From an uncultured Acidimicrobiales bacterium (GTDB lineage Bacteria; Actinomycetota; Acidimicrobiia; Acidimicrobiales; SZUA-35): 64,000 nucleotides of DNA. The notes beneath the pieces are model-generated. The model saw only the letters and a list, made by a program, of their open reading frames with translations. It was not told where the DNA came from and did no database searches. The stretch is taken from the NCBI GenBank assembly GCA_937922805.1, contig CALAJV010000013.1:8879-72878 (forward strand). The letters are read 5' to 3'. The position numbers and the translations under genes are program-made. Below, one piece after another: positions 1 to 64,000 of this stretch. Numbering within the stretch: the stretch's first letter is position 1; each line of letters starts with the position of its first letter.

Positions 1-1
1 G

Positions 2-1402
2 AGCAATTCGGCGCTCGGCTTGATCGATGTGCGCTCGTACCTTTTCTCGGATCTTTTCTTCGGCTTCGAGTCGGACGAATTCGCTTTGTGCTTGAGCCTG
101 CTGCAACAGATCAGAAACCGTGGCTCGAGCCTCAGCGATCTGCGATAGTGCTTTGTCTCGCTCCCGCTCCGCCTCTTCGGCGTTCTTGTAAACTTCGCCC
201 TGCCGAGCAGCTACATAGTCATCAGCTTCTTGACGCTTGAGCGTCATGTAAGCATTCGCTTGCTCTTCCTTCGTACCAAAGTAGTCGTCGCCTTCTTTTT
301 TGCGACTTACAACGAATTCTTCCGCTTCTTGGTTACGGGCGGTGATCGCTGCTTCGGTATCGATAATCATTCGTTCACCGTCAGCTGCTGCTGCGGCTCG
401 AATATTCTCGGCTTCGTCGGCTACCTCGGCACGGATTCGTTCGGCGTCAGCGCTGGCGGCCATCATGAGCTTGTCGGCTTGGCTGCGATGATCGTCGAGC
501 AATGCTGCCGCTTCTGCTCGTAGTGAAGCTGCCTCAGACTCTGCTTCGGCCAGTTGACTCTCGACCGACTCTGTGGTCGCTTGCTGCAACTCGGCCACAT
601 CGGCTTCTACTGCAGCTTTGTGATCAGCAACTTCTTGTTCGACTTTGAGCTTGTGATCGTTTGCTTGATTAACCGCTGTTTGTCGGATCTGATCGGCTTC
701 CTTGCGACCGTCTTCTCGAAGCTTGAACGCTTCGGCCTCAGCCGAGTTCCACATTTCATCAGATCTCGTCTTGGCCTCGGCCAAGATGTTGTTAGCTGAG
801 GTGCGAAGCTCGTTGGCTTCGGTCTCGGCTGCGGTAAGCATGCCTTCAGCTTCGCTATGGGCTGCTTTCTTAACCGCTTCAGCCTCAGACGTTGCTGAGC
901 CCAGCTTGGCCTCAGCGTCGGCTTCGGCACTTGAGATCATCGTCTCAGATTCGAGACGGGCTTCAAGCAGCATGTTCTCAGCGTCAGATCGTGCGTTACC
1001 ACGAAGCGAGTCTGCTTCTGTCTGGGACGAGATCATCAACGCCTCAGACCGCGTGGTTAGATCTTCCGCTTCGCTCTTCGCGTTGCCAAGCAATGAGTCT
1101 GCCTCTTGCTGGGCCTTAGACCGAATCTCATCGCCGGATTCCTGAGCTAGTCGCAACATCTCAGCAACACGGCCACCGAGGGCCCCGAACTGATCTTCAC
1201 CAGCAGTTGCTGGTGTCGCAACTACTGATGCCGCATGTGCTTCTGCTTCAGTAAGCCGCTTTTTGGCGTCTGCTACGTCTTCTTGCAGCTGACGAACCAA
1301 TGTCCCGACTTGGCGAAGGTATCGACGGACTTCTTCGGGCTCGTAGCCCTTCCGTGTCCGTGTAAAGTCCTGAACCTCTATCTCATCTGGTGTTATACCC
1401 AC
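2..1402 (-). CDS. DivIVA-domain long coiled-coil protein (Scy/DivIVA-like); runs off the left window edge
   Basis: Absent from the ORF track because it has no stop in the window. My translation from GTG 1402 (AGGGAG RBS upstream) gives MGITPDEIEVQDFTRTRKGYEPEEVRRYL, a DivIVA N-terminal motif, then FGALGGRVAEMLRLAQE and a long Ala/Glu/Arg heptad region. Confidence 0.85.
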   Translation of the reverse strand, partial: MGITPDEIEVQDFTRTRKGYEPEEVRRYLRQVGTLVRQLQEDVADAKKRLTEAEAHAASVVATPATAGEDQFGALGGRVAEMLRLAQESGDEIRSKAQQEADSLLGNAKSEAEDLTTRSEALMISSQTEADSLRGNARSDAENMLLEARLESETMISSAEADAEAKLGSATSEAEAVKKAAHSEAEGMLTAAETEANELRTSANNILAEAKTRSDEMWNSAEAEAFKLREDGRKEADQIRQTAVNQANDHKLKVEQEVADHKAAVEADVAELQQATTESVESQLAEAESEAASLRAEAAALLDDHRSQADKLMMAASADAERIRAEVADEAENIRAAAAADGERMIIDTEAAITARNQEAEEFVVSRKKEGDDYFGTKEEQANAYMTLKRQEADDYVAARQGEVYKNAEEAERERDKALSQIAEARATVSDLLQQAQAQSEFVRLEAEEKIREKVRAHIDQAERRIA

Positions 1403-1709
1403 CGGATCTCCCTGTTCTAGCCGCACCCGGTCCTCTATCTAACTCTTGATAGGGGGTGTTGAACAAGTTTGATTCGAGATTGTTCCGCCATCAAGAGTGC
1501 AGTACAACACTATCCAACATGAGCCGTGAGTACTAGGGGAAGATCATCAAACATCTATCTATTTGCATGGCTTGCGACGTTTCTTGGACAGGATTGTCCC
1601 TTCATCACTGTCCAGGGGCGAAGCAGACGCCAAAATAAAGTAGTTCGACCGACCCACAAATATTTGCGTCTTTGTGGTTCAAATCGCTCCGACAACCACA
1701 ATCAACCTG

Positions 1710-1718
1710 TTATCCACA
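1710..1718 (+). promoter_or_regulatory. Perfect DnaA-box consensus TTATCCACA (single copy)
   Basis: Exact 9-mer in the intergenic region upstream of the DivIVA-like gene; function unproven. Confidence 0.3.
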
Positions 1719-1731
1719 GCCTGTTGGTTGT

Positions 1732-4377
1732 TTATCGGCTCGCTCCGGGGACGCCGAGCCCCAGTTGTTCGGGTCGAAATACGCGGCCCTGAGCCCAGGT
1801 TTGGAGTGCTCGTTGGATCCCAACTGGCTTACCGAGACCAAACCCTTGAGCGTATCGACAGCCGAGGTCCTGGAGATCGGCCAGCTGATCGACGTTTTCA
1901 ACTCCTTCAGCTATGACTTGCAGTCCAAGCGACGATGCTAACGCTATCGATGCGTGGACGATCGCTGTGTCTTCTCGAGATGAGTTCAGACCAGCAACAA
2001 ACGACCGGTCGATCTTCAACACGTCGGCCATGGAAAACCTACGCAGATAATCGAGGGTGGCGTGACCAATCCCGAAATCGTCGATCGCTATACGGCATCC
2101 CAACTCGGACAGCTTCGTTAGGCTTCGGTCCGCCGCCTGTAGGTCTGTGATGCCCATCGATTCAGTGATTTCGAAACCGAGCCGGTTCGGGTGCAACCCG
2201 TTTCGGCGGAGCGCGCTAACGATCGAAGGAACTAACGTGTCGATCGACAGTTGGCGGGCGGCCAAATTGACACTTACCATCGGAGATCTGCCGTGCGACT
2301 TGGGCCACGACCCGAGATCTTCACAGACCTTGTCTATTACCCACCGTCCGATCTCCACGATCAGGTCTGACTGTTCCGCCACTTCGATAAACGATCCGGG
2401 ATAAAGCAAACCGAAGCCTGGTCGTTCCCATCGAATGAGCGCTTCGGCGCCGACCATGAATCCATTGCGAACTTCGACTATCGGCTGGTAGTGAACGACG
2501 AGTTCGTTGTTCACGAGCGCTTGGTGAAGGGCTTGTTCGGTCGCATGCTTTTCGAGTACTTCCCGGTTCAAACCCGCTTTGTAGGTCACGAATCGACCAC
2601 GGCCGGTCGACGTCGCTTTCGCTAGAGCCGATTCGGCTTGTCCGATGATGGCTGCTGGCGTTGACCCCACTTCGTCGACCACAACAACGCCGACTGATGC
2701 CGTTACTCGCAACTCTCCAGTCGGTCCAACTTCAAACGGCTGGGCCAGAGACGTCAGGATGCGGTGCGCCACCGCGTCAGCATGTAATTCTCCTCGGTCG
2801 GCCACACACAACACGAGGTACTGGTCGCTACTGATCCGACCGACCGTGTCGCCAAGTCGAACTGCTGAAAGCAGTCGATCTGCGACCTCAAGCAGAACTC
2901 TGTCTCCTACGTCGACTCCCCAGGTGTCATTTATTGATTTGAAGTGGTCTATGTCGACTAGCAAAACTGACAAGGCGATCCCGTCTCGGTCAAGACGAGC
3001 AGTAGCTTGCCCTAGCCGATCAACGATCAAAGCCCGATTTGGCAGATGAGTTAACGGGTCGTGTAGCGATTGATGAGCGGCATCGCCTTCAGCTGACGCA
3101 CGCTCAATAGCTGCTGCGGTGACGGAGGCATAGTGCGATAGTTTGTCGGCTGCTTCTTGATCAAGTTGGGTTCGCTTCGTTACTACGCCTAGGGCTCCAA
3201 GCATTCGGTGCTTGCTATCCACTATTGGCACGAACCACACCGCTTTAGTTCCATGAGGACGCAAGGTGCGGGCCAGTGGCGCCGGCAGCCCTTCAAACGA
3301 GACCACTCGCATCGTTGGTTCACTGCTTGATTCCAAAATAGCGGTGAGCGTTTGGGCCACTGTTTTGAAACCGAACCCGCCTCGAACAATTGGTTCGAGC
3401 TCTCCCGATTGGTTTGCCAAGGCCAACCATGCGCTAGAACCGTCAGCCAAATCATCTTCAATATGGGAACAGACTTGGTGACAGAGCAAACCGAGTTCTT
3501 GACCTCGGCCAAGCGAGCCGACTACTGACGTCTCGCTGGCCACTAGCTGTTCGGCTGATTGCTTCGAAAGGTCTCGGAATTGAACCAGCACATACGGCAC
3601 CGACGGCGACATCGACGGCACCACCGAATAGGTCGCGTGCACGAGAAGGGACTCGGTAGCCGACCTTTGCAGCGTTTGCACGGTGACGAACTCGCGTTGT
3701 GCCAGATGCTGTGCCTCGTAGCTATTTCTGGCTGGGGAGACGCCGTCCGAGAGGTCTATGTCGACTGGCGGCTTCGGTTCTACTCGAGGTTCGGCACCAA
3801 ACATTTCAAGCGCCAAGTTTGAGATGCCATGGTTGTCGACACCGCTCGATTCGCGACCAGCGTCGTCTTCTGGAATCAAGGTTCGCTGCATTTCAAGCAA
3901 TTGTTCGGTGCTGTGATGATCGGCGAACAGCACTGATGGATCTCGACCTAGTAGCTCACTAGCATCACGGTCGACTAGTCCGGCAAGGCCTTCACTGGCG
4001 AATACTAGAAAGGGCGCTAGCGAGTTGGGATTGAAAAAAATGACCGCCAACCCGTCGACAGCGGCGCATGTGCTTTCGCCTTCGGCCGAAACCGCGGAGG
4101 CACTAGCGTCGGCGCTTGTGGTGGTCCGGCCTGGGTCGTGCAAAGTCTCCCCCGAACCGCTTGAGGTTGAGGTTGTGCTGGGCCGACGCCGAGCTTTCAA
4201 TCGAGCCAAAGCGGATCGCTTGGTGGCGTCGAGGGAATTCGGGCTATCTAAGGGTATTCGATCGGTCAACGGTCTTCTTTTCCTAAGTCCGCCGACTCGA
4301 GTCCCCCATATCTTAGTCTCCGTTAGTCGAGTCCACGCACGACCATCCTGTGAACGATTAGCAACCACCCTGCCCAA
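1732..4377 (-). CDS. PAS/GAF-GGDEF-EAL c-di-GMP signalling protein, probably a phosphodiesterase
   Basis: HDPLTHLPNR, DIDHFKSIND, degenerate GGDEF site (ISSDQY), EAL motifs AEALIRW, DDFGIG, KIDRSFV, AEGVE. Start uncertain. Confidence 0.9.
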   Translation of the reverse strand: MGRVVANRSQDGRAWTRLTETKIWGTRVGGLRKRRPLTDRIPLDSPNSLDATKRSALARLKARRRPSTTSTSSGSGETLHDPGRTTTSADASASAVSAEGESTCAAVDGLAVIFFNPNSLAPFLVFASEGLAGLVDRDASELLGRDPSVLFADHHSTEQLLEMQRTLIPEDDAGRESSGVDNHGISNLALEMFGAEPRVEPKPPVDIDLSDGVSPARNSYEAQHLAQREFVTVQTLQRSATESLLVHATYSVVPSMSPSVPYVLVQFRDLSKQSAEQLVASETSVVGSLGRGQELGLLCHQVCSHIEDDLADGSSAWLALANQSGELEPIVRGGFGFKTVAQTLTAILESSSEPTMRVVSFEGLPAPLARTLRPHGTKAVWFVPIVDSKHRMLGALGVVTKRTQLDQEAADKLSHYASVTAAAIERASAEGDAAHQSLHDPLTHLPNRALIVDRLGQATARLDRDGIALSVLLVDIDHFKSINDTWGVDVGDRVLLEVADRLLSAVRLGDTVGRISSDQYLVLCVADRGELHADAVAHRILTSLAQPFEVGPTGELRVTASVGVVVVDEVGSTPAAIIGQAESALAKATSTGRGRFVTYKAGLNREVLEKHATEQALHQALVNNELVVHYQPIVEVRNGFMVGAEALIRWERPGFGLLYPGSFIEVAEQSDLIVEIGRWVIDKVCEDLGSWPKSHGRSPMVSVNLAARQLSIDTLVPSIVSALRRNGLHPNRLGFEITESMGITDLQAADRSLTKLSELGCRIAIDDFGIGHATLDYLRRFSMADVLKIDRSFVAGLNSSREDTAIVHASIALASSLGLQVIAEGVENVDQLADLQDLGCRYAQGFGLGKPVGIQRALQTWAQGRVFRPEQLGLGVPGASR

Positions 4378-4495
4378 GCATCAACAACCCCACGTCGATC
4401 GTGAAAGCCCCGAACGACCCGCAAGTTTCGGGTTCACCGAAACTTGGTAAGAGAGGGGCAAAGCCCCGAACGACAGTAATAGGCTACGAAGCGAT

Positions 4496-5755
4496 ATGTC
4501 GGAGCGGCCAAGTGAACCTACGAGCAGCACCTACACCGTGCCCCAACTCTGCGCCCACATCACTGAGGTGGTCGAAAGGGTTTTTGAGGACGAGCTATGG
4601 GTCCAAGGTTCAATCTCGGGTTTGAGTCGATCGGCCAACGGACATGTCTACTTCGATTTGATCGAAGCTACCGATGGCGTCGGGCAGTCAACCAAGGCTG
4701 TGCTGCCAGTAGCGTTGTTCTCCTCGTCTCGCCATCTTGTCAACAAGATTCTCCGTCGAGCAGGTGGCGTTCGGATGCACGACGGGATCGAGATTCGCAT
4801 TCGGGGCAAGGTCGCCTACTACCCGCCTCAAGGGCGAGTGCAACTCGTTATGTCGCTCATCGATCCTCAGTTCACCTTGGGGCAAATGGCGACTGCGCGC
4901 CAAGCTCTACTAGAAAAGCTGCAAGAAAGCGGGCTCTTAGAAAAGAACCAACAGCTATCACTACCTCTACTACCGCTTCGAGTTGCGTTAGTAACCAGCG
5001 ACGGTAGTGCTGCGTTCGCCGACTTTGTTGATGAGCTCGAATCGAGCGGCTACCCGTTTGATGTAGTACTCATCGACAGCCGGGTCCAGGGGATGGATGC
5101 TGTCCCTAGTTTGACTAGCGGGGTTCGCACCGCATTCGATTTAGATGTTGACGTCGTCGTCGTTACTCGAGGTGGCGGAGCCCGAAGTGACCTGGTCGCG
5201 TTCGACAGTGAGCGTGTCGCCACCGCCATTGCTCGGTGCCCCCACCCCGTGATCGTCGGTGTTGGTCACGAAATCGATCGGTCGGTTGCGGACGAAGTCG
5301 CCTACGCCAGCTGTAAAACTCCGACAGCGGCGGCGGCCATGCTGGTCGAAGCCGTCTCTGATTTCGATAGCCGCTTACAGGTCGGTAGTCAGCGTCTGAA
5401 CGATCTGACCGCGTTGCATTTACACACGGCTCAGCATCGACTTCGCAGCTCCGGCGAGCGCCTTCGGTCTGCGGCGAGCCGAGTTGTCGATCGGAACCAG
5501 TTGATACTCGACCACACAAACGAAAAACTCCAACGATCACCGACCAGGATGTTAGAACGAGCTCAGAATCAGCTTGATACCGCCTCGATCCGCTTGTCTG
5601 CCTTGGACCCCGAAGCTGCGCTACGTCGCGGGTGGACGATAACTCGAACCAGCGATGGGGATCTGGTTCGTTCGTCAGCCGATGTAGACATCGACACTGA
5701 GCTAACGACAAGAACAGCAAACGGAACTATAACTAGCCGAGTCGTCGAGCCGTAG
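4496..5755 (+). CDS. xseA: Exodeoxyribonuclease VII large subunit
   Basis: WVQGSISG..NGHVYFDL OB fold, TRGGG, GVGHEID, KTPTAAA motifs. Confidence 0.95.
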   Translation: MSERPSEPTSSTYTVPQLCAHITEVVERVFEDELWVQGSISGLSRSANGHVYFDLIEATDGVGQSTKAVLPVALFSSSRHLVNKILRRAGGVRMHDGIEIRIRGKVAYYPPQGRVQLVMSLIDPQFTLGQMATARQALLEKLQESGLLEKNQQLSLPLLPLRVALVTSDGSAAFADFVDELESSGYPFDVVLIDSRVQGMDAVPSLTSGVRTAFDLDVDVVVVTRGGGARSDLVAFDSERVATAIARCPHPVIVGVGHEIDRSVADEVAYASCKTPTAAAAMLVEAVSDFDSRLQVGSQRLNDLTALHLHTAQHRLRSSGERLRSAASRVVDRNQLILDHTNEKLQRSPTRMLERAQNQLDTASIRLSALDPEAALRRGWTITRTSDGDLVRSSADVDIDTELTTRTANGTITSRVVEP

Positions 5756-5798
5756 CTACTCGACCGCTAAGCCGGACCCAACAAGAAACTCGAAAGCC

Positions 5799-6179
5799 AT
5801 GACTAAGAAACCAGCAACAAAGACCTCAACAACAAAAGCCTCTGATTCAACGATTGACATCGACGACGAAAGCCTCACCTATGGGGATGCTCTCGAAGAG
5901 TTGGAATCTCTTCTGGACGAACTTGAAGTAACCGACGTCGATGTCGACCATCTGGCCGAACGAGTGGCCCGGGGCGTCAAACTAGTTCGATTCTGTCGCG
6001 CTCGACTCGATGTCGTTACCGAAGACGTCCAATCGGTTGTATCGGAACTGTTAGCCCCTGATCCTCACTCAGAGACCGACGACGCGTATGATGGCACTAC
6101 GTATAGTGGCACTGCGTATCGTGACAGCGAGTCGAACAACGATTCAGATCATGAGGAACCCAATGACAGCGACGAGTAG
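5799..6179 (+). CDS. xseB: Exodeoxyribonuclease VII small subunit with acidic C-terminal extension
   Basis: TYGDALEELESLLDELE...LVRFCRARL; directly follows xseA. Confidence 0.9.
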   Translation: MTKKPATKTSTTKASDSTIDIDDESLTYGDALEELESLLDELEVTDVDVDHLAERVARGVKLVRFCRARLDVVTEDVQSVVSELLAPDPHSETDDAYDGTTYSGTAYRDSESNNDSDHEEPNDSDE

Positions 6180-7303
6180 TGACTGATTCTCCAAATAGAC
6201 AACCAGCACTAACCCCGCCGCCTCAGCTGATAGAAGTAGCGTCCAAGGTCGACGCCCGGTTGCAGGCTGTATTAGACGAACAGATCGGACACTGGACAAC
6301 GATCGACCCAAGGTTAGGTGAAGCTGTCGCCGAGTTAGCCCGGATGACAACTAGCGGAGGCAAGAGACTCCGAGCCGCCTTTGCCTATTGGGCTTGGCGA
6401 GGCCACTACGACCGCCACCCTGACCTTCGGTCGGATAAGTTAGCGACTTCCGGCATCGGCCCTGAGGAACTCATCGTCAATCTCGGAGCGGCGTTCGAGT
6501 TCCTCCAAATTTTCGCTCTCATTCATGATGACATCATGGACGACTCGACCACCCGGCGAGGAGCGACAACCGTTCACGTTCAGAACGCCAACCGAGTGAC
6601 CGAACAGGGATGGCGGGGTGACCCTCGGCGATACGGCGAAGGCGTCGCTATCCTGGTCGGCGATTTAGGTCATGTCTACGCCGATCAGCTGACCAACGGG
6701 ATTAGTCCGAGAGGGCGACAAATTTGGGATGAGCTTCGGATCGAACTCAACTTAGGCCAGTACCTTGATATGCGCTCGGCCGCCGCTGGCGAACTTAACC
6801 TCGCGACGGCCCGGTCCGTGGCTGTGTTCAAATCTGCTCTCTACACCATTGTCCGACCGCTCCAGCTCGGCGTGTGCCTTCATGGTCCGGTGGATATCCA
6901 GCTACTCGAACAGCTCGACGCGTTCGGCCGACCGCTTGGTCGGGCGTTCCAATTGCGTGATGACGCGCTCGGCCTCCTCGGCGATGAGGAGACGTTGGGC
7001 AAACCGGTTGGAGACGATCTGCGGGAGGGCAAGCCGACCGAGCTCGTCGCCTTCGCCATGGCCAACTCATCACCAACCCAAAAGACCGTGCTGGATCTCG
7101 TTGGCAACCCCGACCTAAGTAGCGATCAAGTGAGTCAACTAATCGAAGTTTTGAGCGAAACCGGGGCCATTGCCCACAATGAACAAGAGATTCAAAGCCT
7201 CGTAATCGCAGCAACAGAGGCGCTGGATCGGATCGACTTTGCCCCTGAAGCCGTCGATGCGTTGCAGGCGATGGCCCAATATGTGGCGGCGCGGACGAGC
7301 TAA
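6179..7303 (+). CDS. Polyprenyl diphosphate synthase (short-chain/GGPP synthase type)
   Basis: GGKRLR, FARM FALIHDDIMD..RRG with an aromatic residue at -5, GQYLD, SARM FQLRDD, GDDLREGK. Confidence 0.93.
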   Translation: MTDSPNRQPALTPPPQLIEVASKVDARLQAVLDEQIGHWTTIDPRLGEAVAELARMTTSGGKRLRAAFAYWAWRGHYDRHPDLRSDKLATSGIGPEELIVNLGAAFEFLQIFALIHDDIMDDSTTRRGATTVHVQNANRVTEQGWRGDPRRYGEGVAILVGDLGHVYADQLTNGISPRGRQIWDELRIELNLGQYLDMRSAAAGELNLATARSVAVFKSALYTIVRPLQLGVCLHGPVDIQLLEQLDAFGRPLGRAFQLRDDALGLLGDEETLGKPVGDDLREGKPTELVAFAMANSSPTQKTVLDLVGNPDLSSDQVSQLIEVLSETGAIAHNEQEIQSLVIAATEALDRIDFAPEAVDALQAMAQYVAARTS

Positions 7304-7400
7304 ACAGCCTCTGGCGCCGCAAATTACCCATATCAAGGGCAGCTGCCTTCGAACTCGATTCGGGATAGCCTGTAACTTAAGTTGAACCTCGTCGTACTAC

Positions 7401-9146
7401 ATGCCGATGAGGAGAGTAGTGTCCGGCACTAAGCAAAGCTCGAACAATGTTGCCCTGCGGTGGATTGGTGAAGCAGGCCGAGTTCTACGTGGGTCCGCCG
7501 CGTCCGACAAGCCGACGACCAGGTTGTCGCCTCAGGACCTTTATCTCAGCCCCACCGTTTCCACATCGCTGACCGCCATCGTTGGTGTTCTTCGATGGGG
7601 TGCCGTCTTAGTAGGACTCGTTTTTGCCGCGCAACGGGCAGTGGGCGAAGGCGAGCTGAGAATCGTTGGCACGGTAGCTGTCGCCATCTTCATAACGTCG
7701 TGGCGAACAATCAACCCGCTCGTCCTTGGGTCGAAGTCCAAAATTTGGCTAACTAATTCTCTTGGCGATGTCGTCGTGCTCGCTGCCGCCATGGGCCTAC
7801 GGGAAGGCCTTTCGAATCCGTTGGTTGGCACGTTGTTCGTCGCTGTTGCCGTGGCATCGTTTGGCTGGGGTATCCGACGGGGAGCGATCGCGGCCTGTTT
7901 GGCCTTGGTCGTTTCCACTTTGGTTCTTCGATTCGGTGGCGACTTATTTGTCTGGCCGAGCCCGGTTGCCATAACCGCTCTTGCCGGGGCGACCATTCTT
8001 CCCGGCGTTGCCCTCGATCGCCTCCTCGAAATCGAAGCACGACGTCGAGTTCTGGTCGACCAGCGGGACAAGCTATCGCAAACCAATCAATTACTCGAAG
8101 TCTTGAACGACCTCGCCCGAACCCTACCTTCCTCTCTCGACCTCAACGACGTTGTGAGCAGTACCCGTCGCGAACTCCTTGAGACGTTTGAGGCCGACCG
8201 GGCTGCGATGTTGATCTTCGAAGATGGCACCTGGGCTCCACTGTTTCAAGATGGCTTCGACCTGGCACCGGAAGTTGCCGAGACGGACCTGCCCGAAATT
8301 TTGAAGCACGCAGCCCAATCGGTAGACCCGGTCCGAGTCGATGATCTGAGCACGGTTAGCGAACGCTCAGGTAGCGGACTTTACGTGAGGCTGGTGGCGC
8401 AATCGGTCGATGTCGGGCTTATAGCGTTGGAGCACAAAGAATCCGAACGCTTCACCAGCCGAGACGCTGAACTTTTGGAGGGGATGTCTGAAGTTCTCGG
8501 TTTAACGTTGGCCAACGCCAGATCGTTCAACCGCCTCCGTTCACTGACCGCAGCGGAAGAACGGTCGAAGATTGCTCGAGACCTACATGATCGGCTTGGC
8601 CAGTACCTCACGTACATAGCGATCGAGCTCGAACGCATTAACGCCAACTCGCCCTCAGTCGATCTAAAGGTGCTGCACGAAGATGTCCAGGGGGCAGTGG
8701 CCGAGTTTCGTGACACGCTACTCGAACTGCGGGCTGAGGTATCTGTGCACCGGCCATTGAGCACAGTTCTCGCGGAAGTTACCGATCGCTTCTCTAAGCG
8801 GAGTGAACTCGACGTGGTTCTTTCAGTTCCAGACCCAACGGAGCGCCTTCCAGGCCGGGTCGAGAATGAGTTTCTCCGAATTGCTCAAGAAGCTCTAACT
8901 AACGTAGAAAAGCACGCAATGGCCGCAAAAGTTCAGATTAGCTGGTCGATTGCCGATGGACTGGGAGTTCTAGTCGTTCAAGACGACGGCCGAGGCTTCG
9001 ATCCAGCTAAAGGAATCCGAGGAAATGCGTTCGGCCTAGTCGGAATGCGTGAACGCGCTGCATCCGTCGGTGCATTGCTTACAATTTCTAGTAAGCCTGG
9101 AGAAGGTACAGCAATCACAGTACAGTCCAGTCAACCATCACAATAG
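7401..9146 (+). CDS. Membrane GAF sensor histidine kinase (HisKA_3/NarX-DesK type)
   Basis: Multiple TM segments, EERSKIARDLHD, QEALTNVEKHA, DDGRGFD, FGLVGMRERA. Alternative start at GTG 7419 after AGGAG. Confidence 0.93.
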   Translation: MPMRRVVSGTKQSSNNVALRWIGEAGRVLRGSAASDKPTTRLSPQDLYLSPTVSTSLTAIVGVLRWGAVLVGLVFAAQRAVGEGELRIVGTVAVAIFITSWRTINPLVLGSKSKIWLTNSLGDVVVLAAAMGLREGLSNPLVGTLFVAVAVASFGWGIRRGAIAACLALVVSTLVLRFGGDLFVWPSPVAITALAGATILPGVALDRLLEIEARRRVLVDQRDKLSQTNQLLEVLNDLARTLPSSLDLNDVVSSTRRELLETFEADRAAMLIFEDGTWAPLFQDGFDLAPEVAETDLPEILKHAAQSVDPVRVDDLSTVSERSGSGLYVRLVAQSVDVGLIALEHKESERFTSRDAELLEGMSEVLGLTLANARSFNRLRSLTAAEERSKIARDLHDRLGQYLTYIAIELERINANSPSVDLKVLHEDVQGAVAEFRDTLLELRAEVSVHRPLSTVLAEVTDRFSKRSELDVVLSVPDPTERLPGRVENEFLRIAQEALTNVEKHAMAAKVQISWSIADGLGVLVVQDDGRGFDPAKGIRGNAFGLVGMRERAASVGALLTISSKPGEGTAITVQSSQPSQ

Positions 9147-9158
9147 GAACCCACCACC

Positions 9159-9818
9159 ATGATCAAAATTTTGCTGGCAGACGATCACGCACTACTACGA
9201 GAAGGACTGCGGAAGTCGTTCGAAGCCGCGGGCGACACCGTGGTTGGCGAAGCGTCTTCGGGCGAAGAGGCCGTTGCTCTAGCTCGAGCTCTTCAGCCTC
9301 AGGTTGTTTTGATGGACCTGTCAATGCCGGTAATGGATGGAATCGAAGCCACCCGACGGATCCGAGAGGAAGTTCCCGGAGTTCGCGTTGCCGTGCTCAC
9401 CATGCATGACGACATCGAAAAAACTCGAGATGCCATCACAGCTGGCGCCACTGCATATCTAAGTAAGGGAACGTCGTTCTCTGAAGTTCGCGAGACTGTG
9501 CTCCGAGTGGCTGAAGGCGATACCGCTTTGTCTCCAGCGCTAGCAGGAGCGATGCTAGCGTCGGCTCGGTCAGAACAAGCCGACCAAAATCTTCTGAGCG
9601 ATCGTCAGGTTGAAATTTTGCAAGCGATCGCCAATGGTATGAGTACCAAGCAGGCCGGACGCCACCTTGGCATTACGACCAAAACCGTTCACAACCACTT
9701 GAATGCTATTTACCGAAAGCTTGATGCCCAGTCCCTTACTCACGCTGTTCTAAGCGCGGTACGGCTCGGCATTATCGACCTTGACGATCAGGTCGAGACC
9801 GAAACAGCTGAAGCGTAA
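9159..9818 (+). CDS. NarL/LuxR-family response regulator
   Basis: ILLADDH, LMDLSMP receiver domain; LSDRQVEILQAIANG..KTVHNHL HTH. Confidence 0.95.
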   Translation: MIKILLADDHALLREGLRKSFEAAGDTVVGEASSGEEAVALARALQPQVVLMDLSMPVMDGIEATRRIREEVPGVRVAVLTMHDDIEKTRDAITAGATAYLSKGTSFSEVRETVLRVAEGDTALSPALAGAMLASARSEQADQNLLSDRQVEILQAIANGMSTKQAGRHLGITTKTVHNHLNAIYRKLDAQSLTHAVLSAVRLGIIDLDDQVETETAEA

Positions 9819-9938
9819 CTAGCACTATGTAGTCTTCGAAGTCCACCGCTCCCCGTCGTCTACGACGCCGGCTGGTGTTAGAAGTAATGGTTACCGGGCT
9901 TTATCCAAGTTCGGGAGCAGCCAATCTCTTTCCCCTTT

Positions 9939-10091
9939 ATGAACATCGACGACAACGAAATTGAATGGGACGACTACGGAGCTGAACCTTCCCCTATTTG
10001 CGCGGCCTGCGGCGTGAGCATGCTTCCGCCAGAACCTCCTGGCGGCGATGTGTCGTGCGAAAATCCGGATTGCGCCTCTTTCGATCTGTAA
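9939..10091 (+). CDS. Small (50 aa) putative zinc-ribbon protein
   Basis: My translation: MNIDDNEIEWDDYGAEPSPICAACGVSMLPPEPPGGDVSCENPDCASFDL* (CxxC ... CxxxxC). Fills the gap between the response regulator and prfC; below the ORF-track cutoff. Confidence 0.6.
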   Translation: MNIDDNEIEWDDYGAEPSPICAACGVSMLPPEPPGGDVSCENPDCASFDL

Positions 10092-10265
10092 ACCTAATCG
10101 GGCGAAAATCGTCAAGCGCGTCCGAAGGGTACGGACTCCACTACTGAACCTCAAGGCGGTCAACGGGTCCGACGTCATGGTTGTGACTGGCGACAATGGC
10201 AGAGGGCAGACCTCTCTGTTGATACGGTCAGGCTTTCGACCATTTCTCAGGTACCGTTCGATGCT

Positions 10266-11849
10266 GTGAGTGACCCAATTGTCGAGGCCAAGCGACGTCG
10301 AACGTTCGCTATTATTTCACACCCCGACGCGGGCAAAACTACCTTGACTGAGAAGTTCCTTCTCTACGGCGGGGCGCTAGGCAAAGAGGCAGGCACGGTG
10401 AAGGCTCGAGAAGGCCGTCGTTCCGCTACCTCAGACTGGATGGAACTCGAACAGCAACGAGGGATCTCGATAACCTCAACGGTGCTCCAATTCGAATACC
10501 GCGATTGCGTCGTCAATCTGCTTGACACTCCCGGGCACCGCGATTTCTCTGAAGACACCTATCGGGTATTGGCCGCAGCCGACGCTGCGGTAATGGTCCT
10601 GGACGCAGCGAAGGGAATCGAGCCTCAGACACTCAAACTATTTGAAGTGTGTCGAGAGCGGGAGATCCCGTTTCTGACGTTCATCAATAAGTGGGATCGA
10701 CCCGGTAAAGACCCGCTTCAACTGCTCGACGAGATTGAAGAGACACTCGTAGTCGAGCCAACTCCGGTGACCTGGCCAGTTGGGATACCCGGAGATTTTC
10801 GCGGTGTCGTCCATCGTGGCACCGGGGTTTACACCCGGTTCGAACGAACGGCACGTGGGTCGACAATCGCTCCAGAAGAAGAGGTCGACGAGGCAAGCGC
10901 CGAAGCCCAGGATGGCGAATGGTGGCTTCAAGCCAAAGACGAGGTCGATCTTCTTGATGAAATTGGACGAGTTGTCGACCAAAAAACCTTCCTAGCTGGC
11001 GAGTCGACACCGGTGTTCTTCGGTTCGGCCCTAACTAACTTCGGCGTCCGCTTCTTGCTTGATGGTGTGGTTGACCTTGTTCCGCCGCCAGCGCCGAGAA
11101 TTCTGGCTGATGGCTCGAGACGAGCGTTGGACGACCCGTTCGCCGGACTTGTCTTTAAGGTTCAGGCTGGAATGGACAAATCTCATCGCGATCGGATCGC
11201 GTTCGTACGGGTTTGTTCCGGCCGGTTCGAACGAGGTATCACTGCAATTGCCGAACGCACGGAGCGGCAGTTCTCAACGAAATACGCTCAAGCTATGTTC
11301 GGTCAAGACAGAGACACCGCTGACGAGGCCTACCCCGGCGATGTTCTTGGTCTGGTCAACGCCAACGATCTGCGGGTTGGCGACGCGGTGTATGTGGATA
11401 AGCCTGCGAGCTTTCCTGACTTGCCAGCTTTCGCTCCTGAGCACTTTATGCGAGCCCGGGTAAAGGACACGTCTAAGTTCAAACAGTTCCGCAAAGGAAT
11501 AGCCCAGCTCGACGAAGAAGGCGCCATCCAAGTCCTACGCGACGAGATGGGCGATCAGGCCCCTATTCTCGCGGCCGTCGGTCCGATGCAGTTCGAGGTG
11601 GCCAACTATCGGTTGCAGAACGAGTTTGGCGCCGAGATAGAAATGACGTCGACGCCCTACACCATCGCTCGAAAGACTGATGAAGAGAGCGGCCCACAAC
11701 TCAACGCCATGCAGGGCGTTTCAGTGTTGCGACGAGACAACGGCACGTTCTTGGCCTTGTTCGAAAGCAAGTATTGGATGGATCGGGTATTGGCCGATCA
11801 CCCAGAACTGACGCTTGAGCGAATGGTCGCCGAGGGCGGCCTGGGATAA
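10266..11849 (+). CDS. prfC: Peptide chain release factor 3
   Basis: RRTFAIISHPDAGKTTLTEK, SDWMELEQQRGISI, DTPGHRDFSEDTYR, NKWD, FGSALTNFGV, HRDRIAF. Confidence 0.97.
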   Translation: MSDPIVEAKRRRTFAIISHPDAGKTTLTEKFLLYGGALGKEAGTVKAREGRRSATSDWMELEQQRGISITSTVLQFEYRDCVVNLLDTPGHRDFSEDTYRVLAAADAAVMVLDAAKGIEPQTLKLFEVCREREIPFLTFINKWDRPGKDPLQLLDEIEETLVVEPTPVTWPVGIPGDFRGVVHRGTGVYTRFERTARGSTIAPEEEVDEASAEAQDGEWWLQAKDEVDLLDEIGRVVDQKTFLAGESTPVFFGSALTNFGVRFLLDGVVDLVPPPAPRILADGSRRALDDPFAGLVFKVQAGMDKSHRDRIAFVRVCSGRFERGITAIAERTERQFSTKYAQAMFGQDRDTADEAYPGDVLGLVNANDLRVGDAVYVDKPASFPDLPAFAPEHFMRARVKDTSKFKQFRKGIAQLDEEGAIQVLRDEMGDQAPILAAVGPMQFEVANYRLQNEFGAEIEMTSTPYTIARKTDEESGPQLNAMQGVSVLRRDNGTFLALFESKYWMDRVLADHPELTLERMVAEGGLG

Positions 11850-11861
11850 GATTTCGATCTT

Positions 11862-13523
11862 GTGTGTCATGGCCCATTGTTAGCCCAGTGGTCTCCCCCC
11901 GAACCGGAGAGTTTTGCTGGTCGCGTCGGGCCACTCAGGTTCGCCATCGTTTTGATTCTGCTTGCGGCCTTCGCGGCCACCATCCGGCCTGAGACCTCGA
12001 TCAGCAGTGTTTCCAACGGTGCGGTTGGCAGCGCATTCGATCAGCATTCGGGTGAGGCCGATCAAGCCTCCGAAACGGACACAACTCGCCCCGGCATTCC
12101 GGCCCCAGCTGGCCCCGACCAAGCGATCGACAACACCGGATCAGCGTGGGTCCCATCCGAATCGTCTGGTCAACCTTGGTCGGAACTGGGGGCGGTCGAA
12201 GGCTTGTTGACGTTCCGTGGAAATCCAACCCGATCGTTCTACGGAACGGGGCCGATGCCAACAGCACCAGAGGTACTTTGGCAATACGAAGTTGGATGCT
12301 CCCTTTCAACAGTGGCTGGAGTAGTTAAGGAGTGGTGTGGAACTGGGTGGACTGGCCAGCCGGTTGTGTTTCCGCCAACACCGAAAGCTCAGCAGCAAAC
12401 TTCTTCCCAAGGCAAGGACGATCAGTGGTGGGTCGCATTCGGAGGATTCGACCGACAGGTCAACTTCTTAGACGCCAAGACGGGCCTATCAACCCACGCT
12501 CCGTACCGAACGGCCGACATTATCAAAGGAACGGTCACAGTCGACCCCGATGGTTTCCCGTTGATATACACCGGCAGTCGTGACAACAACTTTCACGTTG
12601 TCGCCATCGACCGGGTTGACCCAGTCGGCCTTTGGCAATTGTCGGCCTACGACAATGGACCTACGCTGTGGAACAACGACTGGGACGGCTCAGCCCTCAT
12701 CGTAGACGACTACCTTTTCGTAGGCGGTGAGAACTCTCGCTTTTACTTTGTGAAACTGAACCGCTCTTATGGTGCCGATGGATTGGTGGATGTCGACCCG
12801 GAGGTGGTGGCATCGGTTGCGAGCTGGGACGATGAACTTTTACGATCGATTGGCGACGTTGAAGTCTCGATCGAAAATTCACCGGCCATTAGCGGCAACG
12901 TTGTGTACTTCGCTAATTCAGGCGGACTAGTCCAAGGGTGGGACATAAGCGGCCTAACGAAGAGCGAGCCACCAACTCAAGTATTTCGTTTCTGGGCCGG
13001 AGACGATACAGACGCTTCAATCGTCGCTGATACCGACGGCATGCTTTACGTAGCTACCGAAACGCAGCGTTCGGTGGCTGGCAGCGGCTCGACCGGGCAG
13101 TTGTTCAAGCTTGACCCGACCAAGATCGAAGATCCAGTTGTGTGGAGCGCCTCGGCTGGCCCGAAATCGGCCGGTGGCATTTTTGCCACGCCTTCCCTCT
13201 ATGAAGACAAGCTGGTCGTCGTTCCAACCGACGGTGGCCAGCTGCTTGGATTCGACCAAACAACCGGAGCGAGGCGATGGTCGGTCGATCTACCGGGCCC
13301 GCTTTGGTCTTCACCGGTCATCGTTGACGACGCTCTGATCCAGGGGGACTGCTCAGGACGCCTCAATCAATTTGATCTCGGCGACGACAGCACAGCCAAG
13401 CCAACCCTTACCTGGTCGGTTTCTCTGAACGGATGTATCGAATCAACGCCAGCTGTTTGGAACGGTCAGATCTTTGTCGGAACCAGAGCCGGCACGTTTT
13501 ACAGCGTCGGCGAACCGAGCTGA
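11862..13523 (+). CDS. Secreted or membrane-anchored PQQ-like beta-propeller protein
   Basis: N-terminal hydrophobic helix; TFRGNPTR, GWTGQP; repeated W...SSP/STP blades (LWSSPVI, IESTPAVW). Start uncertain. Confidence 0.8.
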   Translation: MCHGPLLAQWSPPEPESFAGRVGPLRFAIVLILLAAFAATIRPETSISSVSNGAVGSAFDQHSGEADQASETDTTRPGIPAPAGPDQAIDNTGSAWVPSESSGQPWSELGAVEGLLTFRGNPTRSFYGTGPMPTAPEVLWQYEVGCSLSTVAGVVKEWCGTGWTGQPVVFPPTPKAQQQTSSQGKDDQWWVAFGGFDRQVNFLDAKTGLSTHAPYRTADIIKGTVTVDPDGFPLIYTGSRDNNFHVVAIDRVDPVGLWQLSAYDNGPTLWNNDWDGSALIVDDYLFVGGENSRFYFVKLNRSYGADGLVDVDPEVVASVASWDDELLRSIGDVEVSIENSPAISGNVVYFANSGGLVQGWDISGLTKSEPPTQVFRFWAGDDTDASIVADTDGMLYVATETQRSVAGSGSTGQLFKLDPTKIEDPVVWSASAGPKSAGGIFATPSLYEDKLVVVPTDGGQLLGFDQTTGARRWSVDLPGPLWSSPVIVDDALIQGDCSGRLNQFDLGDDSTAKPTLTWSVSLNGCIESTPAVWNGQIFVGTRAGTFYSVGEPS

Positions 13524-13568
13524 GCTGTTCGGACCTGGCCCCCCGGAACTGCCGTTCAGAACTCAGCC

Positions 13569-14996
13569 CTACTCAAAGTTGACGAGGATCTCTTCGCTGC
13601 CGACTAACCGTCGAGAACCTTCAGGCCCGATGTAAACCTGACCTCGGATCGAACCGGGCCCTACTTGGAAACCTTGGCCTTCTACGTCGATGCGGCCAAC
13701 GTTCTCATCCCCACATTTGAGTACTGAAATATCACCCTGGATTACGTTCCAGCAGTATTGGGTTAACTCCGGACGGGCCGCCGATCGAACTTTCAAGCGA
13801 TCGACCAGTGAAACCATGTCGCTGTCTACAGGCAGTCTGAGCACGGACTGCGTGAGTAGCTCTAGCGTGACGGTGTCAGTCCCGACGAGTTCGCCCTCGA
13901 AGGTGTAGATCTCAAGAACGACTGTTGCGTTGCCAAGCACCGACACCCCGTCGCTCGACGTGTTTGCCTCATCAGCGCAGAACCTTGAACTCTCGCCACT
14001 AGTCTCGTACCCGACTGCCCAGCAGTAGGTGTAATCGTCAACGTCGGGAGAGGCCGAGAGCTGGAGGCCTGAAGTACCGCCATCAACAACGCCTACGATG
14101 CTGACCTCAACCTCAACCGGGACCGTTGTCGATTCCACCAACGAGGTTGTGGTGCTGCCGGCTTGCCCGTCACCACCGCTTGCTCCTGTCGGGATCGATG
14201 TTGCCGACCCTGTCGGCTCTGTGTCGAGCGATGTGGTAGTCACGACGCTCGGCACGTAGGTTGTTTCGAAATCGGTCGTTGTCGGAGCAGTTGTATCGGC
14301 CGAAACAGGATCGGTCGTGAAGGGGATGTCGTTATCGGGGTCGAACGGAACGAACTCGTCTTGGTAAACGTCAACAGCGTCGGGATCAACGTCTTCATCA
14401 CCGTCTGTTACGCCAACCACGATTGTGGATGGCGCCTGCTGCAATGGGCCAAGAGTCGTCGACGTCGCTCCAGGCAAATCGGATCGGGGTAGCGCCGGTC
14501 GACTTTCAACCGCCAAATCTCCGATGCCGAAGTTGTTACTTCGAGATTCGTTCGCCGGTGCTGTATCAAATCGAACTGTCGTGTCTACATCAGAGACAGT
14601 CGCATCAACAACTTCGTCTCCGCTTTTGCCGAACAGGAAAAACATGACCGAGCCGAGAGCAAGCCCGAACAAGATCTGACCTACGAGTTGCCGACGAGTA
14701 GCTCGGACCGGTTTACGGGCGGCCAATCGATCAATCGGGGCGCCGGAACTGTCAGGCTCGTCGGCAGCGCCACCGACCTCGACGTCAACAAGGGGAACGA
14801 CTGCCTCATCTACCACGAGCTCGTCCCCGGAAGCTCCAGAAGTTGGCTCTGCGCTGAGGTCCGAGAGCGGCGTCGAGTCATCGCTGGTTTCGGTTTCGGT
14901 CATGTGCTGTTCGACTTCAGGCGGCCGAGCGGGCGCGTTGCGCTCTAGCATCGCCGACTGCGTAGATCGACTTCCACCGGAATTGTCTTCACTCAT
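13569..14996 (-). CDS. Hypothetical single-pass membrane protein with a Thr/Asp-rich linker and two Cys-containing beta domains
   Basis: One TM (ILFGLALGSVMFFLF); low-complexity T/D/P stretch; repeated YCW...C motif. Confidence 0.7.
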   Translation of the reverse strand: MSEDNSGGSRSTQSAMLERNAPARPPEVEQHMTETETSDDSTPLSDLSAEPTSGASGDELVVDEAVVPLVDVEVGGAADEPDSSGAPIDRLAARKPVRATRRQLVGQILFGLALGSVMFFLFGKSGDEVVDATVSDVDTTVRFDTAPANESRSNNFGIGDLAVESRPALPRSDLPGATSTTLGPLQQAPSTIVVGVTDGDEDVDPDAVDVYQDEFVPFDPDNDIPFTTDPVSADTTAPTTTDFETTYVPSVVTTTSLDTEPTGSATSIPTGASGGDGQAGSTTTSLVESTTVPVEVEVSIVGVVDGGTSGLQLSASPDVDDYTYCWAVGYETSGESSRFCADEANTSSDGVSVLGNATVVLEIYTFEGELVGTDTVTLELLTQSVLRLPVDSDMVSLVDRLKVRSAARPELTQYCWNVIQGDISVLKCGDENVGRIDVEGQGFQVGPGSIRGQVYIGPEGSRRLVGSEEILVNFE

Positions 14997-15201
14997 AACG
15001 CCCCGAGAATTAGCTTCCCGAGCCTTTCTGATAACGCTGCAGCCCTAGCTCCGCACTGACCCAACATTTAGCTTTTCGAAGTAAAACGCAACAGCCAGAC
15101 ATCACACCCGCCCGGTAGCCACGCCAGCTACTTCGTACACATTGTTACCCACTGTAGCCTCAACGGAAGCGGTCGTGGCTGCCGCCTCGCTCTGTAGTGA
15201 T

Positions 15202-16566
15202 TTAGCCCACGTTGGAGACCGTCGGTTCTGGTTTCCATTTGTGTTGGACAACGCTCGCGTCTCCAGCTGCCAAGAAAAACAGGAAACCGGTGAAGGTGGC
15301 GCCGGCGGCGACGAAAAAGGCAATCCGATAGTCGAACGCGTCCCGGAGAACTCCGAGCAACAACGGACCGCCGGCCACTCCAATGGTGCCAAACAGCTGA
15401 TTAAAACTATAAATCCGACTGTAGTTGGCAACGCCGAACACCTCGGCTAGCAGGAGTGGTTGAAGCATCAGTAAATTGCCAATGCTGATTCCAAAGAATG
15501 CTGCGCTCATGATCAGAGCGGTTTCATTTTGAGAAACAGCTAGCAAGATAAGGGCTGCCGATTGCAACACGACGAGAACTGCGCCAAGCCACTTAGTCGA
15601 AACTTTCAAGACCAAAGCACCACCAATGAGACGAGCCAACACGCTCGAAAAAGCCAGAGCAGAAAGTGCTGTCGAAGCAACAGCAACATCGGTCCGTTCT
15701 TGCACCATTTTGAAAAGCTGAGCGATTCCTCCTACTTGGCCGAAGAAGATGGCACAGTACGCCGCGCACAACGCAATAAAAAAGCGGGTCTTTCGAGCCG
15801 AAGCAAAGTCGAGGCCCAAAACGGTTTTGACCTGATTGGGTTGCGACTGGTCGGGCTGATCAACCATCGGGCTTTCAACCTCACCGTCTGGTTGAAGACC
15901 TCGCTCTGAAGGATCAGAACGCACGAGCAGAAGTGCTACTGGCACGATTCCAACAAACCAGATCAACGCCATCACTGGCCCAGCGTCGGAAAGAGATCGC
16001 TGATCGATCAACCAAGCAGCGACCGGGGTTAGGACGATCCCGCCAACGGACAATCCAGTTGACGCTACCGATAGCGCTACTGACCGGCGACGGTCGAACC
16101 AGCGGGTTACTACCGTAGTACTCGGTACTAATCCGGCCAGTCCGAATCCTACGCCGAACAGAGCGAAGAATAGGTAGAGCCCCGCAACGTTTGTTACCCA
16201 ACGCAAGCTGTAGAGAGCTACGGCTCCGACAACACCACCGGCAGTAAAGAAAACTCGGAGATCGGACGTATCCATCCATTTCGAAAGGGCGAAACCGGTG
16301 AGTCCGCCGACGGCGAAGAACACGCCGGTAGCACCAGACACAGCGGCTACTGACGCTCCGAGCTCATCGGTAGCGGCGGCGAGAATAACTGAAGCGTTGT
16401 AGAACCCGAGCCCGGAGGAAAACAACAGGATGAAAAATACCGCCCCGACGACAACCCAACCGTAAAACGGCCCCCTTTGGCTGACTTGGACCGATCCGGC
16501 CGTTTCGCCGTCGAGTTCGGATATTTGCACCAGTGCAGTCGACCACACATCGCCAGCTAACACCAA
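15202..16566 (-). CDS. MFS transporter (MCT/OFA-like)
   Basis: FYGWVVV, about 12 TM segments, VTRWFDRRRSVA, LLAEVFG. Confidence 0.9.
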   Translation of the reverse strand: MVLAGDVWSTALVQISELDGETAGSVQVSQRGPFYGWVVVGAVFFILLFSSGLGFYNASVILAAATDELGASVAAVSGATGVFFAVGGLTGFALSKWMDTSDLRVFFTAGGVVGAVALYSLRWVTNVAGLYLFFALFGVGFGLAGLVPSTTVVTRWFDRRRSVALSVASTGLSVGGIVLTPVAAWLIDQRSLSDAGPVMALIWFVGIVPVALLLVRSDPSERGLQPDGEVESPMVDQPDQSQPNQVKTVLGLDFASARKTRFFIALCAAYCAIFFGQVGGIAQLFKMVQERTDVAVASTALSALAFSSVLARLIGGALVLKVSTKWLGAVLVVLQSAALILLAVSQNETALIMSAAFFGISIGNLLMLQPLLLAEVFGVANYSRIYSFNQLFGTIGVAGGPLLLGVLRDAFDYRIAFFVAAGATFTGFLFFLAAGDASVVQHKWKPEPTVSNVG

Positions 16567-16743
16567 GTTTCGGATCCGATGCCCCCCAAGTCGTAAACAC
16601 CGAATAGAAGCCGCCAGGCAAGGCTCGGCTCCGAGGCCCCTTCGACCAGAGAAACCGCAGTAATCGATTCTGGGCCGACGCCATTTGGTTCGGACCGGAG
16701 AACTCTTGGTTAACGGCTCAGCTCCCGAAGTAGTATCTGGCCA

Positions 16744-17637
16744 ATGTCTGCATCACGGTACGACCCGATCCAAAAAGCACTTGAGTTGGTTGAGGTTAGC
16801 CTTTCCAAACCACTAGCCGTAAAACAAATTGCCGCCGATGTCGGGGTATCTTCGTTTCACTTCCAACGCCTGTTTGTTCGGGATATGGGAGAAACCGTTT
16901 CTAACTACGCGCGTAGCCGTCGACTGGAACGGGCAGCGACAATCCTCATTGAACAACCGACAATCAACCTTCTCGACCTCGCCCTCGAATGTGGCTTCCA
17001 GACTCATAGCGCGTTTACTCGAGCATTCCGACGCCAGTTTGGTATGACGCCGACAGAGTTTGTTGACGGTGGAGGTCACGCCTTGTTGCAGGCGTCTAGC
17101 GATGCTCGGCCTTTCTTGACGCCAGCGCGAGCCAACGAACTGGACCATGACGTCACTATGAGAGATCTCCCGGACATGTGGTTGATGGCTCGTGGCCATA
17201 CCGGCGTCTCTGGTGGCACGTACTTTGTCGAAGAAAACGAAATCGCTGAAGGGTTTCAGGAGCTAGTGGCTGAAATGCCAAGCTCGTTGTCATCGCTGTG
17301 CGGGGCGTTCAAAGTCGGGCCCAAAGGCCTTTCTGACCCTGATGCGATTGGCCAGTACGGTGGGATATTCGACGAAAAACCTGGCAGCGAATGGGGTGAA
17401 ATTGTCGAGCCGGTTCCGGCTGGCGAATGGGCGGTCTTTCCCCATCACGGATCGCTCAATCGCCTGCATATGACCTGGAACAAGGCTGTCCGGTCGTGGC
17501 TTCCACAGGCCGACTTCGATCTCCGCCCGGAGTGGATGTTTGAATTTTACTATGCCGGCCCCGACGTCGTGGATCCGAAGCAGCTAACAGCAGAAATCTT
17601 CCTACCGGTGGAAAAGAGCACGAACGGGACAATCTGA
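16744..17637 (+). CDS. AraC-family regulator with C-terminal GyrI-like ligand domain
   Basis: SSFHFQRLF, LALECGFQTHSAFTRAFRRQFGMTP; C-terminal WAVFPHHG..WLP..EIFLPV. TAGTAT 7 nt before ATG. Confidence 0.92.
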   Translation: MSASRYDPIQKALELVEVSLSKPLAVKQIAADVGVSSFHFQRLFVRDMGETVSNYARSRRLERAATILIEQPTINLLDLALECGFQTHSAFTRAFRRQFGMTPTEFVDGGGHALLQASSDARPFLTPARANELDHDVTMRDLPDMWLMARGHTGVSGGTYFVEENEIAEGFQELVAEMPSSLSSLCGAFKVGPKGLSDPDAIGQYGGIFDEKPGSEWGEIVEPVPAGEWAVFPHHGSLNRLHMTWNKAVRSWLPQADFDLRPEWMFEFYYAGPDVVDPKQLTAEIFLPVEKSTNGTI

Positions 17638-17684
17638 CAGGTCACGAGTGGCTAACAATAGAGGTAGACCCTACGGAGGCCACC

Positions 17685-19112
17685 ATGTCACGATCTCTCA
17701 TAACCTGTTCTGCATCCAGAATTGTCGCTGAACTTTCCAGCGGACACCTGACCCAAGAAGATGTTGTCGATGCGTTGACTCGTCAACGAGAAAAAGCAAA
17801 CGGCGACATCAACGCTTTCGAATTCATCGCACCATCAAATCACGATGATTGCAGTGGCCCTCTATCCGGGCTACCTATCACCGTCAAAGATCAAATCGCA
17901 GTTGCTGGGATGCCGCTCAACCACGGCTTGGATCGACTGAACCGAAAACCACCGGAACAGACAGCTCCGGTTGTACGTCAGTTCTTGAACGCTGGGGCGA
18001 AGGTGCACGGCAAAACAACGTTACCTCCCTATGCGATGGACTTTCAGACCTTCAACAAACGCAACGGCCCAACCTGCAACCCTTGGAATCTGGAGTTGAC
18101 TGCTGGAGGCTCGTCGGGAGGCGGTGCTGCTGCGGTAGCTAGCGGTATGAGCTTTCTTGATATCGGGGCCGACCTGAGCGGCTCGTTGCGACTACCAGCC
18201 GCTTTCTGTGGTGTCTTTTCATTGATGCCGACCGATGGAAAGGTTGATTCAAATGGCTTGTTGCCGCGAGGGCAGGTGCTCAACAACTTCGCCCGACCGG
18301 GAGCTATCGCCCGCGGCGTCGACGACCTCGCCCTGGCTTGGGCCGTGATGTCGGATGAGGCTCAAGCCAAGATGCCGCTAACCGACGTTCAGATTGCTGT
18401 TTGGGACGATGCGTCGAGTCGGTTACCGGCCTCTCGAAGCGTGGTATCTGCGCTTACAGCAGCTTGTGAAACTCTTTCCCCCGAAGAAGGTATCGACCTG
18501 ATCGAAACACCGCTAGAGCAACTATTTGCCGATGAGGTGTATGCCTGCTTTGGCGAGATCATGGGCTACGAAACGGGAGCGTTGATGCCAGCGCCGATTC
18601 GGGCGTTGGAACGTATCACCGGCAAGGCAGCCGCCAAGAACTCTCCCAAGTTTCTCAAGCACGTGCATGAGGGCTATCGCCAAGACAAAGCCAGCTACGG
18701 TCGAGCCCTCGACAACCGGGATAGCCTGCGGGCAGCTTTTGAACAATCGTGGGCGAACTCCGATGCGCTGTTGATCCCGGTTTGCGGTGTACAGCCTTTC
18801 CCCCACCAAACACCGGATCGTGATCGTGGGGGCATCCGCAACTATTGCACTATGTTCGATGTTGGAGACACCAAGGTTGGCTACTTCGATGCGCTGACCT
18901 CGTTCACCGTTCCGGTTTCACTGATGGGCAACCCGGTTGTGACCCTACCTTTAGGGCTGGACCGCGAGGGTCTGCCGGTTGGAGCGCAACTGGTAGGTAA
19001 AGTTGGCGGCGAACTAGAGCTTTTAGCTGTCGCAGACAAAGTCGCATCGGTTCTTCCTGACCTGCACAACCCGTACCTGCCAAGCGAACGACAAACACAC
19101 GGTGCTTCCTGA
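17685..19112 (+). CDS. Amidase-signature family enzyme
   Basis: PITVKD (Lys), GGSSGGGAAA, GADLSGSLRLPAAFCG, GLPVGAQLVG. Confidence 0.93.
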   Translation: MSRSLITCSASRIVAELSSGHLTQEDVVDALTRQREKANGDINAFEFIAPSNHDDCSGPLSGLPITVKDQIAVAGMPLNHGLDRLNRKPPEQTAPVVRQFLNAGAKVHGKTTLPPYAMDFQTFNKRNGPTCNPWNLELTAGGSSGGGAAAVASGMSFLDIGADLSGSLRLPAAFCGVFSLMPTDGKVDSNGLLPRGQVLNNFARPGAIARGVDDLALAWAVMSDEAQAKMPLTDVQIAVWDDASSRLPASRSVVSALTAACETLSPEEGIDLIETPLEQLFADEVYACFGEIMGYETGALMPAPIRALERITGKAAAKNSPKFLKHVHEGYRQDKASYGRALDNRDSLRAAFEQSWANSDALLIPVCGVQPFPHQTPDRDRGGIRNYCTMFDVGDTKVGYFDALTSFTVPVSLMGNPVVTLPLGLDREGLPVGAQLVGKVGGELELLAVADKVASVLPDLHNPYLPSERQTHGAS

Positions 19113-19187
19113 TTGGTTTGAGGTAACAACCATTCTGGGAAACGAACATACGAACCACGACCGCTACTAACCGGACAGAGAAACACT

Positions 19188-19511
19188 ATGCAGTTTGACA
19201 AAGATCTTGAATCCGAACACAGAGAACTGTTCCTACAAGCACGAGACTTCTTGCTCTCCTTTGAAGGGATAGTCGAAACAAAGAAGGAGCGGATTACGAC
19301 CTACAGCAATGCGAAGGGCGGAGTCTGCCATATGCGAACCATGCCCCATGGAATCGATTTCGGGTTCCTTAAGGGAGCGAAGATGGAGGACCGTCTCGGG
19401 CTCTTAACCGGCAAAGGGAAGGCGATTCGAGTCTTGCCTCAAACCGAATTGGACAAGGAAGCGGTCGAATACTATCTGGAGCAAGCCATCAAAATTAATT
19501 CGGAAAAGTAG
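19188..19511 (+). CDS. DUF1801/YdhG-like small protein
   Basis: DFGFLKGAKMED..LLTGKGKAIR..YYLEQAI pattern. Confidence 0.7.
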   Translation: MQFDKDLESEHRELFLQARDFLLSFEGIVETKKERITTYSNAKGGVCHMRTMPHGIDFGFLKGAKMEDRLGLLTGKGKAIRVLPQTELDKEAVEYYLEQAIKINSEK

Positions 19512-19602
19512 GGCCGGATTAGTTCCGTGAATCCGGTCCCTCTCGAACCAAGAGCGTGTAGCTCTGGCTGCCGCAGCAGCACAAGTGGCACTGGGTTGGT
19601 AG

Positions 19603-19676
19603 TGGAGCTGAGGAGAATCGAACTCCTGACCCCCTGCATGCAAAGCAGGTGCTCTAGCCAACTGAGCTACAGCCCC
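19603..19676 (-). tRNA. tRNA-Ala (anticodon TGC); CCA not encoded
   Basis: GGGGCTGTAGCTCAGTTGGCTAGAGCACCTGCTTTGCATGCAGGGGGTCAGGAGTTCGATTCTCCTCAGCTCCA folds as a cloverleaf with the G3:U70 Ala determinant. Confidence 0.97.
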
Positions 19677-19864
19677 ATAACCAGGAACCTAGGCTAGCGG
19701 GTGAACTGACGACTCACTGGCAATTTGTGCTGGAGATTTCACCTATTTGCCGAACAACTGATCAGCGGGGGCTGAGAGGCGGCAGACATCGGCCCGTTTA
19801 GTCGATTTCCAGCCTGGAATGGGCCCGATCTAGCAGGCACAACTGGGCGATCTAGACTACTACG

Positions 19865-21100
19865 ATGGGCCGTATCCAGCGCAGATCAGCCGCCCTAGTA
19901 GCAGCATTTTTGGGGGTGATTTGTGGGCTCACTTTGGCTTCATGTGGCAACCGGTCGGCGGCCCCTAGTGAAGAAACTCACCAGACCTCTGGTTCCGTGT
20001 CGCTAACTGAGACCACCGCTTCTCTTACGACCGAGACTCGACCCGAGCAAGACGTTGAACCTGAGTCAGTACCGGTCGCAGAAACCGACCCGAACGTGTT
20101 GGCCGAGTTTGTCAGCCAGCACAACGGAAACTACTCGTTGGACGACCGCGGGGATGTGGCGGTGAAGGTTCTTGAGCCTGGTCAACGCAAGGGCGCTATT
20201 CCGGCCGAGCTGTTCGTCGTGCCGACAACGTTGGCACTGTTCAAGATTTTGGGACTGGTCGACGTTGACGCCGACGGCGATTTGATTGCCCAGCATCGGG
20301 TCGACTCGATTCGAGGCGCTTGCTGCCCTGTGGCGGTATGGGAGAACGACGACGATCCGCTGTTGAGAAGTGTCGTAGTTGTTCACGAACTGACTCACCT
20401 TGCCGACATCGGTCGGGGTAACCTCTACCAGTTACTCGACGAAGATCTCGATGTGTTAGCGCAAGAACAGGTCAGCCTCGTCGCTGTTCCTGTCGAGGGC
20501 AATGCCAGCCGGGTTCACACGCTTTACCAAGACGAACTGGTAGCTGCCGGCGCCGACCCAAACCTGTTCCAAATTGGCTGGACCGACCCGGCCGTTCCTG
20601 AGGCCGTGGCCCGAGTGTGGCAGTTCGCCTATGTCGATGGACAGATATTCATGCAAGCGCTGTTCGACCGAGGCGGCTACGAATACCTCAATCTCGCATT
20701 CGAGCGGCCGCCGACTTCGTCCGAACAGGTCTATGACATTGATGCGTACCTGGCCGAAGAGTTGCCTCTGACAATTGACCCGCCTGACACACCATCAGGA
20801 GCAAAACCGGCGAATGACAAGGTAACGCTTGGGGCGTTCGTCCTCAAACTACTGGCCGAGAGATCGCTTTCAGACCAACAGGCCCAGAACCTCGCTACCG
20901 CCTGGGCCGGCGACGCCACTATCTTGTACAAGTTCAATAACCAGTCGTGCGTTAGTTCGTCGATTGTGATGGACAGCAAAGGCGACGCAGCCAGCTTGGT
21001 CGACGTTCTCACTCAAATTTCAGATGATGTGGTCGTTGACTACGACGACCTTGAGACGGTCGACTTCACTCGCTGCATACCTTCGATCGAGCCCGATTAG
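19865..21100 (+). CDS. Lipoprotein with zincin metallopeptidase motif
   Basis: Lipobox LASC; VVVHELTHLAD (HExxH) plus downstream EGNA; PPTSSEQV; AWAGD. Confidence 0.75.
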   Translation: MGRIQRRSAALVAAFLGVICGLTLASCGNRSAAPSEETHQTSGSVSLTETTASLTTETRPEQDVEPESVPVAETDPNVLAEFVSQHNGNYSLDDRGDVAVKVLEPGQRKGAIPAELFVVPTTLALFKILGLVDVDADGDLIAQHRVDSIRGACCPVAVWENDDDPLLRSVVVVHELTHLADIGRGNLYQLLDEDLDVLAQEQVSLVAVPVEGNASRVHTLYQDELVAAGADPNLFQIGWTDPAVPEAVARVWQFAYVDGQIFMQALFDRGGYEYLNLAFERPPTSSEQVYDIDAYLAEELPLTIDPPDTPSGAKPANDKVTLGAFVLKLLAERSLSDQQAQNLATAWAGDATILYKFNNQSCVSSSIVMDSKGDAASLVDVLTQISDDVVVDYDDLETVDFTRCIPSIEPD

Positions 21101-21115
21101 TCAGCGAAGACTGGC

Positions 21116-21496
21116 CTACACGCCGCTTGGGCCAGCCTCAACTTCGACTTCGAACTCAAGTAACGTCGCCCCCATGCTGACCGGGGGCGGTCCGGGGGAC
21201 TCGTCGCCTGCCTCACCCTCACCTGTGTTTCCGGTTGCACGTTCGCCGTCGCCCCCGGGGCGGGCGTGGGCGGCTCGGGCCCCGTCACCATCTCGCCACT
21301 CGTCGTACGATTCTTGATCAGACCATCGGGTGTATACAAACCAGCGAGTTTCTGTCTCAGCAGTTGGGCGTAGCAATTCGAATCCGAGAAACCCTTTGAC
21401 GTCGCTCAAACTACTCATTCGATCAGAGAACCGCTTAACGATCTCATCACCAGCGTTAGGTGGAATTTCAAGTGCATTTATTTTGACAACAGCCAT
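21116..21496 (-). CDS. mhuD: MhuD/IsdG-type heme-degrading monooxygenase (ABM family)
   Basis: MAVVKINALEIP..GFLGFELLRP..AAHA..GATLLEFEV closely follows the mycobacterial MhuD pattern, including the N-terminal Asn and heme-ligand His. Confidence 0.8.
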   Translation of the reverse strand: MAVVKINALEIPPNAGDEIVKRFSDRMSSLSDVKGFLGFELLRPTAETETRWFVYTRWSDQESYDEWRDGDGARAAHARPGGDGERATGNTGEGEAGDESPGPPPVSMGATLLEFEVEVEAGPSGV

Positions 21497-21665
21497 GCGC
21501 CAATAATCTCACAGCAACCAGGTCAAAAGATCAATCAAGCCACAATGAATCGCCGGCCGAATCGGGCCTCGAACCTGTGCTGACATCCGAACCCTGCCCG
21601 GACTACAATTTGAGCCGAAGGAATGCCGCCCCACCAGCACTTTTTGCCGACTCGAAGGTACCTAC

Positions 21666-22373
21666 ATGGCAGCCAACAAAGCTACGTCATCAAAATCTGA
21701 TCACGAGTTTCAAGGCTTTCCGGCCGAGGGTTTGAAGTTTCTCAAGACCTTGGGCAAGAAAGACAAGACCTGGTTTGACGCCAACCGAGACACGTACAAA
21801 AACACTGTGGTTGCGCCAACCAAAGCGTTTGTCGTCACGCTCGGAGAAATGATTGCCGAAGAGTTCGCGCCAAACATCGTGGCCGAGCCGAAAACGAACG
21901 GCTCGATTGCCCCAATCAACAACGATCTTCGATTCTCACCAGATAAGAGCCCATACAAAGATCACATCACGACCAAGTTTTGGGAAGGGGACAAGAAAGC
22001 GGGACCGCTCCTCTACGTTCGGTTCAACGGTGAGCAAGTTGGCTTCTCCACCTGGGCCTCGATCACCCCAGCCGACGTGTTCAGGCAACGACTCGACGAC
22101 GACAAGTCGGGGCAGCAGTTTTCCCGCATTCTGGAAAAGTTGGGCAACCAGCACCAAATCGATACCGGCGAAGAAGGCGCCTTAAAGAAGGTTCCTAAGC
22201 CATACGATCCAGACCACCCGAGAGCCGACTATCTTCGTCGGAGAGGGTTCTTGTTCGCCCGGTGGTTAGAGCCAACGCCGAAGAGCATCAGCAGCCCAAA
22301 ATTCGTCGACTATTGCCTCGATCGGCTTAGCGACTGCGCCGACCTTCACCGCTGGACGGTCGACAACTTATAG
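21666..22373 (+). CDS. DUF2461 family protein
   Basis: WFDANRDTY, INNDLRFSPDKSPYK, LKKVPKPYDPDHPRADYLR. Confidence 0.88.
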   Translation: MAANKATSSKSDHEFQGFPAEGLKFLKTLGKKDKTWFDANRDTYKNTVVAPTKAFVVTLGEMIAEEFAPNIVAEPKTNGSIAPINNDLRFSPDKSPYKDHITTKFWEGDKKAGPLLYVRFNGEQVGFSTWASITPADVFRQRLDDDKSGQQFSRILEKLGNQHQIDTGEEGALKKVPKPYDPDHPRADYLRRRGFLFARWLEPTPKSISSPKFVDYCLDRLSDCADLHRWTVDNL

Positions 22374-22424
22374 CGTGTGCTCTGCTTAGGCCGTGCATAT
22401 AGCCCAAGCAGAGCACACAGTTCT

Positions 22425-25160
22425 TTAGGGAGCAGTTACGTCTCGAATGACGTAGGTGCTGAGCGGACCATTTGGAACTCCCCAGTCGCTGGTGAACGCC
22501 ACCATTGTTCCGTCGGGAGAAATAGTCGGTTTCTGACGATCATCATTTCCACCGGCTGATGCGGCAGGAGCGGCGCTGTGATGATCCCATCCGATTAGCT
22601 TGATCGATGCGGTTGAGGTGTTCCCATCAACTGAATACAACCCCAGCGGGTGATTGGGTGAGCCCGGGCCAGATTCGCCTCCGAAGGCAACCCAGCCAGG
22701 CACATTAGTCCCTCGACCGGAGATGTAATCAGGGGTGAACCGTTCCCCGGCGCCGACTGCTGGATCAGCTCCACCGAACACCGGACTGATGTAGTTCTTC
22801 GACGGATCATCGTAGTTAGTAACTTGAACCGAACCGTTACCTCGAGTTGTTACTTGCACGCTTTCGCCAACGCTGTTGTATGCGGTGTCGCTATGACCGC
22901 CCTCGGCGTCGACTGCGGTCAGGCCAGTTAGGTCAGCGGCTGCCCGGTAGATTGTTCGGGCACCGGTTCCGGGCAAGATAGTTACCCACTTCCCGCTCCA
23001 ATCGAACGTGAGGTAGCCGCCGCCCTGGTTGAGGTCACCGTGAGGGAACACAAGCTCGCCCAACACTCGATCGTTGGCAATGTCATACGATATAAGCGTG
23101 TTGGTTGCCGCCTCATACAGGAGCACTTTTGAGTCGTCTCCAGGAAGGTTGCCTTTAGAGCGGAACGCAAGTTTCGATCCGGGCCGGGTGTAAAGCGGTG
23201 TCGTGACCCCGGTGTCGACATTGAACGAAACGAAGCTTTCGCCAGGAGACAAGATGCCGTAAATGAGGCTGGGGTTTGTGTTGCTCCATACTCGATCAGA
23301 GTTCAAAGGGATCCGAGTTGGAAGCAGTTCATAGTTGTTGGTTGCGTCGAGAATGCGGTTGGCGTCGACACCGCCGTTGCCGATCATCATTTTGGTTGAG
23401 TCAGCGTTCCAAGCCTGACGACTGTTGTAGTAGTGGAGTCCGTTGCCCGATGCGTCGCTAACCCGCATAATTTCGGTTCCGGCCACATCGCCTGGCTCCC
23501 AAACCCCTAGCGCTGGCTTTGCACGGCCGGCTACCAGCGACCCGCTCGACCATGAAGCTGAGTTCGTTGTTGCAACCGATGGAAATGGTGTTCCAGTTGG
23601 ATTCGTACCCGACGCTACGGTTACTACCGTTTCAGGCAAGGCGGCCGGACCGGCGCCATAAGAGGAGTTCCGGACGACAAGAACGGCAGCCAATTCCTGT
23701 TGCTGCTCAGGAGTTAACGCATCGATTTCTTTCTGCCATGCTTCCTTCTGATCGTCTGGAACCTGCGCTAGAGCATTAGCCAGAATCGCGTCTCGTTGCT
23801 CAGCCGTCAGCGATTGTCGGGCGGCCTCGATCAGTTGCTCAGTAGACGGTTTCAACGCTTCGGAAACTTCGGGGTTTTCAGCTTGGGCCGAGTAGCTATC
23901 CACGATGTCTCGTGCCAAACGTTGTTGCTGGTCGGGAGTTAGGTCAGCAATTTGGGTGGCGAAGGACTCTTTTTGATCCTCAGGTACTTGGAGCAAAGCC
24001 CAAGCGAAGATTTGTTGTAATTGAGCCTCAGTGAGCTCTGGCTCAGCGGCTGCCGTTGCTGCGGTAGCGCTCGTTGCCCCCGCCGGGGTGTTGGCGCTAT
24101 TAGCTCCGACTGATCGCTTGATCAGTTCGCCTGCAAGTTCTTTTCGCTGCTCGGGGATTAGTTGACCAACTGCTTCGACGAAATCTGGCCGTTCGGCTTC
24201 GGGAAGCTGCTGCAAGGTTAGGGCAAACACTTGCTGCACTTGCTCCTCCGACAAGTTCGTTACATCGACGCCTGAGCCAGAAGCAGCATCTGGAGCTGGA
24301 GATGGGGTAGCTGGAGATGCGGTAGCTGGAGCTGGAGTGGCCGCCTTCTTCGGAGCTTCAGCCGACGCAGCGGGAGCGGAAGCAGCAGCTTGCTTTTGAC
24401 GTTCGTAGAGAGAGATCGCTAGCGACTCTCGTTCCTTCGGTGTGAGCTTCTCAAGGTCGGCCAAGAATTTCTCTCGTTGCTCGACCGACAGTTTCTCTAG
24501 AACAGCAACAAACACTTCCTTTTGCTGATCTACGTTCAGTGTGGCTGTACTCGTCTGCTGCTTCGCTTCAGATTTCGCCGGAGCGGAAGTTTGGACAGCC
24601 TGTTCAGATTTAGCGGGTGCGTCTGATTTGGCTGGAGCTTCCGCCGACGCGGCAGACTGTGCACGCTGTTGTTCCAGGATTGAAAGTGCCAACCGTTCTC
24701 GTTCTTCAGCCGACAGCTGCTGGAGCTGCGTTATGAAGCTTTGTTGTTGCTCCGCCGACAGGTTTTGGAGAACGCTAGCGAAGATCTGTTGTTGCTGTTC
24801 GGCAGACAACTTCGGCGCTGCCGGCTGCGAGGCTGCCGGTTGACTCTTAGCTGTCGATGACGACCCACTTGACGACGATTGGCTTGTGGCCGACTTCGAG
24901 TTCTTATTTCCGGGGCTGCTATGGCCAATTTGTTGGCTTGAGCATACCCATTTCCCACCGAGTGGGTCGCAGTCAATCCGGGGTTGGGAGCATCTGTTGG
25001 CGTATGCTTGGCGGGCTGAACCTAATGAGTTGCCACTCGCCTCGCATCGACCAGAGCCCTCACTGACCGACGAATTGAAGATGAGGAATGCCAACACCAG
25101 CGCGGCTATACACCCGATGGCCACCGGCACATCTCGACGTCCGCGAATCGCAAAATTCAT
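22425..25160 (-). CDS. Large secreted modular protein: Cys-rich N-domain, five helical repeats, C-terminal beta-propeller
   Basis: Signal/TM segment; CEASG..CSQPRIDCDP..WVCSS; five ~48-aa repeats; YNSRQAWNADS and PTISPDGTMVAFTSDW propeller motifs. ATG 25160 chosen for its RBS (track start 25175). Confidence 0.8.
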   Translation of the reverse strand: MNFAIRGRRDVPVAIGCIAALVLAFLIFNSSVSEGSGRCEASGNSLGSARQAYANRCSQPRIDCDPLGGKWVCSSQQIGHSSPGNKNSKSATSQSSSSGSSSTAKSQPAASQPAAPKLSAEQQQQIFASVLQNLSAEQQQSFITQLQQLSAEERERLALSILEQQRAQSAASAEAPAKSDAPAKSEQAVQTSAPAKSEAKQQTSTATLNVDQQKEVFVAVLEKLSVEQREKFLADLEKLTPKERESLAISLYERQKQAAASAPAASAEAPKKAATPAPATASPATPSPAPDAASGSGVDVTNLSEEQVQQVFALTLQQLPEAERPDFVEAVGQLIPEQRKELAGELIKRSVGANSANTPAGATSATAATAAAEPELTEAQLQQIFAWALLQVPEDQKESFATQIADLTPDQQQRLARDIVDSYSAQAENPEVSEALKPSTEQLIEAARQSLTAEQRDAILANALAQVPDDQKEAWQKEIDALTPEQQQELAAVLVVRNSSYGAGPAALPETVVTVASGTNPTGTPFPSVATTNSASWSSGSLVAGRAKPALGVWEPGDVAGTEIMRVSDASGNGLHYYNSRQAWNADSTKMMIGNGGVDANRILDATNNYELLPTRIPLNSDRVWSNTNPSLIYGILSPGESFVSFNVDTGVTTPLYTRPGSKLAFRSKGNLPGDDSKVLLYEAATNTLISYDIANDRVLGELVFPHGDLNQGGGYLTFDWSGKWVTILPGTGARTIYRAAADLTGLTAVDAEGGHSDTAYNSVGESVQVTTRGNGSVQVTNYDDPSKNYISPVFGGADPAVGAGERFTPDYISGRGTNVPGWVAFGGESGPGSPNHPLGLYSVDGNTSTASIKLIGWDHHSAAPAASAGGNDDRQKPTISPDGTMVAFTSDWGVPNGPLSTYVIRDVTAP

Positions 25161-25495
25161 GACTTCTCTTCCCACCTAAGAATACGAACAGCGAAAAATC
25201 CTGAACGACTTCAAAGTCCCACCGATTTCCCACCAGCCGCAGTACAGCGACTACCACTAATGGTACTTGATCAGGTCACTAGTTGTCTACGCAGCGTCTC
25301 GACGAGAGCCTTTTTCGGCCACTTTCGAGCGATTTTGTGACACACCCGTCAAATACGGACGCTAGCGGATTCGATTGCAGAAACCCCTAAGCCTGCCACT
25401 ATGGGCAGGTACACAAATTTTGGGGCTGGCCCTTGGTCTATCCAACCGCGCACTCAGAGCTAGTTTGTGGTTCACGAGCCACTACTATCGGGGCT

Positions 25496-26209
25496 ATGAA
25501 GTCGGCGAATCTACCAACAACGCTTCTCTTCCTGACCCGGATCAAGCCATCCAATGCACTGCGTTGGCGAAGGCCAGCCAGACCGGCAGGAGCGCCTGCG
25601 AGAATCTCGGGCCTGGCCGCGCTTATTGCGGTCACGATCGTGGCAGCCGGATGCAGCAGCGGGAGCAGCGAACAGATAGCGGTTAACGGAACCGAAAGCC
25701 CCATCTCGGTGAACGTCATCGAAGAAGTGGAAAATGCTCTAGGGATCGATCGAGCCGAGATTGATTTCAGTAACCCGATTATTTTGGAACCTTCTACGTG
25801 TTTGCTTCATGGAGCGTGGCCGAGTCAAGCCCTCAACGCTCAAGCTCGCTACTTCGCTCAGATCCCCGGTCAGCCGGTTATCCAAGGACCAGCCGAAGGG
25901 GCACCCCAAGCGGTTCTACAAGCCTGCTTTGATGAGGCTGGCATCTCACCATCGGCTGATAGCGTCGCCACTGCCGTGCTCCGGCTCGATGCAACTCAAA
26001 CCAGACTGCAGCCGTTGACCCCGAACATGGCAACATTCCTCGAACCTTATGGTGTGCCGTACCACGAACCGAAGACGGTCGAAAACGGAGACACCTCAGT
26101 CACAACGTTCTTTGCTAACGACTTCGAGGTGGTCGGGGTACTTCAAGTAACGGTGACGAGGGCCAGCGATGGAAGCCTAACAATCGACTACAACGAGCTT
26201 GCCAGCTAG
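25496..26209 (+). CDS. Hypothetical lipoprotein
   Basis: Lipobox VAAGC. TACTAT 7 nt before ATG 25496 favours this start over 25433. Confidence 0.65.
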   Translation: MKSANLPTTLLFLTRIKPSNALRWRRPARPAGAPARISGLAALIAVTIVAAGCSSGSSEQIAVNGTESPISVNVIEEVENALGIDRAEIDFSNPIILEPSTCLLHGAWPSQALNAQARYFAQIPGQPVIQGPAEGAPQAVLQACFDEAGISPSADSVATAVLRLDATQTRLQPLTPNMATFLEPYGVPYHEPKTVENGDTSVTTFFANDFEVVGVLQVTVTRASDGSLTIDYNELAS

Positions 26210-26254
26210 CGGCGTGGCTTCGACCTCGACATCCCTCAGACTTCTCTCTCAACT

Positions 26255-27313
26255 ATGACTTTTTCACTTACTCTCGCTGCGGTTGATGTCCATGCCGAAG
26301 GTGAACCAGGTCGGGTAATTACTGACGGCATCCCGGATCTGCCCGGCGAAACGATGCTGGCCAAAATGCGGTGGATGGAAGCGAACGCCGACCATATTCG
26401 CCAACTCATGCTCAGAGAACCGCGCGGCTACCCGGGGTTATGCTGCAACGTACTTGTCCCGCCGACACAGGCCCAAGCCGATATCGGTTTCATAATTATG
26501 GAGCAGACCGAATACGCGCCGATGTCGGGCAGCAACCTGATCTGTGTGGTCACCGCCGTGCTTGAAACCGGGATTGTTCCCATGGTTGAACCGATTACTG
26601 AGCTCACGGCTGAAACCCCAGCCGGACTCATCAAGGTGCGTGCTAGCTGTGCCGGGGGCAAGGTAACAAACGTTCGCTTTCAAAACGTGCCGTCGTTCGC
26701 CTTGCATCTGGACGCCGAAATCGACGTTCCTCAACTTGGACCAGTCCGGGTAGACATAGCGTGGGGCGGAATGTTTTTCGTAATCGCTGATGCCGACGAA
26801 CTGGGCATCGATGTCGACGGTGCAAATGGGAGCGAAATCGCACGCGTTAGCGAAATAATCCGAACAGCGACCGTCGATCAGCTTGAAGTCGTCCATCCGA
26901 TCCACCCAGAGCTGACCGGTCCCAGCATTTCGCAGTTGACTAGCACGCTAGTTACCGCGACCGGAGCCGACCGGAAAAATGCGGTCACCCTGTCAACTGG
27001 TCCGCTTGACTGGAACAACCCCGACACGTGGACCGGTGCACTCGATCGGTGCCCGTGCGGGACGGGCACGTCTGCTCAAATGGCGGTCTTGCATGCTCGC
27101 GGTCAACTATCAGTCGGTGATTCCTTCACCCATGAAGGGCCGCTAGGAACAACCTTCGCTGCGACGATTCTGTCTGAAACTACGGTCGGACCGTACAACG
27201 CGATCGTTCCTGAGCTTGAAGGACAGGGGTGGATAACGGGAACCGGTCAGTACCTGCTTGACAGCTCCGACCCTTTTCCAACCGGATTTACCGTCGGCGA
27301 CATTTGGCCCTAG
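26255..27313 (+). CDS. Proline racemase superfamily protein (Ser/Cys dyad)
   Basis: DVHAEGEPGR, LREPRG, MSGSN in place of MCGH, DIAWGG, DRCPCGTGTSA. Confidence 0.92.
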   Translation: MTFSLTLAAVDVHAEGEPGRVITDGIPDLPGETMLAKMRWMEANADHIRQLMLREPRGYPGLCCNVLVPPTQAQADIGFIIMEQTEYAPMSGSNLICVVTAVLETGIVPMVEPITELTAETPAGLIKVRASCAGGKVTNVRFQNVPSFALHLDAEIDVPQLGPVRVDIAWGGMFFVIADADELGIDVDGANGSEIARVSEIIRTATVDQLEVVHPIHPELTGPSISQLTSTLVTATGADRKNAVTLSTGPLDWNNPDTWTGALDRCPCGTGTSAQMAVLHARGQLSVGDSFTHEGPLGTTFAATILSETTVGPYNAIVPELEGQGWITGTGQYLLDSSDPFPTGFTVGDIWP

Positions 27314-27475
27314 CAGGGCGATCCAGCGGTTTTGCCGTCGCCTGTAATAGTTCGACAAGGCTTCAATTAGCAAGATCTGACTAGCGACTAGAAAACGGCT
27401 TTGCTAGTGTCTCATGCCAAGGGAAGTGTGGCCCGAACGATTCTGCTCGTTCGTAGTCCTTAGGTGGGGAATTCA

Positions 27476-30472
27476 ATGACAAGTTCTAGAGACAATTTTT
27501 CGTTTCAGTTCACGGATGAGCGGGAACATCGAAGCTTGGATCTTTCCGAACAAACCGATCGCCATTTGTGTGCCCCTCTTGGGCAAGCTCTCTCCGATGC
27601 GTCGGCAAATCGATACGACCGGCTAAGAAACGGCGCCCGTCAAAACAAATGGCACGCGCAACGGGCGGGGCGAAAGTTAATCATCGCGACCGCGTTCGCA
27701 TCTGGAGTTATCGTTCCAAGTCTGGCCTCACTCGTTTCGGCCCAACCGTTAGCGAACTTCGTCGGGGATGACGAACCTGTCGACGATGGAAGTATCGAAG
27801 CCGGATTTCACGATGTCATCACCGGAAATACATCATCCAAGTTGAACAGCAACCCGCTGGCGGTCGCGGAGCAAAGCAACACCGAAGTTGTCCCGACCGC
27901 GCTAGTTCGAGCTGACGCTATTTCGGTTGATAACCCTGGAACTCAAGAGTCCTGGCAATTGAGAAACGGGCCCGACTCCAACGGCAACGGAGATGTGATC
28001 ACCGGGAAACCACCCTCGCTGCTAGCCCCCAAGTACCAGTCGGGTCCGAATTCGAATCGTCGGACGCAGCAAAACTGGTCAGCCGCCATTCGGCCTGAAG
28101 CACTCGCCAGGCCAACCGCCACTCCGCAACCTCCTACCCCTTTAACTCAACCTGCGCTTGGTCCCGTAGTATCGGCAACCTCCCAGCAAGTACCGCAACC
28201 GAAACGCAGTTACCAGGGTCCCCTTCCGGAATTCACGTTCGACAAGGCTCCTACGCTAGGCATCCCGACACAAGACCAACCGCAAACCGAAACCCCGAGT
28301 CCACCAAATTTAACTGGCATGGATACCACACCGCCGGCGCCGCCAACTATCGACATCGCAGCTCCAGACCAACCATCAACACTCGACCAATTGCCGGGAA
28401 CAAGCGGCGGTCCGCCGTCGCAGCTCGATCCCTCCGCTCCGGTGACTCCACCAGCTGCGCCCATGGACGTACCGGCTCCGCCAACCCCGAATATGAGCCC
28501 AGTTCCTCCGGATATTCCGGCGACGGAACTTCCATCAAGCTTCGGCCGGGACTTCGATAAAGAGATCGGTGATATTGTCGAAAAAGCGGAGACTCGGGCT
28601 CCCAACGTGACCGAGATTGAGACCACACGGGGCCAAATCGAGTTTGATGGACTCGCCGACGACAACAAGCGAGATGACAACGGCCGAGGTCGAGGCAAGC
28701 CCGGTAAACCGGGTGGGAAAACGATTGACGTTGGCGTAACGATCGGGATGAACAGCGACGAAGCTGTTTCTTCTTCGGTAGATGCCGACGGCAACCTAAC
28801 AGTAACCGTTGAAGCAAAAGACTCAAGCTTCGTCAAGGGTGCAGCGGAGGCGGCTAAGTTTGGCGGCAGTTACACCGACATTACATCTGTCGAAGGTAAC
28901 TCAGTAACATTCGGACTCCCTCCGGCGGCCCAAGCAGAAATTCGAGCCGGGTCAGCCTTGCCCGACAAAGCCAATCTCGATTCAATTACCGTTCCAGGAA
29001 CGTCGGTAAAAGAATCCACGATCACCAGCGGAACTGGCCACGAAGTATCCGGCAGTTTCCGTGCCGAGTACGGTCGCGGCACTGTTACCACCTCGGCAAC
29101 CGAGCAATCAGTCGAGCGAACTAATGCGGAAACGGTGACCGTAACCGACGCCGAATCAGAGACCGTCTCATCAACGAGCGGTCTTGGAATCGGGATCTTC
29201 GGTTTCGGGGGCAACGACTACAACAAGAGCGAGAAGACAACCGCTACCGGCACCGACACACCCTATGGAGTCGGAAGTGATAACCAGAATCAGGCGGCGG
29301 TACAGGCCTACGCCGATCATCTCGCCGGCCGACCAGCGGCGGTTCCGGAAGTGTCCAACCAGTTCTCCGAAGTCACGAACGCTGAGATCTACGGATATGA
29401 CGTCTACGCATCTGGTAATTTCGGCAAGGATCCAAAAGGGGCAGTCAAGGCCACCGACGCCACCGAACACACCCTGTCTATGGAGAGCTACCGAACTGAT
29501 GCGTTGAGCATCGGCAGTGGCCAAGTAAGCCATACCGATACTCGAACGTTCGCGCATAACCCAATTGCAATCGACGGTCATTCAGAGTTGTCTTTGCCAA
29601 GCGTCTCGATGACCGTGCAAGAACAAACCACTTATGATGGCGGCGGGTCTGTGAGCGATCGCGTGACACTCTCCACTGGCGATGTCACGATCGACATGTC
29701 GGGCGAACAGCTCCGGGAGAGCATCGATCACCTCCGAGATACCGGCATAGACCCCGGCCCTCTTGCTGATTCAATTTCGAAGTCGAACAGCATCGCGTGG
29801 GGTGCCCGCAATGTTGACAATAGCTGGGGGGGCTATCTTTTCGGTGAGGAGCATGGCACCACAGCTCCGGCCACAAGAGGCAACATCGCTGAGTTAACGG
29901 GCCACCTTGCGGACCTGGGGCCAACTGGAACCTACGATCAGGTTCCAGCTACCGATACACCAGACGAGGTGACCTTCGCTTCTGGCCCAACCGGTGGACA
30001 AGCTGACGCCGATGCCCAAGGGCAGTCAGACCATGGGTACGACGAAGTCGACACATCGACCGGCGATTCCAATCTTGACAATCCGAATGGCAACTCGAAC
30101 GAGGCCGCAACCACCGACGACGGATACGCCGGAAACACCGACACAAACACCGACGACGGATACACCAACGCCGCCGCAACCTCCGACGACGGATACGACG
30201 GATACACCAACGCCGCCGCGACCTCCGACGACGGATACACCAACGACGGATACGACGAAAACACCGGCGCAACCACCGACGACGGATACACCAACGACGG
30301 ATACGACGGATACACCGATGCCGCCGCAACCACCGACGACGGATACGACGGATATACCGACGCCGCCGGAACCTCCGACGACGGATACACCAACGACGGA
30401 TACGACGAAAACACCGACGCCGCCGCAACCACCGACGACGGATACGGCGACGCTGGTTTCGGTTGGACTTAG
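27476..30472 (+). CDS. Orphan secreted or anchored protein: Pro-rich stalk, Ser/Thr/Gly-rich beta region, acidic DGY-repeat tail
   Basis: About 1000-aa ORF with hydrophobic segment IIATAFASGVIVPSLASLV. Start is ATG 27476 or GTG 27464. Stop overlaps the stop of the convergent gene. Confidence 0.75.
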   Translation: MTSSRDNFSFQFTDEREHRSLDLSEQTDRHLCAPLGQALSDASANRYDRLRNGARQNKWHAQRAGRKLIIATAFASGVIVPSLASLVSAQPLANFVGDDEPVDDGSIEAGFHDVITGNTSSKLNSNPLAVAEQSNTEVVPTALVRADAISVDNPGTQESWQLRNGPDSNGNGDVITGKPPSLLAPKYQSGPNSNRRTQQNWSAAIRPEALARPTATPQPPTPLTQPALGPVVSATSQQVPQPKRSYQGPLPEFTFDKAPTLGIPTQDQPQTETPSPPNLTGMDTTPPAPPTIDIAAPDQPSTLDQLPGTSGGPPSQLDPSAPVTPPAAPMDVPAPPTPNMSPVPPDIPATELPSSFGRDFDKEIGDIVEKAETRAPNVTEIETTRGQIEFDGLADDNKRDDNGRGRGKPGKPGGKTIDVGVTIGMNSDEAVSSSVDADGNLTVTVEAKDSSFVKGAAEAAKFGGSYTDITSVEGNSVTFGLPPAAQAEIRAGSALPDKANLDSITVPGTSVKESTITSGTGHEVSGSFRAEYGRGTVTTSATEQSVERTNAETVTVTDAESETVSSTSGLGIGIFGFGGNDYNKSEKTTATGTDTPYGVGSDNQNQAAVQAYADHLAGRPAAVPEVSNQFSEVTNAEIYGYDVYASGNFGKDPKGAVKATDATEHTLSMESYRTDALSIGSGQVSHTDTRTFAHNPIAIDGHSELSLPSVSMTVQEQTTYDGGGSVSDRVTLSTGDVTIDMSGEQLRESIDHLRDTGIDPGPLADSISKSNSIAWGARNVDNSWGGYLFGEEHGTTAPATRGNIAELTGHLADLGPTGTYDQVPATDTPDEVTFASGPTGGQADADAQGQSDHGYDEVDTSTGDSNLDNPNGNSNEAATTDDGYAGNTDTNTDDGYTNAAATSDDGYDGYTNAAATSDDGYTNDGYDENTGATTDDGYTNDGYDGYTDAAATTDDGYDGYTDAAGTSDDGYTNDGYDENTDAAATTDDGYGDAGFGWT
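30103..30447 (+). repeat. Intragenic mosaic tandem repeat encoding 14 DGY motifs
   Basis: Recurring GACGGATA(C/T) cores within GCCGCAACC(A/T)CCGACGACGGATAC-type units; protein reads (A)AT(T/S)DDGY(TN)DGY. Confidence 0.9.
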
Positions 30473-33243
30473 CCGAGTCCTGGGCTCGGGTCGACCTGGT
30501 CAAGGTCTGGCAGCAGCGAACCTAGTGTCGACCGGGCATAGGCCAGAGCTTCTCTTTCAGCAGTACTCGAGCGATGGCCCAGCGACCCCAATGCTGATTC
30601 AACCGTCACAGTGTCCGGACTAGCGGAGGCAGCAAGGTCAGCGATGGCAACGTCAACTGCTTGTTGTTGATCAGGGCTTGGCGGCAACGTCTCATTCGGC
30701 TTTTGAAGCGGGACCATAACTCGACGAGCGTGTTCGTACTCACCTAGCTCGTAGAGAACGAGGAACGCTTCCCGCACTCCTTGTCGGCTCTGAATTCGAT
30801 TGGCTTGCTGCTGGCAGTGGCCCAGCGCATCAGCACACGTCTGCGCCGATCGACGGAGCTCGCCTGCCGAACGGTATGACCTAGAGAGGTTCAACAAAGC
30901 TTGGCCAGTGACCCATTGGTTGGATACCGATCGTGCGATTTCTAATGCCGATACTAGAAGAGCAGAAGCCTCAGCGGGGCTCGCCAGCCGACGAGCATCA
31001 GCCAAGGCTGTCAAAGACCAAGCAACCGCTGAGGGGTTAGCGACTCGCTCGGCCAGCTGCAGTCCGTGTCGAGCAAGGCCTGCAGCCTCATCATAGAACC
31101 CTTGGGTTGTTAGCCCCATCGATGCGATTACGTGGAGGTTCGTTCGGTAAAAGGGCTGGTCATGTTCATCACACCATTTGAGCCCCCGGTTCAACTCGCT
31201 GTTCGCCCGCTCGTAGTCACCAGCCATACCGTGACCGGCCATTAAAACAACTCGCGAGGCAATTGGCCCGGTACCTATGGCCACTTCATCGGCCTCTACC
31301 GCTAGTTGCATAGCAGTAGCTACGTCCCCCTGGTTGAAAGATCGAAACGCCGCCATGCCAGAGAGTTCCGATTGATTTTCGCAACTGAGATCGTCACTCG
31401 TCAGAGATTGAGACTGTTCCAGTAACGTTTGGACCCACGAATACACTTCGTAGTTCATTCTCAGAAATCCGAACATGTGCATCGACGAGACCACCGATGC
31501 GGCTCGGTTGTAGTTTCCTTGTTGAATGTCGTACAGTACCGCAGCTCGAATATTGCCGACCTCAGAACCTAGCTGGTCGACTGCCGCCATTTCATCACTT
31601 GATTGGACCCTCGGCCCCAGGTCTAACGCAAGTTCGGCGTAGGTTTTGGCTTGCCGCTTTCGAAGGTCGTCTTTCTGCTGTCTGTCCAGCAGTTCAGAAA
31701 TCGGTAGTCGTAGAGGTTGAAGCATCCGATAACGGCTTGCCCCAACGTTGCCGCTCAATTGAACCAGCCCATTAGTTACCAAATTCTCTAACGAGCCCAG
31801 GAGCTGAGATCGAGGCTGTTGGGCTACTCGGGCTAGCTCGGCTAGAGCTACGTCGGGTTGGGCATCAGCCACCAGAGCACCTATTCGCTGGCTTTCATCA
31901 TCGAGACTGTCGATAGACCAACGGAGAGCATTTTGGATCGTGGGTGATTCGCCCTCGAGCACCGAAAGATCGTCTTCTAACAGATCGAGCAAATCGCCGG
32001 GCTTCAACACCGACATTCGGGTAGCCGCCAGCTCAATCGCTAGTGGCATTCCACCCAATCGTTCGCAAATTTCGGTAACCACTGGTCGAGCTGGGGCAGG
32101 GTCAAATCCGGGGTGAGCGATTGTCGCAGTGGCCGTAAACAATCGCTCGCTGTCACCTTCAGCAGTTTCGTCGTTGTTACCAATCCCAAGTGGGCCGAGA
32201 GGAAACACCACTTCACCGAGGACCCCGAGGGGCAGTCGACTGGTTGAAATTACCGTTGGGCCACCGGCTTGCACCGCAGCTTCTGCGACCGAACTAGCCC
32301 CATCGGCTACATGCTCGCAGTTATCTAAAACGATTAGGGCGTCACTTCCGGCCATGGCCTCGGTGATACTGCGTTCGCAGGTTGAGGCAATTTTCGGATC
32401 AACACCGAGAGCACTGGCAACGGCATTGGCAACGTGGACCGACTGATTCACCGGCACGAGGTCAACAAAACAAACACCATCGGTGAACCGGTGACCATGG
32501 TTTTCAATAAACGCCTTGGCCAGACAGGTTTTGCCGATGCCGCCAGGCCCGGTGATCGTAATCACCTGACCAGGTTTGAACTGTTCAAGCACAGCTAGTT
32601 CGTCGAATCGACCAATTAGTTGGCTTGGCCCTGGCGCCGGGGCTTCAAAGCGCCTCTTGGTCTTCAATGGAGGAAAAACTGGACCGGCTACCACAGCCTC
32701 GTCACCTAGCTCATGGTGATAGTCAAGCTGCCACAGGGTTTGAGGTGCGAAATCTCGGAGCGCGTAGGACCCAAGGTTGCGCCAGAAAAACCGATCAGCG
32801 CCTGGGCCGAGCATGTCTCTAGTTTTGGTCGACATGATGATCTGTCCACCATGAGCAACGCTATGGAGGCGCCCACTGTAGTTGAGCGGCGTTCCACCGA
32901 TGTCACCATCGGACAACTGGAAGACCGTCCCGCTATGCAGACCAATTCTGACCCGAAGTTTTCCGGTTCCTTCTGGATCGCTGGCGATTCCGACCTGGGC
33001 CGCAATCGCGGCTTCAGCAGCTTGGGTCGGATCGTGGAAGTAGATGGCTCGACCGTCGCCTTCTCGGGAGAACACGATTCCGTTTCGGTCGGTACCGGCC
33101 CGTTCAACTATTCCATTTATCGTTGGGATGCACCGTGTCATCTCCAAGCTCCGAGTTAACCAAGCTTCAGAGCTGCGCTCGATGTCGGCGAACAGGAAGG
33201 TCAGGTTTTCAAGCTGACCGGGTTCCTTTTCTGGCGAAGACAC
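30469..33243 (-). CDS. Class III adenylate/guanylate cyclase - STAND (NB-ARC-like) NTPase - TPR protein
   Basis: FLFADIERSS, EGDG, RVRIGLHSG, LNYSGRL..AHGGQ cyclase motifs; Walker A GPGGIGKT, Walker B LIVLDNCEH, GMPLAIELAA; helical TPR-like C-terminus with no LuxR HTH visible. Confidence 0.9.
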   Translation of the reverse strand: MSSPEKEPGQLENLTFLFADIERSSEAWLTRSLEMTRCIPTINGIVERAGTDRNGIVFSREGDGRAIYFHDPTQAAEAAIAAQVGIASDPEGTGKLRVRIGLHSGTVFQLSDGDIGGTPLNYSGRLHSVAHGGQIIMSTKTRDMLGPGADRFFWRNLGSYALRDFAPQTLWQLDYHHELGDEAVVAGPVFPPLKTKRRFEAPAPGPSQLIGRFDELAVLEQFKPGQVITITGPGGIGKTCLAKAFIENHGHRFTDGVCFVDLVPVNQSVHVANAVASALGVDPKIASTCERSITEAMAGSDALIVLDNCEHVADGASSVAEAAVQAGGPTVISTSRLPLGVLGEVVFPLGPLGIGNNDETAEGDSERLFTATATIAHPGFDPAPARPVVTEICERLGGMPLAIELAATRMSVLKPGDLLDLLEDDLSVLEGESPTIQNALRWSIDSLDDESQRIGALVADAQPDVALAELARVAQQPRSQLLGSLENLVTNGLVQLSGNVGASRYRMLQPLRLPISELLDRQQKDDLRKRQAKTYAELALDLGPRVQSSDEMAAVDQLGSEVGNIRAAVLYDIQQGNYNRAASVVSSMHMFGFLRMNYEVYSWVQTLLEQSQSLTSDDLSCENQSELSGMAAFRSFNQGDVATAMQLAVEADEVAIGTGPIASRVVLMAGHGMAGDYERANSELNRGLKWCDEHDQPFYRTNLHVIASMGLTTQGFYDEAAGLARHGLQLAERVANPSAVAWSLTALADARRLASPAEASALLVSALEIARSVSNQWVTGQALLNLSRSYRSAGELRRSAQTCADALGHCQQQANRIQSRQGVREAFLVLYELGEYEHARRVMVPLQKPNETLPPSPDQQQAVDVAIADLAASASPDTVTVESALGSLGHRSSTAEREALAYARSTLGSLLPDLDQVDPSPGLG

Positions 33244-33245
33244 TG

Positions 33246-34799
33246 CTAGTTGGGAACAGAATACGGAAGAGGATCAGGATCCGGCTCGTTCGGCATCGGC
33301 ACAATGTCGGCTGAGCTCCAATGGGTGTCCAACGACTTTGGGCTGTGGATACCCCAGCTTCGACAAAGCGAATCTGGGAGTTGTACGCCCCCACGATCTC
33401 GATTTTCGAAGACGTTCAACGGGCTGGTATCCGTGAACATCTGCAAAATCTCTCGTCCCATCATCGCCGATAATTCGCCACCGGAAAATCGGGTTGGGCG
33501 ACCGATCGCGACCTTAGAAACTCGACGAGATATCAGCAGACGATTAGCCCAATAGTGACCCCATCCCCCGCTACGGACACCGAGCATTGTTCTGACCTCG
33601 TCACCAGCCAAATATCGAATCAACATTGCAGGCAAGGGCTTCATTGATCGCGAAAGCGGTTTCTGTACCTCTTGGAGCAAGGCGTTGGCCAGTATTTTCC
33701 CTTCGTGACTTCCTTCTTGGTGTCTTCGTCTGATCACCGCCATGAGCTCGGTTGAGACCTTGGGGGTGAAATGAGTGCCGAAAATGTCGTGTTCCGCCGG
33801 CCGCCGACAATGAGACTCGCCTTCGGAAAGTGCCGACTCAACTCCAACACCGAGATGGCGACCCACAACGTCCCACACGTGGAACCAAGCGTCGATGTCG
33901 TCATCGTTGTAAGGAACGCCTAGGCGTCCAAGGCCTTCAAAAACCGAGACAGTGAACGTGAAAAGGGTCCCGAGTTGATCTTCTTGATTGATGGGTTGGC
34001 CCAATGTTGGGCGTCCGTGTCGCTCGAAACTCTGTTCTCGCTCTTTCCAGCGGGTTGACAACGTTGGATCAGATTCGGATTCGAACATTTTGCGAACGAT
34101 GCCGTGAAACAACCGGACCCGGCGGGCTAGACGCGCCCCGGCCTGACCAGCGTGCAGCGTCGTAAGATGTTGGCGATCTTGGTCGGCGATAGCAGGATCT
34201 TCGCTCAACACGGCGATTAGCATTCGAGCTGTCTCTCGAATGCGTCTTGCCGGATGCGAAACTAGTTCGCTGGTCAAGTACAACACCTGAGCCCCTCGAG
34301 CGCAGGCATAGGCTTCAGGTAGCGATTGATGCAACAGCACTGCCGAGACGTGCAAACCGTACGTCTCGAAAAACCGTTGGGCATGCCTTACTTTTTGAAC
34401 ATCGATGATGGCGTCAAGATCGGCGTCGGGGCCATAGATGAAGTTATAAACATCATCAGGAAGCGTTGCCCCATTGGGCACGGTTCCATCTCCCGGCGAA
34501 CGAGGTTGGGGCGCAGCCAACGCTTTGAACCAGTCAACGTGCTCTGGAATTTGTAACGTCGAGGTTGAATTACCAAGCGACTCGATCGATTTTTGTTCAA
34601 CTGAAAGATCGGTGTTGGCTATCGGGCGAGGGTCGCCGGGGACGACCTCGCCATTCGAAACTGAGTGTTCGGAAGTAGAAGCGTTGGCACTTGCGACATG
34701 GCCAATAAGGCTATCGATCAGCTCTTCGGCTCCGAAGTCGCCGAAGGCTCGTAGATTCTCAAGTTGGGCTGCAACCCTCACTCCGGTTAACGCGTCCAT
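33246..34799 (-). CDS. Lcp/MpaB (DUF2236) heme-dependent oxygenase-like protein
   Basis: AQRFFETYG, SLPEAYA, RRIRETA, RVRLFHGIVR (candidate heme His), GQPINQEDQLGT, WDVVGRHLGV. Start ATG 34799 follows AGGAG and overlaps the upstream stop. Confidence 0.85.
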   Translation of the reverse strand: MDALTGVRVAAQLENLRAFGDFGAEELIDSLIGHVASANASTSEHSVSNGEVVPGDPRPIANTDLSVEQKSIESLGNSTSTLQIPEHVDWFKALAAPQPRSPGDGTVPNGATLPDDVYNFIYGPDADLDAIIDVQKVRHAQRFFETYGLHVSAVLLHQSLPEAYACARGAQVLYLTSELVSHPARRIRETARMLIAVLSEDPAIADQDRQHLTTLHAGQAGARLARRVRLFHGIVRKMFESESDPTLSTRWKEREQSFERHGRPTLGQPINQEDQLGTLFTFTVSVFEGLGRLGVPYNDDDIDAWFHVWDVVGRHLGVGVESALSEGESHCRRPAEHDIFGTHFTPKVSTELMAVIRRRHQEGSHEGKILANALLQEVQKPLSRSMKPLPAMLIRYLAGDEVRTMLGVRSGGWGHYWANRLLISRRVSKVAIGRPTRFSGGELSAMMGREILQMFTDTSPLNVFENRDRGGVQLPDSLCRSWGIHSPKSLDTHWSSADIVPMPNEPDPDPLPYSVPN

Positions 34800-36661
34800 G
34801 TTGATACTCCTGGGATGCCGTCGGTTGGGTCTTGATGGGCTCGAACGAGCACTTCTTCTTGCAAGGTGAACGGCTCTTTCCAAACACCACCCGATTGTTG
34901 ACGAGACCGAAGCAGGTTTATCAACCAATTCATTCGATCGTCGAAGACGCCCCAATTGTGAGAACGAGTACCCGTCCCGTATCCAAACGAATGGTCGAAT
35001 CGTAGGAGTAGATTATTGGCCCAGCCATCGCATATTGGGTCAAGAGCCGGCGGGAAGAACGAGGTTGAGCCTGGCGGATCTGGTAGATCCCGGCCTAGCC
35101 GAATTACTTCCTCGCCTACTCGGGCTACTAGTACCTGATCGGTTAGCACCCGACCCCAAACGTCTCCGAACGACCGCTCGAATCGTTCTGATGCGGCCCG
35201 GTTTATTCGCCGTCGCCACCGTCCGGCACCCCGATTTTCACTGGCTTCGATACCGATCTGCTGATCGAAGTAGTCGGCGGCAATTTCTTCGACAGAGTAA
35301 TCAAGGACTCGTTGAACCTTTATCTGAACATATGATTCGATAAGAACGTTGCCCCTAAAGATAAGTTCAGAGCGGGCCTTGTCCATCCCCGCCTTCGTCG
35401 CTTGACGAGCTAACAGATAGCTAACAAGACCGTGGGCGAGGTCAGAGTAACGCTCGTCTCGATCGGTCTTGGCCAGAGCGGGCGTGAACGGCGGTTCATT
35501 GGGGTCAGTAGGAGGCAACGGCAGCGGATTCGCTTTTACCTCAGCGGCCAAGGCCGGTTCAATTTTGGCGTAGAGATCTAGCAGCGCTTTATGATCACCC
35601 AATTTGGGTTCTCCGCCAGCGTCAATACTGGTTAGCAGACGCATAGCGGGTTCAAAGATCTCGGCTTCAAGAGAAGCAGTTCTGGCCAGCAAGCCCTCAA
35701 CTGAAACCGACAACTCTTTGAAAACAACCCTCTGTGCAGCGGCAAGTAGGTTCGAGAGTCGCTGCTTGTTCGTTTGTCTAACGTCGATAGCAAGCCGGTT
35801 GAAAACGCCACGGACTGCGTTGGTCGTTGATTGATCGAACCTCCGGGGAGCGAACCGATTTCGGACGTTGCGGCCGATTGTGAGCGAAGCCCACGTACCG
35901 AAGGCACAGAAGTTGGCATCGGGCCACTCGTTGTCTTCGGTCTGGGCCAACAGTTTTTCGCCAGCGGCAGCTAACCCCTGAGCATCTAGTGGGCCGCCAA
36001 GGTTGTAGGTATATCCGAGAAGCACTCGGGACAAATCTCGGAACCCGAGCGTCACAAGGTGGTTTTGAACACCGTCGGCAATCGACAATTTCTCCAATTT
36101 CATGTCAGCGAAACTGGCCACCGTCCGCTGCGGTTCGTCACCTCGCTGTTCCAGACCACCAAAGCGGGGACGAATGAATAGCTGAGCGTGGCCGGCCAAA
36201 GCTGACAGGTTCTCAATTTCGCTCGGCGTTAACGTCGACGTTCTCGCAATTGAGAGCCTGTGCTCAGCGGTGAAGACCTGCGGTTCTTTCGTTTGACCGG
36301 TGAGCTCTGCCGACGTGGTCGAAACAAAACCTTCAGTCGAAGCAGCATTGTCGGCCGTAAGGACCATCGAACGAGTGAATTGTCGAGATTCGTTCGGTCC
36401 TAGCCCGATTGGCCCCTCGGGCCAGTCGGGTTCGTGATTGTAGGTACCGACCAGGGAGTCAGTTAAAACCAAACCCTCGAGCGGTTCTGTCCGGTAGTTC
36501 GTGATTGTTGTTGTGTAGTTGACGACAGTTCCAGCTTCGCCGATTTCAGGGTCAGACTGGGTTTCAACCCGAATCGGGTCGTCGGCTCCAGAGCCGGGCT
36601 CAATGTCTGAATCGGCAACCTCTGAAAATTTGGTCGGACCCGTCTCTGATTGGGTTGCCAT
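34787..36661 (-). CDS. Hypothetical protein: N-terminal Ig-like (DUF11/DUF7507-like) domain plus helical domain of unknown function
   Basis: GTVVNYTTTITN..PLEGLVLTDSL; ANFCAFGTWASLTIG; LIFRGNVLI..Q..VQ; NWGVFDDRMNWLINLLRSRQ. Start ATG 36661 follows GAGGAGGGAAGG. Confidence 0.8.
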   Translation of the reverse strand: MATQSETGPTKFSEVADSDIEPGSGADDPIRVETQSDPEIGEAGTVVNYTTTITNYRTEPLEGLVLTDSLVGTYNHEPDWPEGPIGLGPNESRQFTRSMVLTADNAASTEGFVSTTSAELTGQTKEPQVFTAEHRLSIARTSTLTPSEIENLSALAGHAQLFIRPRFGGLEQRGDEPQRTVASFADMKLEKLSIADGVQNHLVTLGFRDLSRVLLGYTYNLGGPLDAQGLAAAGEKLLAQTEDNEWPDANFCAFGTWASLTIGRNVRNRFAPRRFDQSTTNAVRGVFNRLAIDVRQTNKQRLSNLLAAAQRVVFKELSVSVEGLLARTASLEAEIFEPAMRLLTSIDAGGEPKLGDHKALLDLYAKIEPALAAEVKANPLPLPPTDPNEPPFTPALAKTDRDERYSDLAHGLVSYLLARQATKAGMDKARSELIFRGNVLIESYVQIKVQRVLDYSVEEIAADYFDQQIGIEASENRGAGRWRRRINRAASERFERSFGDVWGRVLTDQVLVARVGEEVIRLGRDLPDPPGSTSFFPPALDPICDGWANNLLLRFDHSFGYGTGTRSHNWGVFDDRMNWLINLLRSRQQSGGVWKEPFTLQEEVLVRAHQDPTDGIPGVSTWTR

Positions 36662-36804
36662 ACACCTTCCCTCCTCAGTGCGGTCGCCCAACGAACTCAC
36701 ATGGTCCGTCAACTGACAGTACCAAAATTGAATGGCACCAGCTAGGCCCGGGGAAGGTCGGAAAGCGGGATCACTCCCGCAGCCATAGTTCGAATCAAAA
36801 CTAC

Positions 36805-36942
36805 CGGTGGCCCCGGACGACGAATCAGGTTGGGGAAGAAGCGTCGTATCAGGGCCACCGAGATCTTGAGAGCTGGCTTTGTCGGTGGCCCCGGACGACG
36901 AATCAGGTTGGGGAAGAAGCGTCGTATCGGGGCCACCGAGAT
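36805..36942 (-). repeat. Two 60-nt direct repeats (59/60 identical, 18-nt spacer), each a hairpin with a C/U-rich loop; candidate structured ncRNA or leader
   Basis: Copies at 36805-36864 and 36883-36942. Minus-strand core: CGGTGGCCCY-GAT-ACGACG-[CTTCTTCCCCAACCTGATT]-CGTCGT-CC-GGGGCCACCG. Confidence 0.85.
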
Positions 36943-37095
36943 TTTGGTTCAGCGCGAGCCATAATGCTCGAACGCCAGCGTTCGTTTGTGTAAGGTCCCA
37001 CCCTCCATGCTTACCGTTCGGAAGCTACCTTTCGAACCGTCTGTTGCTATCCACACCCGCTAGCCGGTAGTTCCGTTCCATGGTTTCCAAAAAAG

Positions 37096-37701
37096 TTAGA
37101 GAAAGTCGATAATTTGTCGCAGGTCGCTTAAACCAATCTCGGCAGTAGCCAGATCAAGCTCATACTGCACGACCTGCTTTTCGAACTCGACGACCAAGTC
37201 TCGGTCTCCGGCCCGCTGTGCGACTCCGGCCGCTCGACGATAAACGACAATCGCCTCCAGTGCTTGGTCTCGGTCGTGAGACAAGATTTCTGTACTCCGG
37301 TAAGCCCGGTCGGTCGATGTTTGTTTTGGCGCCGAGTCGTACCAAACCTGAATTGCTTCGTCCTGGATCTCGTGTTTCGAGATCATGGCCGAAATCAGTT
37401 GTTGGATCTCCGCCAATGCGGTCACCGCTTGTTGATGGCTCGGTAGCGTTCGAAGTTTCGATTCTTGTATTGCTACCAGGCGACGACCGCCGGCGGTTCC
37501 GTCGTTGCCGGGTTGTGACTCATCGGGAACTGACCGGCTGTCTTGGCAGATTGGCGTTACTGAAGCGATCTTCTCCGGCTGTCTCGGCGGCTCATAGCTA
37601 TGGCCAAAGAGCCCCGACTGGCCACACCGATCCATCGTCATGTGACAACCGCCACAATTGCGTTTTCGCTGCACATTCTTACCATGTGATGCACTCCCCA
37701 A
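37096..37701 (-). CDS. Hypothetical helical protein (weak PspA-like segment); start uncertain
   Basis: C-terminal ~125 aa look like an amphipathic coiled coil (AQRAGDRDLVVEFEKQ); the N-terminal part looks non-coding. Confidence 0.55.
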   Translation of the reverse strand: MGSASHGKNVQRKRNCGGCHMTMDRCGQSGLFGHSYEPPRQPEKIASVTPICQDSRSVPDESQPGNDGTAGGRRLVAIQESKLRTLPSHQQAVTALAEIQQLISAMISKHEIQDEAIQVWYDSAPKQTSTDRAYRSTEILSHDRDQALEAIVVYRRAAGVAQRAGDRDLVVEFEKQVVQYELDLATAEIGLSDLRQIIDFL

Positions 37702-37861
37702 CCCCCTGCAACCGCTGAAATTAGCCGGTGTTCCATCTGGTTAGTCGACACACCCATCAGCCGGTTATTTGGTTCCCAAAACAACTGACTTTTTTGACCG
37801 GCAGCCCTGGGAGGCAATTGGTCGGGTAATTACCTATGCAGGACCGCCGAGATCTTCAGAA

Positions 37862-39058
37862 CTAGTCGATACTCACTTGCGAGAATTCGCCGTCGATATA
37901 CCGCTCTAAGAACGAGTCAGCCTTGAGCATCAAATCACACTCATTCAGATTTCTGGTTAGGTGAGGAAGGCAATATTCATTGCCATCTTCATTAAGCAAA
38001 GGGACTGTCACCCCATCACGAATAATCGAACTATCGTTCGGGTCTTCGAATTGAGCAATATCGTCGCTAGCTATAAAGATGAACGACGGCCCCTTTGACG
38101 GCTCTAAATCGCAGGTGTTAAAGCTGTTGGTTTGGATGCAATTCTCGTTACCGGCGCTATCAAACAGCGGCACGTGGATGCCGCCTTGAGTGGCAGAATC
38201 GTTGTTAGGGATTGCAACCGATTGGGGCCCTTCGAACTCTCCTTGTGGCGAGGTTTGAGAAATAGCGTCACCGGTGATCGGGTCGACTTCTGATAGCCGA
38301 CCTAAGCCACGCACCTGATCGTAACGTTCCCCATCAGGACACTCGAAGATCCCGTAACTGACTTCACCACAATCCAATACGTCGACTCCGTCGATCCAAC
38401 AACCTTCGTTGGTCAGTGGGTTCACTCCCCACGCTGGTAGTTCGCCACCTTCGTCGGTGCATTGATCGGTTGCTCGATTGGCGACGTCTAGGTCGACCGC
38501 CAAGGAACTTGGCGTAGAATCTTCGTTCGACTTTTGCGGTGACAGTGGCATCTCTTTAGCAACGCTGCTCGACAGCTCTGGCAGTTCGCATCCCTCGTTA
38601 AACGCAGGATTGAAGCCGCGTCGATCACCGTCGCCATCATCGCGGCAGAGTTCTGCTGGGTTGGTTCCTGGGATTAGACAACCATGGTTTGTTTCAAGGT
38701 TGACTCCCCAACCGTCGCCATCTCCTTCATCAACACAAAGTGTCGTGGGTGTTTCGGCATCGGATGGTGCCATCGCTCCAAGGGTGGCAAGGCCGCTAAT
38801 ACCGGCGGCGGCAGCAGCCGTAATCGCCACTTTGCGACCTCGCCCGGTTCGGGCTGGTGGGCAGGTGGTGTTCCCCTCTGCGACGTAACGGGCAAAGTGG
38901 AGCTCTGCATCGCTAGCTAAGTCAGCTTCAATTACAACAGCGTTCGAAGGGGCGAATTCGTCATCGGCGTCGCCGTGCTGCGGTGCTGAGTTCTCGGCGA
39001 GGTCCTTGCGAGCCCGCTCTTGACCCGACACGAGATCGGTCCAGGTCTGTGAATACAT
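37862..39058 (-). CDS. Orphan anchored or secreted protein with Cys-bracketed DGDGWG-type repeats
   Basis: AGGAG RBS; TM VAITAAAAAGISGLATLGA; three C-x-D..G.N....GC repeats; two VPL...GNE.C...N.CDL repeats. Confidence 0.75.
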   Translation of the reverse strand: MYSQTWTDLVSGQERARKDLAENSAPQHGDADDEFAPSNAVVIEADLASDAELHFARYVAEGNTTCPPARTGRGRKVAITAAAAAGISGLATLGAMAPSDAETPTTLCVDEGDGDGWGVNLETNHGCLIPGTNPAELCRDDGDGDRRGFNPAFNEGCELPELSSSVAKEMPLSPQKSNEDSTPSSLAVDLDVANRATDQCTDEGGELPAWGVNPLTNEGCWIDGVDVLDCGEVSYGIFECPDGERYDQVRGLGRLSEVDPITGDAISQTSPQGEFEGPQSVAIPNNDSATQGGIHVPLFDSAGNENCIQTNSFNTCDLEPSKGPSFIFIASDDIAQFEDPNDSSIIRDGVTVPLLNEDGNEYCLPHLTRNLNECDLMLKADSFLERYIDGEFSQVSID

Positions 39059-39184
39059 TAGTTACTCCTGTGGATACTTGTTAACCACTTAGTCGCTTGG
39101 GCCCCTCGGACCGGGGGACAGAAACGAACCGAAGCAACATTGCCGATTCTGCCGCCGTTCCACGTCTATGCGAGACTCGGACCT

Positions 39185-39682
39185 ATGGCTCGGGTAGAAG
39201 CAAAGGTCGTTGTTCCAGTCGCCGCTGACATCGCGTTTGCTGTTTCACAAACGTCGGGTGAAATCCGCTACCGGTGGGACACGTTTGTAAAATCGCAACG
39301 TCACCTTGATGGTGCTCAGACGGCGGCCAAAGGAGTTCGAACCGAAACAATCTCGAAGCACCGTATTCGAATGGTTTCAGAATACGCATCGTTCAAACCT
39401 CCAAAACAAGTCGGCATGAGGATGGTTGAGGGCCCATGGTTCTTCGACAAATTCGGCGGGGGCTGGATTTTCGATGATTTGGGCGACGGGACGACTGAGG
39501 CAACTTGGCGGTATACCTTCTCAATCAAACCGCGATGGCTAGCACCCCTAGCCGACCGAATCGGAAGAGTTGTTCTTGGCCGAGACATTGAGAAACGAAT
39601 CGCCGGGTTCGCAGCCGGATGCGAGGATGAAGTTGTGGTGGCAGCGGCAATCGCCGCGGTAGCCAAGTGGGAGAAAAGCTAA
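39185..39682 (+). CDS. SRPBCC/polyketide cyclase-like protein
   Basis: RYRWDTF, MRMVEGPWFFDKFGGGWIF, TWRYTF. ATG 39185 preferred over TTG 39140. Confidence 0.85.
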   Translation: MARVEAKVVVPVAADIAFAVSQTSGEIRYRWDTFVKSQRHLDGAQTAAKGVRTETISKHRIRMVSEYASFKPPKQVGMRMVEGPWFFDKFGGGWIFDDLGDGTTEATWRYTFSIKPRWLAPLADRIGRVVLGRDIEKRIAGFAAGCEDEVVVAAAIAAVAKWEKS

Positions 39683-39789
39683 GCAGGCCAGATCCACAAT
39701 CAGGCCAGATCCACAACACAATGTGGCAGCGGTGAAGCAATGCGTCGACGGATCTGGTATCGGCGAGCCTGATATGAGACTCTGGTCGA

Positions 39790-41379
39790 ATGGCCAATGG
39801 CGTCTTACCCTCAATTTTTAATGATGTGATCGGGCCAGTCATGCGAGGCCCATCGAGTTCCCACTCGGCTGCTTCAGTCCGGATCGGGCTCTTACTTCAC
39901 GACCTTTGCGGCGGACGCCCCGACCGGGTCGCAATTGTCTATGACACACAGGGTTCGTTGGCCACCACTCACCAAAGCCAAGGAACCGACATGGGCTTGT
40001 ACGGCGGTTTGCTCGGCATGGCAGCCGACGACGCACAGCTACCGCACGCGCCGGAGATGATTCGATCAGCTGGCACCGTAATCGAAATAGAAAAGACGCG
40101 CCTCGATGACAATCACCCGAACACATACCGAATAGAACTAGCAACCGGAACCGGCGAGCGAGAACAAGTCCATCAGGTTGTTGCTTTATCAACTGGCGGC
40201 GGGATGATCGAAATTATTGAAATCGACCGAACCCCTGTTTCTTTGTTCGGAGATGCCGAAACCACTCTGGCTTGGTGCACCGACGGTGCAGTGGCCAATA
40301 ACTGTGCCGCCGCTCTATCAGACCGAGAAGGGATCGTTAGCGTTCACGTTGTCGGCGACCGCCCATACGCTCTCGTTATTCGAAGCGAGAAACGCCTAGA
40401 TCAAACCACACTGGTCAAGCTAGGTGTTACTGATTCCGCCTTTTATGCTGTCCATCAACTACGCCGAGTCCTGCCAATTCCTACCAGCCAAGCAACGTCG
40501 GTTCCGTTCAATCACGCCAGCGAGATGCCTCGACCGAGTGAGCTAGTAATGAAGCCGCTTTCTGATTGGGCTATCGAGTATGAGACAGCCAGAAGCGGGT
40601 TCGCACCCGAGGAGGTTCTAACCTACGCCAGCGACATGATCGGCGTTATGAGGGGATCAATCGACGCTGGCCTGTCGGGCACCGACTACGGGGATCGCAT
40701 TCTCGGCCCTCAAGTTCAGCAATTTCAAAAAAGGCGAGCCGAAGGCAAACTGCTGGACAGTGGCCTGCTGAACGACATGATCGTAAACGTCACCGCGCTT
40801 ATGGAAGCGAAGAGCGCAATGGAGGTGATAGTGGCTGCTCCTACCGCCGGTGCCTGCGCCACTTTTCCTGGGGCCCTTGTAGCTGGAATAGATTCGGTTG
40901 GCGCAACCGACGAGGCGGCGGCCCGAGCTTTGCTCACTGGCGGCCTGATCGGTGTTTTTGTGGCCAACCGGTCGAGCTTCGCCGCAGAAGTTGGCGGTTG
41001 CCAGGCCGAGACCGGGGCCGGAGCTGCCATGGCGGCCGCGTCGTTGGTCGAGCTTGGTGGTGGTTCGGCCGACCGATCGTTGTCGGCGGCCAGCCAGTCG
41101 CTACAGAATGTCCTTGGACTAATTTGTGACCCGGTTGCGAACCGAGTTGAGGCACCCTGTCTTGGACGAAACGTGTCCGGGGCAGCCAACGCGCTCAGTT
41201 GCGCCAATATGGCCCTAGCCGGGTACGACCATCTCATCCCATTTGATGAAGTGCTCGACGCTCACCGCCAAGTTAGCGAACTTATGGCCCGCGAACTTCG
41301 CTGCACCGGACTCGGTGGTTTGGCGGTAACGCCGACGGCACAGAAAATCGAATTGAGCCTAAAACCCGGTTCACGCTAG
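39790..41379 (+). CDS. sdaA: Fe-S L-serine dehydratase, fused beta + alpha subunits
   Basis: IGPVMRGPSSSH, STGGGMIEI, APTAGAC, GGCQAETG, LGLICDPV..VEAPC, LRCTGLGGLA. Confidence 0.92.
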   Translation: MANGVLPSIFNDVIGPVMRGPSSSHSAASVRIGLLLHDLCGGRPDRVAIVYDTQGSLATTHQSQGTDMGLYGGLLGMAADDAQLPHAPEMIRSAGTVIEIEKTRLDDNHPNTYRIELATGTGEREQVHQVVALSTGGGMIEIIEIDRTPVSLFGDAETTLAWCTDGAVANNCAAALSDREGIVSVHVVGDRPYALVIRSEKRLDQTTLVKLGVTDSAFYAVHQLRRVLPIPTSQATSVPFNHASEMPRPSELVMKPLSDWAIEYETARSGFAPEEVLTYASDMIGVMRGSIDAGLSGTDYGDRILGPQVQQFQKRRAEGKLLDSGLLNDMIVNVTALMEAKSAMEVIVAAPTAGACATFPGALVAGIDSVGATDEAAARALLTGGLIGVFVANRSSFAAEVGGCQAETGAGAAMAAASLVELGGGSADRSLSAASQSLQNVLGLICDPVANRVEAPCLGRNVSGAANALSCANMALAGYDHLIPFDEVLDAHRQVSELMARELRCTGLGGLAVTPTAQKIELSLKPGSR

Positions 41380-41408
41380 CCCAGCCATGGTGTGTGGCCG
41401 GACTGGCA

Positions 41409-44129
41409 TCATGTCGGGGACCGAGGTTCGACCTTTTCGACGTCAGCCGCAGAGTTGATTTGAGTACCGGCACCATCTGGCATATCTGCCTTACCGTCCT
41501 GGTCGATCAGATCATCGAGGGACGGAGCTGGTGGTTGGGTAGCAGCTTCGGGCTGTGGAGTTGTTGGTGGGCTTGGCGGCATAGCGGGCCCATCTGGTTT
41601 CTTGGATTCGCCAACGACGTCATCGTCAGAAGAAGCATCTTCTCCGATCGTCACTGGCAGCAACGTCTTCATCTCCTCCTGGCTGCCAGCTACTTCGATC
41701 GCATTAGCTTCAGTTGACGGTGAGTCAACGCCGGGCACTGGTTCAATCGGTGCAACTTGTGTTGCCTCAACCGACAGCGGCCCGGTAGTAGGAAACGGGC
41801 CGGTAGGTGCTGAGCCGGGAGGAGCGGGCGGCATAGGAGGCATTGCCGGTTGAGCATTCTTGGGGTTCGACCCAGGCATGTCGGATTCCGGTGGCACCGG
41901 TGTCCCAAATGGAGTTTGAGGCATCGGCGGAGAACTCGCAGTTGACGTAGAGGAATCAGGCATCGGGGGGTCGGCTGCAACTGCCGCAGGGGTTGCCGGG
42001 TCGGCAGATGGTGGTGTCGACAACTCCGTTACCGCTCCATCGGCCGCTAAAGCCGGAGGCATACCCGGACTCACCGGAGCCGGAGGCATACCTGGTTGGC
42101 TAGAAGATGTGGCGGGCGTCGGGGGGACAGTCTCGTCGGATAACGGCACAGTGGTAGCCGCCGGTGTGGGTGTTTCGGACATCGAGTCAGGTGCGTCGGG
42201 CAGCGGCGCTGTTGCTGCCCAAGGTGCTCCCGACTCAGGAGGCAGAACTTGCCCGCTGGCTAATGGCGATGTCGGAGTTGGTGGTGTTGGTGGAAATTCA
42301 GGCGAAGGTGCCATAGGAGGCGAATTGGCTGCACTGGTTGGGATCGTGTCAACCGTTTTTCGTCCGGTAAGTTTTTTGCCGAAGAAGATTCCCGCGACAG
42401 CTAACCCGATCAAAGCTAGTAGCCCGAGCCCAACTAGAAGAACAGTCCCGAGTAAACTCCCGCTCAATTCTGCATCCCGGTCGGCCACATTGTTTCGAGC
42501 GACTTGAATGTCATCGACGGTCTGGGCATTGTCCCACTCTTGGCCGAGAGGTACTGAGGTGTCCTCTCCTTGTTCTTCGGCCTTGGCGATGACAAGATCT
42601 CGCTCGTCCAATACCGATGAGGCCTCAACCATCAAGGCGTCGGCGTCACTGAAGTTCCAGTTAGTCATTGCCGTTCGAATACCTAGTGGAACTGAGCCGG
42701 CGCGACGTTCGATCTCTTCGTATCTGGCCACAGATTCGTTTCGAACCCGAAGCTCGCCAATCTCCTGATCATCCAAGAGGTACTTTTCGAACAACTCTGG
42801 AGCGCCCGTTGCTCCACCCCGTCGTTCAACCAGATCCAAGAATCGCCGCCAGTCGTTCTCAATTGTTGCCACCGGTTCAGCGTCAGCAGAACCGACGTAG
42901 GCGGTCTCGTTACTTCTGGCCATTCCGATGGTTGCGCCCAGAGCGTCGTGACCTATTTCGTTGCTAATCTCTCGCATGAACCAAAAGGCTTGGGCGTCGT
43001 CAAACGATTGTGCCGTTGGCGGATTGCCAGGACTCGCCGGCCGCCTGCCTGACGCTCGTAATGCTTCGGCTCCAAGATCGATAGCCAGTCCGGTGTTTAT
43101 TTCGTCGCCGCTAAACGGCCCAGTTGCCACCCACTGTCGAGCCAGCGTCGCCGCAATACTGGTCTCGTTGAAATCGCGGGGAATTTCGACGCTTGTCAAC
43201 GGTCCGGATTGTCCCCACTCGTCGAACCGAGCGTCACCAGTTTGCTGAAATGAAGCGGCTTGGATCGGTGAATCTTCTCCGGTTAGCGATTCCAATTCAG
43301 CCATGACGTCGGAAATTAGCGTGCTGGTGTCTTCGCTCCATTGGCTGTCATCGGGGGGACTGACAACTTCGATCATTGGATAGGACTCGACCTTGGCTCG
43401 ATCGAGGCCGTTCTCATCCGACCCGCTCCAGTCCATGAAAATGAGATCGGTGAACTGGCCGGTCTCTTCGCTCTCGGTGAACTCGTATCGTTGACGACCC
43501 GCTTCGCTCGTCGACTTTGAGAAATCAAGATTTCGGGGCGAAGACAAGTCGAATGAGGCCGGGGCAGTTACTAGCAGCTGGACATTTTCGAAGTTGCAGC
43601 AGACGATGATAGAAAGATCGATGTAGGCGGCGTTTATTCGCCGCTTGCTGTCTTGATCGTCTGGGGCATACGAGGGAAGCGAATAGGCAATGTCGACTAC
43701 TCGTGTTTGTCCGTAGTTCAAGTTCGTCGGATACTGAACCGACAGAATGTCGATCCCGACTTCTTTAACTGACTCCTCGACCGAATACTCGAGATCGTCG
43801 CCGTTGGATTTGATGGAGAGATTTTCTGCGTCGGTCGGCACCCAAACGGTCTGACCAGTCCAAAAGTATCGAGTGATTGTGGTCCGCCCACGAGTCGAAC
43901 CTTTGACGTTTGCCACCGTGATCGATTCGGCTACATCGACTTTTCCACCATTAGCATCGATGTCGTAGGTGGCGTCCAAGCTGACGATCCGCTGGTCAGT
44001 CTCAGCTTCGTTATCTTGGCCTTGCGCTGGGTTGGCGAAACCCACAGTCAAACAGAACGAGAGCGCCAGGCTCAGTCCAACGATAAAGGCGACGAATCGC
44101 TCTGTTCGAAGACCTAATCCTGTCCTCAT
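41409..44129 (-). CDS. Membrane protein: extracellular aminopeptidase-like (degenerate gluzincin) region, TM, Pro-rich cytoplasmic tail
   Basis: Signal peptide after MRTGLG; ATLARQW..INTGLA aligns with HExxHxW..NEGLA spacing; TM LLGTVLLVGLGLLALIGLAVAGIFF; ~250-aa P/A/S/T tail. Confidence 0.7.
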   Translation of the reverse strand: MRTGLGLRTERFVAFIVGLSLALSFCLTVGFANPAQGQDNEAETDQRIVSLDATYDIDANGGKVDVAESITVANVKGSTRGRTTITRYFWTGQTVWVPTDAENLSIKSNGDDLEYSVEESVKEVGIDILSVQYPTNLNYGQTRVVDIAYSLPSYAPDDQDSKRRINAAYIDLSIIVCCNFENVQLLVTAPASFDLSSPRNLDFSKSTSEAGRQRYEFTESEETGQFTDLIFMDWSGSDENGLDRAKVESYPMIEVVSPPDDSQWSEDTSTLISDVMAELESLTGEDSPIQAASFQQTGDARFDEWGQSGPLTSVEIPRDFNETSIAATLARQWVATGPFSGDEINTGLAIDLGAEALRASGRRPASPGNPPTAQSFDDAQAFWFMREISNEIGHDALGATIGMARSNETAYVGSADAEPVATIENDWRRFLDLVERRGGATGAPELFEKYLLDDQEIGELRVRNESVARYEEIERRAGSVPLGIRTAMTNWNFSDADALMVEASSVLDERDLVIAKAEEQGEDTSVPLGQEWDNAQTVDDIQVARNNVADRDAELSGSLLGTVLLVGLGLLALIGLAVAGIFFGKKLTGRKTVDTIPTSAANSPPMAPSPEFPPTPPTPTSPLASGQVLPPESGAPWAATAPLPDAPDSMSETPTPAATTVPLSDETVPPTPATSSSQPGMPPAPVSPGMPPALAADGAVTELSTPPSADPATPAAVAADPPMPDSSTSTASSPPMPQTPFGTPVPPESDMPGSNPKNAQPAMPPMPPAPPGSAPTGPFPTTGPLSVEATQVAPIEPVPGVDSPSTEANAIEVAGSQEEMKTLLPVTIGEDASSDDDVVGESKKPDGPAMPPSPPTTPQPEAATQPPAPSLDDLIDQDGKADMPDGAGTQINSAADVEKVEPRSPT

Positions 44130-44394
44130 TTTGTGGTGCCCTTCCAATAACTCGTCGGACCTGGTTTGTTCCACCCGATCGACAGAAAGACGACGCCCAC
44201 ACCGTCGCGCTCTCGCCCTCGCAAAAACTATATCCGAGATATCTAACCGAAACTGGGCGAGGGACCGGGGAGAAGTCCCCATAGCAGGCAGATACGGCAA
44301 TTGGCCTCTCACTCAGTTTGAGATCGAACCCTTCTTTGTCAAGCGTAGTGGCTGATGCCTCTGTGCATCGGCTATCTTTAGTCCATCACCAAAT

Positions 44395-44465
44395 GCGGGT
44401 GTAGCTCAATGGTAGAGCGCTAGCTTCCCAAGCTAGACACGCGAGTTCGATTCTCGTCACCCGCT
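44395..44465 (+). tRNA. tRNA-Gly (anticodon CCC); CCA not encoded
   Basis: GCGGGTGTAGCTCAATGGTAGAGCGCTAGCTTCCCAAGCTAGACACGCGAGTTCGATTCTCGTCACCCGCT cloverleaf. Confidence 0.97.
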
Positions 44466-44518
44466 CAAACCCTGGTTGTATGCGAATATGGACTGGCGAT
44501 GTATGGCGGTGCGGAGCC

Positions 44519-46495
44519 TCAGCTCTCAATCCCAACCAAAGTGTTCGGCAAAATTTGCGCAGCCAAACATACGCCGTCTGCGCAGTCGGAATCCGGGTCT
44601 TCAAACGGAGCCGCTCCGTTTTTCATGTCGACAATGACTTGATCGGGGGTTAACCATGGGTTCTGCGACCAATAAATGGCGGCTGCTCCAGTAACGACTG
44701 GGGCCGCTATCGACGTTCCGCTGCTCGAAACCCAACCACCGGTAAAATCGTTGGCAGTCAGCGTTCGGTCGGCGGCATAGAGATCTATACACGGCCCGCT
44801 GTTGGAATGCGCGGGACGGTCACCCGGCTTGGTGATTGATCCGACTGTCAGCTGATGGTCAACAACACCGGCTGGCGAATAGTCGCAGGCGTCAGCGCCG
44901 TCGTTCCCGGCAGAAGTAACCACCAGCACTCCGGCATCGTTTAGCGCGCTAATTCGTTGGGCGTACGCTCCACCGTCTTTGACGTCCACTCCGATGCTCA
45001 TGTTGACGATCGCCCGACGGTTGCTTGTACGGTTCTGTTCAGCGATCCAATCCAAGCTTGCCAGCAGATCATCTTGGGAACCGGTATAGCCAAAGCCTGT
45101 TGATCCGTCTTCGTACCTAAGTTCGTGGCAAAATAGTGCTTCGACCGGAACGATCGTTACCCCAGAGGCAACACCGTGGTCGACTGACGACACCAGCCCA
45201 GCTACCTTCGTTCCGTGTGATGGGCCACAGCTGGCCGAGTCAAGAGGTCCACTAATTATGTTCGTCTCAACCTGGCCCTCGGCAACGCGGACGAGCGGTT
45301 CACCGTCCTCGGCCAAAGCCATGGCGAGATTGTTCTCGAGCTGCCTCGTTTGGCTGTTTCCGCCGGCGAACCCGTTGATGCTGCTGACGCCAGCTTGAAC
45401 GTTCACACCATCGAACGCATTGTGATCGATATCGACCACCGAATCGAGAACATAGACCGTGACACCTCGGCCATCGCCACCCGGGCGATATTCGCAGTTT
45501 CCGTCTTGCCCATCGAGAAATAACCTCCAATCGTCAGCCGAGGCTCTGCAGTTCGGTTCCCACGGTGAACGAGTCAGTTCTAGTCCAGATCCGAGGGCGG
45601 CAACTGCGCCTCCAAACGCGTCGTGCACGCTCTCGTCTGGCTCTTGTTCGACCCACCTATTTATCGTGACCGGGTCAGTGGTTCCGCTAAACTGGCGGGG
45701 TTCTCCATCGTCGAAACTTGCTACTGAGAAAGAGTCGTCCGGTCCAGCAAGCGGGCCGACCCATTTGGTTTCGGCCCCGACCGTGTCTACATAGTTGCCG
45801 TTGTGGTAGATGTTGTAGCCAGCGATAGTTCCCGAGTTACTGACCGACGGCGACCAACGCAGAACTACCCCATCGGGGCTATTCGTAGCTCGAACGTTCG
45901 TCGGCATCGACGGACGCTGGGCCTCGACGGGAGGATCGCCTTCATCGCCACCTATATCGACTTGGGGTGGCCGAAAGAAATCACCGGCGGTAAACGGATC
46001 GACTAGAGGAACTGAATCGGATTCGTTCGAAGGTAACGCCACCTCAGGCTCGGTTACGCTGGTGCGTTCAGGGTCGACAGCCGTAGTCACGTTTTGGGCC
46101 GGGTCCGAGTGCACGCTGAAATGCTGTTTCGTCGCATCAAAACTTGTGACCGTGTACTCGTTGCCGTCGACACCATCAATATCGGTCCAATTAGTGGCGG
46201 CGCCTTCAACGGTAGCCACGTAGTCGTCTCCGCGGTAGATGTTGTAGCCACCGATCTCGGTGTTGGCCGAAGCTGGGGCCCAGCTGATCGTTACCCCAGA
46301 TGACAAACGTTGTAGTTCCACCGAAGTCGGAGGGTTCAACAAGGGCGCGTTGTCGCTAGTAGCACCGCCACTATCATCAAGCGGCAAAGTCGATTGGCTA
46401 TCACTATCGGTGTCAGCCGCCGCTGGGCCAGCCAATGCCACCGTGGCTGCTAATGCCAGGGCCGCCGTCGCTGATTTTTTGGTACGCCACTTCAT
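44519..46495 (-). CDS. Secreted S8 subtilisin-like protease with two N-terminal FN3-like domains
   Basis: Signal peptide MKWRTKKSATAALALAA..AAA; triad VYVLDS / SHGTKVAG / SGTSIAAP; SAGND oxyanion Asn. Confidence 0.92.
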   Translation of the reverse strand: MKWRTKKSATAALALAATVALAGPAAADTDSDSQSTLPLDDSGGATSDNAPLLNPPTSVELQRLSSGVTISWAPASANTEIGGYNIYRGDDYVATVEGAATNWTDIDGVDGNEYTVTSFDATKQHFSVHSDPAQNVTTAVDPERTSVTEPEVALPSNESDSVPLVDPFTAGDFFRPPQVDIGGDEGDPPVEAQRPSMPTNVRATNSPDGVVLRWSPSVSNSGTIAGYNIYHNGNYVDTVGAETKWVGPLAGPDDSFSVASFDDGEPRQFSGTTDPVTINRWVEQEPDESVHDAFGGAVAALGSGLELTRSPWEPNCRASADDWRLFLDGQDGNCEYRPGGDGRGVTVYVLDSVVDIDHNAFDGVNVQAGVSSINGFAGGNSQTRQLENNLAMALAEDGEPLVRVAEGQVETNIISGPLDSASCGPSHGTKVAGLVSSVDHGVASGVTIVPVEALFCHELRYEDGSTGFGYTGSQDDLLASLDWIAEQNRTSNRRAIVNMSIGVDVKDGGAYAQRISALNDAGVLVVTSAGNDGADACDYSPAGVVDHQLTVGSITKPGDRPAHSNSGPCIDLYAADRTLTANDFTGGWVSSSGTSIAAPVVTGAAAIYWSQNPWLTPDQVIVDMKNGAAPFEDPDSDCADGVCLAAQILPNTLVGIES

Positions 46496-46600
46496 GCTGT
46501 CAACCCCGCCTTGTCCGACTCGAGCCAGTTTTTTGACTACATACTTAACTCGAACAACCACCCCTCAACGGGGGACCAACGGTGGAAACAAAGATGAGCG

Positions 46601-47944
46601 TTAGTCGGCGTCTATAGGGCCGAAATCATCCCAACTAGCTGAAGGCCGAGTCGGCGCTATGGGTTTTGCCGTTTCCTCGACTGCCTGATCGACCTCGCCG
46701 TCATCGTCGCTCTCAAGCTTCGTTGTGCCGACTAGAACTGCAGCCATCACGGTGGTGACCGGAACCGCGGCCACGAGCCCGATTGAGCCGCAGAGAGTGC
46801 GGACAATCTCGACCGCGACAATTTCGGAGTTGGCCACAACACCAAGCGGCTGGTCGGACGCAGCAAACACCAACAAAAGTGGCATGCTTGCTCCGGCGTA
46901 CGCCAGGAGCAGAGTGTTGACGGTGGAGGCAATATGTTCTCGACCGACCCGAATCCCCGATGTGATCAGCTCGGCAATCGTCAGCTTCGAATTGCGATGA
47001 CGAAGTTCCGCTACTGTCGCCACCTGAGTTACCGTCACGTCGTCGAGTGCTCCGAGTGCACCGATAACCGCTCCGCCAAGCAGCAGCGACGAGAGGTTCA
47101 CGTCTGCGATTAGCGGCAGCGTTAAGCCCTCCTCTGTGGCCAACCCGCTGAAGTTTGCGGCGTCAAAGAACAAAGCTGATATCACCAGAGTCAAAACCAG
47201 CGAAGCTAAGGTCCCGGCCAACGCCACCGTCGTCGTCGGGGTGAACCCATGCGTGAGGTAAAGACTTAGGAACGCTATGGCGGCACCAGCCACTACCGCC
47301 ACAAGAATTGGGTCGTTGCCATCCAACACCGACGGAGCCACGAAACCGACCAGCACAACCACCGTTATCGCCATAGCGGCCAAAGCCGACAGGCCACGCC
47401 AACGACCGAGAGCAACCACAACTACAGCGAACAGCACAGTTAGCCATAACAACGTGTTGCCACGGTCACGGTCTCCGTAGAAATAGAAGTCGGTCGATGG
47501 TTCGTATCCAAGTACGACATTGTCGCCGGTTTCCAAAGAGGGCGCAGGGGCGAGCGACGTCAGGTTGTATTCTGGCAGGGTTATAAGCTCCCCAGCATCA
47601 GGCCCTTCTTTCATCGTAAAGAAGAAGCTCACGCAATCTTGAGGGTTGTCGGGCGGTGCGTAGGTGCATTCGGCCTCGACGACTGACTCAACCGTCGCAT
47701 CGTATTGTTCGGTAACCAACCCGAGTTCGGCCGCTTCGTCGATTACAAGCGCTCGACCGCTACCGTCGGGCCACAGCAATGCCAACCCGATTACTGTCAA
47801 AACGCCGAGAGCGACGACGAGACCGAGAATAACTCGAAGCCCTGGGACCCCAAGCCAAACCGCCCAACTTCCTTCAAGGCCATGTCCGTGCCCATGACTG
47901 TGTCCGTGCCCGAGGTCAGGTTGAATCGGTTTTTCATCGCTCAT
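46601..47944 (-). CDS. YibE/F family membrane protein
   Basis: His-rich N-terminus, GALGALDDVTVTQ, GREHIASTVNTLLLAYAGASMPL, EIVRTLCGSIGL. Confidence 0.92.
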   Translation of the reverse strand: MSDEKPIQPDLGHGHSHGHGHGLEGSWAVWLGVPGLRVILGLVVALGVLTVIGLALLWPDGSGRALVIDEAAELGLVTEQYDATVESVVEAECTYAPPDNPQDCVSFFFTMKEGPDAGELITLPEYNLTSLAPAPSLETGDNVVLGYEPSTDFYFYGDRDRGNTLLWLTVLFAVVVVALGRWRGLSALAAMAITVVVLVGFVAPSVLDGNDPILVAVVAGAAIAFLSLYLTHGFTPTTTVALAGTLASLVLTLVISALFFDAANFSGLATEEGLTLPLIADVNLSSLLLGGAVIGALGALDDVTVTQVATVAELRHRNSKLTIAELITSGIRVGREHIASTVNTLLLAYAGASMPLLLVFAASDQPLGVVANSEIVAVEIVRTLCGSIGLVAAVPVTTVMAAVLVGTTKLESDDDGEVDQAVEETAKPIAPTRPSASWDDFGPIDAD

Positions 47945-48142
47945 TGAAAAACATCATAGGACGCTATGAGCACGCCATGACCGACCGACCCCTCAGCAAA
48001 TAGCGAGGCAAAGGAATCGACCGCAGTTTGACCGTGGCTTGACTAGATCGGTTCGGCACGGTCAGCGAAGCCGAAGCAATACTGGTCGGCTAAGAAACAT
48101 TTTGTGGATACAGCCTTGTTCGTGATGGTCTAGCAGTTCGAA

Positions 48143-49183
48143 TCACCGCGTCGGCGACGGGGCGTAAGCGTTGAGGACCGGGGCAAGTTCGGCCGGGGTC
48201 GACCCGTGAAGGATGACTCCGTCGACCCCAATCGCGAATTGCTGATGTATCGTCTCGACACATTGTTCCGGAGATCCATACGCAGCGGGGGCCAACCAAT
48301 CGTCTGGAATCAACGATGCGACGTAGCTCAGCTCGTCGGTTGTTGCTTTGGCATCAATCGACCCATTGAACGCGGCAACAAATGGATCTCCCCTGAACGC
48401 CGTCAGAACCGCCGGGTCCCAGCCATTGGTCGCAACCATTAGATCGCCATATGCTTGCAAGTAGGTTGCTAGCCGCCCTACGGACTTCTTCAAACGAGCC
48501 GGTTCCGGAAGGTGATCGCCAATTGTGGCCAGACACGACCAAACTCGGACCGTCGATGGGTCACGACCAGCTTTTTCTGCCGCCTCTTTGACCGTTGCCA
48601 CGCACCGAGCAAGCGTTTCATCGGTAAAGAACGTGTGGAGAATCACATCGTCAAAGACTCGACCGCCGAGAGCGAGACTGTTGGGTCCGAATGCTACCAA
48701 TCCGAGCGGAATATCTTCGTCGAAGCCGGAGTCGAGCCGCAGCGCTGGCCACGACCCGGCTGGACCGCTGTGACCGACGATGGTCTCACCTTTCCATAGG
48801 CGACGCATCAGATTCGCAAAGTCCTCCATTTGAGCGGTCGTAATTCGCTCCATGCCAAAGGCATCTTGAAGCCGGGGAATCCCCCGGCCAATCCCGAGTG
48901 TGAACCGACCACCGGTGAGAAAGTGCATCGTCGTGGCGTACGATGCCGACACAATGGGGTGACGGGTGTTGTGGTTGGTGGCCGCGGTGATGATTCGCAT
49001 TTGGTTGGACGCCACGGCTGCGGCCCCACTTAAGGTCGCCGCTTCCTTCACGTTGAATCGCTCGGAGATAAAGCACGCACCAAGTCCTAACTCTTCGGCC
49101 TGGCGGACCTCACTAATTAGCTCGCGAGGGCTGTCCGGCGCCCCGGCCAACGTGAAGAAGCCGAGTTCAGGAAATGACGTCAT
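48143..49183 (-). CDS. LLM-class, probably F420-dependent, oxidoreductase
   Basis: ISERFNVKEA, ATNHNTRHP, GGRFTLGIGRG, VILHTFF, DGVILHG. Confidence 0.88.
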   Translation of the reverse strand: MTSFPELGFFTLAGAPDSPRELISEVRQAEELGLGACFISERFNVKEAATLSGAAAVASNQMRIITAATNHNTRHPIVSASYATTMHFLTGGRFTLGIGRGIPRLQDAFGMERITTAQMEDFANLMRRLWKGETIVGHSGPAGSWPALRLDSGFDEDIPLGLVAFGPNSLALGGRVFDDVILHTFFTDETLARCVATVKEAAEKAGRDPSTVRVWSCLATIGDHLPEPARLKKSVGRLATYLQAYGDLMVATNGWDPAVLTAFRGDPFVAAFNGSIDAKATTDELSYVASLIPDDWLAPAAYGSPEQCVETIHQQFAIGVDGVILHGSTPAELAPVLNAYAPSPTR

Positions 49184-49362
49184 CTCCCCAACCTACGATC
49201 CTCGCCTACTGTCAGCAAATGCCCAAGCAGCCTCACCGGAAGGCTGGCCATCATCTGGGTGCTCAACCTTGAGGGTTGGTACTGGGCGTAAAGTACGACC
49301 CAGATGATGGCCGCGGCGGCTGATCGACAACTGATGCTCGTTGCCGCAGATATAGGCAAGTG

Positions 49363-52017
49363 CTAGTTAGTACTGATGGCGTCCAGCACGTTGAGCCTGC
49401 TCGCTCGGAACGCTGGCAGCAGGGCGGAGATCAACCCGGCGACCGATGCGATCAGAACGAGAATCGCAATGCGGGCCCATGGCACAGAAAACGTCGACAG
49501 AATGTCGTCAGGGATCGCGGCAACCAGGAGCGCACCGAGACCAAGACCAATCGCTGCTCCGAGGATGGCTCCGACAGCTGAGATTATTGCCGCCTCCCAC
49601 CGGATCATGCGTCGAGATTGGCGTCGGGTCATGCCTACCGCCCGTAGCAAACCGATTTCCCTGGTCCGTTCGAACACCGACAGGGCCATCGTGTTGGCGA
49701 TTCCAACCAGAGCGATCAGAATGGCGAGACCAAGCAAAGCGCTAAGCAACGAAGTGAAGTCATCGACAAATCCGGAGAATGTCTCCCGGGCCTCAGCCGC
49801 TGACTGGAACTCCAAATTCGGATAGTCCTCCCCGAGTTCGGCAAAGCGAGCGTCAGCATCAGCGGTTGAAACGCTGTCCGCTTTCAGGGCGGCGGCAAAG
49901 TCCGAAGTGGGCTGGTCCGAGATCTGCTCGTACCGGTCGACGGTTACTAGTAGTGGTGCCAGCAAGACTTCCTCGGTAAAGATGGCGACCACTTCAAGCT
50001 CAGCCACGTCACCATTGTCGAGCACCATTCGAACAGTGTCACCCAGCCCAAGGCCGTATCGGTCGGCCAAGCTGTCGTCTATTCCAACCGAATCGTTGTC
50101 GATTGCGCTCAACGATCCGTCGGTCGTGCCAACGTTGAACAGTTGTTCCGCTACCGAAAAATCGAGAGCGGCAACACCAGTTCCACTAGTCTCGCCGTCA
50201 ACGGGCTCGCCATCGACGACAACCTCGTTCTCCAAATCAACACCCCATAGGCGAACGCCGGTTACAGCAGTGAACATCGGGTCGTCGTCGATTCGTTGAA
50301 TCGCTTCGTCTGGAATGTCGAACGCTTGGGTGTTGACGATGTAATCAGCTTGAAGGCCCGCTTCAAATGTTTGCTTGATCTCCTTTTTGATTGAAGCACC
50401 AAGTACCAGAGCCATCGAAACTAACGAAAGGCCGATCATTAACGCCGACGCGGTTGAGGCGGTCCGCCGTGGATTGCGAGCAGCGTTTTCCTTAGCCAGT
50501 TGGCCTGGTTTGGCCAGAGCGGTCTCGAGCGGAAGGCCAAGCCCACGACTTAACGGGCCGGCCGCCAGTGGGCTCAACAATGTTAGGCCAACGAACAGAG
50601 CGGCAGCGCCGACACCGAGGCCCGTCAACGTTGATGAGGTTCCACCGAACACGAACAACGCCAGCCCCAGCAGTCCGGCACCACCAAGGGTGAAAATGCC
50701 ACCGAATATGTATCGTCGGGCCGATTTCTCAGTCGTCTCAATCGATCCCGATATGGCTGCGATTGGTGACGTGCGAGAAGCGGCAACAGCGGGCAGTAGA
50801 GAAGAGATAACGGTGACGACGGTTCCGATCGCAAGCGCCACAATGATCGTTAGCGGAGACAAGATGATATCGAACGGCGGTAGTGGAATTCCGAGAACTC
50901 CAAGAAGCGCGCTGAGTCCATAAGCTAACCCGATGCCAGCGCCAATACCGACGACCGAAGCGGCAAGCCCAATCAGGAACGACTCAATGATAACCGAGCG
51001 TCGAATTTGAGCCGGGGTGGCGCCGATCGCTCGAAGCAGTCCAAGTTCTCTGATCCGTTGACCAACAACGATTGAGAACGTGTTGGCAATAATGAAGATC
51101 GAGACGAAGAGTGAGATTAAGGCAAAGCCCAACAGTACCCATCCGAACAGGTCAATACCGGCGTTGAACTGAGCTGCAGTTTCGGCCGCAACGTCAGCCT
51201 GGTTCTGCACTAACACTCGATCTGTACCAACATCATCGAGATCAAACGACTCGATCTCGGCACCGTCGACATCCGGGTCGAAATCAACGCGACTGGTTGA
51301 GCCGGGTTCGTTGCCGAGCGTGACAGCCACCGTCTCTTGCAGTTCAGGAACCGGAACGGTGCCGTCGATTGAAATAGAAATGTCGTCCCACTCTCCAGCC
51401 GGGGATGAGAAGAACTCGCGGGCGGTTTGAAGGTCGAATGCCATAAGCGTCGCACCGTTTGTCGTATTGTCTTCCCCAAAGCGGAAGGTGCCAACTAATG
51501 TGGCCGACCGGTTACCAACTGGGGTGACGAATTCGTAGGTTTCGCCTTCGACGAAGCCGTGCTTGGCCGCCGCATCAATGTCGATTGCCCATTCCATTGG
51601 ATTAGTCGGTGGCCGACCGGCTACTAACGTAGTCGGATTAAGCACCTCGTCGACTGTCCACGCAAATGCGATCTGTGGAGGGCCGTTGGTCCCGATCGTG
51701 GTGCCGTCGGGCTTGATTGGCTGAATGCTGTTGTCAAAGCCAGAGAGGCTACCTTCGGCTACTCGAACACCGTCAAGATCATTGAGTAAAGCCAAGTCGG
51801 TGTCGGTCAACGGGTCGTCGGAGTCGGCGTCGAAGGTGGTAACAAGAAGATCTGTTCCTTGAACGATCTCTTCTGAGAGTCCAGCGAACGAATCCTTCAA
51901 ACCGTCACGCAGAACAAACGATGAGACTACAAACCCGACGCCAAGCACGATGGCGAGAGCGGTAAGGGCGAGTCGGACTGCATTAGCTGCAAGGTTTTTG
52001 ACTGCTAGGCGAAACAT
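49363..52017 (-). CDS. ABC transporter permease (duplicated FtsX/MacB type)
   Basis: RLALTALAIVLGV, NTFSIVVGQRIRELGLLRAIGA, RNPRRTASTA, ERTREIGLLRAVG. Start ATG 52017. Confidence 0.93.
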   Translation of the reverse strand: MFRLAVKNLAANAVRLALTALAIVLGVGFVVSSFVLRDGLKDSFAGLSEEIVQGTDLLVTTFDADSDDPLTDTDLALLNDLDGVRVAEGSLSGFDNSIQPIKPDGTTIGTNGPPQIAFAWTVDEVLNPTTLVAGRPPTNPMEWAIDIDAAAKHGFVEGETYEFVTPVGNRSATLVGTFRFGEDNTTNGATLMAFDLQTAREFFSSPAGEWDDISISIDGTVPVPELQETVAVTLGNEPGSTSRVDFDPDVDGAEIESFDLDDVGTDRVLVQNQADVAAETAAQFNAGIDLFGWVLLGFALISLFVSIFIIANTFSIVVGQRIRELGLLRAIGATPAQIRRSVIIESFLIGLAASVVGIGAGIGLAYGLSALLGVLGIPLPPFDIILSPLTIIVALAIGTVVTVISSLLPAVAASRTSPIAAISGSIETTEKSARRYIFGGIFTLGGAGLLGLALFVFGGTSSTLTGLGVGAAALFVGLTLLSPLAAGPLSRGLGLPLETALAKPGQLAKENAARNPRRTASTASALMIGLSLVSMALVLGASIKKEIKQTFEAGLQADYIVNTQAFDIPDEAIQRIDDDPMFTAVTGVRLWGVDLENEVVVDGEPVDGETSGTGVAALDFSVAEQLFNVGTTDGSLSAIDNDSVGIDDSLADRYGLGLGDTVRMVLDNGDVAELEVVAIFTEEVLLAPLLVTVDRYEQISDQPTSDFAAALKADSVSTADADARFAELGEDYPNLEFQSAAEARETFSGFVDDFTSLLSALLGLAILIALVGIANTMALSVFERTREIGLLRAVGMTRRQSRRMIRWEAAIISAVGAILGAAIGLGLGALLVAAIPDDILSTFSVPWARIAILVLIASVAGLISALLPAFRASRLNVLDAISTN

Positions 52018-52030
52018 CTGCTTCCCCCCC

Positions 52031-52795
52031 CTAGCTCTGGGCTGCGGCACGAACCGCAGCCAAGATCGAATCCGTGTCGGGCTCATGCATCTCGTTAACG
52101 ATCCGACCGTCGTTTAGAAACAACGCTCGATCGGTGTATGAAGCAGCGACTGGATCGTGCGTTACCATCACGATCGTCTGGCCAAAGTCGGTGACGGCAC
52201 GGCGCATAAAATCAAGAATTTCGCCGCCAGTTTGCGAGTCGAGATTACCGGTCGGCTCATCAGCAAAGATAACGTCCGGTCGAGAACTGAGCGCTCTCGC
52301 CACGGCCACCCGCTGCTGTTGACCACCAGAAAGCTCGCTGGGTCGATGACCGAGGCGATGTTCAAGACCTACCGCCTTAATAACTTGATCCAAATAGGCT
52401 TGGTCGATTGACCCTTTGCCCAAGTCTGCCGGCAACGTAATATTCTCTAGCGCGGTCAGGGTAGGTACCAAGTTGAACGCTTGGAAGACGAATCCGATCT
52501 TGGTTCGCCGGAGAATAGTCAGATCCTTCTCAGAAAGCTGCGAAAGAGCAGTCGAGCCGATGTAGGCATCACCGCTACTAAGCCGGTCTAACCCGGCTAG
52601 GCAGTGCATCAAAGTGGACTTTCCAGAACCGGAAGGGCCCATGATGGCTGTGAATTGGCCTGCCGCGAACGAGCAGTCAACCTCATTGAGGGCGACTACT
52701 TGAGTGTCGCCATCGCCGTAGATTTTGGTTGCTCCTCTGGTCCCCGCTGCCATCGGTCCAGTGGCGACTTGGTTGGTAGTTTCTGTTATAGCCAT
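52031..52795 (-). CDS. ABC transporter ATP-binding protein (LolD/MacB type)
   Basis: GPSGSGKS, LSGGQQQRV, FADEPTGNLD, VTHD. Confidence 0.96.
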   Translation of the reverse strand: MAITETTNQVATGPMAAGTRGATKIYGDGDTQVVALNEVDCSFAAGQFTAIMGPSGSGKSTLMHCLAGLDRLSSGDAYIGSTALSQLSEKDLTILRRTKIGFVFQAFNLVPTLTALENITLPADLGKGSIDQAYLDQVIKAVGLEHRLGHRPSELSGGQQQRVAVARALSSRPDVIFADEPTGNLDSQTGGEILDFMRRAVTDFGQTIVMVTHDPVAASYTDRALFLNDGRIVNEMHEPDTDSILAAVRAAAQS

Positions 52796-52868
52796 TTCAC
52801 GCTTGCCCTCTCAAGTTGTCGAACGTCAACAACTCTGGACCAAACGCTCCGCTGTGTCTGTTGGGGAC

Positions 52869-52933
52869 AACCCTGGTCTCTCCCCCATAACCCTTAGCTA
52901 ACCCTGAGACGATGACCGATACGTCTCAGGGTT
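52869..52933. promoter_or_regulatory. AACCCT repeat cluster with a perfect 12-bp inverted repeat (operator and/or terminator)
   Basis: AACCCT at 52869, 52889 and 52900; AACCCTGAGACG-N10-CGTCTCAGGGTT at 52900-52933, between the SGNH gene stop and the ABC operon start. Confidence 0.55.
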
Positions 52934-52948
52934 GCATTGACCGAAGGT

Positions 52949-55900
52949 CTAGTTCCCAACCTTGATCTCGACATCAACAACGTAGGTCGCTCCAGATCCT
53001 CGCCGTCGGAACTGGAACGAGCGATCCCGCAAGGAGCCACCTGCAGCAGCGACGCCCTGCAGCTGTTCTGCAAAGGCCGAATCGATCACAGCGACCAGGC
53101 TCTCATCAACCGACAGGAAGAACATAGGGAAGAACCCGACCACGTCAGCGCCGCCAATGTCTCTTACCGCGCTCTCAAGGGTGTCAGAAATTCCAGGATT
53201 ATCGTACGGATCGGCCGCATCAGTAACTAGACCTGATGCTTCTGTGATCCGTTCGGCCAAGCCAGCTGGATCAGCAGCGACGGTAACCGGATCGAGCGGT
53301 TCGATAATCTGTTCGATCGCTCGTTGAAGCTCATCAGCAACGTCTTGGATCTTCTTTCGAACCGGGCTACTGCTTCCCGGTTCGTCTTCCAACAAGATAG
53401 CAACATGACCAATGAGTTCTGGCAGCGATCCGGCTCGAACGTCGACCTCATTCACGGCGACAAAATTCTGGTACTCGTACCGGCCGATGTTGTCGGGGAT
53501 CATCCACGTATCACCATCGTCGCGCCCCTTCGGTCCGTCGTAGCGGAACGAGTTAGTAACTGTAGTCGAGCCCCTAACTCCCGGCGTGGTCCGAAATTCG
53601 ATCACGACCAGACGAGGCTCATCACCGTTTTGAAGACCGCCTTCTTCTCCGGCATCAGCAACGAAAAGCTTGTTGTAGTCGATTGTGAGCGAGTTGCCGG
53701 AAGCCGCTGTTGTCGACACGGCCCGGCGTGGAACCAAATTGGCAGGCCCACCGTCGCCTAGTGGCATAATCCCCGGCCGAACGAGCGCAATCCGATCTAG
53801 GACTAGTTCGCCTTCGAGTCGGCCAAAGTCGAGCACTCGAGTACCAGCGCTTAGCTCGGTAGGTCCGAGGTAGACCCAGGTGAAGTTCGATCCGATGGAA
53901 CCGCCCAATCCTTCACCTGGTTGTTGCACCCCGTCGAAACCCCACGTCAGTTGGTCCTTGCTGTTCGTCGTCGCTCGCCGACGAATCCAAAGGTCATAAG
54001 AGCCAGCAGTGGTAATGGGAATTTCGTAGCTAAGTCGAGCGCCGTCAACTCGCGTTGTCTCAGGGCCAGCCAGTGACACGACTGTGTTGATCGCTGGTAC
54101 GCCAACCGCTCCGGTGGCGCCGCCTCTTCCCCATCCGGAGTCGTTTCGAGTCGTGTAGTTCTCGGCCTCGAACACGATTACGTCTTGTGGGATCCCACCT
54201 TCGGGGATTAGCGGCTCACCGAATGGATCTTCTAGTTCCGGGGCTGGGGCGTCCGGCGACAAGTCCAATCGATAGGTCAGCGACAATGTAGGGTCGATGA
54301 CCATGGCCAGTTCGCTACCCCAGATGTCATAGCCATTAAAACCAAACGGCTCTTCGAACTGGGCAACCGCTCCGGTCAAGCCGGGCCCTCCGGTCAGATG
54401 TATGCAATCAGCAGAGGAATAGACCACTGGCGGCAGGCTGCGGAAGTCAGGGTTGCCTGGTCGGCCTTGCATGGTTCCCAAAAGGTTCGGTGTCTCTACA
54501 TCGGGTCGGGCCCGACTGATGCTGAGATACATGTTCCTCAGCGCCTTTTGACGATCGTTAGATTGGGCTGGGTCGAACGGAACTCCCGGTTGGCCGGCGA
54601 TGACGTTGGCAGCGGTAAGACATGCGGCCGTCACCGTTGGGTTGAGCAAGTCGTAGCCGGGCATCACAATTCGGACGTTCGGATCGATTGTTCTCATCGC
54701 GTCAATGCTGACGATTATGTTCTGCGCAGCCCCTCCAAGGCGCACCTCCACATCTTGTTCAGTCTGAGGAAATGCGTTTGCACCACCTTCAGGGAGCACC
54801 AGGTCGTTGCCGCCAGCGCTGAACGACACAACGTTGTCACTGCAGTCGCCAAGCCCGGCCGCAAGCTTGCTAGCAACAGTCTGATAGTTTGCGGTGCCGG
54901 GTAGCCAATCTCGGCTGAGCGTACTCCCAACCCCTAGTTGGTGTACTCGCCACCCGCGGTTAGTGAACGTTTTGTCCAAGAACGGTCCGACTCGCGCCGC
55001 CCATGAGTCTCCAGCCACGATCAAGTTTTTGGTTCGGCCGCTCGGGCATTCGAACGAATCATCGACCGCGTCAGCGCTAGTCAACGGAATTCCCACCCGC
55101 AGATCGGTAGTTCTATCACCAAAGTACGTTTCGCCACCATGCCGGACGAACGGTACTAGGTAGTAAGTATGGGCACCTTCAAGGCCTGCTATGTCATCGA
55201 TATAGACGATCTCGTCAGACCTAGACGGCGCGATTGTGACGTGAAAGGACTCATCTCGATAGATGTTGTAGCCGACATTCCAACCGAAGATTGAGTCGAT
55301 CCCGATGTCTACCTGAGTGGGCCGCTGCCACCGTAATTCGATCTCCGACCTGCTGAGCAGGGTCCCTTGGAAATCTAATGGTGCGCTAAACGCTCCAGTG
55401 CCTAGGTCAGTGAACGTCTCGGGGGCAGCGTCGGGACCAAAAACTCGATCTATTTCGGAATCTATTTCGGCGCCTATTTCAGGGCCTGGTTCTTCGCGTC
55501 CACCAACCGGTCCGTTGTCGACATCAATAGCCGATTGGATCGAACTTGGACTGAAGTTTGGTGGCGAGCTGTCATCGTGGGTAACAATTGAATAGCGGAC
55601 CAGACCTCGGAGGTTACCGATCGGCTCTGACCACGAAACCTTGTCGGGAGCAACGGTGTCGACGTATGAATCGTTACGGTAAACGTTGTAGCCACCAACG
55701 CTCCCGCTCGAAACCGACCCGGCTGTCCAACGAACGGTCACCTGCTCTCCATCGGAACTAGCAGTTACCGAAGCTGGAGCGACTGGGAGTTGGTTTACTA
55801 GTGGTTGAGGAACTTGAGGTTCGGCCGACTCGTCTTGGTTGTCTATCTCACCAGTTGACGACGGAGCGGTTGGCCCATCGGCCCGGTTAGCCTGCTGCCC

Positions 55901-56299
55901 AAGATCGACGACAGCCTTTTCCGACATCGGGCTGAAGCCCTGGGGGTCGCCGTTGTCGAATGCCGTTACTTGGAAAACTAGGGTGCCCGAGCGGCCGGCT
56001 ACTTCTTCGGTGTGGAAGGTTTGGCCCTTTACCGTGGCCGTGTAGTCATCGTCGAGGTAAATGTTGTAGCCGTCGACTGGGCCATCGGGGTCTGATGATG
56101 CATTCCACGACACGGTGATCGTCGTGCCCGCTAGTTCTGCCGTCACCCCATCGGGAGTGCTCGGCGCTGAGTTTGCTCCAGCCACACCGGGTAGAAAGAC
56201 CAGCGCAGCTGCTACCGATGCCAGGCTCGTCGCCACGACCAAAATTCTCCGAGCGCGCCAACTGCGCCATGAGAAAGATCCCACCAATTCCGACGTCAT
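52949..56299 (-). CDS. Large secreted protein: three FN3-like domains, SGNH/GDSL hydrolase, CBM-like domain, unknown C-terminal domain
   Basis: Signal peptide; GYN(I/V)Y repeats; VAGDSW, AGGND, DCIH catalytic blocks; FEAENY..YDLWIR..LDRIAL. ATG 56299 preferred. Confidence 0.85.
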   Translation of the reverse strand: MTSELVGSFSWRSWRARRILVVATSLASVAAALVFLPGVAGANSAPSTPDGVTAELAGTTITVSWNASSDPDGPVDGYNIYLDDDYTATVKGQTFHTEEVAGRSGTLVFQVTAFDNGDPQGFSPMSEKAVVDLGQQANRADGPTAPSSTGEIDNQDESAEPQVPQPLVNQLPVAPASVTASSDGEQVTVRWTAGSVSSGSVGGYNVYRNDSYVDTVAPDKVSWSEPIGNLRGLVRYSIVTHDDSSPPNFSPSSIQSAIDVDNGPVGGREEPGPEIGAEIDSEIDRVFGPDAAPETFTDLGTGAFSAPLDFQGTLLSRSEIELRWQRPTQVDIGIDSIFGWNVGYNIYRDESFHVTIAPSRSDEIVYIDDIAGLEGAHTYYLVPFVRHGGETYFGDRTTDLRVGIPLTSADAVDDSFECPSGRTKNLIVAGDSWAARVGPFLDKTFTNRGWRVHQLGVGSTLSRDWLPGTANYQTVASKLAAGLGDCSDNVVSFSAGGNDLVLPEGGANAFPQTEQDVEVRLGGAAQNIIVSIDAMRTIDPNVRIVMPGYDLLNPTVTAACLTAANVIAGQPGVPFDPAQSNDRQKALRNMYLSISRARPDVETPNLLGTMQGRPGNPDFRSLPPVVYSSADCIHLTGGPGLTGAVAQFEEPFGFNGYDIWGSELAMVIDPTLSLTYRLDLSPDAPAPELEDPFGEPLIPEGGIPQDVIVFEAENYTTRNDSGWGRGGATGAVGVPAINTVVSLAGPETTRVDGARLSYEIPITTAGSYDLWIRRRATTNSKDQLTWGFDGVQQPGEGLGGSIGSNFTWVYLGPTELSAGTRVLDFGRLEGELVLDRIALVRPGIMPLGDGGPANLVPRRAVSTTAASGNSLTIDYNKLFVADAGEEGGLQNGDEPRLVVIEFRTTPGVRGSTTVTNSFRYDGPKGRDDGDTWMIPDNIGRYEYQNFVAVNEVDVRAGSLPELIGHVAILLEDEPGSSSPVRKKIQDVADELQRAIEQIIEPLDPVTVAADPAGLAERITEASGLVTDAADPYDNPGISDTLESAVRDIGGADVVGFFPMFFLSVDESLVAVIDSAFAEQLQGVAAAGGSLRDRSFQFRRRGSGATYVVDVEIKVGN

Positions 56300-56536
56300 C
56301 GTCGTTACCACCTTGAATATCACGTACCCGTCGTACGTAAGATCCACCCCCACCCACAAGGGGACACGTCAACCAAAGCGGTTTCTGTTAACGGCTAGTG
56401 TAACGATGCTCCGGATCCGGTGCACATCACAAAACTGTGTGTTTATGAACAATCTGCGTGTGACATTTAGCAATTTGTCACCACACAAGTCGGGCTACAG
56501 CGTAAGGCCACCTTGGACGCGGCCACGTCGCATTCG

Positions 56537-58063
56537 CTACAGGTCACCAGCATCGAGGGCAGCCAGCACAGTCGTCGCGTGACGGCGAACATCATCGAGA
56601 TCCTTTAGCCGACGCATCCCACCCAGCTGACGAGCCAACCGGTGATTAGTAGCAAACGACTGCTGATTCCGAGCTAGGAAATCCCAGTACAGCGTCGTGA
56701 ATGGGCAGGCCGATTCGCCCGTTCGCTTCTTCGGATCGAAACGGCAGCTCTTGCAGAAATCGCTCATTTTGTTGATGTATGCGCCTCCCGATGCGTAGGG
56801 CTTGGTAGCCATTTGTCCACCGTCGGCGTGTAACGCCATACCGACTACGTTCGGAACCATCACCCACTCGGCCCCGTCGACAAAACTGGCCCACATCCAG
56901 TCCGTCATCGCTTGAGGGTCGACACCAGAAGTTAGGGCGAGGTTGCCGAGCACCATCAATCGTTCGATGTGATGGGCATACCCATTCTTTTCGACGTGGC
57001 CAATAACACTGGAAACACAATTCATATCGGTCGATGCATGACCAGTGAAAGCGGGCGGCACCGGCCGAGTGGCGTCTAGTTCATTCATTTCCCGGTAGCT
57101 CGGCATCCAAAGCCAATAAACGCCCCAAACATACTCACGCCAGCCAAGAACTTGACGGACAAAACCCTCGACCGAATTGATCGGAAGATCTCGTTGTTGG
57201 TACGCATCCTCAGCCGCAGCGACCACTTCGGTTGGATGCAACAAACCAAGGTTCATCGATGACGACAAAGCAGAATGAGCGAGCTTCCACTCATCGCTTA
57301 GCATGGCATCCTCATGAGGCCCGAACGGCTGTAGTCCAAACTCAATGAATTCATTCAACCGAACTAGCGCTTGGGATCGGGTGACTGGCCACATCCCACT
57401 CGGCCCGCTACCCCAGAGTTGGTCCTTCCCTAGCTGTTCGGCCATTTTGGCCAGAACCTGTTCATCGATCTGGTCTCGTTCGAAAAGGGAAAATGTTGGC
57501 CAGCCCCGACCGTCTTTCGGTGGTGGCTCCCGATTCTCGTGATCAAAGTTCCACTTTCCGCCGACAGGGCTACCATCGCTTTCGACCAGAATGTCGAAAC
57601 GAGTTCGCTGCCAGCGATAAAAGTCTTCCATCTTGAACGATGCTCGGCTGCTGGCCCACTCGCTGAACTCCTCGTAGTGACAGAAGAATTGTTCGTTGCC
57701 GACGACGTCGACCCCGGACGATTCCAGCATGGCTCGACCATCCCAGCTCATTGGCTCCATCGCCAACACCCGTTCGACCTCAAATTCATCGCAATGCTCG
57801 ATCAAGCCCGCCGATAGGGTTTCGGCCCAACGTAGATCAACCTCGAAACCGTCTGCTCTAAGCTCTTCGGCAAAGTGGGTCATAGCCGACAACACAAGAT
57901 GAAGACGCTGTCGGTGCCAACGCTTTGACCTTATCTTGGCCTCACTAATCACGAGCAGAACTCGACAGTCGCCGGGATTTCGCTCAGCCAACGGGCCTAT
58001 GTTGCGATTTAGTTGATCACCCAAAACCCAAACCGTGTCCAATGGCCCGGGAGCGCTACTCAT
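56537..58063 (-). CDS. FeS-BCP cryptochrome/photolyase (PhrB/CryB-like, putative 6-4 photolyase)
   Basis: VLGDQL, HRQRL..SAMTHF, MEDFYR, GGKWNFDHENR, GYAHHIERLM, TKPYASGGAYINKMSDFC..C, CPF; Cys pattern of a 4Fe-4S site. Confidence 0.93.
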   Translation of the reverse strand: MSSAPGPLDTVWVLGDQLNRNIGPLAERNPGDCRVLLVISEAKIRSKRWHRQRLHLVLSAMTHFAEELRADGFEVDLRWAETLSAGLIEHCDEFEVERVLAMEPMSWDGRAMLESSGVDVVGNEQFFCHYEEFSEWASSRASFKMEDFYRWQRTRFDILVESDGSPVGGKWNFDHENREPPPKDGRGWPTFSLFERDQIDEQVLAKMAEQLGKDQLWGSGPSGMWPVTRSQALVRLNEFIEFGLQPFGPHEDAMLSDEWKLAHSALSSSMNLGLLHPTEVVAAAEDAYQQRDLPINSVEGFVRQVLGWREYVWGVYWLWMPSYREMNELDATRPVPPAFTGHASTDMNCVSSVIGHVEKNGYAHHIERLMVLGNLALTSGVDPQAMTDWMWASFVDGAEWVMVPNVVGMALHADGGQMATKPYASGGAYINKMSDFCKSCRFDPKKRTGESACPFTTLYWDFLARNQQSFATNHRLARQLGGMRRLKDLDDVRRHATTVLAALDAGDL

Positions 58064-58992
58064 TTGGCTTTGCCCGAGCTATCTACGTCAGGATCAATAC
58101 GCCCCGAAGGCGTCGGCTGCTTAAAGAGATTCGGGGGAATTGGAGCGCCGCTTCGTACTAGCGCAAGTTTCCACGTTGGCGAAGCTCCGAGGGCCCAACG
58201 CAAGGTTTGCACTAGCCGACCCCCAAGTGCGGCCGACCGGGGCGAAAGATCTAACCCAAGCTGATCTCGCAATTCCTCTGGAATTGTTGTGGCCGCGGCC
58301 TCAAATAGAAGCCGATACCCGACCTTAACCGGAGGACTGAGTGGAGGTTTACGCAAAAACGACACTGCGTTTACCTGACCGTTTGTTCGAACCCGATCCG
58401 GGTGATCGAGAATCCAGGTTTGCAACTCAGCCGACGTCTCTGGCATTGGATCAGCGCCTAGGAGCGCCCCGACCTTTGTTTGCTCAACCACAAAGCGATC
58501 GGCATCGGCTTCGGTAAGCGGTTCAGGACCAAACGCTTGATACGCCCGGAGAAACGAGTCGGTCAGAACGTTGTGAACCCACGCTGCCATCTCTGGCTTC
58601 GACGCACTGTATGGTTTGTTTCGCTCGGATGTTCCATGAACCGGTTGATGTGCTCTGCGAACAACTTGAACCGCAGCTTCGACTTCTGGCATAGCTCCAT
58701 AGGTGGTTTCGGTTACATACGCTGCGGTTCGAGATAGACGACCTAACGGGTCGGTCCGGTAGGTCGAATGATCTTCGACTCCGGCTACGACTTCGGCGTG
58801 AGTGGCCTGGACCACCAAGGCTCGAATGCCGCCAACGAAAACCGCCGAGTCGCCGATCACTCGCCACGAAACACAGTCCGGACCCAACAAACCAGGGTCA
58901 CCTTCGTAAGCCATCGTATTTTCTAGCGGCGTCGGACCGTGTGAGAATAGGCCGCTCATCGTTGAAACGAACGCGTCCTGGATAGCGCTCAT
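58060..58992 (-). CDS. DUF2236 (MpaB/Lcp-like) oxygenase family protein, short type
   Basis: GDPGLLGPDCVSWRV, VVAGVEDHS, RLSRTA, VRRAHQPVHG, WVH; ATGA overlap with the photolyase. Confidence 0.88.
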   Translation of the reverse strand: MSAIQDAFVSTMSGLFSHGPTPLENTMAYEGDPGLLGPDCVSWRVIGDSAVFVGGIRALVVQATHAEVVAGVEDHSTYRTDPLGRLSRTAAYVTETTYGAMPEVEAAVQVVRRAHQPVHGTSERNKPYSASKPEMAAWVHNVLTDSFLRAYQAFGPEPLTEADADRFVVEQTKVGALLGADPMPETSAELQTWILDHPDRVRTNGQVNAVSFLRKPPLSPPVKVGYRLLFEAAATTIPEELRDQLGLDLSPRSAALGGRLVQTLRWALGASPTWKLALVRSGAPIPPNLFKQPTPSGRIDPDVDSSGKAK

Positions 58993-59211
58993 GTGCTCGA
59001 TCCTCGACCGAGCACTAAACGGCTCAGTACAGGGTGCCGTTCTCCGACCACTTGTTCACGGTTCTGATGGTTAAACACATGCGGACAATAGCCGACCCGG
59101 TCAAGGCAAAGAAGAACCCGGCGCAGACCTACATGTCGATCAAAGAGCACCATTGCAGGGGCGTGAATATCCAATCGGTTCGACTGTCAGCCACGGCTCC
59201 GCCTAGCCTCG

Positions 59212-60075
59212 TTAGTCCTTAAGCGCCACCGCTACTTCTTCGATCACAGCGAAATCTGATTTCGTATAGTCGACCACGTCAACTGAGGCGTCGCCTAGCC
59301 CAACCCGATATCTGTTGGCGTAACTCGCTTCTTCAAGCAAGTAGATATCATCTCGATCGAATCCGTCGAGTTCCGGAATGCCCCCGTAGATTTTCTCAAC
59401 CACCAAGATGAAGTCTTCACCATCGAGGAACTGGACTCGTCTGCCGTCGTGGGGTCGAGATGTTATCCCGGGCCGGTCGAAGATGTTCGCAACTTCTGAT
59501 GCCGTCAACCGTGCGTCTATTTCTTCCTGATCAAGCGACTGTAGAGGCGGGAGCTCTTCAAGTAGCCGAATGCGTTCTTTGACTTGCTCGAAGCACTCCA
59601 TCGACTCCATGCCTTCTCGGGCCCACCCTGCCCGATCGAAAACAGCCGTTACTTCGATCCCGATACCGTCACCGGCAGGAGAGATTCGGCTAGTCAACAA
59701 AACATCATCTCGACCTGGATAGCGGAACCCGATCCTGGCCTCCCGCTCTCCGCACACCGACCAACCGGGCTCCCAACCAGCTTCAACGGCAACGGCTGTA
59801 AGTGAATCGCTCACCTCTGCGGCCGAATCGAGCGTTCGGAATTCTCTTATCGCCAGCGTTGGAAACCTCTCCCCACCTTGCTCGAACCCCTTGCGGTTGT
59901 TTGAGTCGACTTTTTCCCAACCATCGGGTACTTGATCGATCGCTCCGTTTTCCAACAGCCAATCGAGATCACCCGCAGCTTCGGGGAGTTCGGTCCCGCA
60001 ACCAGTAAGCGTGACCACCAACGCAAACATAAACAAGGCCAGCAGCCGCCTAAGTGACCAACCCGCGCTCTTCAT
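59212..60075 (-). CDS. Hypothetical lipoprotein
   Basis: Lipobox LTGC after a hydrophobic signal. Confidence 0.7.
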   Translation of the reverse strand: MKSAGWSLRRLLALFMFALVVTLTGCGTELPEAAGDLDWLLENGAIDQVPDGWEKVDSNNRKGFEQGGERFPTLAIREFRTLDSAAEVSDSLTAVAVEAGWEPGWSVCGEREARIGFRYPGRDDVLLTSRISPAGDGIGIEVTAVFDRAGWAREGMESMECFEQVKERIRLLEELPPLQSLDQEEIDARLTASEVANIFDRPGITSRPHDGRRVQFLDGEDFILVVEKIYGGIPELDGFDRDDIYLLEEASYANRYRVGLGDASVDVVDYTKSDFAVIEEVAVALKD

Positions 60076-60220
60076 AATTCGAACCCCTTTGCCATCCGCA
60101 CCCTAGCTCTTCTCCTAGACCCATTTTCCTAGGGTGGCCCAAATCAGGCTAGGCCGACTCGAGCGCCAAATCCATCCACCGGGATTGTGGCGAAGAGAAC
60201 CCAGCGCACTTTGGTCTTGA

Positions 60221-61897
60221 TCAGTCTGAATATTGGTGGGCCCCGGCGTCGGCTCGGGGGCCGCGGGCCTTTCCGTCAACGTCAGTTGTCGCATCGGCAA
60301 CGCTAGGGACTGAGCTCACCACTCCTGCAGCTGACGGGTTTAGGCGAAGGTTGCCTGATCGCAGATCGCTGAATACCGACACGTCGACTAGTTCGACGTT
60401 GTTCGTCTCGGCAAAGTCGGCACCGGTTCGGTGTCGGATAGGGGCGTCGGTTAGGTTGTTCCGGACTTCTGCTTCATCGCTATCGAAGCGCAGCTCGATC
60501 GACAACGGCGTATTGCCTTGGGTGATGATCGTGTTGTGCACCACTTTTGTGTTTGGCGAATCCCAAACAATGATCGCCGCATCAGCCGACTCAGCCCTAG
60601 AGTTGCTATACAACCCGGAACTCATGACGATCATGTTGTTGCGGATAAGATCACCCGAGCTTGAATCCGGTTGTTCATTCTCAACGCCCGAGGCGATCGC
60701 TCGATCGACATCGACAAATACGTTCGATTCAATTGTGTTATTGGAAGATCCAATGGCCAGCTGAACAGCCCCGTTCCATAAGTAGTCGGAACCGTCAGCG
60801 GTGTGAAGGTTCTCGAAGCGGGAGTTGCTAACGACCCAACCAGTTCCTCCCAAAATGTTCACTCCGTTAGTCAGTCCAGTTCCGCCCCCATGATCGGTTC
60901 GGGGAGGTCCATCCGAGTAGGAAACAGTCACGTAGTCAACGACACCGTTCGAAGCGCCACCCCCTGGATTCGTCGAATTCGAAATAATGAAAGCTTGACC
61001 GGCGTCAAGAAGCCGCAAGTTGTAAAATTCAGGTTGATCGGAACCTACAGTTACCTGAACGGCGTGGCGGTACACGTCTCGGATGGTTAGGTTTTGCACC
61101 TTCAATTCGGTGCTATCAGTCCAAATTCCGGATTCGACCGTTTCACCCCCAACTCGGTTATCCATACCGTTCCCGACAAGAACCACTTCGTCGCAGCGGG
61201 TGCTGTCACCGCGAATAGTCACCCGGTCCGCTCGCACAAGCAGACCGCTAGACAGGTTGTAGGTGCCTGGAGCTAGAAGCACCACCGTGTCATCGGTCAA
61301 ACCGTTGATCGCTTCTTGCAATTCGGGTTCGGTGCTTACGTTGACAACTTTTTTGCCTGGATCTGTTACTGCGACATCAGCTAATGGGGGCGCCGTAAGA
61401 CACTCACCTCGAGGCGGAATGACGTTTGGGATCGTCGTGTTGGTCGGCTCCGCCGGATCAGTGCCGTCGACAGTTAGTACGTCATCTTCGGCCCCGGGAT
61501 CTGGCTGTTCGTCCGAGTCAGTCGGGCCGTCAAGCTCGGCAGTTTCGGCATCGGGACGGTCGGCGCTAGCTTCACTGTCACTCGGTTCAGTGTCATTCGG
61601 TTCAGTGTCATCAACTGGATTGCCGTCTTGTTCGGCGATGCCGACTCCACCAGAACTGTCACCGTCTGGGGTGCCGAGGACTTGCGTTGTGTTGTCGGGC
61701 CTGCCAAAGGTCGAATTAACCACGCTAGCTACGCCAACGAGACAGACAATTGCAAACAGTGATGTGGCCGCCTGGCTAGCGATCCTCCGACGACGACCTC
61801 TGGCTCGGACTACTTGGCTGCGGTCAGCTTTGTACGGCAAGGCTTGAGCGCTTGCTGTCAGTCGACGTTGGAGTTGGGATTCGAAATCTTCGCTCAT
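60221..61897 (-). CDS. Putative anti-sigma-like membrane protein with extracellular right-handed beta-helix (pectin-lyase-like) domain
   Basis: Short cytoplasmic N-terminus (LQRRL..VRARGRRRR), one TM, D/E/T-rich linker, LLAPGTY and N-ladder repeats, C-terminal DAGA; ATGA overlap with the sigma gene. Confidence 0.8.
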   Translation of the reverse strand: MSEDFESQLQRRLTASAQALPYKADRSQVVRARGRRRRIASQAATSLFAIVCLVGVASVVNSTFGRPDNTTQVLGTPDGDSSGGVGIAEQDGNPVDDTEPNDTEPSDSEASADRPDAETAELDGPTDSDEQPDPGAEDDVLTVDGTDPAEPTNTTIPNVIPPRGECLTAPPLADVAVTDPGKKVVNVSTEPELQEAINGLTDDTVVLLAPGTYNLSSGLLVRADRVTIRGDSTRCDEVVLVGNGMDNRVGGETVESGIWTDSTELKVQNLTIRDVYRHAVQVTVGSDQPEFYNLRLLDAGQAFIISNSTNPGGGASNGVVDYVTVSYSDGPPRTDHGGGTGLTNGVNILGGTGWVVSNSRFENLHTADGSDYLWNGAVQLAIGSSNNTIESNVFVDVDRAIASGVENEQPDSSSGDLIRNNMIVMSSGLYSNSRAESADAAIIVWDSPNTKVVHNTIITQGNTPLSIELRFDSDEAEVRNNLTDAPIRHRTGADFAETNNVELVDVSVFSDLRSGNLRLNPSAAGVVSSVPSVADATTDVDGKARGPRADAGAHQYSD

Positions 61898-62367
61898 CGC
61901 TCCCCCAACAGTATTTCTAGGCGTTCCAATGCTCGAGATAATCTGCTCTTAACAGTACCTTCAGTAATACCTAGAGCGTTGGCGGTGTCGATTGTTGACC
62001 AGCCAAGTATGTAGCGGATGACCACGACCGATCGAGCCTCATCGGTGAGCGATGCCAACGCTCGTTGAAGGTCAACATCAACTTCTTCAACGTAGGGATG
62101 CTCAACCCACTCGTCGACCAGCACCTCGCGTTTGTGGTTCCTTATTCTGTTTCGAGCCCAATTTAGGCTGACCCGATATACCCAGCCTGCCGGGTTGTCA
62201 TATCGACCCACCTTCCGCCATCGCTGGTAAGCCCTAACCATTCCCTCATCGACGGCCTCTTGAGCGAGGTCTACATCGCCAGTGGCCAACGCCAAGGCGC
62301 GCGCCAAGGCATCAGCCTCACGCTTATAAAAATCGTCGAATTCGAACTTTGCGTCCGTCGCCCACAC
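61894..62367 (-). CDS. ECF RNA polymerase sigma-70 factor (SigE-like)
   Basis: AQEAVDEGMVRAYQRW, WVYRVSLN, TANALGITEGTVKSRLSRA. GTG 62367 preferred (track start 62487). Confidence 0.92.
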   Translation of the reverse strand: MWATDAKFEFDDFYKREADALARALALATGDVDLAQEAVDEGMVRAYQRWRKVGRYDNPAGWVYRVSLNWARNRIRNHKREVLVDEWVEHPYVEEVDVDLQRALASLTDEARSVVVIRYILGWSTIDTANALGITEGTVKSRLSRALERLEILLGER

Positions 62368-62527
62368 CCCTGATGCCAAGCCTGGCGAAAATTGATAGTA
62401 GGCGATCACTATACTCACACCCGCAGCGAGGCCGATCGGTTCCATTGGCACCGCCAACGGCCTGAAATACGTCCATTTATGGTCCATTTATGGTTGGGCT
62501 CTATGCCAATCACCGCAAAACGCAGAA

Positions 62528-62565
62528 AGAGCTAGCTCCGAGCCAAACGGCTCGCAACTAGCTCT
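62528..62565 (-). terminator. Intrinsic terminator downstream of the sortase-anchored protein gene
   Basis: AGAGCTAG-ttg-CGAGCC-gttt-GGCTCG-gag-CTAGCTCT followed by TTCTGCGTTTT on the minus strand, 40 nt after the stop. Confidence 0.65.
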
Positions 62566-62604
62566 CTCGAAACTGCCGCCTGATTTGGACTACCCGGCGT
62601 GGGT

Positions 62605-63999
62605 CTAAACAGCGCTTGGCTTCGACCGCCGTCGCCGGCCAGCAACAACGACTAACCCGAGACCCATTCCTACTATTAGTAGAGCTAACGAAACGAGTGT
62701 TCGGCTTTCGCCGCCAGTGAAGGCTAAGTCAGGCATCTGCAGGTACCCGGCGTCAACATCAGGGACACGATCGCCAGGTCCAACGTTGAACACCCCAGTT
62801 GTGAACGAAGCTGGGTCGGCATCATTGTCGCCACCAGATCCAAGGGTTCCTCGGAACCCTTCCGGAGGGGTAAATCGCATCCTGTATGGTCCGGGCTCCA
62901 CGTCGAAGAAATAGTTGCCGTCGGCGTCGGTCACCGTTGTGATCGGGTCGCCGTTCGCATCCAGAACCGGGTTGCCGTCAGCATCGAGAAGCTCGACCAA
63001 AATACCACTGAATACGTCTTCATCCAGACCTAGCAGACCATCTTCGTTGGCATCATGCCACAGCGTGCCGGCGATACTGGCCAAGACTCCGGTGTAGTTT
63101 GATGGGTCTTCGTCGCCGACACCTGAGACGGGTAGCCCGTCGAGGCCGAGCATCGGGGCGTACACGCTTGGATCGGTTGGCCAAGTGCTTGGATCGTCAA
63201 GATCACATCCACACGTTGATGGATCGGGCAATACAAGATCGCCAGCAACCGATGAGTTGTTGGTGTACGGTCCAGCCGATGCTGTACCTTCACCCTGACA
63301 AGTTACGACTGAGCCGGGCAACAGCAAGGGGATCACATTCGTGTCGCCATCATTGCCGAAGTCGCCATCATTGTTGAGATCACAGTGAACTGTCACTCCT
63401 TGATCGTCAGTGACGGTAGCGTCAGCAATTGGCGTGTTGCCTATATTGGTGACAACGTAGCTCCAAGTAACTGGCGCTCCCGAAGCGATCTCTTCGCCCG
63501 GCGCCTCATCAGAGTCGGAGCCATTGGTAGCCTTCTCCAAGTCAATGCCTGGACCGTTTCCGTGATAGTGCGACGGGTCATTGTCTTTTACCGGGCCGAC
63601 TGGGGCCCCGTCGGCGGCAACGATTGGAGTGAACCCTGATGGATCGGTTGGCCAGGTCGAAGGATCGAACGGGTCACAACCACAAGTTTCCGGGTTTGGC
63701 ACCAACGGAGTACCGGAAATGGAGCCATTGTTTTCATAGGCACCAACTTCAGCGGTTCCCGACCCTTCGCAAGTAACGGAAGCTCCGATCGCCATAAACT
63801 GGATTGTGTTCGTTCCATCAAACACACCGTCGCCATCAACATCGCAGCTAACGGTTACCCCTTGGTCGTCGGTTACTACCGCGTCGGCCAAAGGCACGTT
63901 GCCAGTGTTGGTTATTACGTAGGTCCAAGTGATTGTTTCGCCCACATCAAACGCTGGCCCAGGGGCCACGTCGGCATCGGCCCCGTTGGTTGACTTTTC
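62605..63999 (-). CDS. Sortase-anchored surface protein: DUF11/DUF7507-like repeats, SdrD B-like domain, LAFTG motif; 5' end outside the window
   Basis: LEKATNG..TWSYVVTNIGN repeats, IAGTLWHDANEDG..TTVTDADGNYFF, then LAFTG + TM + RRRRSK. The frame stays open to the window edge. Confidence 0.9.
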   Translation of the reverse strand, partial: EKSTNGADADVAPGPAFDVGETITWTYVITNTGNVPLADAVVTDDQGVTVSCDVDGDGVFDGTNTIQFMAIGASVTCEGSGTAEVGAYENNGSISGTPLVPNPETCGCDPFDPSTWPTDPSGFTPIVAADGAPVGPVKDNDPSHYHGNGPGIDLEKATNGSDSDEAPGEEIASGAPVTWSYVVTNIGNTPIADATVTDDQGVTVHCDLNNDGDFGNDGDTNVIPLLLPGSVVTCQGEGTASAGPYTNNSSVAGDLVLPDPSTCGCDLDDPSTWPTDPSVYAPMLGLDGLPVSGVGDEDPSNYTGVLASIAGTLWHDANEDGLLGLDEDVFSGILVELLDADGNPVLDANGDPITTVTDADGNYFFDVEPGPYRMRFTPPEGFRGTLGSGGDNDADPASFTTGVFNVGPGDRVPDVDAGYLQMPDLAFTGGESRTLVSLALLIVGMGLGLVVVAGRRRRSKPSAV

Positions 64000-64000
64000 A

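Follow-up and report, generated by a model that had tools for sequence, protein, structure and literature searches.

An unnamed all-helical protein family paired with MpaB/Lcp-type haem proteins as a candidate input to a cyclase-STAND protein in an uncultured Acidimicrobiales bacterium

Genes for an all-helical protein of an unnamed family, an MpaB/Lcp-type (DUF2236) haem protein and a STAND NTPase with an N-terminal class III cyclase lie together in a 64,000-nucleotide stretch of contig CALAJV010000013.1 from an uncultured Acidimicrobiales bacterium (hereafter the window). The first two genes recur as neighbours or as fusions in other Actinomycetota and, on comparative sequence evidence, this pair is the constant part of the arrangement, with an output that appears to vary between lineages. 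It is possible, at somewhat short of an even chance, that the pair acts as the input to the cyclase-STAND within a conserved three-part cytoplasmic signalling module. No published description of a helical, MpaB/Lcp and cyclase-STAND arrangement was found in the literature, in keeping with the initial annotation of this locus, which had named it as a three-gene arrangement without a known description. The features of the locus are collected in Table 1.

Table 1. Features of the three-gene locus, in window positions.
Feature	Coordinates	Strand	Remarks
Gene 1, helical protein	34787..36661	-	ORF 34787-36712, likely ATG at 36661; 624 aa
Gene 2, MpaB/Lcp-type (DUF2236) haem protein	33246..34799	-	ORF 33246-34955, likely ATG at 34799
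Gene 3, cyclase-STAND	30469..33243	-	GTG start; 924 aa
Tandem hairpin pair	36805..36946	-	units 36883-36946 and 36805-36868, each 64-nt
Terminator-like stem-loop with T run	30418..30440	-	consensus scan

The tight packing that the initial annotation had described for these genes was recovered when the junctions were read base by base. The TAA of gene 1 (34789-34787) and the ATG of gene 2 (34799-34797) give a 13-nt overlap, and the TAG of gene 2 (33248-33246) is followed by 'ca' and then by the GTG of gene 3, which leaves a 2-nt gap. Ribosome-binding sites are present, as had also been noted, for genes 1 and 2 (GGAGGGAAGG just upstream of the gene 1 ATG; GGAG 7 nt upstream of the gene 2 ATG), and the start of gene 3 has no obvious Shine-Dalgarno sequence. 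All three proteins are predicted to lack transmembrane segments and signal peptides. The stem-loop after gene 3 lies about 30 nt past its stop, within the 3' end of a convergent gene, and is weak evidence for a terminator, with 13 terminator-like sites found in the region by the consensus scan against 9.1 expected. The flanking ORFs at 27464-30472, 37096-37701 and 37862-39058 match no Pfam family, in keeping with their description as orphans; the latter two are ruled out as members of the module, their homologues being absent from every related locus.

The gene 1 product is a predicted soluble protein, and its 624-aa form has an identical entry in the database. The sole Pfam family matched is the Ig-like DUF7507 at the N-terminus (residues 35-124); residues 125-624 have no Pfam match, and an all-helical domain of about 430 residues occupies approximately positions 190-610. 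The helical family comprises 401 cluster representatives at E<=0.001 (HMMER; clusters at 50% identity), spread over the Actinomycetota, Myxococcota, Chloroflexota, Acidobacteriota and Bacteroidota. When 30 relatives were compared with Pfam, 20 had no match, one had a sub-threshold match, eight matched by fused domains only and one match was a false positive. The helical domain has no match in NCBIfam, and the best profile hit to PDB sequences had E>=0.14. Two AF2 models (pTM 0.72 and 0.86) matched no solved fold at E<=0.001 in Foldseek (best E 0.29 and 0.23) and none at Z>=8 in VIA-align (best Z 5.5 and 6.7, fragments only). The helical domain appears to belong to a large unnamed family that matches nothing in Pfam, NCBIfam or the solved structures; with about 400 clusters it is widespread and unannotated, and merits a Pfam entry and a structure.

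Several assignments of this domain were considered and rejected. Prenyl/terpene synthase, prenyltransferase and PolF-type diiron oxidase folds recurred as weak rows (E 0.25-1.8, TM<=0.17), a terpene-synthase fold appeared in one VIA-align row at Z 4.9, and terpene-cyclase look-alikes were returned from the ESM Atlas (0.79-0.81), all of which are at noise level, and nothing is drawn from any of them. A diverged MpaB or globin paralogue is ruled out (hhalign probability 0.15).

The most conserved residues of the helical family include the near-invariant, Arg-rich positions R199, R267, R576 and R585. At three conserved polar positions, R199 (91%), Y207 (93%) and E445 (98%), the window copy has Q, F and V respectively, and the nearest relatives with the same gene order (loci L095 and L096) retain the family residues R, Y and E, which may suggest that a ligand-binding or catalytic function has been lost in the window copy. 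A single-protein query of JGI metagenomes returned no close relatives, and an alignment query returned three.

Gene 2 encodes a member of the MpaB/DUF2236 family, with a match to MPAB_Lcp_cat (PF09995) over residues 152-415 (53.7 bits, cutoff 23), and a profile of 18 homologues aligns with Lcp K30 (5o1l) over about 290 residues at E 5.6e-34. PMC5522427 describes Lcp as having a 3/3 globin fold similar to that of globin-coupled sensors, and assigns roles to the proximal haem ligand His198, to Arg164 and Thr168 of the DUF2236 signature, to the catalytic base Glu148 and to the distal ligand Lys167. In the profile alignment, His198 corresponds to H233, Arg164 to R187 and Thr168 to T191, all three unchanged in 18/18 homologues, and Arg195 and Arg202 align with R230 and R237. 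The placing of gene 2 in the Lcp/MpaB family by the initial annotation is confirmed, as is the presence of the haem ligand in the alignment, and the protein probably binds b-type haem.

The gene 2 protein also departs from LcpK30 (PDB 5O1L/5O1M) in several respects. Glu148 is replaced by Gly (G170) in the gene 2 clade and Lys167 by a Glu (E190) that is invariant across it, and because of these two replacements Lcp-type chemistry does not appear to be assured. The protein is cytoplasmic by prediction, with no TAT or other signal peptide and no transmembrane segment, so that Glu148, Lys167 and secretion, the three marks of the Lcp-type rubber oxygenase subgroup, are all missing. Unlike LcpK30, proteins of the gene 2 type invariably accompany the helical protein, as a neighbour or in one chain, and have signalling proteins next to them; the surroundings of the pair showed no genes for rubber or isoprenoid catabolism.

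The N-terminus of the gene 3 product matches Guanylate_cyc (PF00211; residues 10-163, 24.3 bits, cutoff 21.9), and the NTPase part matches NB-ARC (224-308; 24.3 bits, cutoff 23.5) and AAA_22 (30.8 bits, cutoff 27), with a Walker A motif GPGGIGKT and a Walker B motif LIVLDN. Alignment to the closest solved cyclase, Ma1120 (E 6e-8), and to 10 homologues identifies D18 (FADIE) and D62 (EGDG), which we take to be the metal-binding Asp residues, and N121 and R125 (LNYSGR), presumably the transition-state Asn and Arg; at the purine-specifying Lys/Asp pair, which separates adenylate from guanylate cyclases, Ser/Arg replace the usual Lys before GDG. The C-terminus is a helical region of about 550 residues in which no Pfam TPR family was detected at E<=0.01. 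The L095 homologue, 34% identical to gene 3 over 922 aa, scores 29.6 bits for TPR_12, just below the cutoff of 30.1, and the C-terminal region of gene 3 is probably TPR-like, judged by homologues only. The original reading of gene 3 as a class III cyclase-STAND-TPR protein is consequently upheld for the cyclase and STAND parts, which are above their Pfam cutoffs, and not for the TPR part of the window protein itself.

A helical-family sub-alignment located 80 genome loci with a helical-family gene, many of them from related MAGs, so that locus counts do not equal independent events. An MpaB homologue is adjacent or fused to the helical gene in 22 of the 80, all from Acidimicrobiia or other Actinomycetota as judged by record title; the other 58 have no MpaB, and the linkage is confined to the Actinomycetota. 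A STAND of the same profile stands beside MpaB in 16 of the 22 loci, and Guanylate_cyc is present in 15 of these 16 (Pfam). The DUF2236 partner and variable STAND effectors that had been foreseen near helical homologues were accordingly borne out, and the STAND gene is linked to the pair in other genomes as well as in the window. The remaining six loci comprise three that stop at a contig edge, one with a PAS-GGDEF protein (L060) and two without a signalling neighbour. The metagenome contig L095 has the exact gene order of the window (helical, MpaB, STAND) on one strand, with protein identities of 37%, 43% and 34%, respectively.

Fusions between the two members of the pair occur in both orders. 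MpaB precedes the helical domain in L022, L027 and L053, and follows it in five genus mates and in P0030, P0043, P0051, P0147 and P0152; the tree groups the three MpaB-helical fusions in a single clade and the five genus-mate fusions in a second one. Chance adjacency is ruled out by the conservation, by the shuffling of gene order and by the fusions. The window helical protein has a tree position apart from the copies of genus mates, and a single-protein query of 24 genus mates did not recover it. A word-based search for longer proteins returned three, which is weak evidence on the frequency of fusion.

The signalling proteins associated with the pair, or with the helical domain, are diverse. 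The helical domain also forms part of Pkinase-AAA_16, TPR and PAS-GGDEF fusion proteins, it follows two cNMP-binding domains in P0106 and an FHA domain in P0087, and it occupies the C-terminal position of a STAND in P0117. MpaB has that position in L033, a single 1371-aa ORF of cyclase-AAA_16-MpaB; this triple fusion is seen in one MAG only, and a 1-nt error of assembly at an ATGA overlap might account for it. In all seven genus mates that have the pair, a SARP-type STAND (Trans_reg_C and BTAD with AAA_16 or AAA_22) adjoins it, the NTPase of the L101 protein being detected only by the STAND profile and BLASTP. Proteins of the PAS-GGDEF type stand beside the pair in two other genomes (L060 and G130), and in G130 the PAS-GGDEF-EAL gene overlaps MpaB by 4 nt. 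Over 640-707 aa, the NTPase and repeat part of gene 3 shares 26-29% identity with five of these seven SARP-STANDs (BLASTP), which suggests an effector swap; the other two gave no BLASTP match.

In the mechanism proposed here, the constant core would consist of the all-helical protein and the MpaB/Lcp-type b-haem, globin-fold protein, which would depend on one another, judged from their fusion elsewhere with either one at the N-terminus. The pair would be coupled to a signal-transduction protein with a lineage-dependent output, here a STAND NTPase with an N-terminal class III cyclase. The haem protein and its helical partner might sense O2, NO or redox state directly, or alternatively use O2 to turn a hydrophobic substrate into a ligand. 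The resulting signal would reach the C-terminal repeat region of the STAND as a ligand or by direct contact and release its NTP-dependent oligomerisation, and the cyclase domains would then meet as active dimers and produce cyclic nucleotide. From these comparisons we infer haem binding, physical contact and the direction of flow, as well as what the signal is and which nucleotide is produced, and a lipid or isoprenoid signal would likewise be conjectural. The earlier suggestion that two enzymes make a signal is weakened for the window locus because Glu148 is Gly and three polar residues have been lost from the helical protein.

The C-terminal position in STAND proteins is usually that of the sensor, and the occurrence of MpaB (L033) and the helical domain (P0117) there fits a sensor role. 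The placement of the helical domain behind cNMP-binding (P0106) or FHA (P0087) domains is that typical of a regulated output and stands against the input reading. Such an order of regulator and then output would be expected if the signal flowed in reverse, with the pair as an enzyme, or an enzyme and a scaffold, that is the regulated target of a neighbour which senses through its repeat region; control would then run through transcription (SARP), cNMP (cyclase), c-di-GMP (GGDEF/EAL) or phosphorylation (kinase). This reversal is unlikely, although a SARP regulator beside a gene is classically the activator of that gene. SARPs are reported to be usually cluster-situated activators, and the four near-invariant Arg positions would be well matched to an anion, for instance a nucleotide, as ligand. 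Four tandem direct repeats of about 16 nt in the MpaB/helical divergent promoter region of a genus mate (G015, locus L103) also point in this direction, but are missing from L104, and no SARP-type heptamer repeats at 11-nt spacing were found upstream of the pair in genus mates. Further against it, the helical and MpaB proteins of the window have no cNMP-binding, PilZ or FHA domain (Pfam), a single target would need four unrelated second-messenger or regulator controls, and the C-terminal MpaB and helical domains on STANDs are a better fit to sensors.

If the pair is an input, it has precedents among known systems. H-NOX proteins with histidine kinases or GGDEF-EAL proteins, and globin-coupled sensors such as globin-GGDEF, are haem sensors beside signalling enzymes, and the pair resembles them in that a haem protein stands beside or is fused to interchangeable outputs (cyclase, GGDEF/EAL, kinase, DNA-binding). 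It differs in its Lcp/MpaB fold, in an apparently obligatory second partner with an unmatched fold and in a STAND transducer rather than a two-component kinase, and here genes only are compared. The STAND protein MalT is gated by a small inducer and by the partners MalK, MalY and Aes; control of a STAND switch by accessory proteins and enzyme-derived ligands has a precedent there, but the MalT partners are unrelated and its output is transcription only. Gene 3 shares the cyclase-NTPase-repeat layout of the M. tuberculosis Rv0386 type, which has a class III cyclase with NB-ARC, TPR and LuxR, but has no C-terminal HTH. Regulators of the AfsR type, with a SARP-NOD-TPR architecture, are described in PMC10936776 and PMC11301090. 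No partner pair for Rv0386-type or AfsR-type proteins was found in the literature.

To our knowledge, few activators have been identified for the large actinobacterial STAND regulators (cyclase-NB-ARC-TPR proteins and AfsR-like SARPs), and the conserved, sometimes fused pair is a candidate input for them that is testable with purified proteins. A broader and more doubtful generalisation takes Lcp/MpaB haem globins together with the helical family to be an input module of a new class, which would respond to a gas, redox or lipid-derived signal and serve both STAND NTPases and c-di-GMP enzymes; the interchangeable outputs would be cNMP synthesis, SARP transcription activation, c-di-GMP turnover and Ser/Thr phosphorylation. 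If an input role is correct, DUF2236 would gain a role in signalling distinct from its catabolic and biosynthetic oxygenase roles, and a physiological input would be identified for actinobacterial cyclase-STAND and AfsR-like regulators.

The duplicated hairpins that had been reported ahead of the operon are two strong, near-identical structures, direct copies at 78 nt spacing with 97% identity; 150 nt separate them from the stop of the ORF that precedes them, and 144 nt from the gene 1 ATG that follows. On the minus strand they fold at -34.3 and -37.4 kcal/mol (z -4.2 and -7.0; 0/200 shuffles as good), and the 171-nt stretch has z -8.25. The unit does not occur elsewhere in the 4.5-Mb genome, and Tandem Repeats Finder reports nothing for the copies because they span fewer than two full periods. 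Unitigs break at the hairpin repeat.

The stability, duplication, coding-strand location and proximity of these hairpins to the gene 1 start, together with a sole in-stem difference between copies (a C-G pair that becomes U-G) that keeps pairing in both, would suit a cis-regulatory RNA of the operon, a riboswitch or attenuator. This is improbable, as the unit has no Rfam match at E<=1 and the homologous operons are not preceded by the hairpins: no inverted repeat stands there in L095, and that of L096 is non-significant (fold z -1.2). The structures follow an ORF stop, and the second is followed by GUAGUUUUGAUU; terminators or insulators that act on transcription from upstream, or stem-loops that stabilise mRNA, would fit them equally well. 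The hairpins are, from this comparison, lineage-specific and outside the conserved module, and their inclusion in the system as first proposed is not retained.

A stress or defence role had been offered as an alternative, and STAND NTPases that carry N-terminal effectors are frequent in defence. In a conflict or anti-phage system of this kind (Pycsar/CBASS-like), the STAND would detect a protein of the invader, the cyclase would supply a signal nucleotide and the pair would act as the toxic effector. This reading is very improbable: PADLOC-DB 2.0 gave only noise-level partial matches, all to the STAND (E 0.0016-0.0064), with nothing for the four other proteins scanned; the SARP DNA-binding and GGDEF-EAL outputs are regulatory rather than defence-like; and Pfam scans found no mobile-element genes among the neighbours. 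Against this can be set the accessory nature of the module (the genus-mate query and tree position above), an EAD7 (effector-associated domain) protein adjoining the helical gene in the Chloroflexota locus L018, and the cNMP-binding and helical fusion P0106, which we take to resemble a Pycsar-style effector layout. Among the listed sequencing runs that bear the sequence none is of RNA; the DNA runs number five and come from two studies, four of the five being marine metagenomes of one study.

The three-gene arrangement of the window, in which a helical protein (gene 1) and an MpaB/Lcp-type haem protein (gene 2) precede a cyclase-STAND protein (gene 3), recurs in other genomes. With each species represented by one genome, a scan found 554 relatives in 600 candidate stretches. 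The 80 loci kept derive from Acidimicrobiia, Pseudonocardiaceae, Actinoallomurus, Myxococcota, Chloroflexota, Acidobacteriota, Saprospiraceae and others. At 22 of the 80, local profiles detect an MpaB homologue adjoining or fused to the helical gene, and record titles place every one of the 22 in Acidimicrobiia or elsewhere in Actinomycetota. Seventeen of these pairs are convergent with overlapping 3' ends (L021, L029, L031, L052, L055, L056, L074 and other Acidimicrobiia loci), the overlaps ranging from 7 to about 60 nt and most commonly measuring 25 nt; two are co-directional, and three are fused, with MpaB N-terminal and the helical domain C-terminal. A STAND protein of about 950-1200 aa lies beside MpaB at 16 of the 22 loci, with the Pfam domains Guanylate_cyc and AAA_16 in 15 of the 16, and at several loci it overlaps the MpaB start by 4 nt in an ATGA-type coupling. 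At L033, a single 1371-aa ORF combines cyclase, AAA_16 and MpaB. The six loci without such a STAND include three truncated where the contig stops (L026, L038, L061), one with a PAS-GGDEF protein (L060), and two where no STAND-type neighbour was seen (L049, L059). The order of the window is preserved on one strand of the JGI metagenome contig L095, with identities of 37% (helical), 43% (MpaB) and 34% over 922 aa (STAND), and contig L096 contains the helical gene and then MpaB up to its end. On these counts the trio proposed in the initial annotation is conserved as a unit, and its STAND gene is linked to the pair in other genomes.

At the window locus, three minus-strand ORFs occupy 30469-36712, and the tight packing and duplicated upstream hairpins first noted there were confirmed (see table). 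The likeliest start of gene 1 is the ATG at 36661, downstream of GGAGGGAAGG, and a protein database entry is identical to the resulting 624-aa form. No Shine-Dalgarno sequence is evident before the gene 3 GTG. The 3' end of gene 3, at 30469, and the stop of a convergent ORF overlap by 4 nt; beyond gene 3 on the minus strand, a consensus scan marks a stem that resembles a terminator and has a T run (13 sites in the region against 9.1 expected). The convergent ORF (27464-30472, plus strand, 1002 aa) is without a Pfam family, and has a proline-rich middle and a long low-complexity D/G/Y/T-rich C-terminal repeat of DDGYTN-type units. A simple hydropathy check and inspection of the N-termini indicate that genes 1-3 lack transmembrane segments and signal peptides.

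Features of the window locus (window positions) and cluster representatives with fused helical domains
Feature	Position or representative	Strand	Remarks
Gene 1 stop, TAA	34789-34787	-	within gene 2; read base by base
Gene 2 start, ATG	34799-34797	-	GGAG 7 nt upstream; gene 1/gene 2 overlap of 13 nt
Gene 2 stop, TAG	33248-33246	-	followed by 2 bases, then the gene 3 GTG
Gene 3 start, GTG	33243	-	2-nt gap after gene 2
Two 64-nt direct hairpin copies	36883-36946 and 36805-36868		upstream of gene 1; 97% identical, 78-nt spacing
Helical-MpaB fusion	P0030, P0043, P0051, P0147, P0152		cluster representatives
Helical-PAS-GGDEF fusion	P0085		cluster representative
FHA-helical fusion	P0087		cluster representative
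Two cNMP-binding domains, then helical	P0106		cluster representative
Pkinase-AAA_16-...-helical fusion	P0117		cluster representative
TPR-...-helical fusion	P0089		cluster representative

Gene 1 begins with a DUF7507 Ig-like domain, and its residues 125-624 have no Pfam match. A word-based search detected only two relatives. With HMMER, run exhaustively against 1.84 billion cluster representatives, the total reached 401 at E<=0.001, of which 122 passed E<=1e-10 and 11 passed E<=1e-30; among the 401 are a few that match the Ig domain only (P0115, P0137) or are false positives (P0074). Judged by its sequence, the helical protein is a member of a large unnamed family, typically 370-510 aa long and labelled "hypothetical protein" in the source records. 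An alignment of 68 members contains the sharp motifs D..LRN..IT..Y, NANW.FATWAS.T.G..IR, EQ..LQ, LRLGRD.P and DW...DRMN.I.NLFRSRQQ. In 30 relatives scanned, Pfam assigned no family to the helical domain, which also matches nothing in NCBIfam, or among PDB sequences at E<0.14. AF2 models are confident and all-alpha, both for the window protein (pTM 0.72, residues 190-610 well predicted) and for the core family member P0032 (pLDDT 86, pTM 0.86); with either model, Foldseek returned no match at E<=0.001 and VIA-align nothing beyond Z 6.7. Comparison of the two families ruled out the helical protein as an MpaB paralogue. Two tandem helical-family paralogues lie side by side in L035 (Myxococcus sp.) and L045 (record titled Comamonas sp.).

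Among 91 family members, R199 (91%), Y207 (93%) and E445 (98%) are strongly preserved and are retained in L095 and L096, the nearest same-order relatives; the window protein has Q, F and V at these positions. F207 and V445 are shared with P0002 and P0003, which are 63-67% identical to the window protein, and P0002 also has the DUF7507 domain; the lineage with altered residues is the one that acquired DUF7507. Binding or catalysis by these residues may be altered in the window lineage, and the window protein may be a degenerate or re-purposed copy.

The assignment of gene 2 to the MpaB/Lcp family stands, at 53.7 bits against a Pfam cutoff of 23; a profile of 18 module-linked MpaB homologues matches the rubber oxygenase Lcp K30 with E 5.6e-34. 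Going by the residue roles given in PMC5522427, gene 2 resembles Lcp in its proximal haem ligand (H233, aligned with His198), and Arg164, Thr168, Arg195 and Arg202 are all kept. It departs from Lcp where the catalytic base Glu148 is replaced by Gly, and the distal Lys167 by an invariant Glu.

The cyclase-STAND-TPR label of gene 3 survives in part: Pfam assigns residues 10-163 to a class III cyclase domain and recognises an NB-ARC/AAA_22 NTPase after it, but detects no TPR model at E<=0.01, that label coming from homologues only. Gene 3 keeps D18 and D62, which we take to be the two metal aspartates, as well as the Asn121/Arg125 pair, Walker A and Walker B; the usual purine-specifying lysine of cyclases is not evident. 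In the window genome, the helical gene and this type of MpaB are each present once, along with five further STAND paralogues.

The expectation of variable effectors beside a constant pair was borne out by cyclase-STAND, SARP-STAND and PAS-GGDEF-EAL outputs. The gene 2 subfamily is found in 7 of 24 genomes searched in the window's genus, with the helical domain fused in five and adjacent in two, and all seven pairs adjoin a SARP-type STAND of about 1000 aa (Trans_reg_C and BTAD on a STAND NTPase; AAA_16/AAA_22 detected by Pfam in six). The window STAND is 26-29% identical to five of these over 640-707 aa of the NTPase and repeat part; with BLASTP it matches neither the remaining two nor any cyclase-STAND from the other Acidimicrobiia group. 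The pattern suggests that a cyclase replaced the SARP head on a related chassis. In the same-order genome G130, the neighbour of the helical gene and MpaB is a PAS-GGDEF-EAL protein, whose gene shares 4 nt with MpaB. Outside Actinomycetota, the helical gene adjoins Pkinase(-cyclase)-AAA_16 proteins in L020 and L062; a DZR-cyclase-AAA_16-TPR protein adjoins it in L032. In one genus mate (G015), four tandem direct repeats of about 16 nt, TAGTGGnGGAATT-like, occupy the promoter region from which MpaB and the helical gene diverge, beside the SARP-STAND (L103:8737-8879); they could be an operator, and the corresponding stretch of L104 lacks them.

A robust reading of these arrangements is that the pair is functionally coupled to a signalling protein. 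As a rule, a unit joined to a wide variety of output domains acts as a sensor, and the direction we tentatively favour is that helical protein and MpaB would together provide the input to the neighbouring signalling protein, given the many outputs, the position of MpaB (L033) or the helical domain (P0117) at the C-terminal, sensor-side end of STANDs, and the globin-like Lcp fold with its haem ligand retained. Lcp is described in PMC5522427 as a 3/3 globin resembling globin-coupled sensors. The reverse flow, with the pair as a regulated enzyme, is somewhat less likely; in its favour are the cNMP-binding-helical and FHA-helical fusions and the tendency of SARPs to activate neighbouring genes. 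A defence role, the alternative initially offered, is very improbable, having no PADLOC support and fitting neither the SARP nor the GGDEF-EAL outputs. Full-text literature searches, mostly at abstract level, turned up no publication that connects DUF2236/MpaB/Lcp to STAND, SARP or cyclase proteins, in agreement with the original impression that the arrangement was undescribed. What we rate as new are the putative input components of a STAND/second-messenger signalling module, including a new domain family.

A quick maximum-likelihood tree built from 91 helical domains places the window copy with the metagenome contigs L095 and L096 (SH-aLRT 100) and with other Acidimicrobiia, nested in a 28-row Actinomycetota clade (95) that includes 18 of 19 cyclase-labelled rows and both GGDEF-linked modules; L032 (Corallococcus) lies outside it. 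The SARP-linked copies of the seven genus mates are placed elsewhere (96), on long branches, and a single-protein query with gene 1 found no match in 24 genus mates. From this separation, vertical descent in common with the genus mates' modules is improbable for the window module, which fits an accessory, laterally acquired locus, tentatively given the long branches.

Each upstream repeat copy forms a two-tier hairpin (-37.4 kcal/mol, z -7.0, and -34.3 kcal/mol, z -4.2, in table order). The unit matches no Rfam family, and was not found elsewhere in the 4.5-Mb, 39-contig genome. The hairpins had been counted as part of the module; they prove to be lineage-specific, as L095 has no upstream inverted repeat and that of L096 is no better than shuffles. 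They may serve to terminate or insulate transcription arriving from upstream, or act as stabilising stem-loops. In Logan unitigs from two marine metagenome runs, depth is 60 and 123 in the repeat core and 41 and 89 at the inter-copy junction, against 17 and 19-26 in the flanks. This excess of 2.4-5.5 times, in depths that are not copy numbers, hints that the true array may exceed two copies, and that the assembled pair may be a longer array, collapsed in assembly and variable from sample to sample.

Several other neighbours of helical-family genes were recorded. In the Chloroflexota locus L016, the gene directly follows an ORF of about 493 aa encoding a Proton_antipo_M (NuoN/Mrp-type) membrane subunit; L015, L018 and L068 have ORFs of similar size, the identity having been read in L016 only. 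L018, from a Chloroflexota MAG, also has a 404-aa EAD7 effector-associated-domain protein beside the helical gene (9283-10497, minus strand). At L040, a GAF-sigma54 activator lies convergent and downstream, and related Myxococcaceae loci have ORFs in its place that match by size alone.
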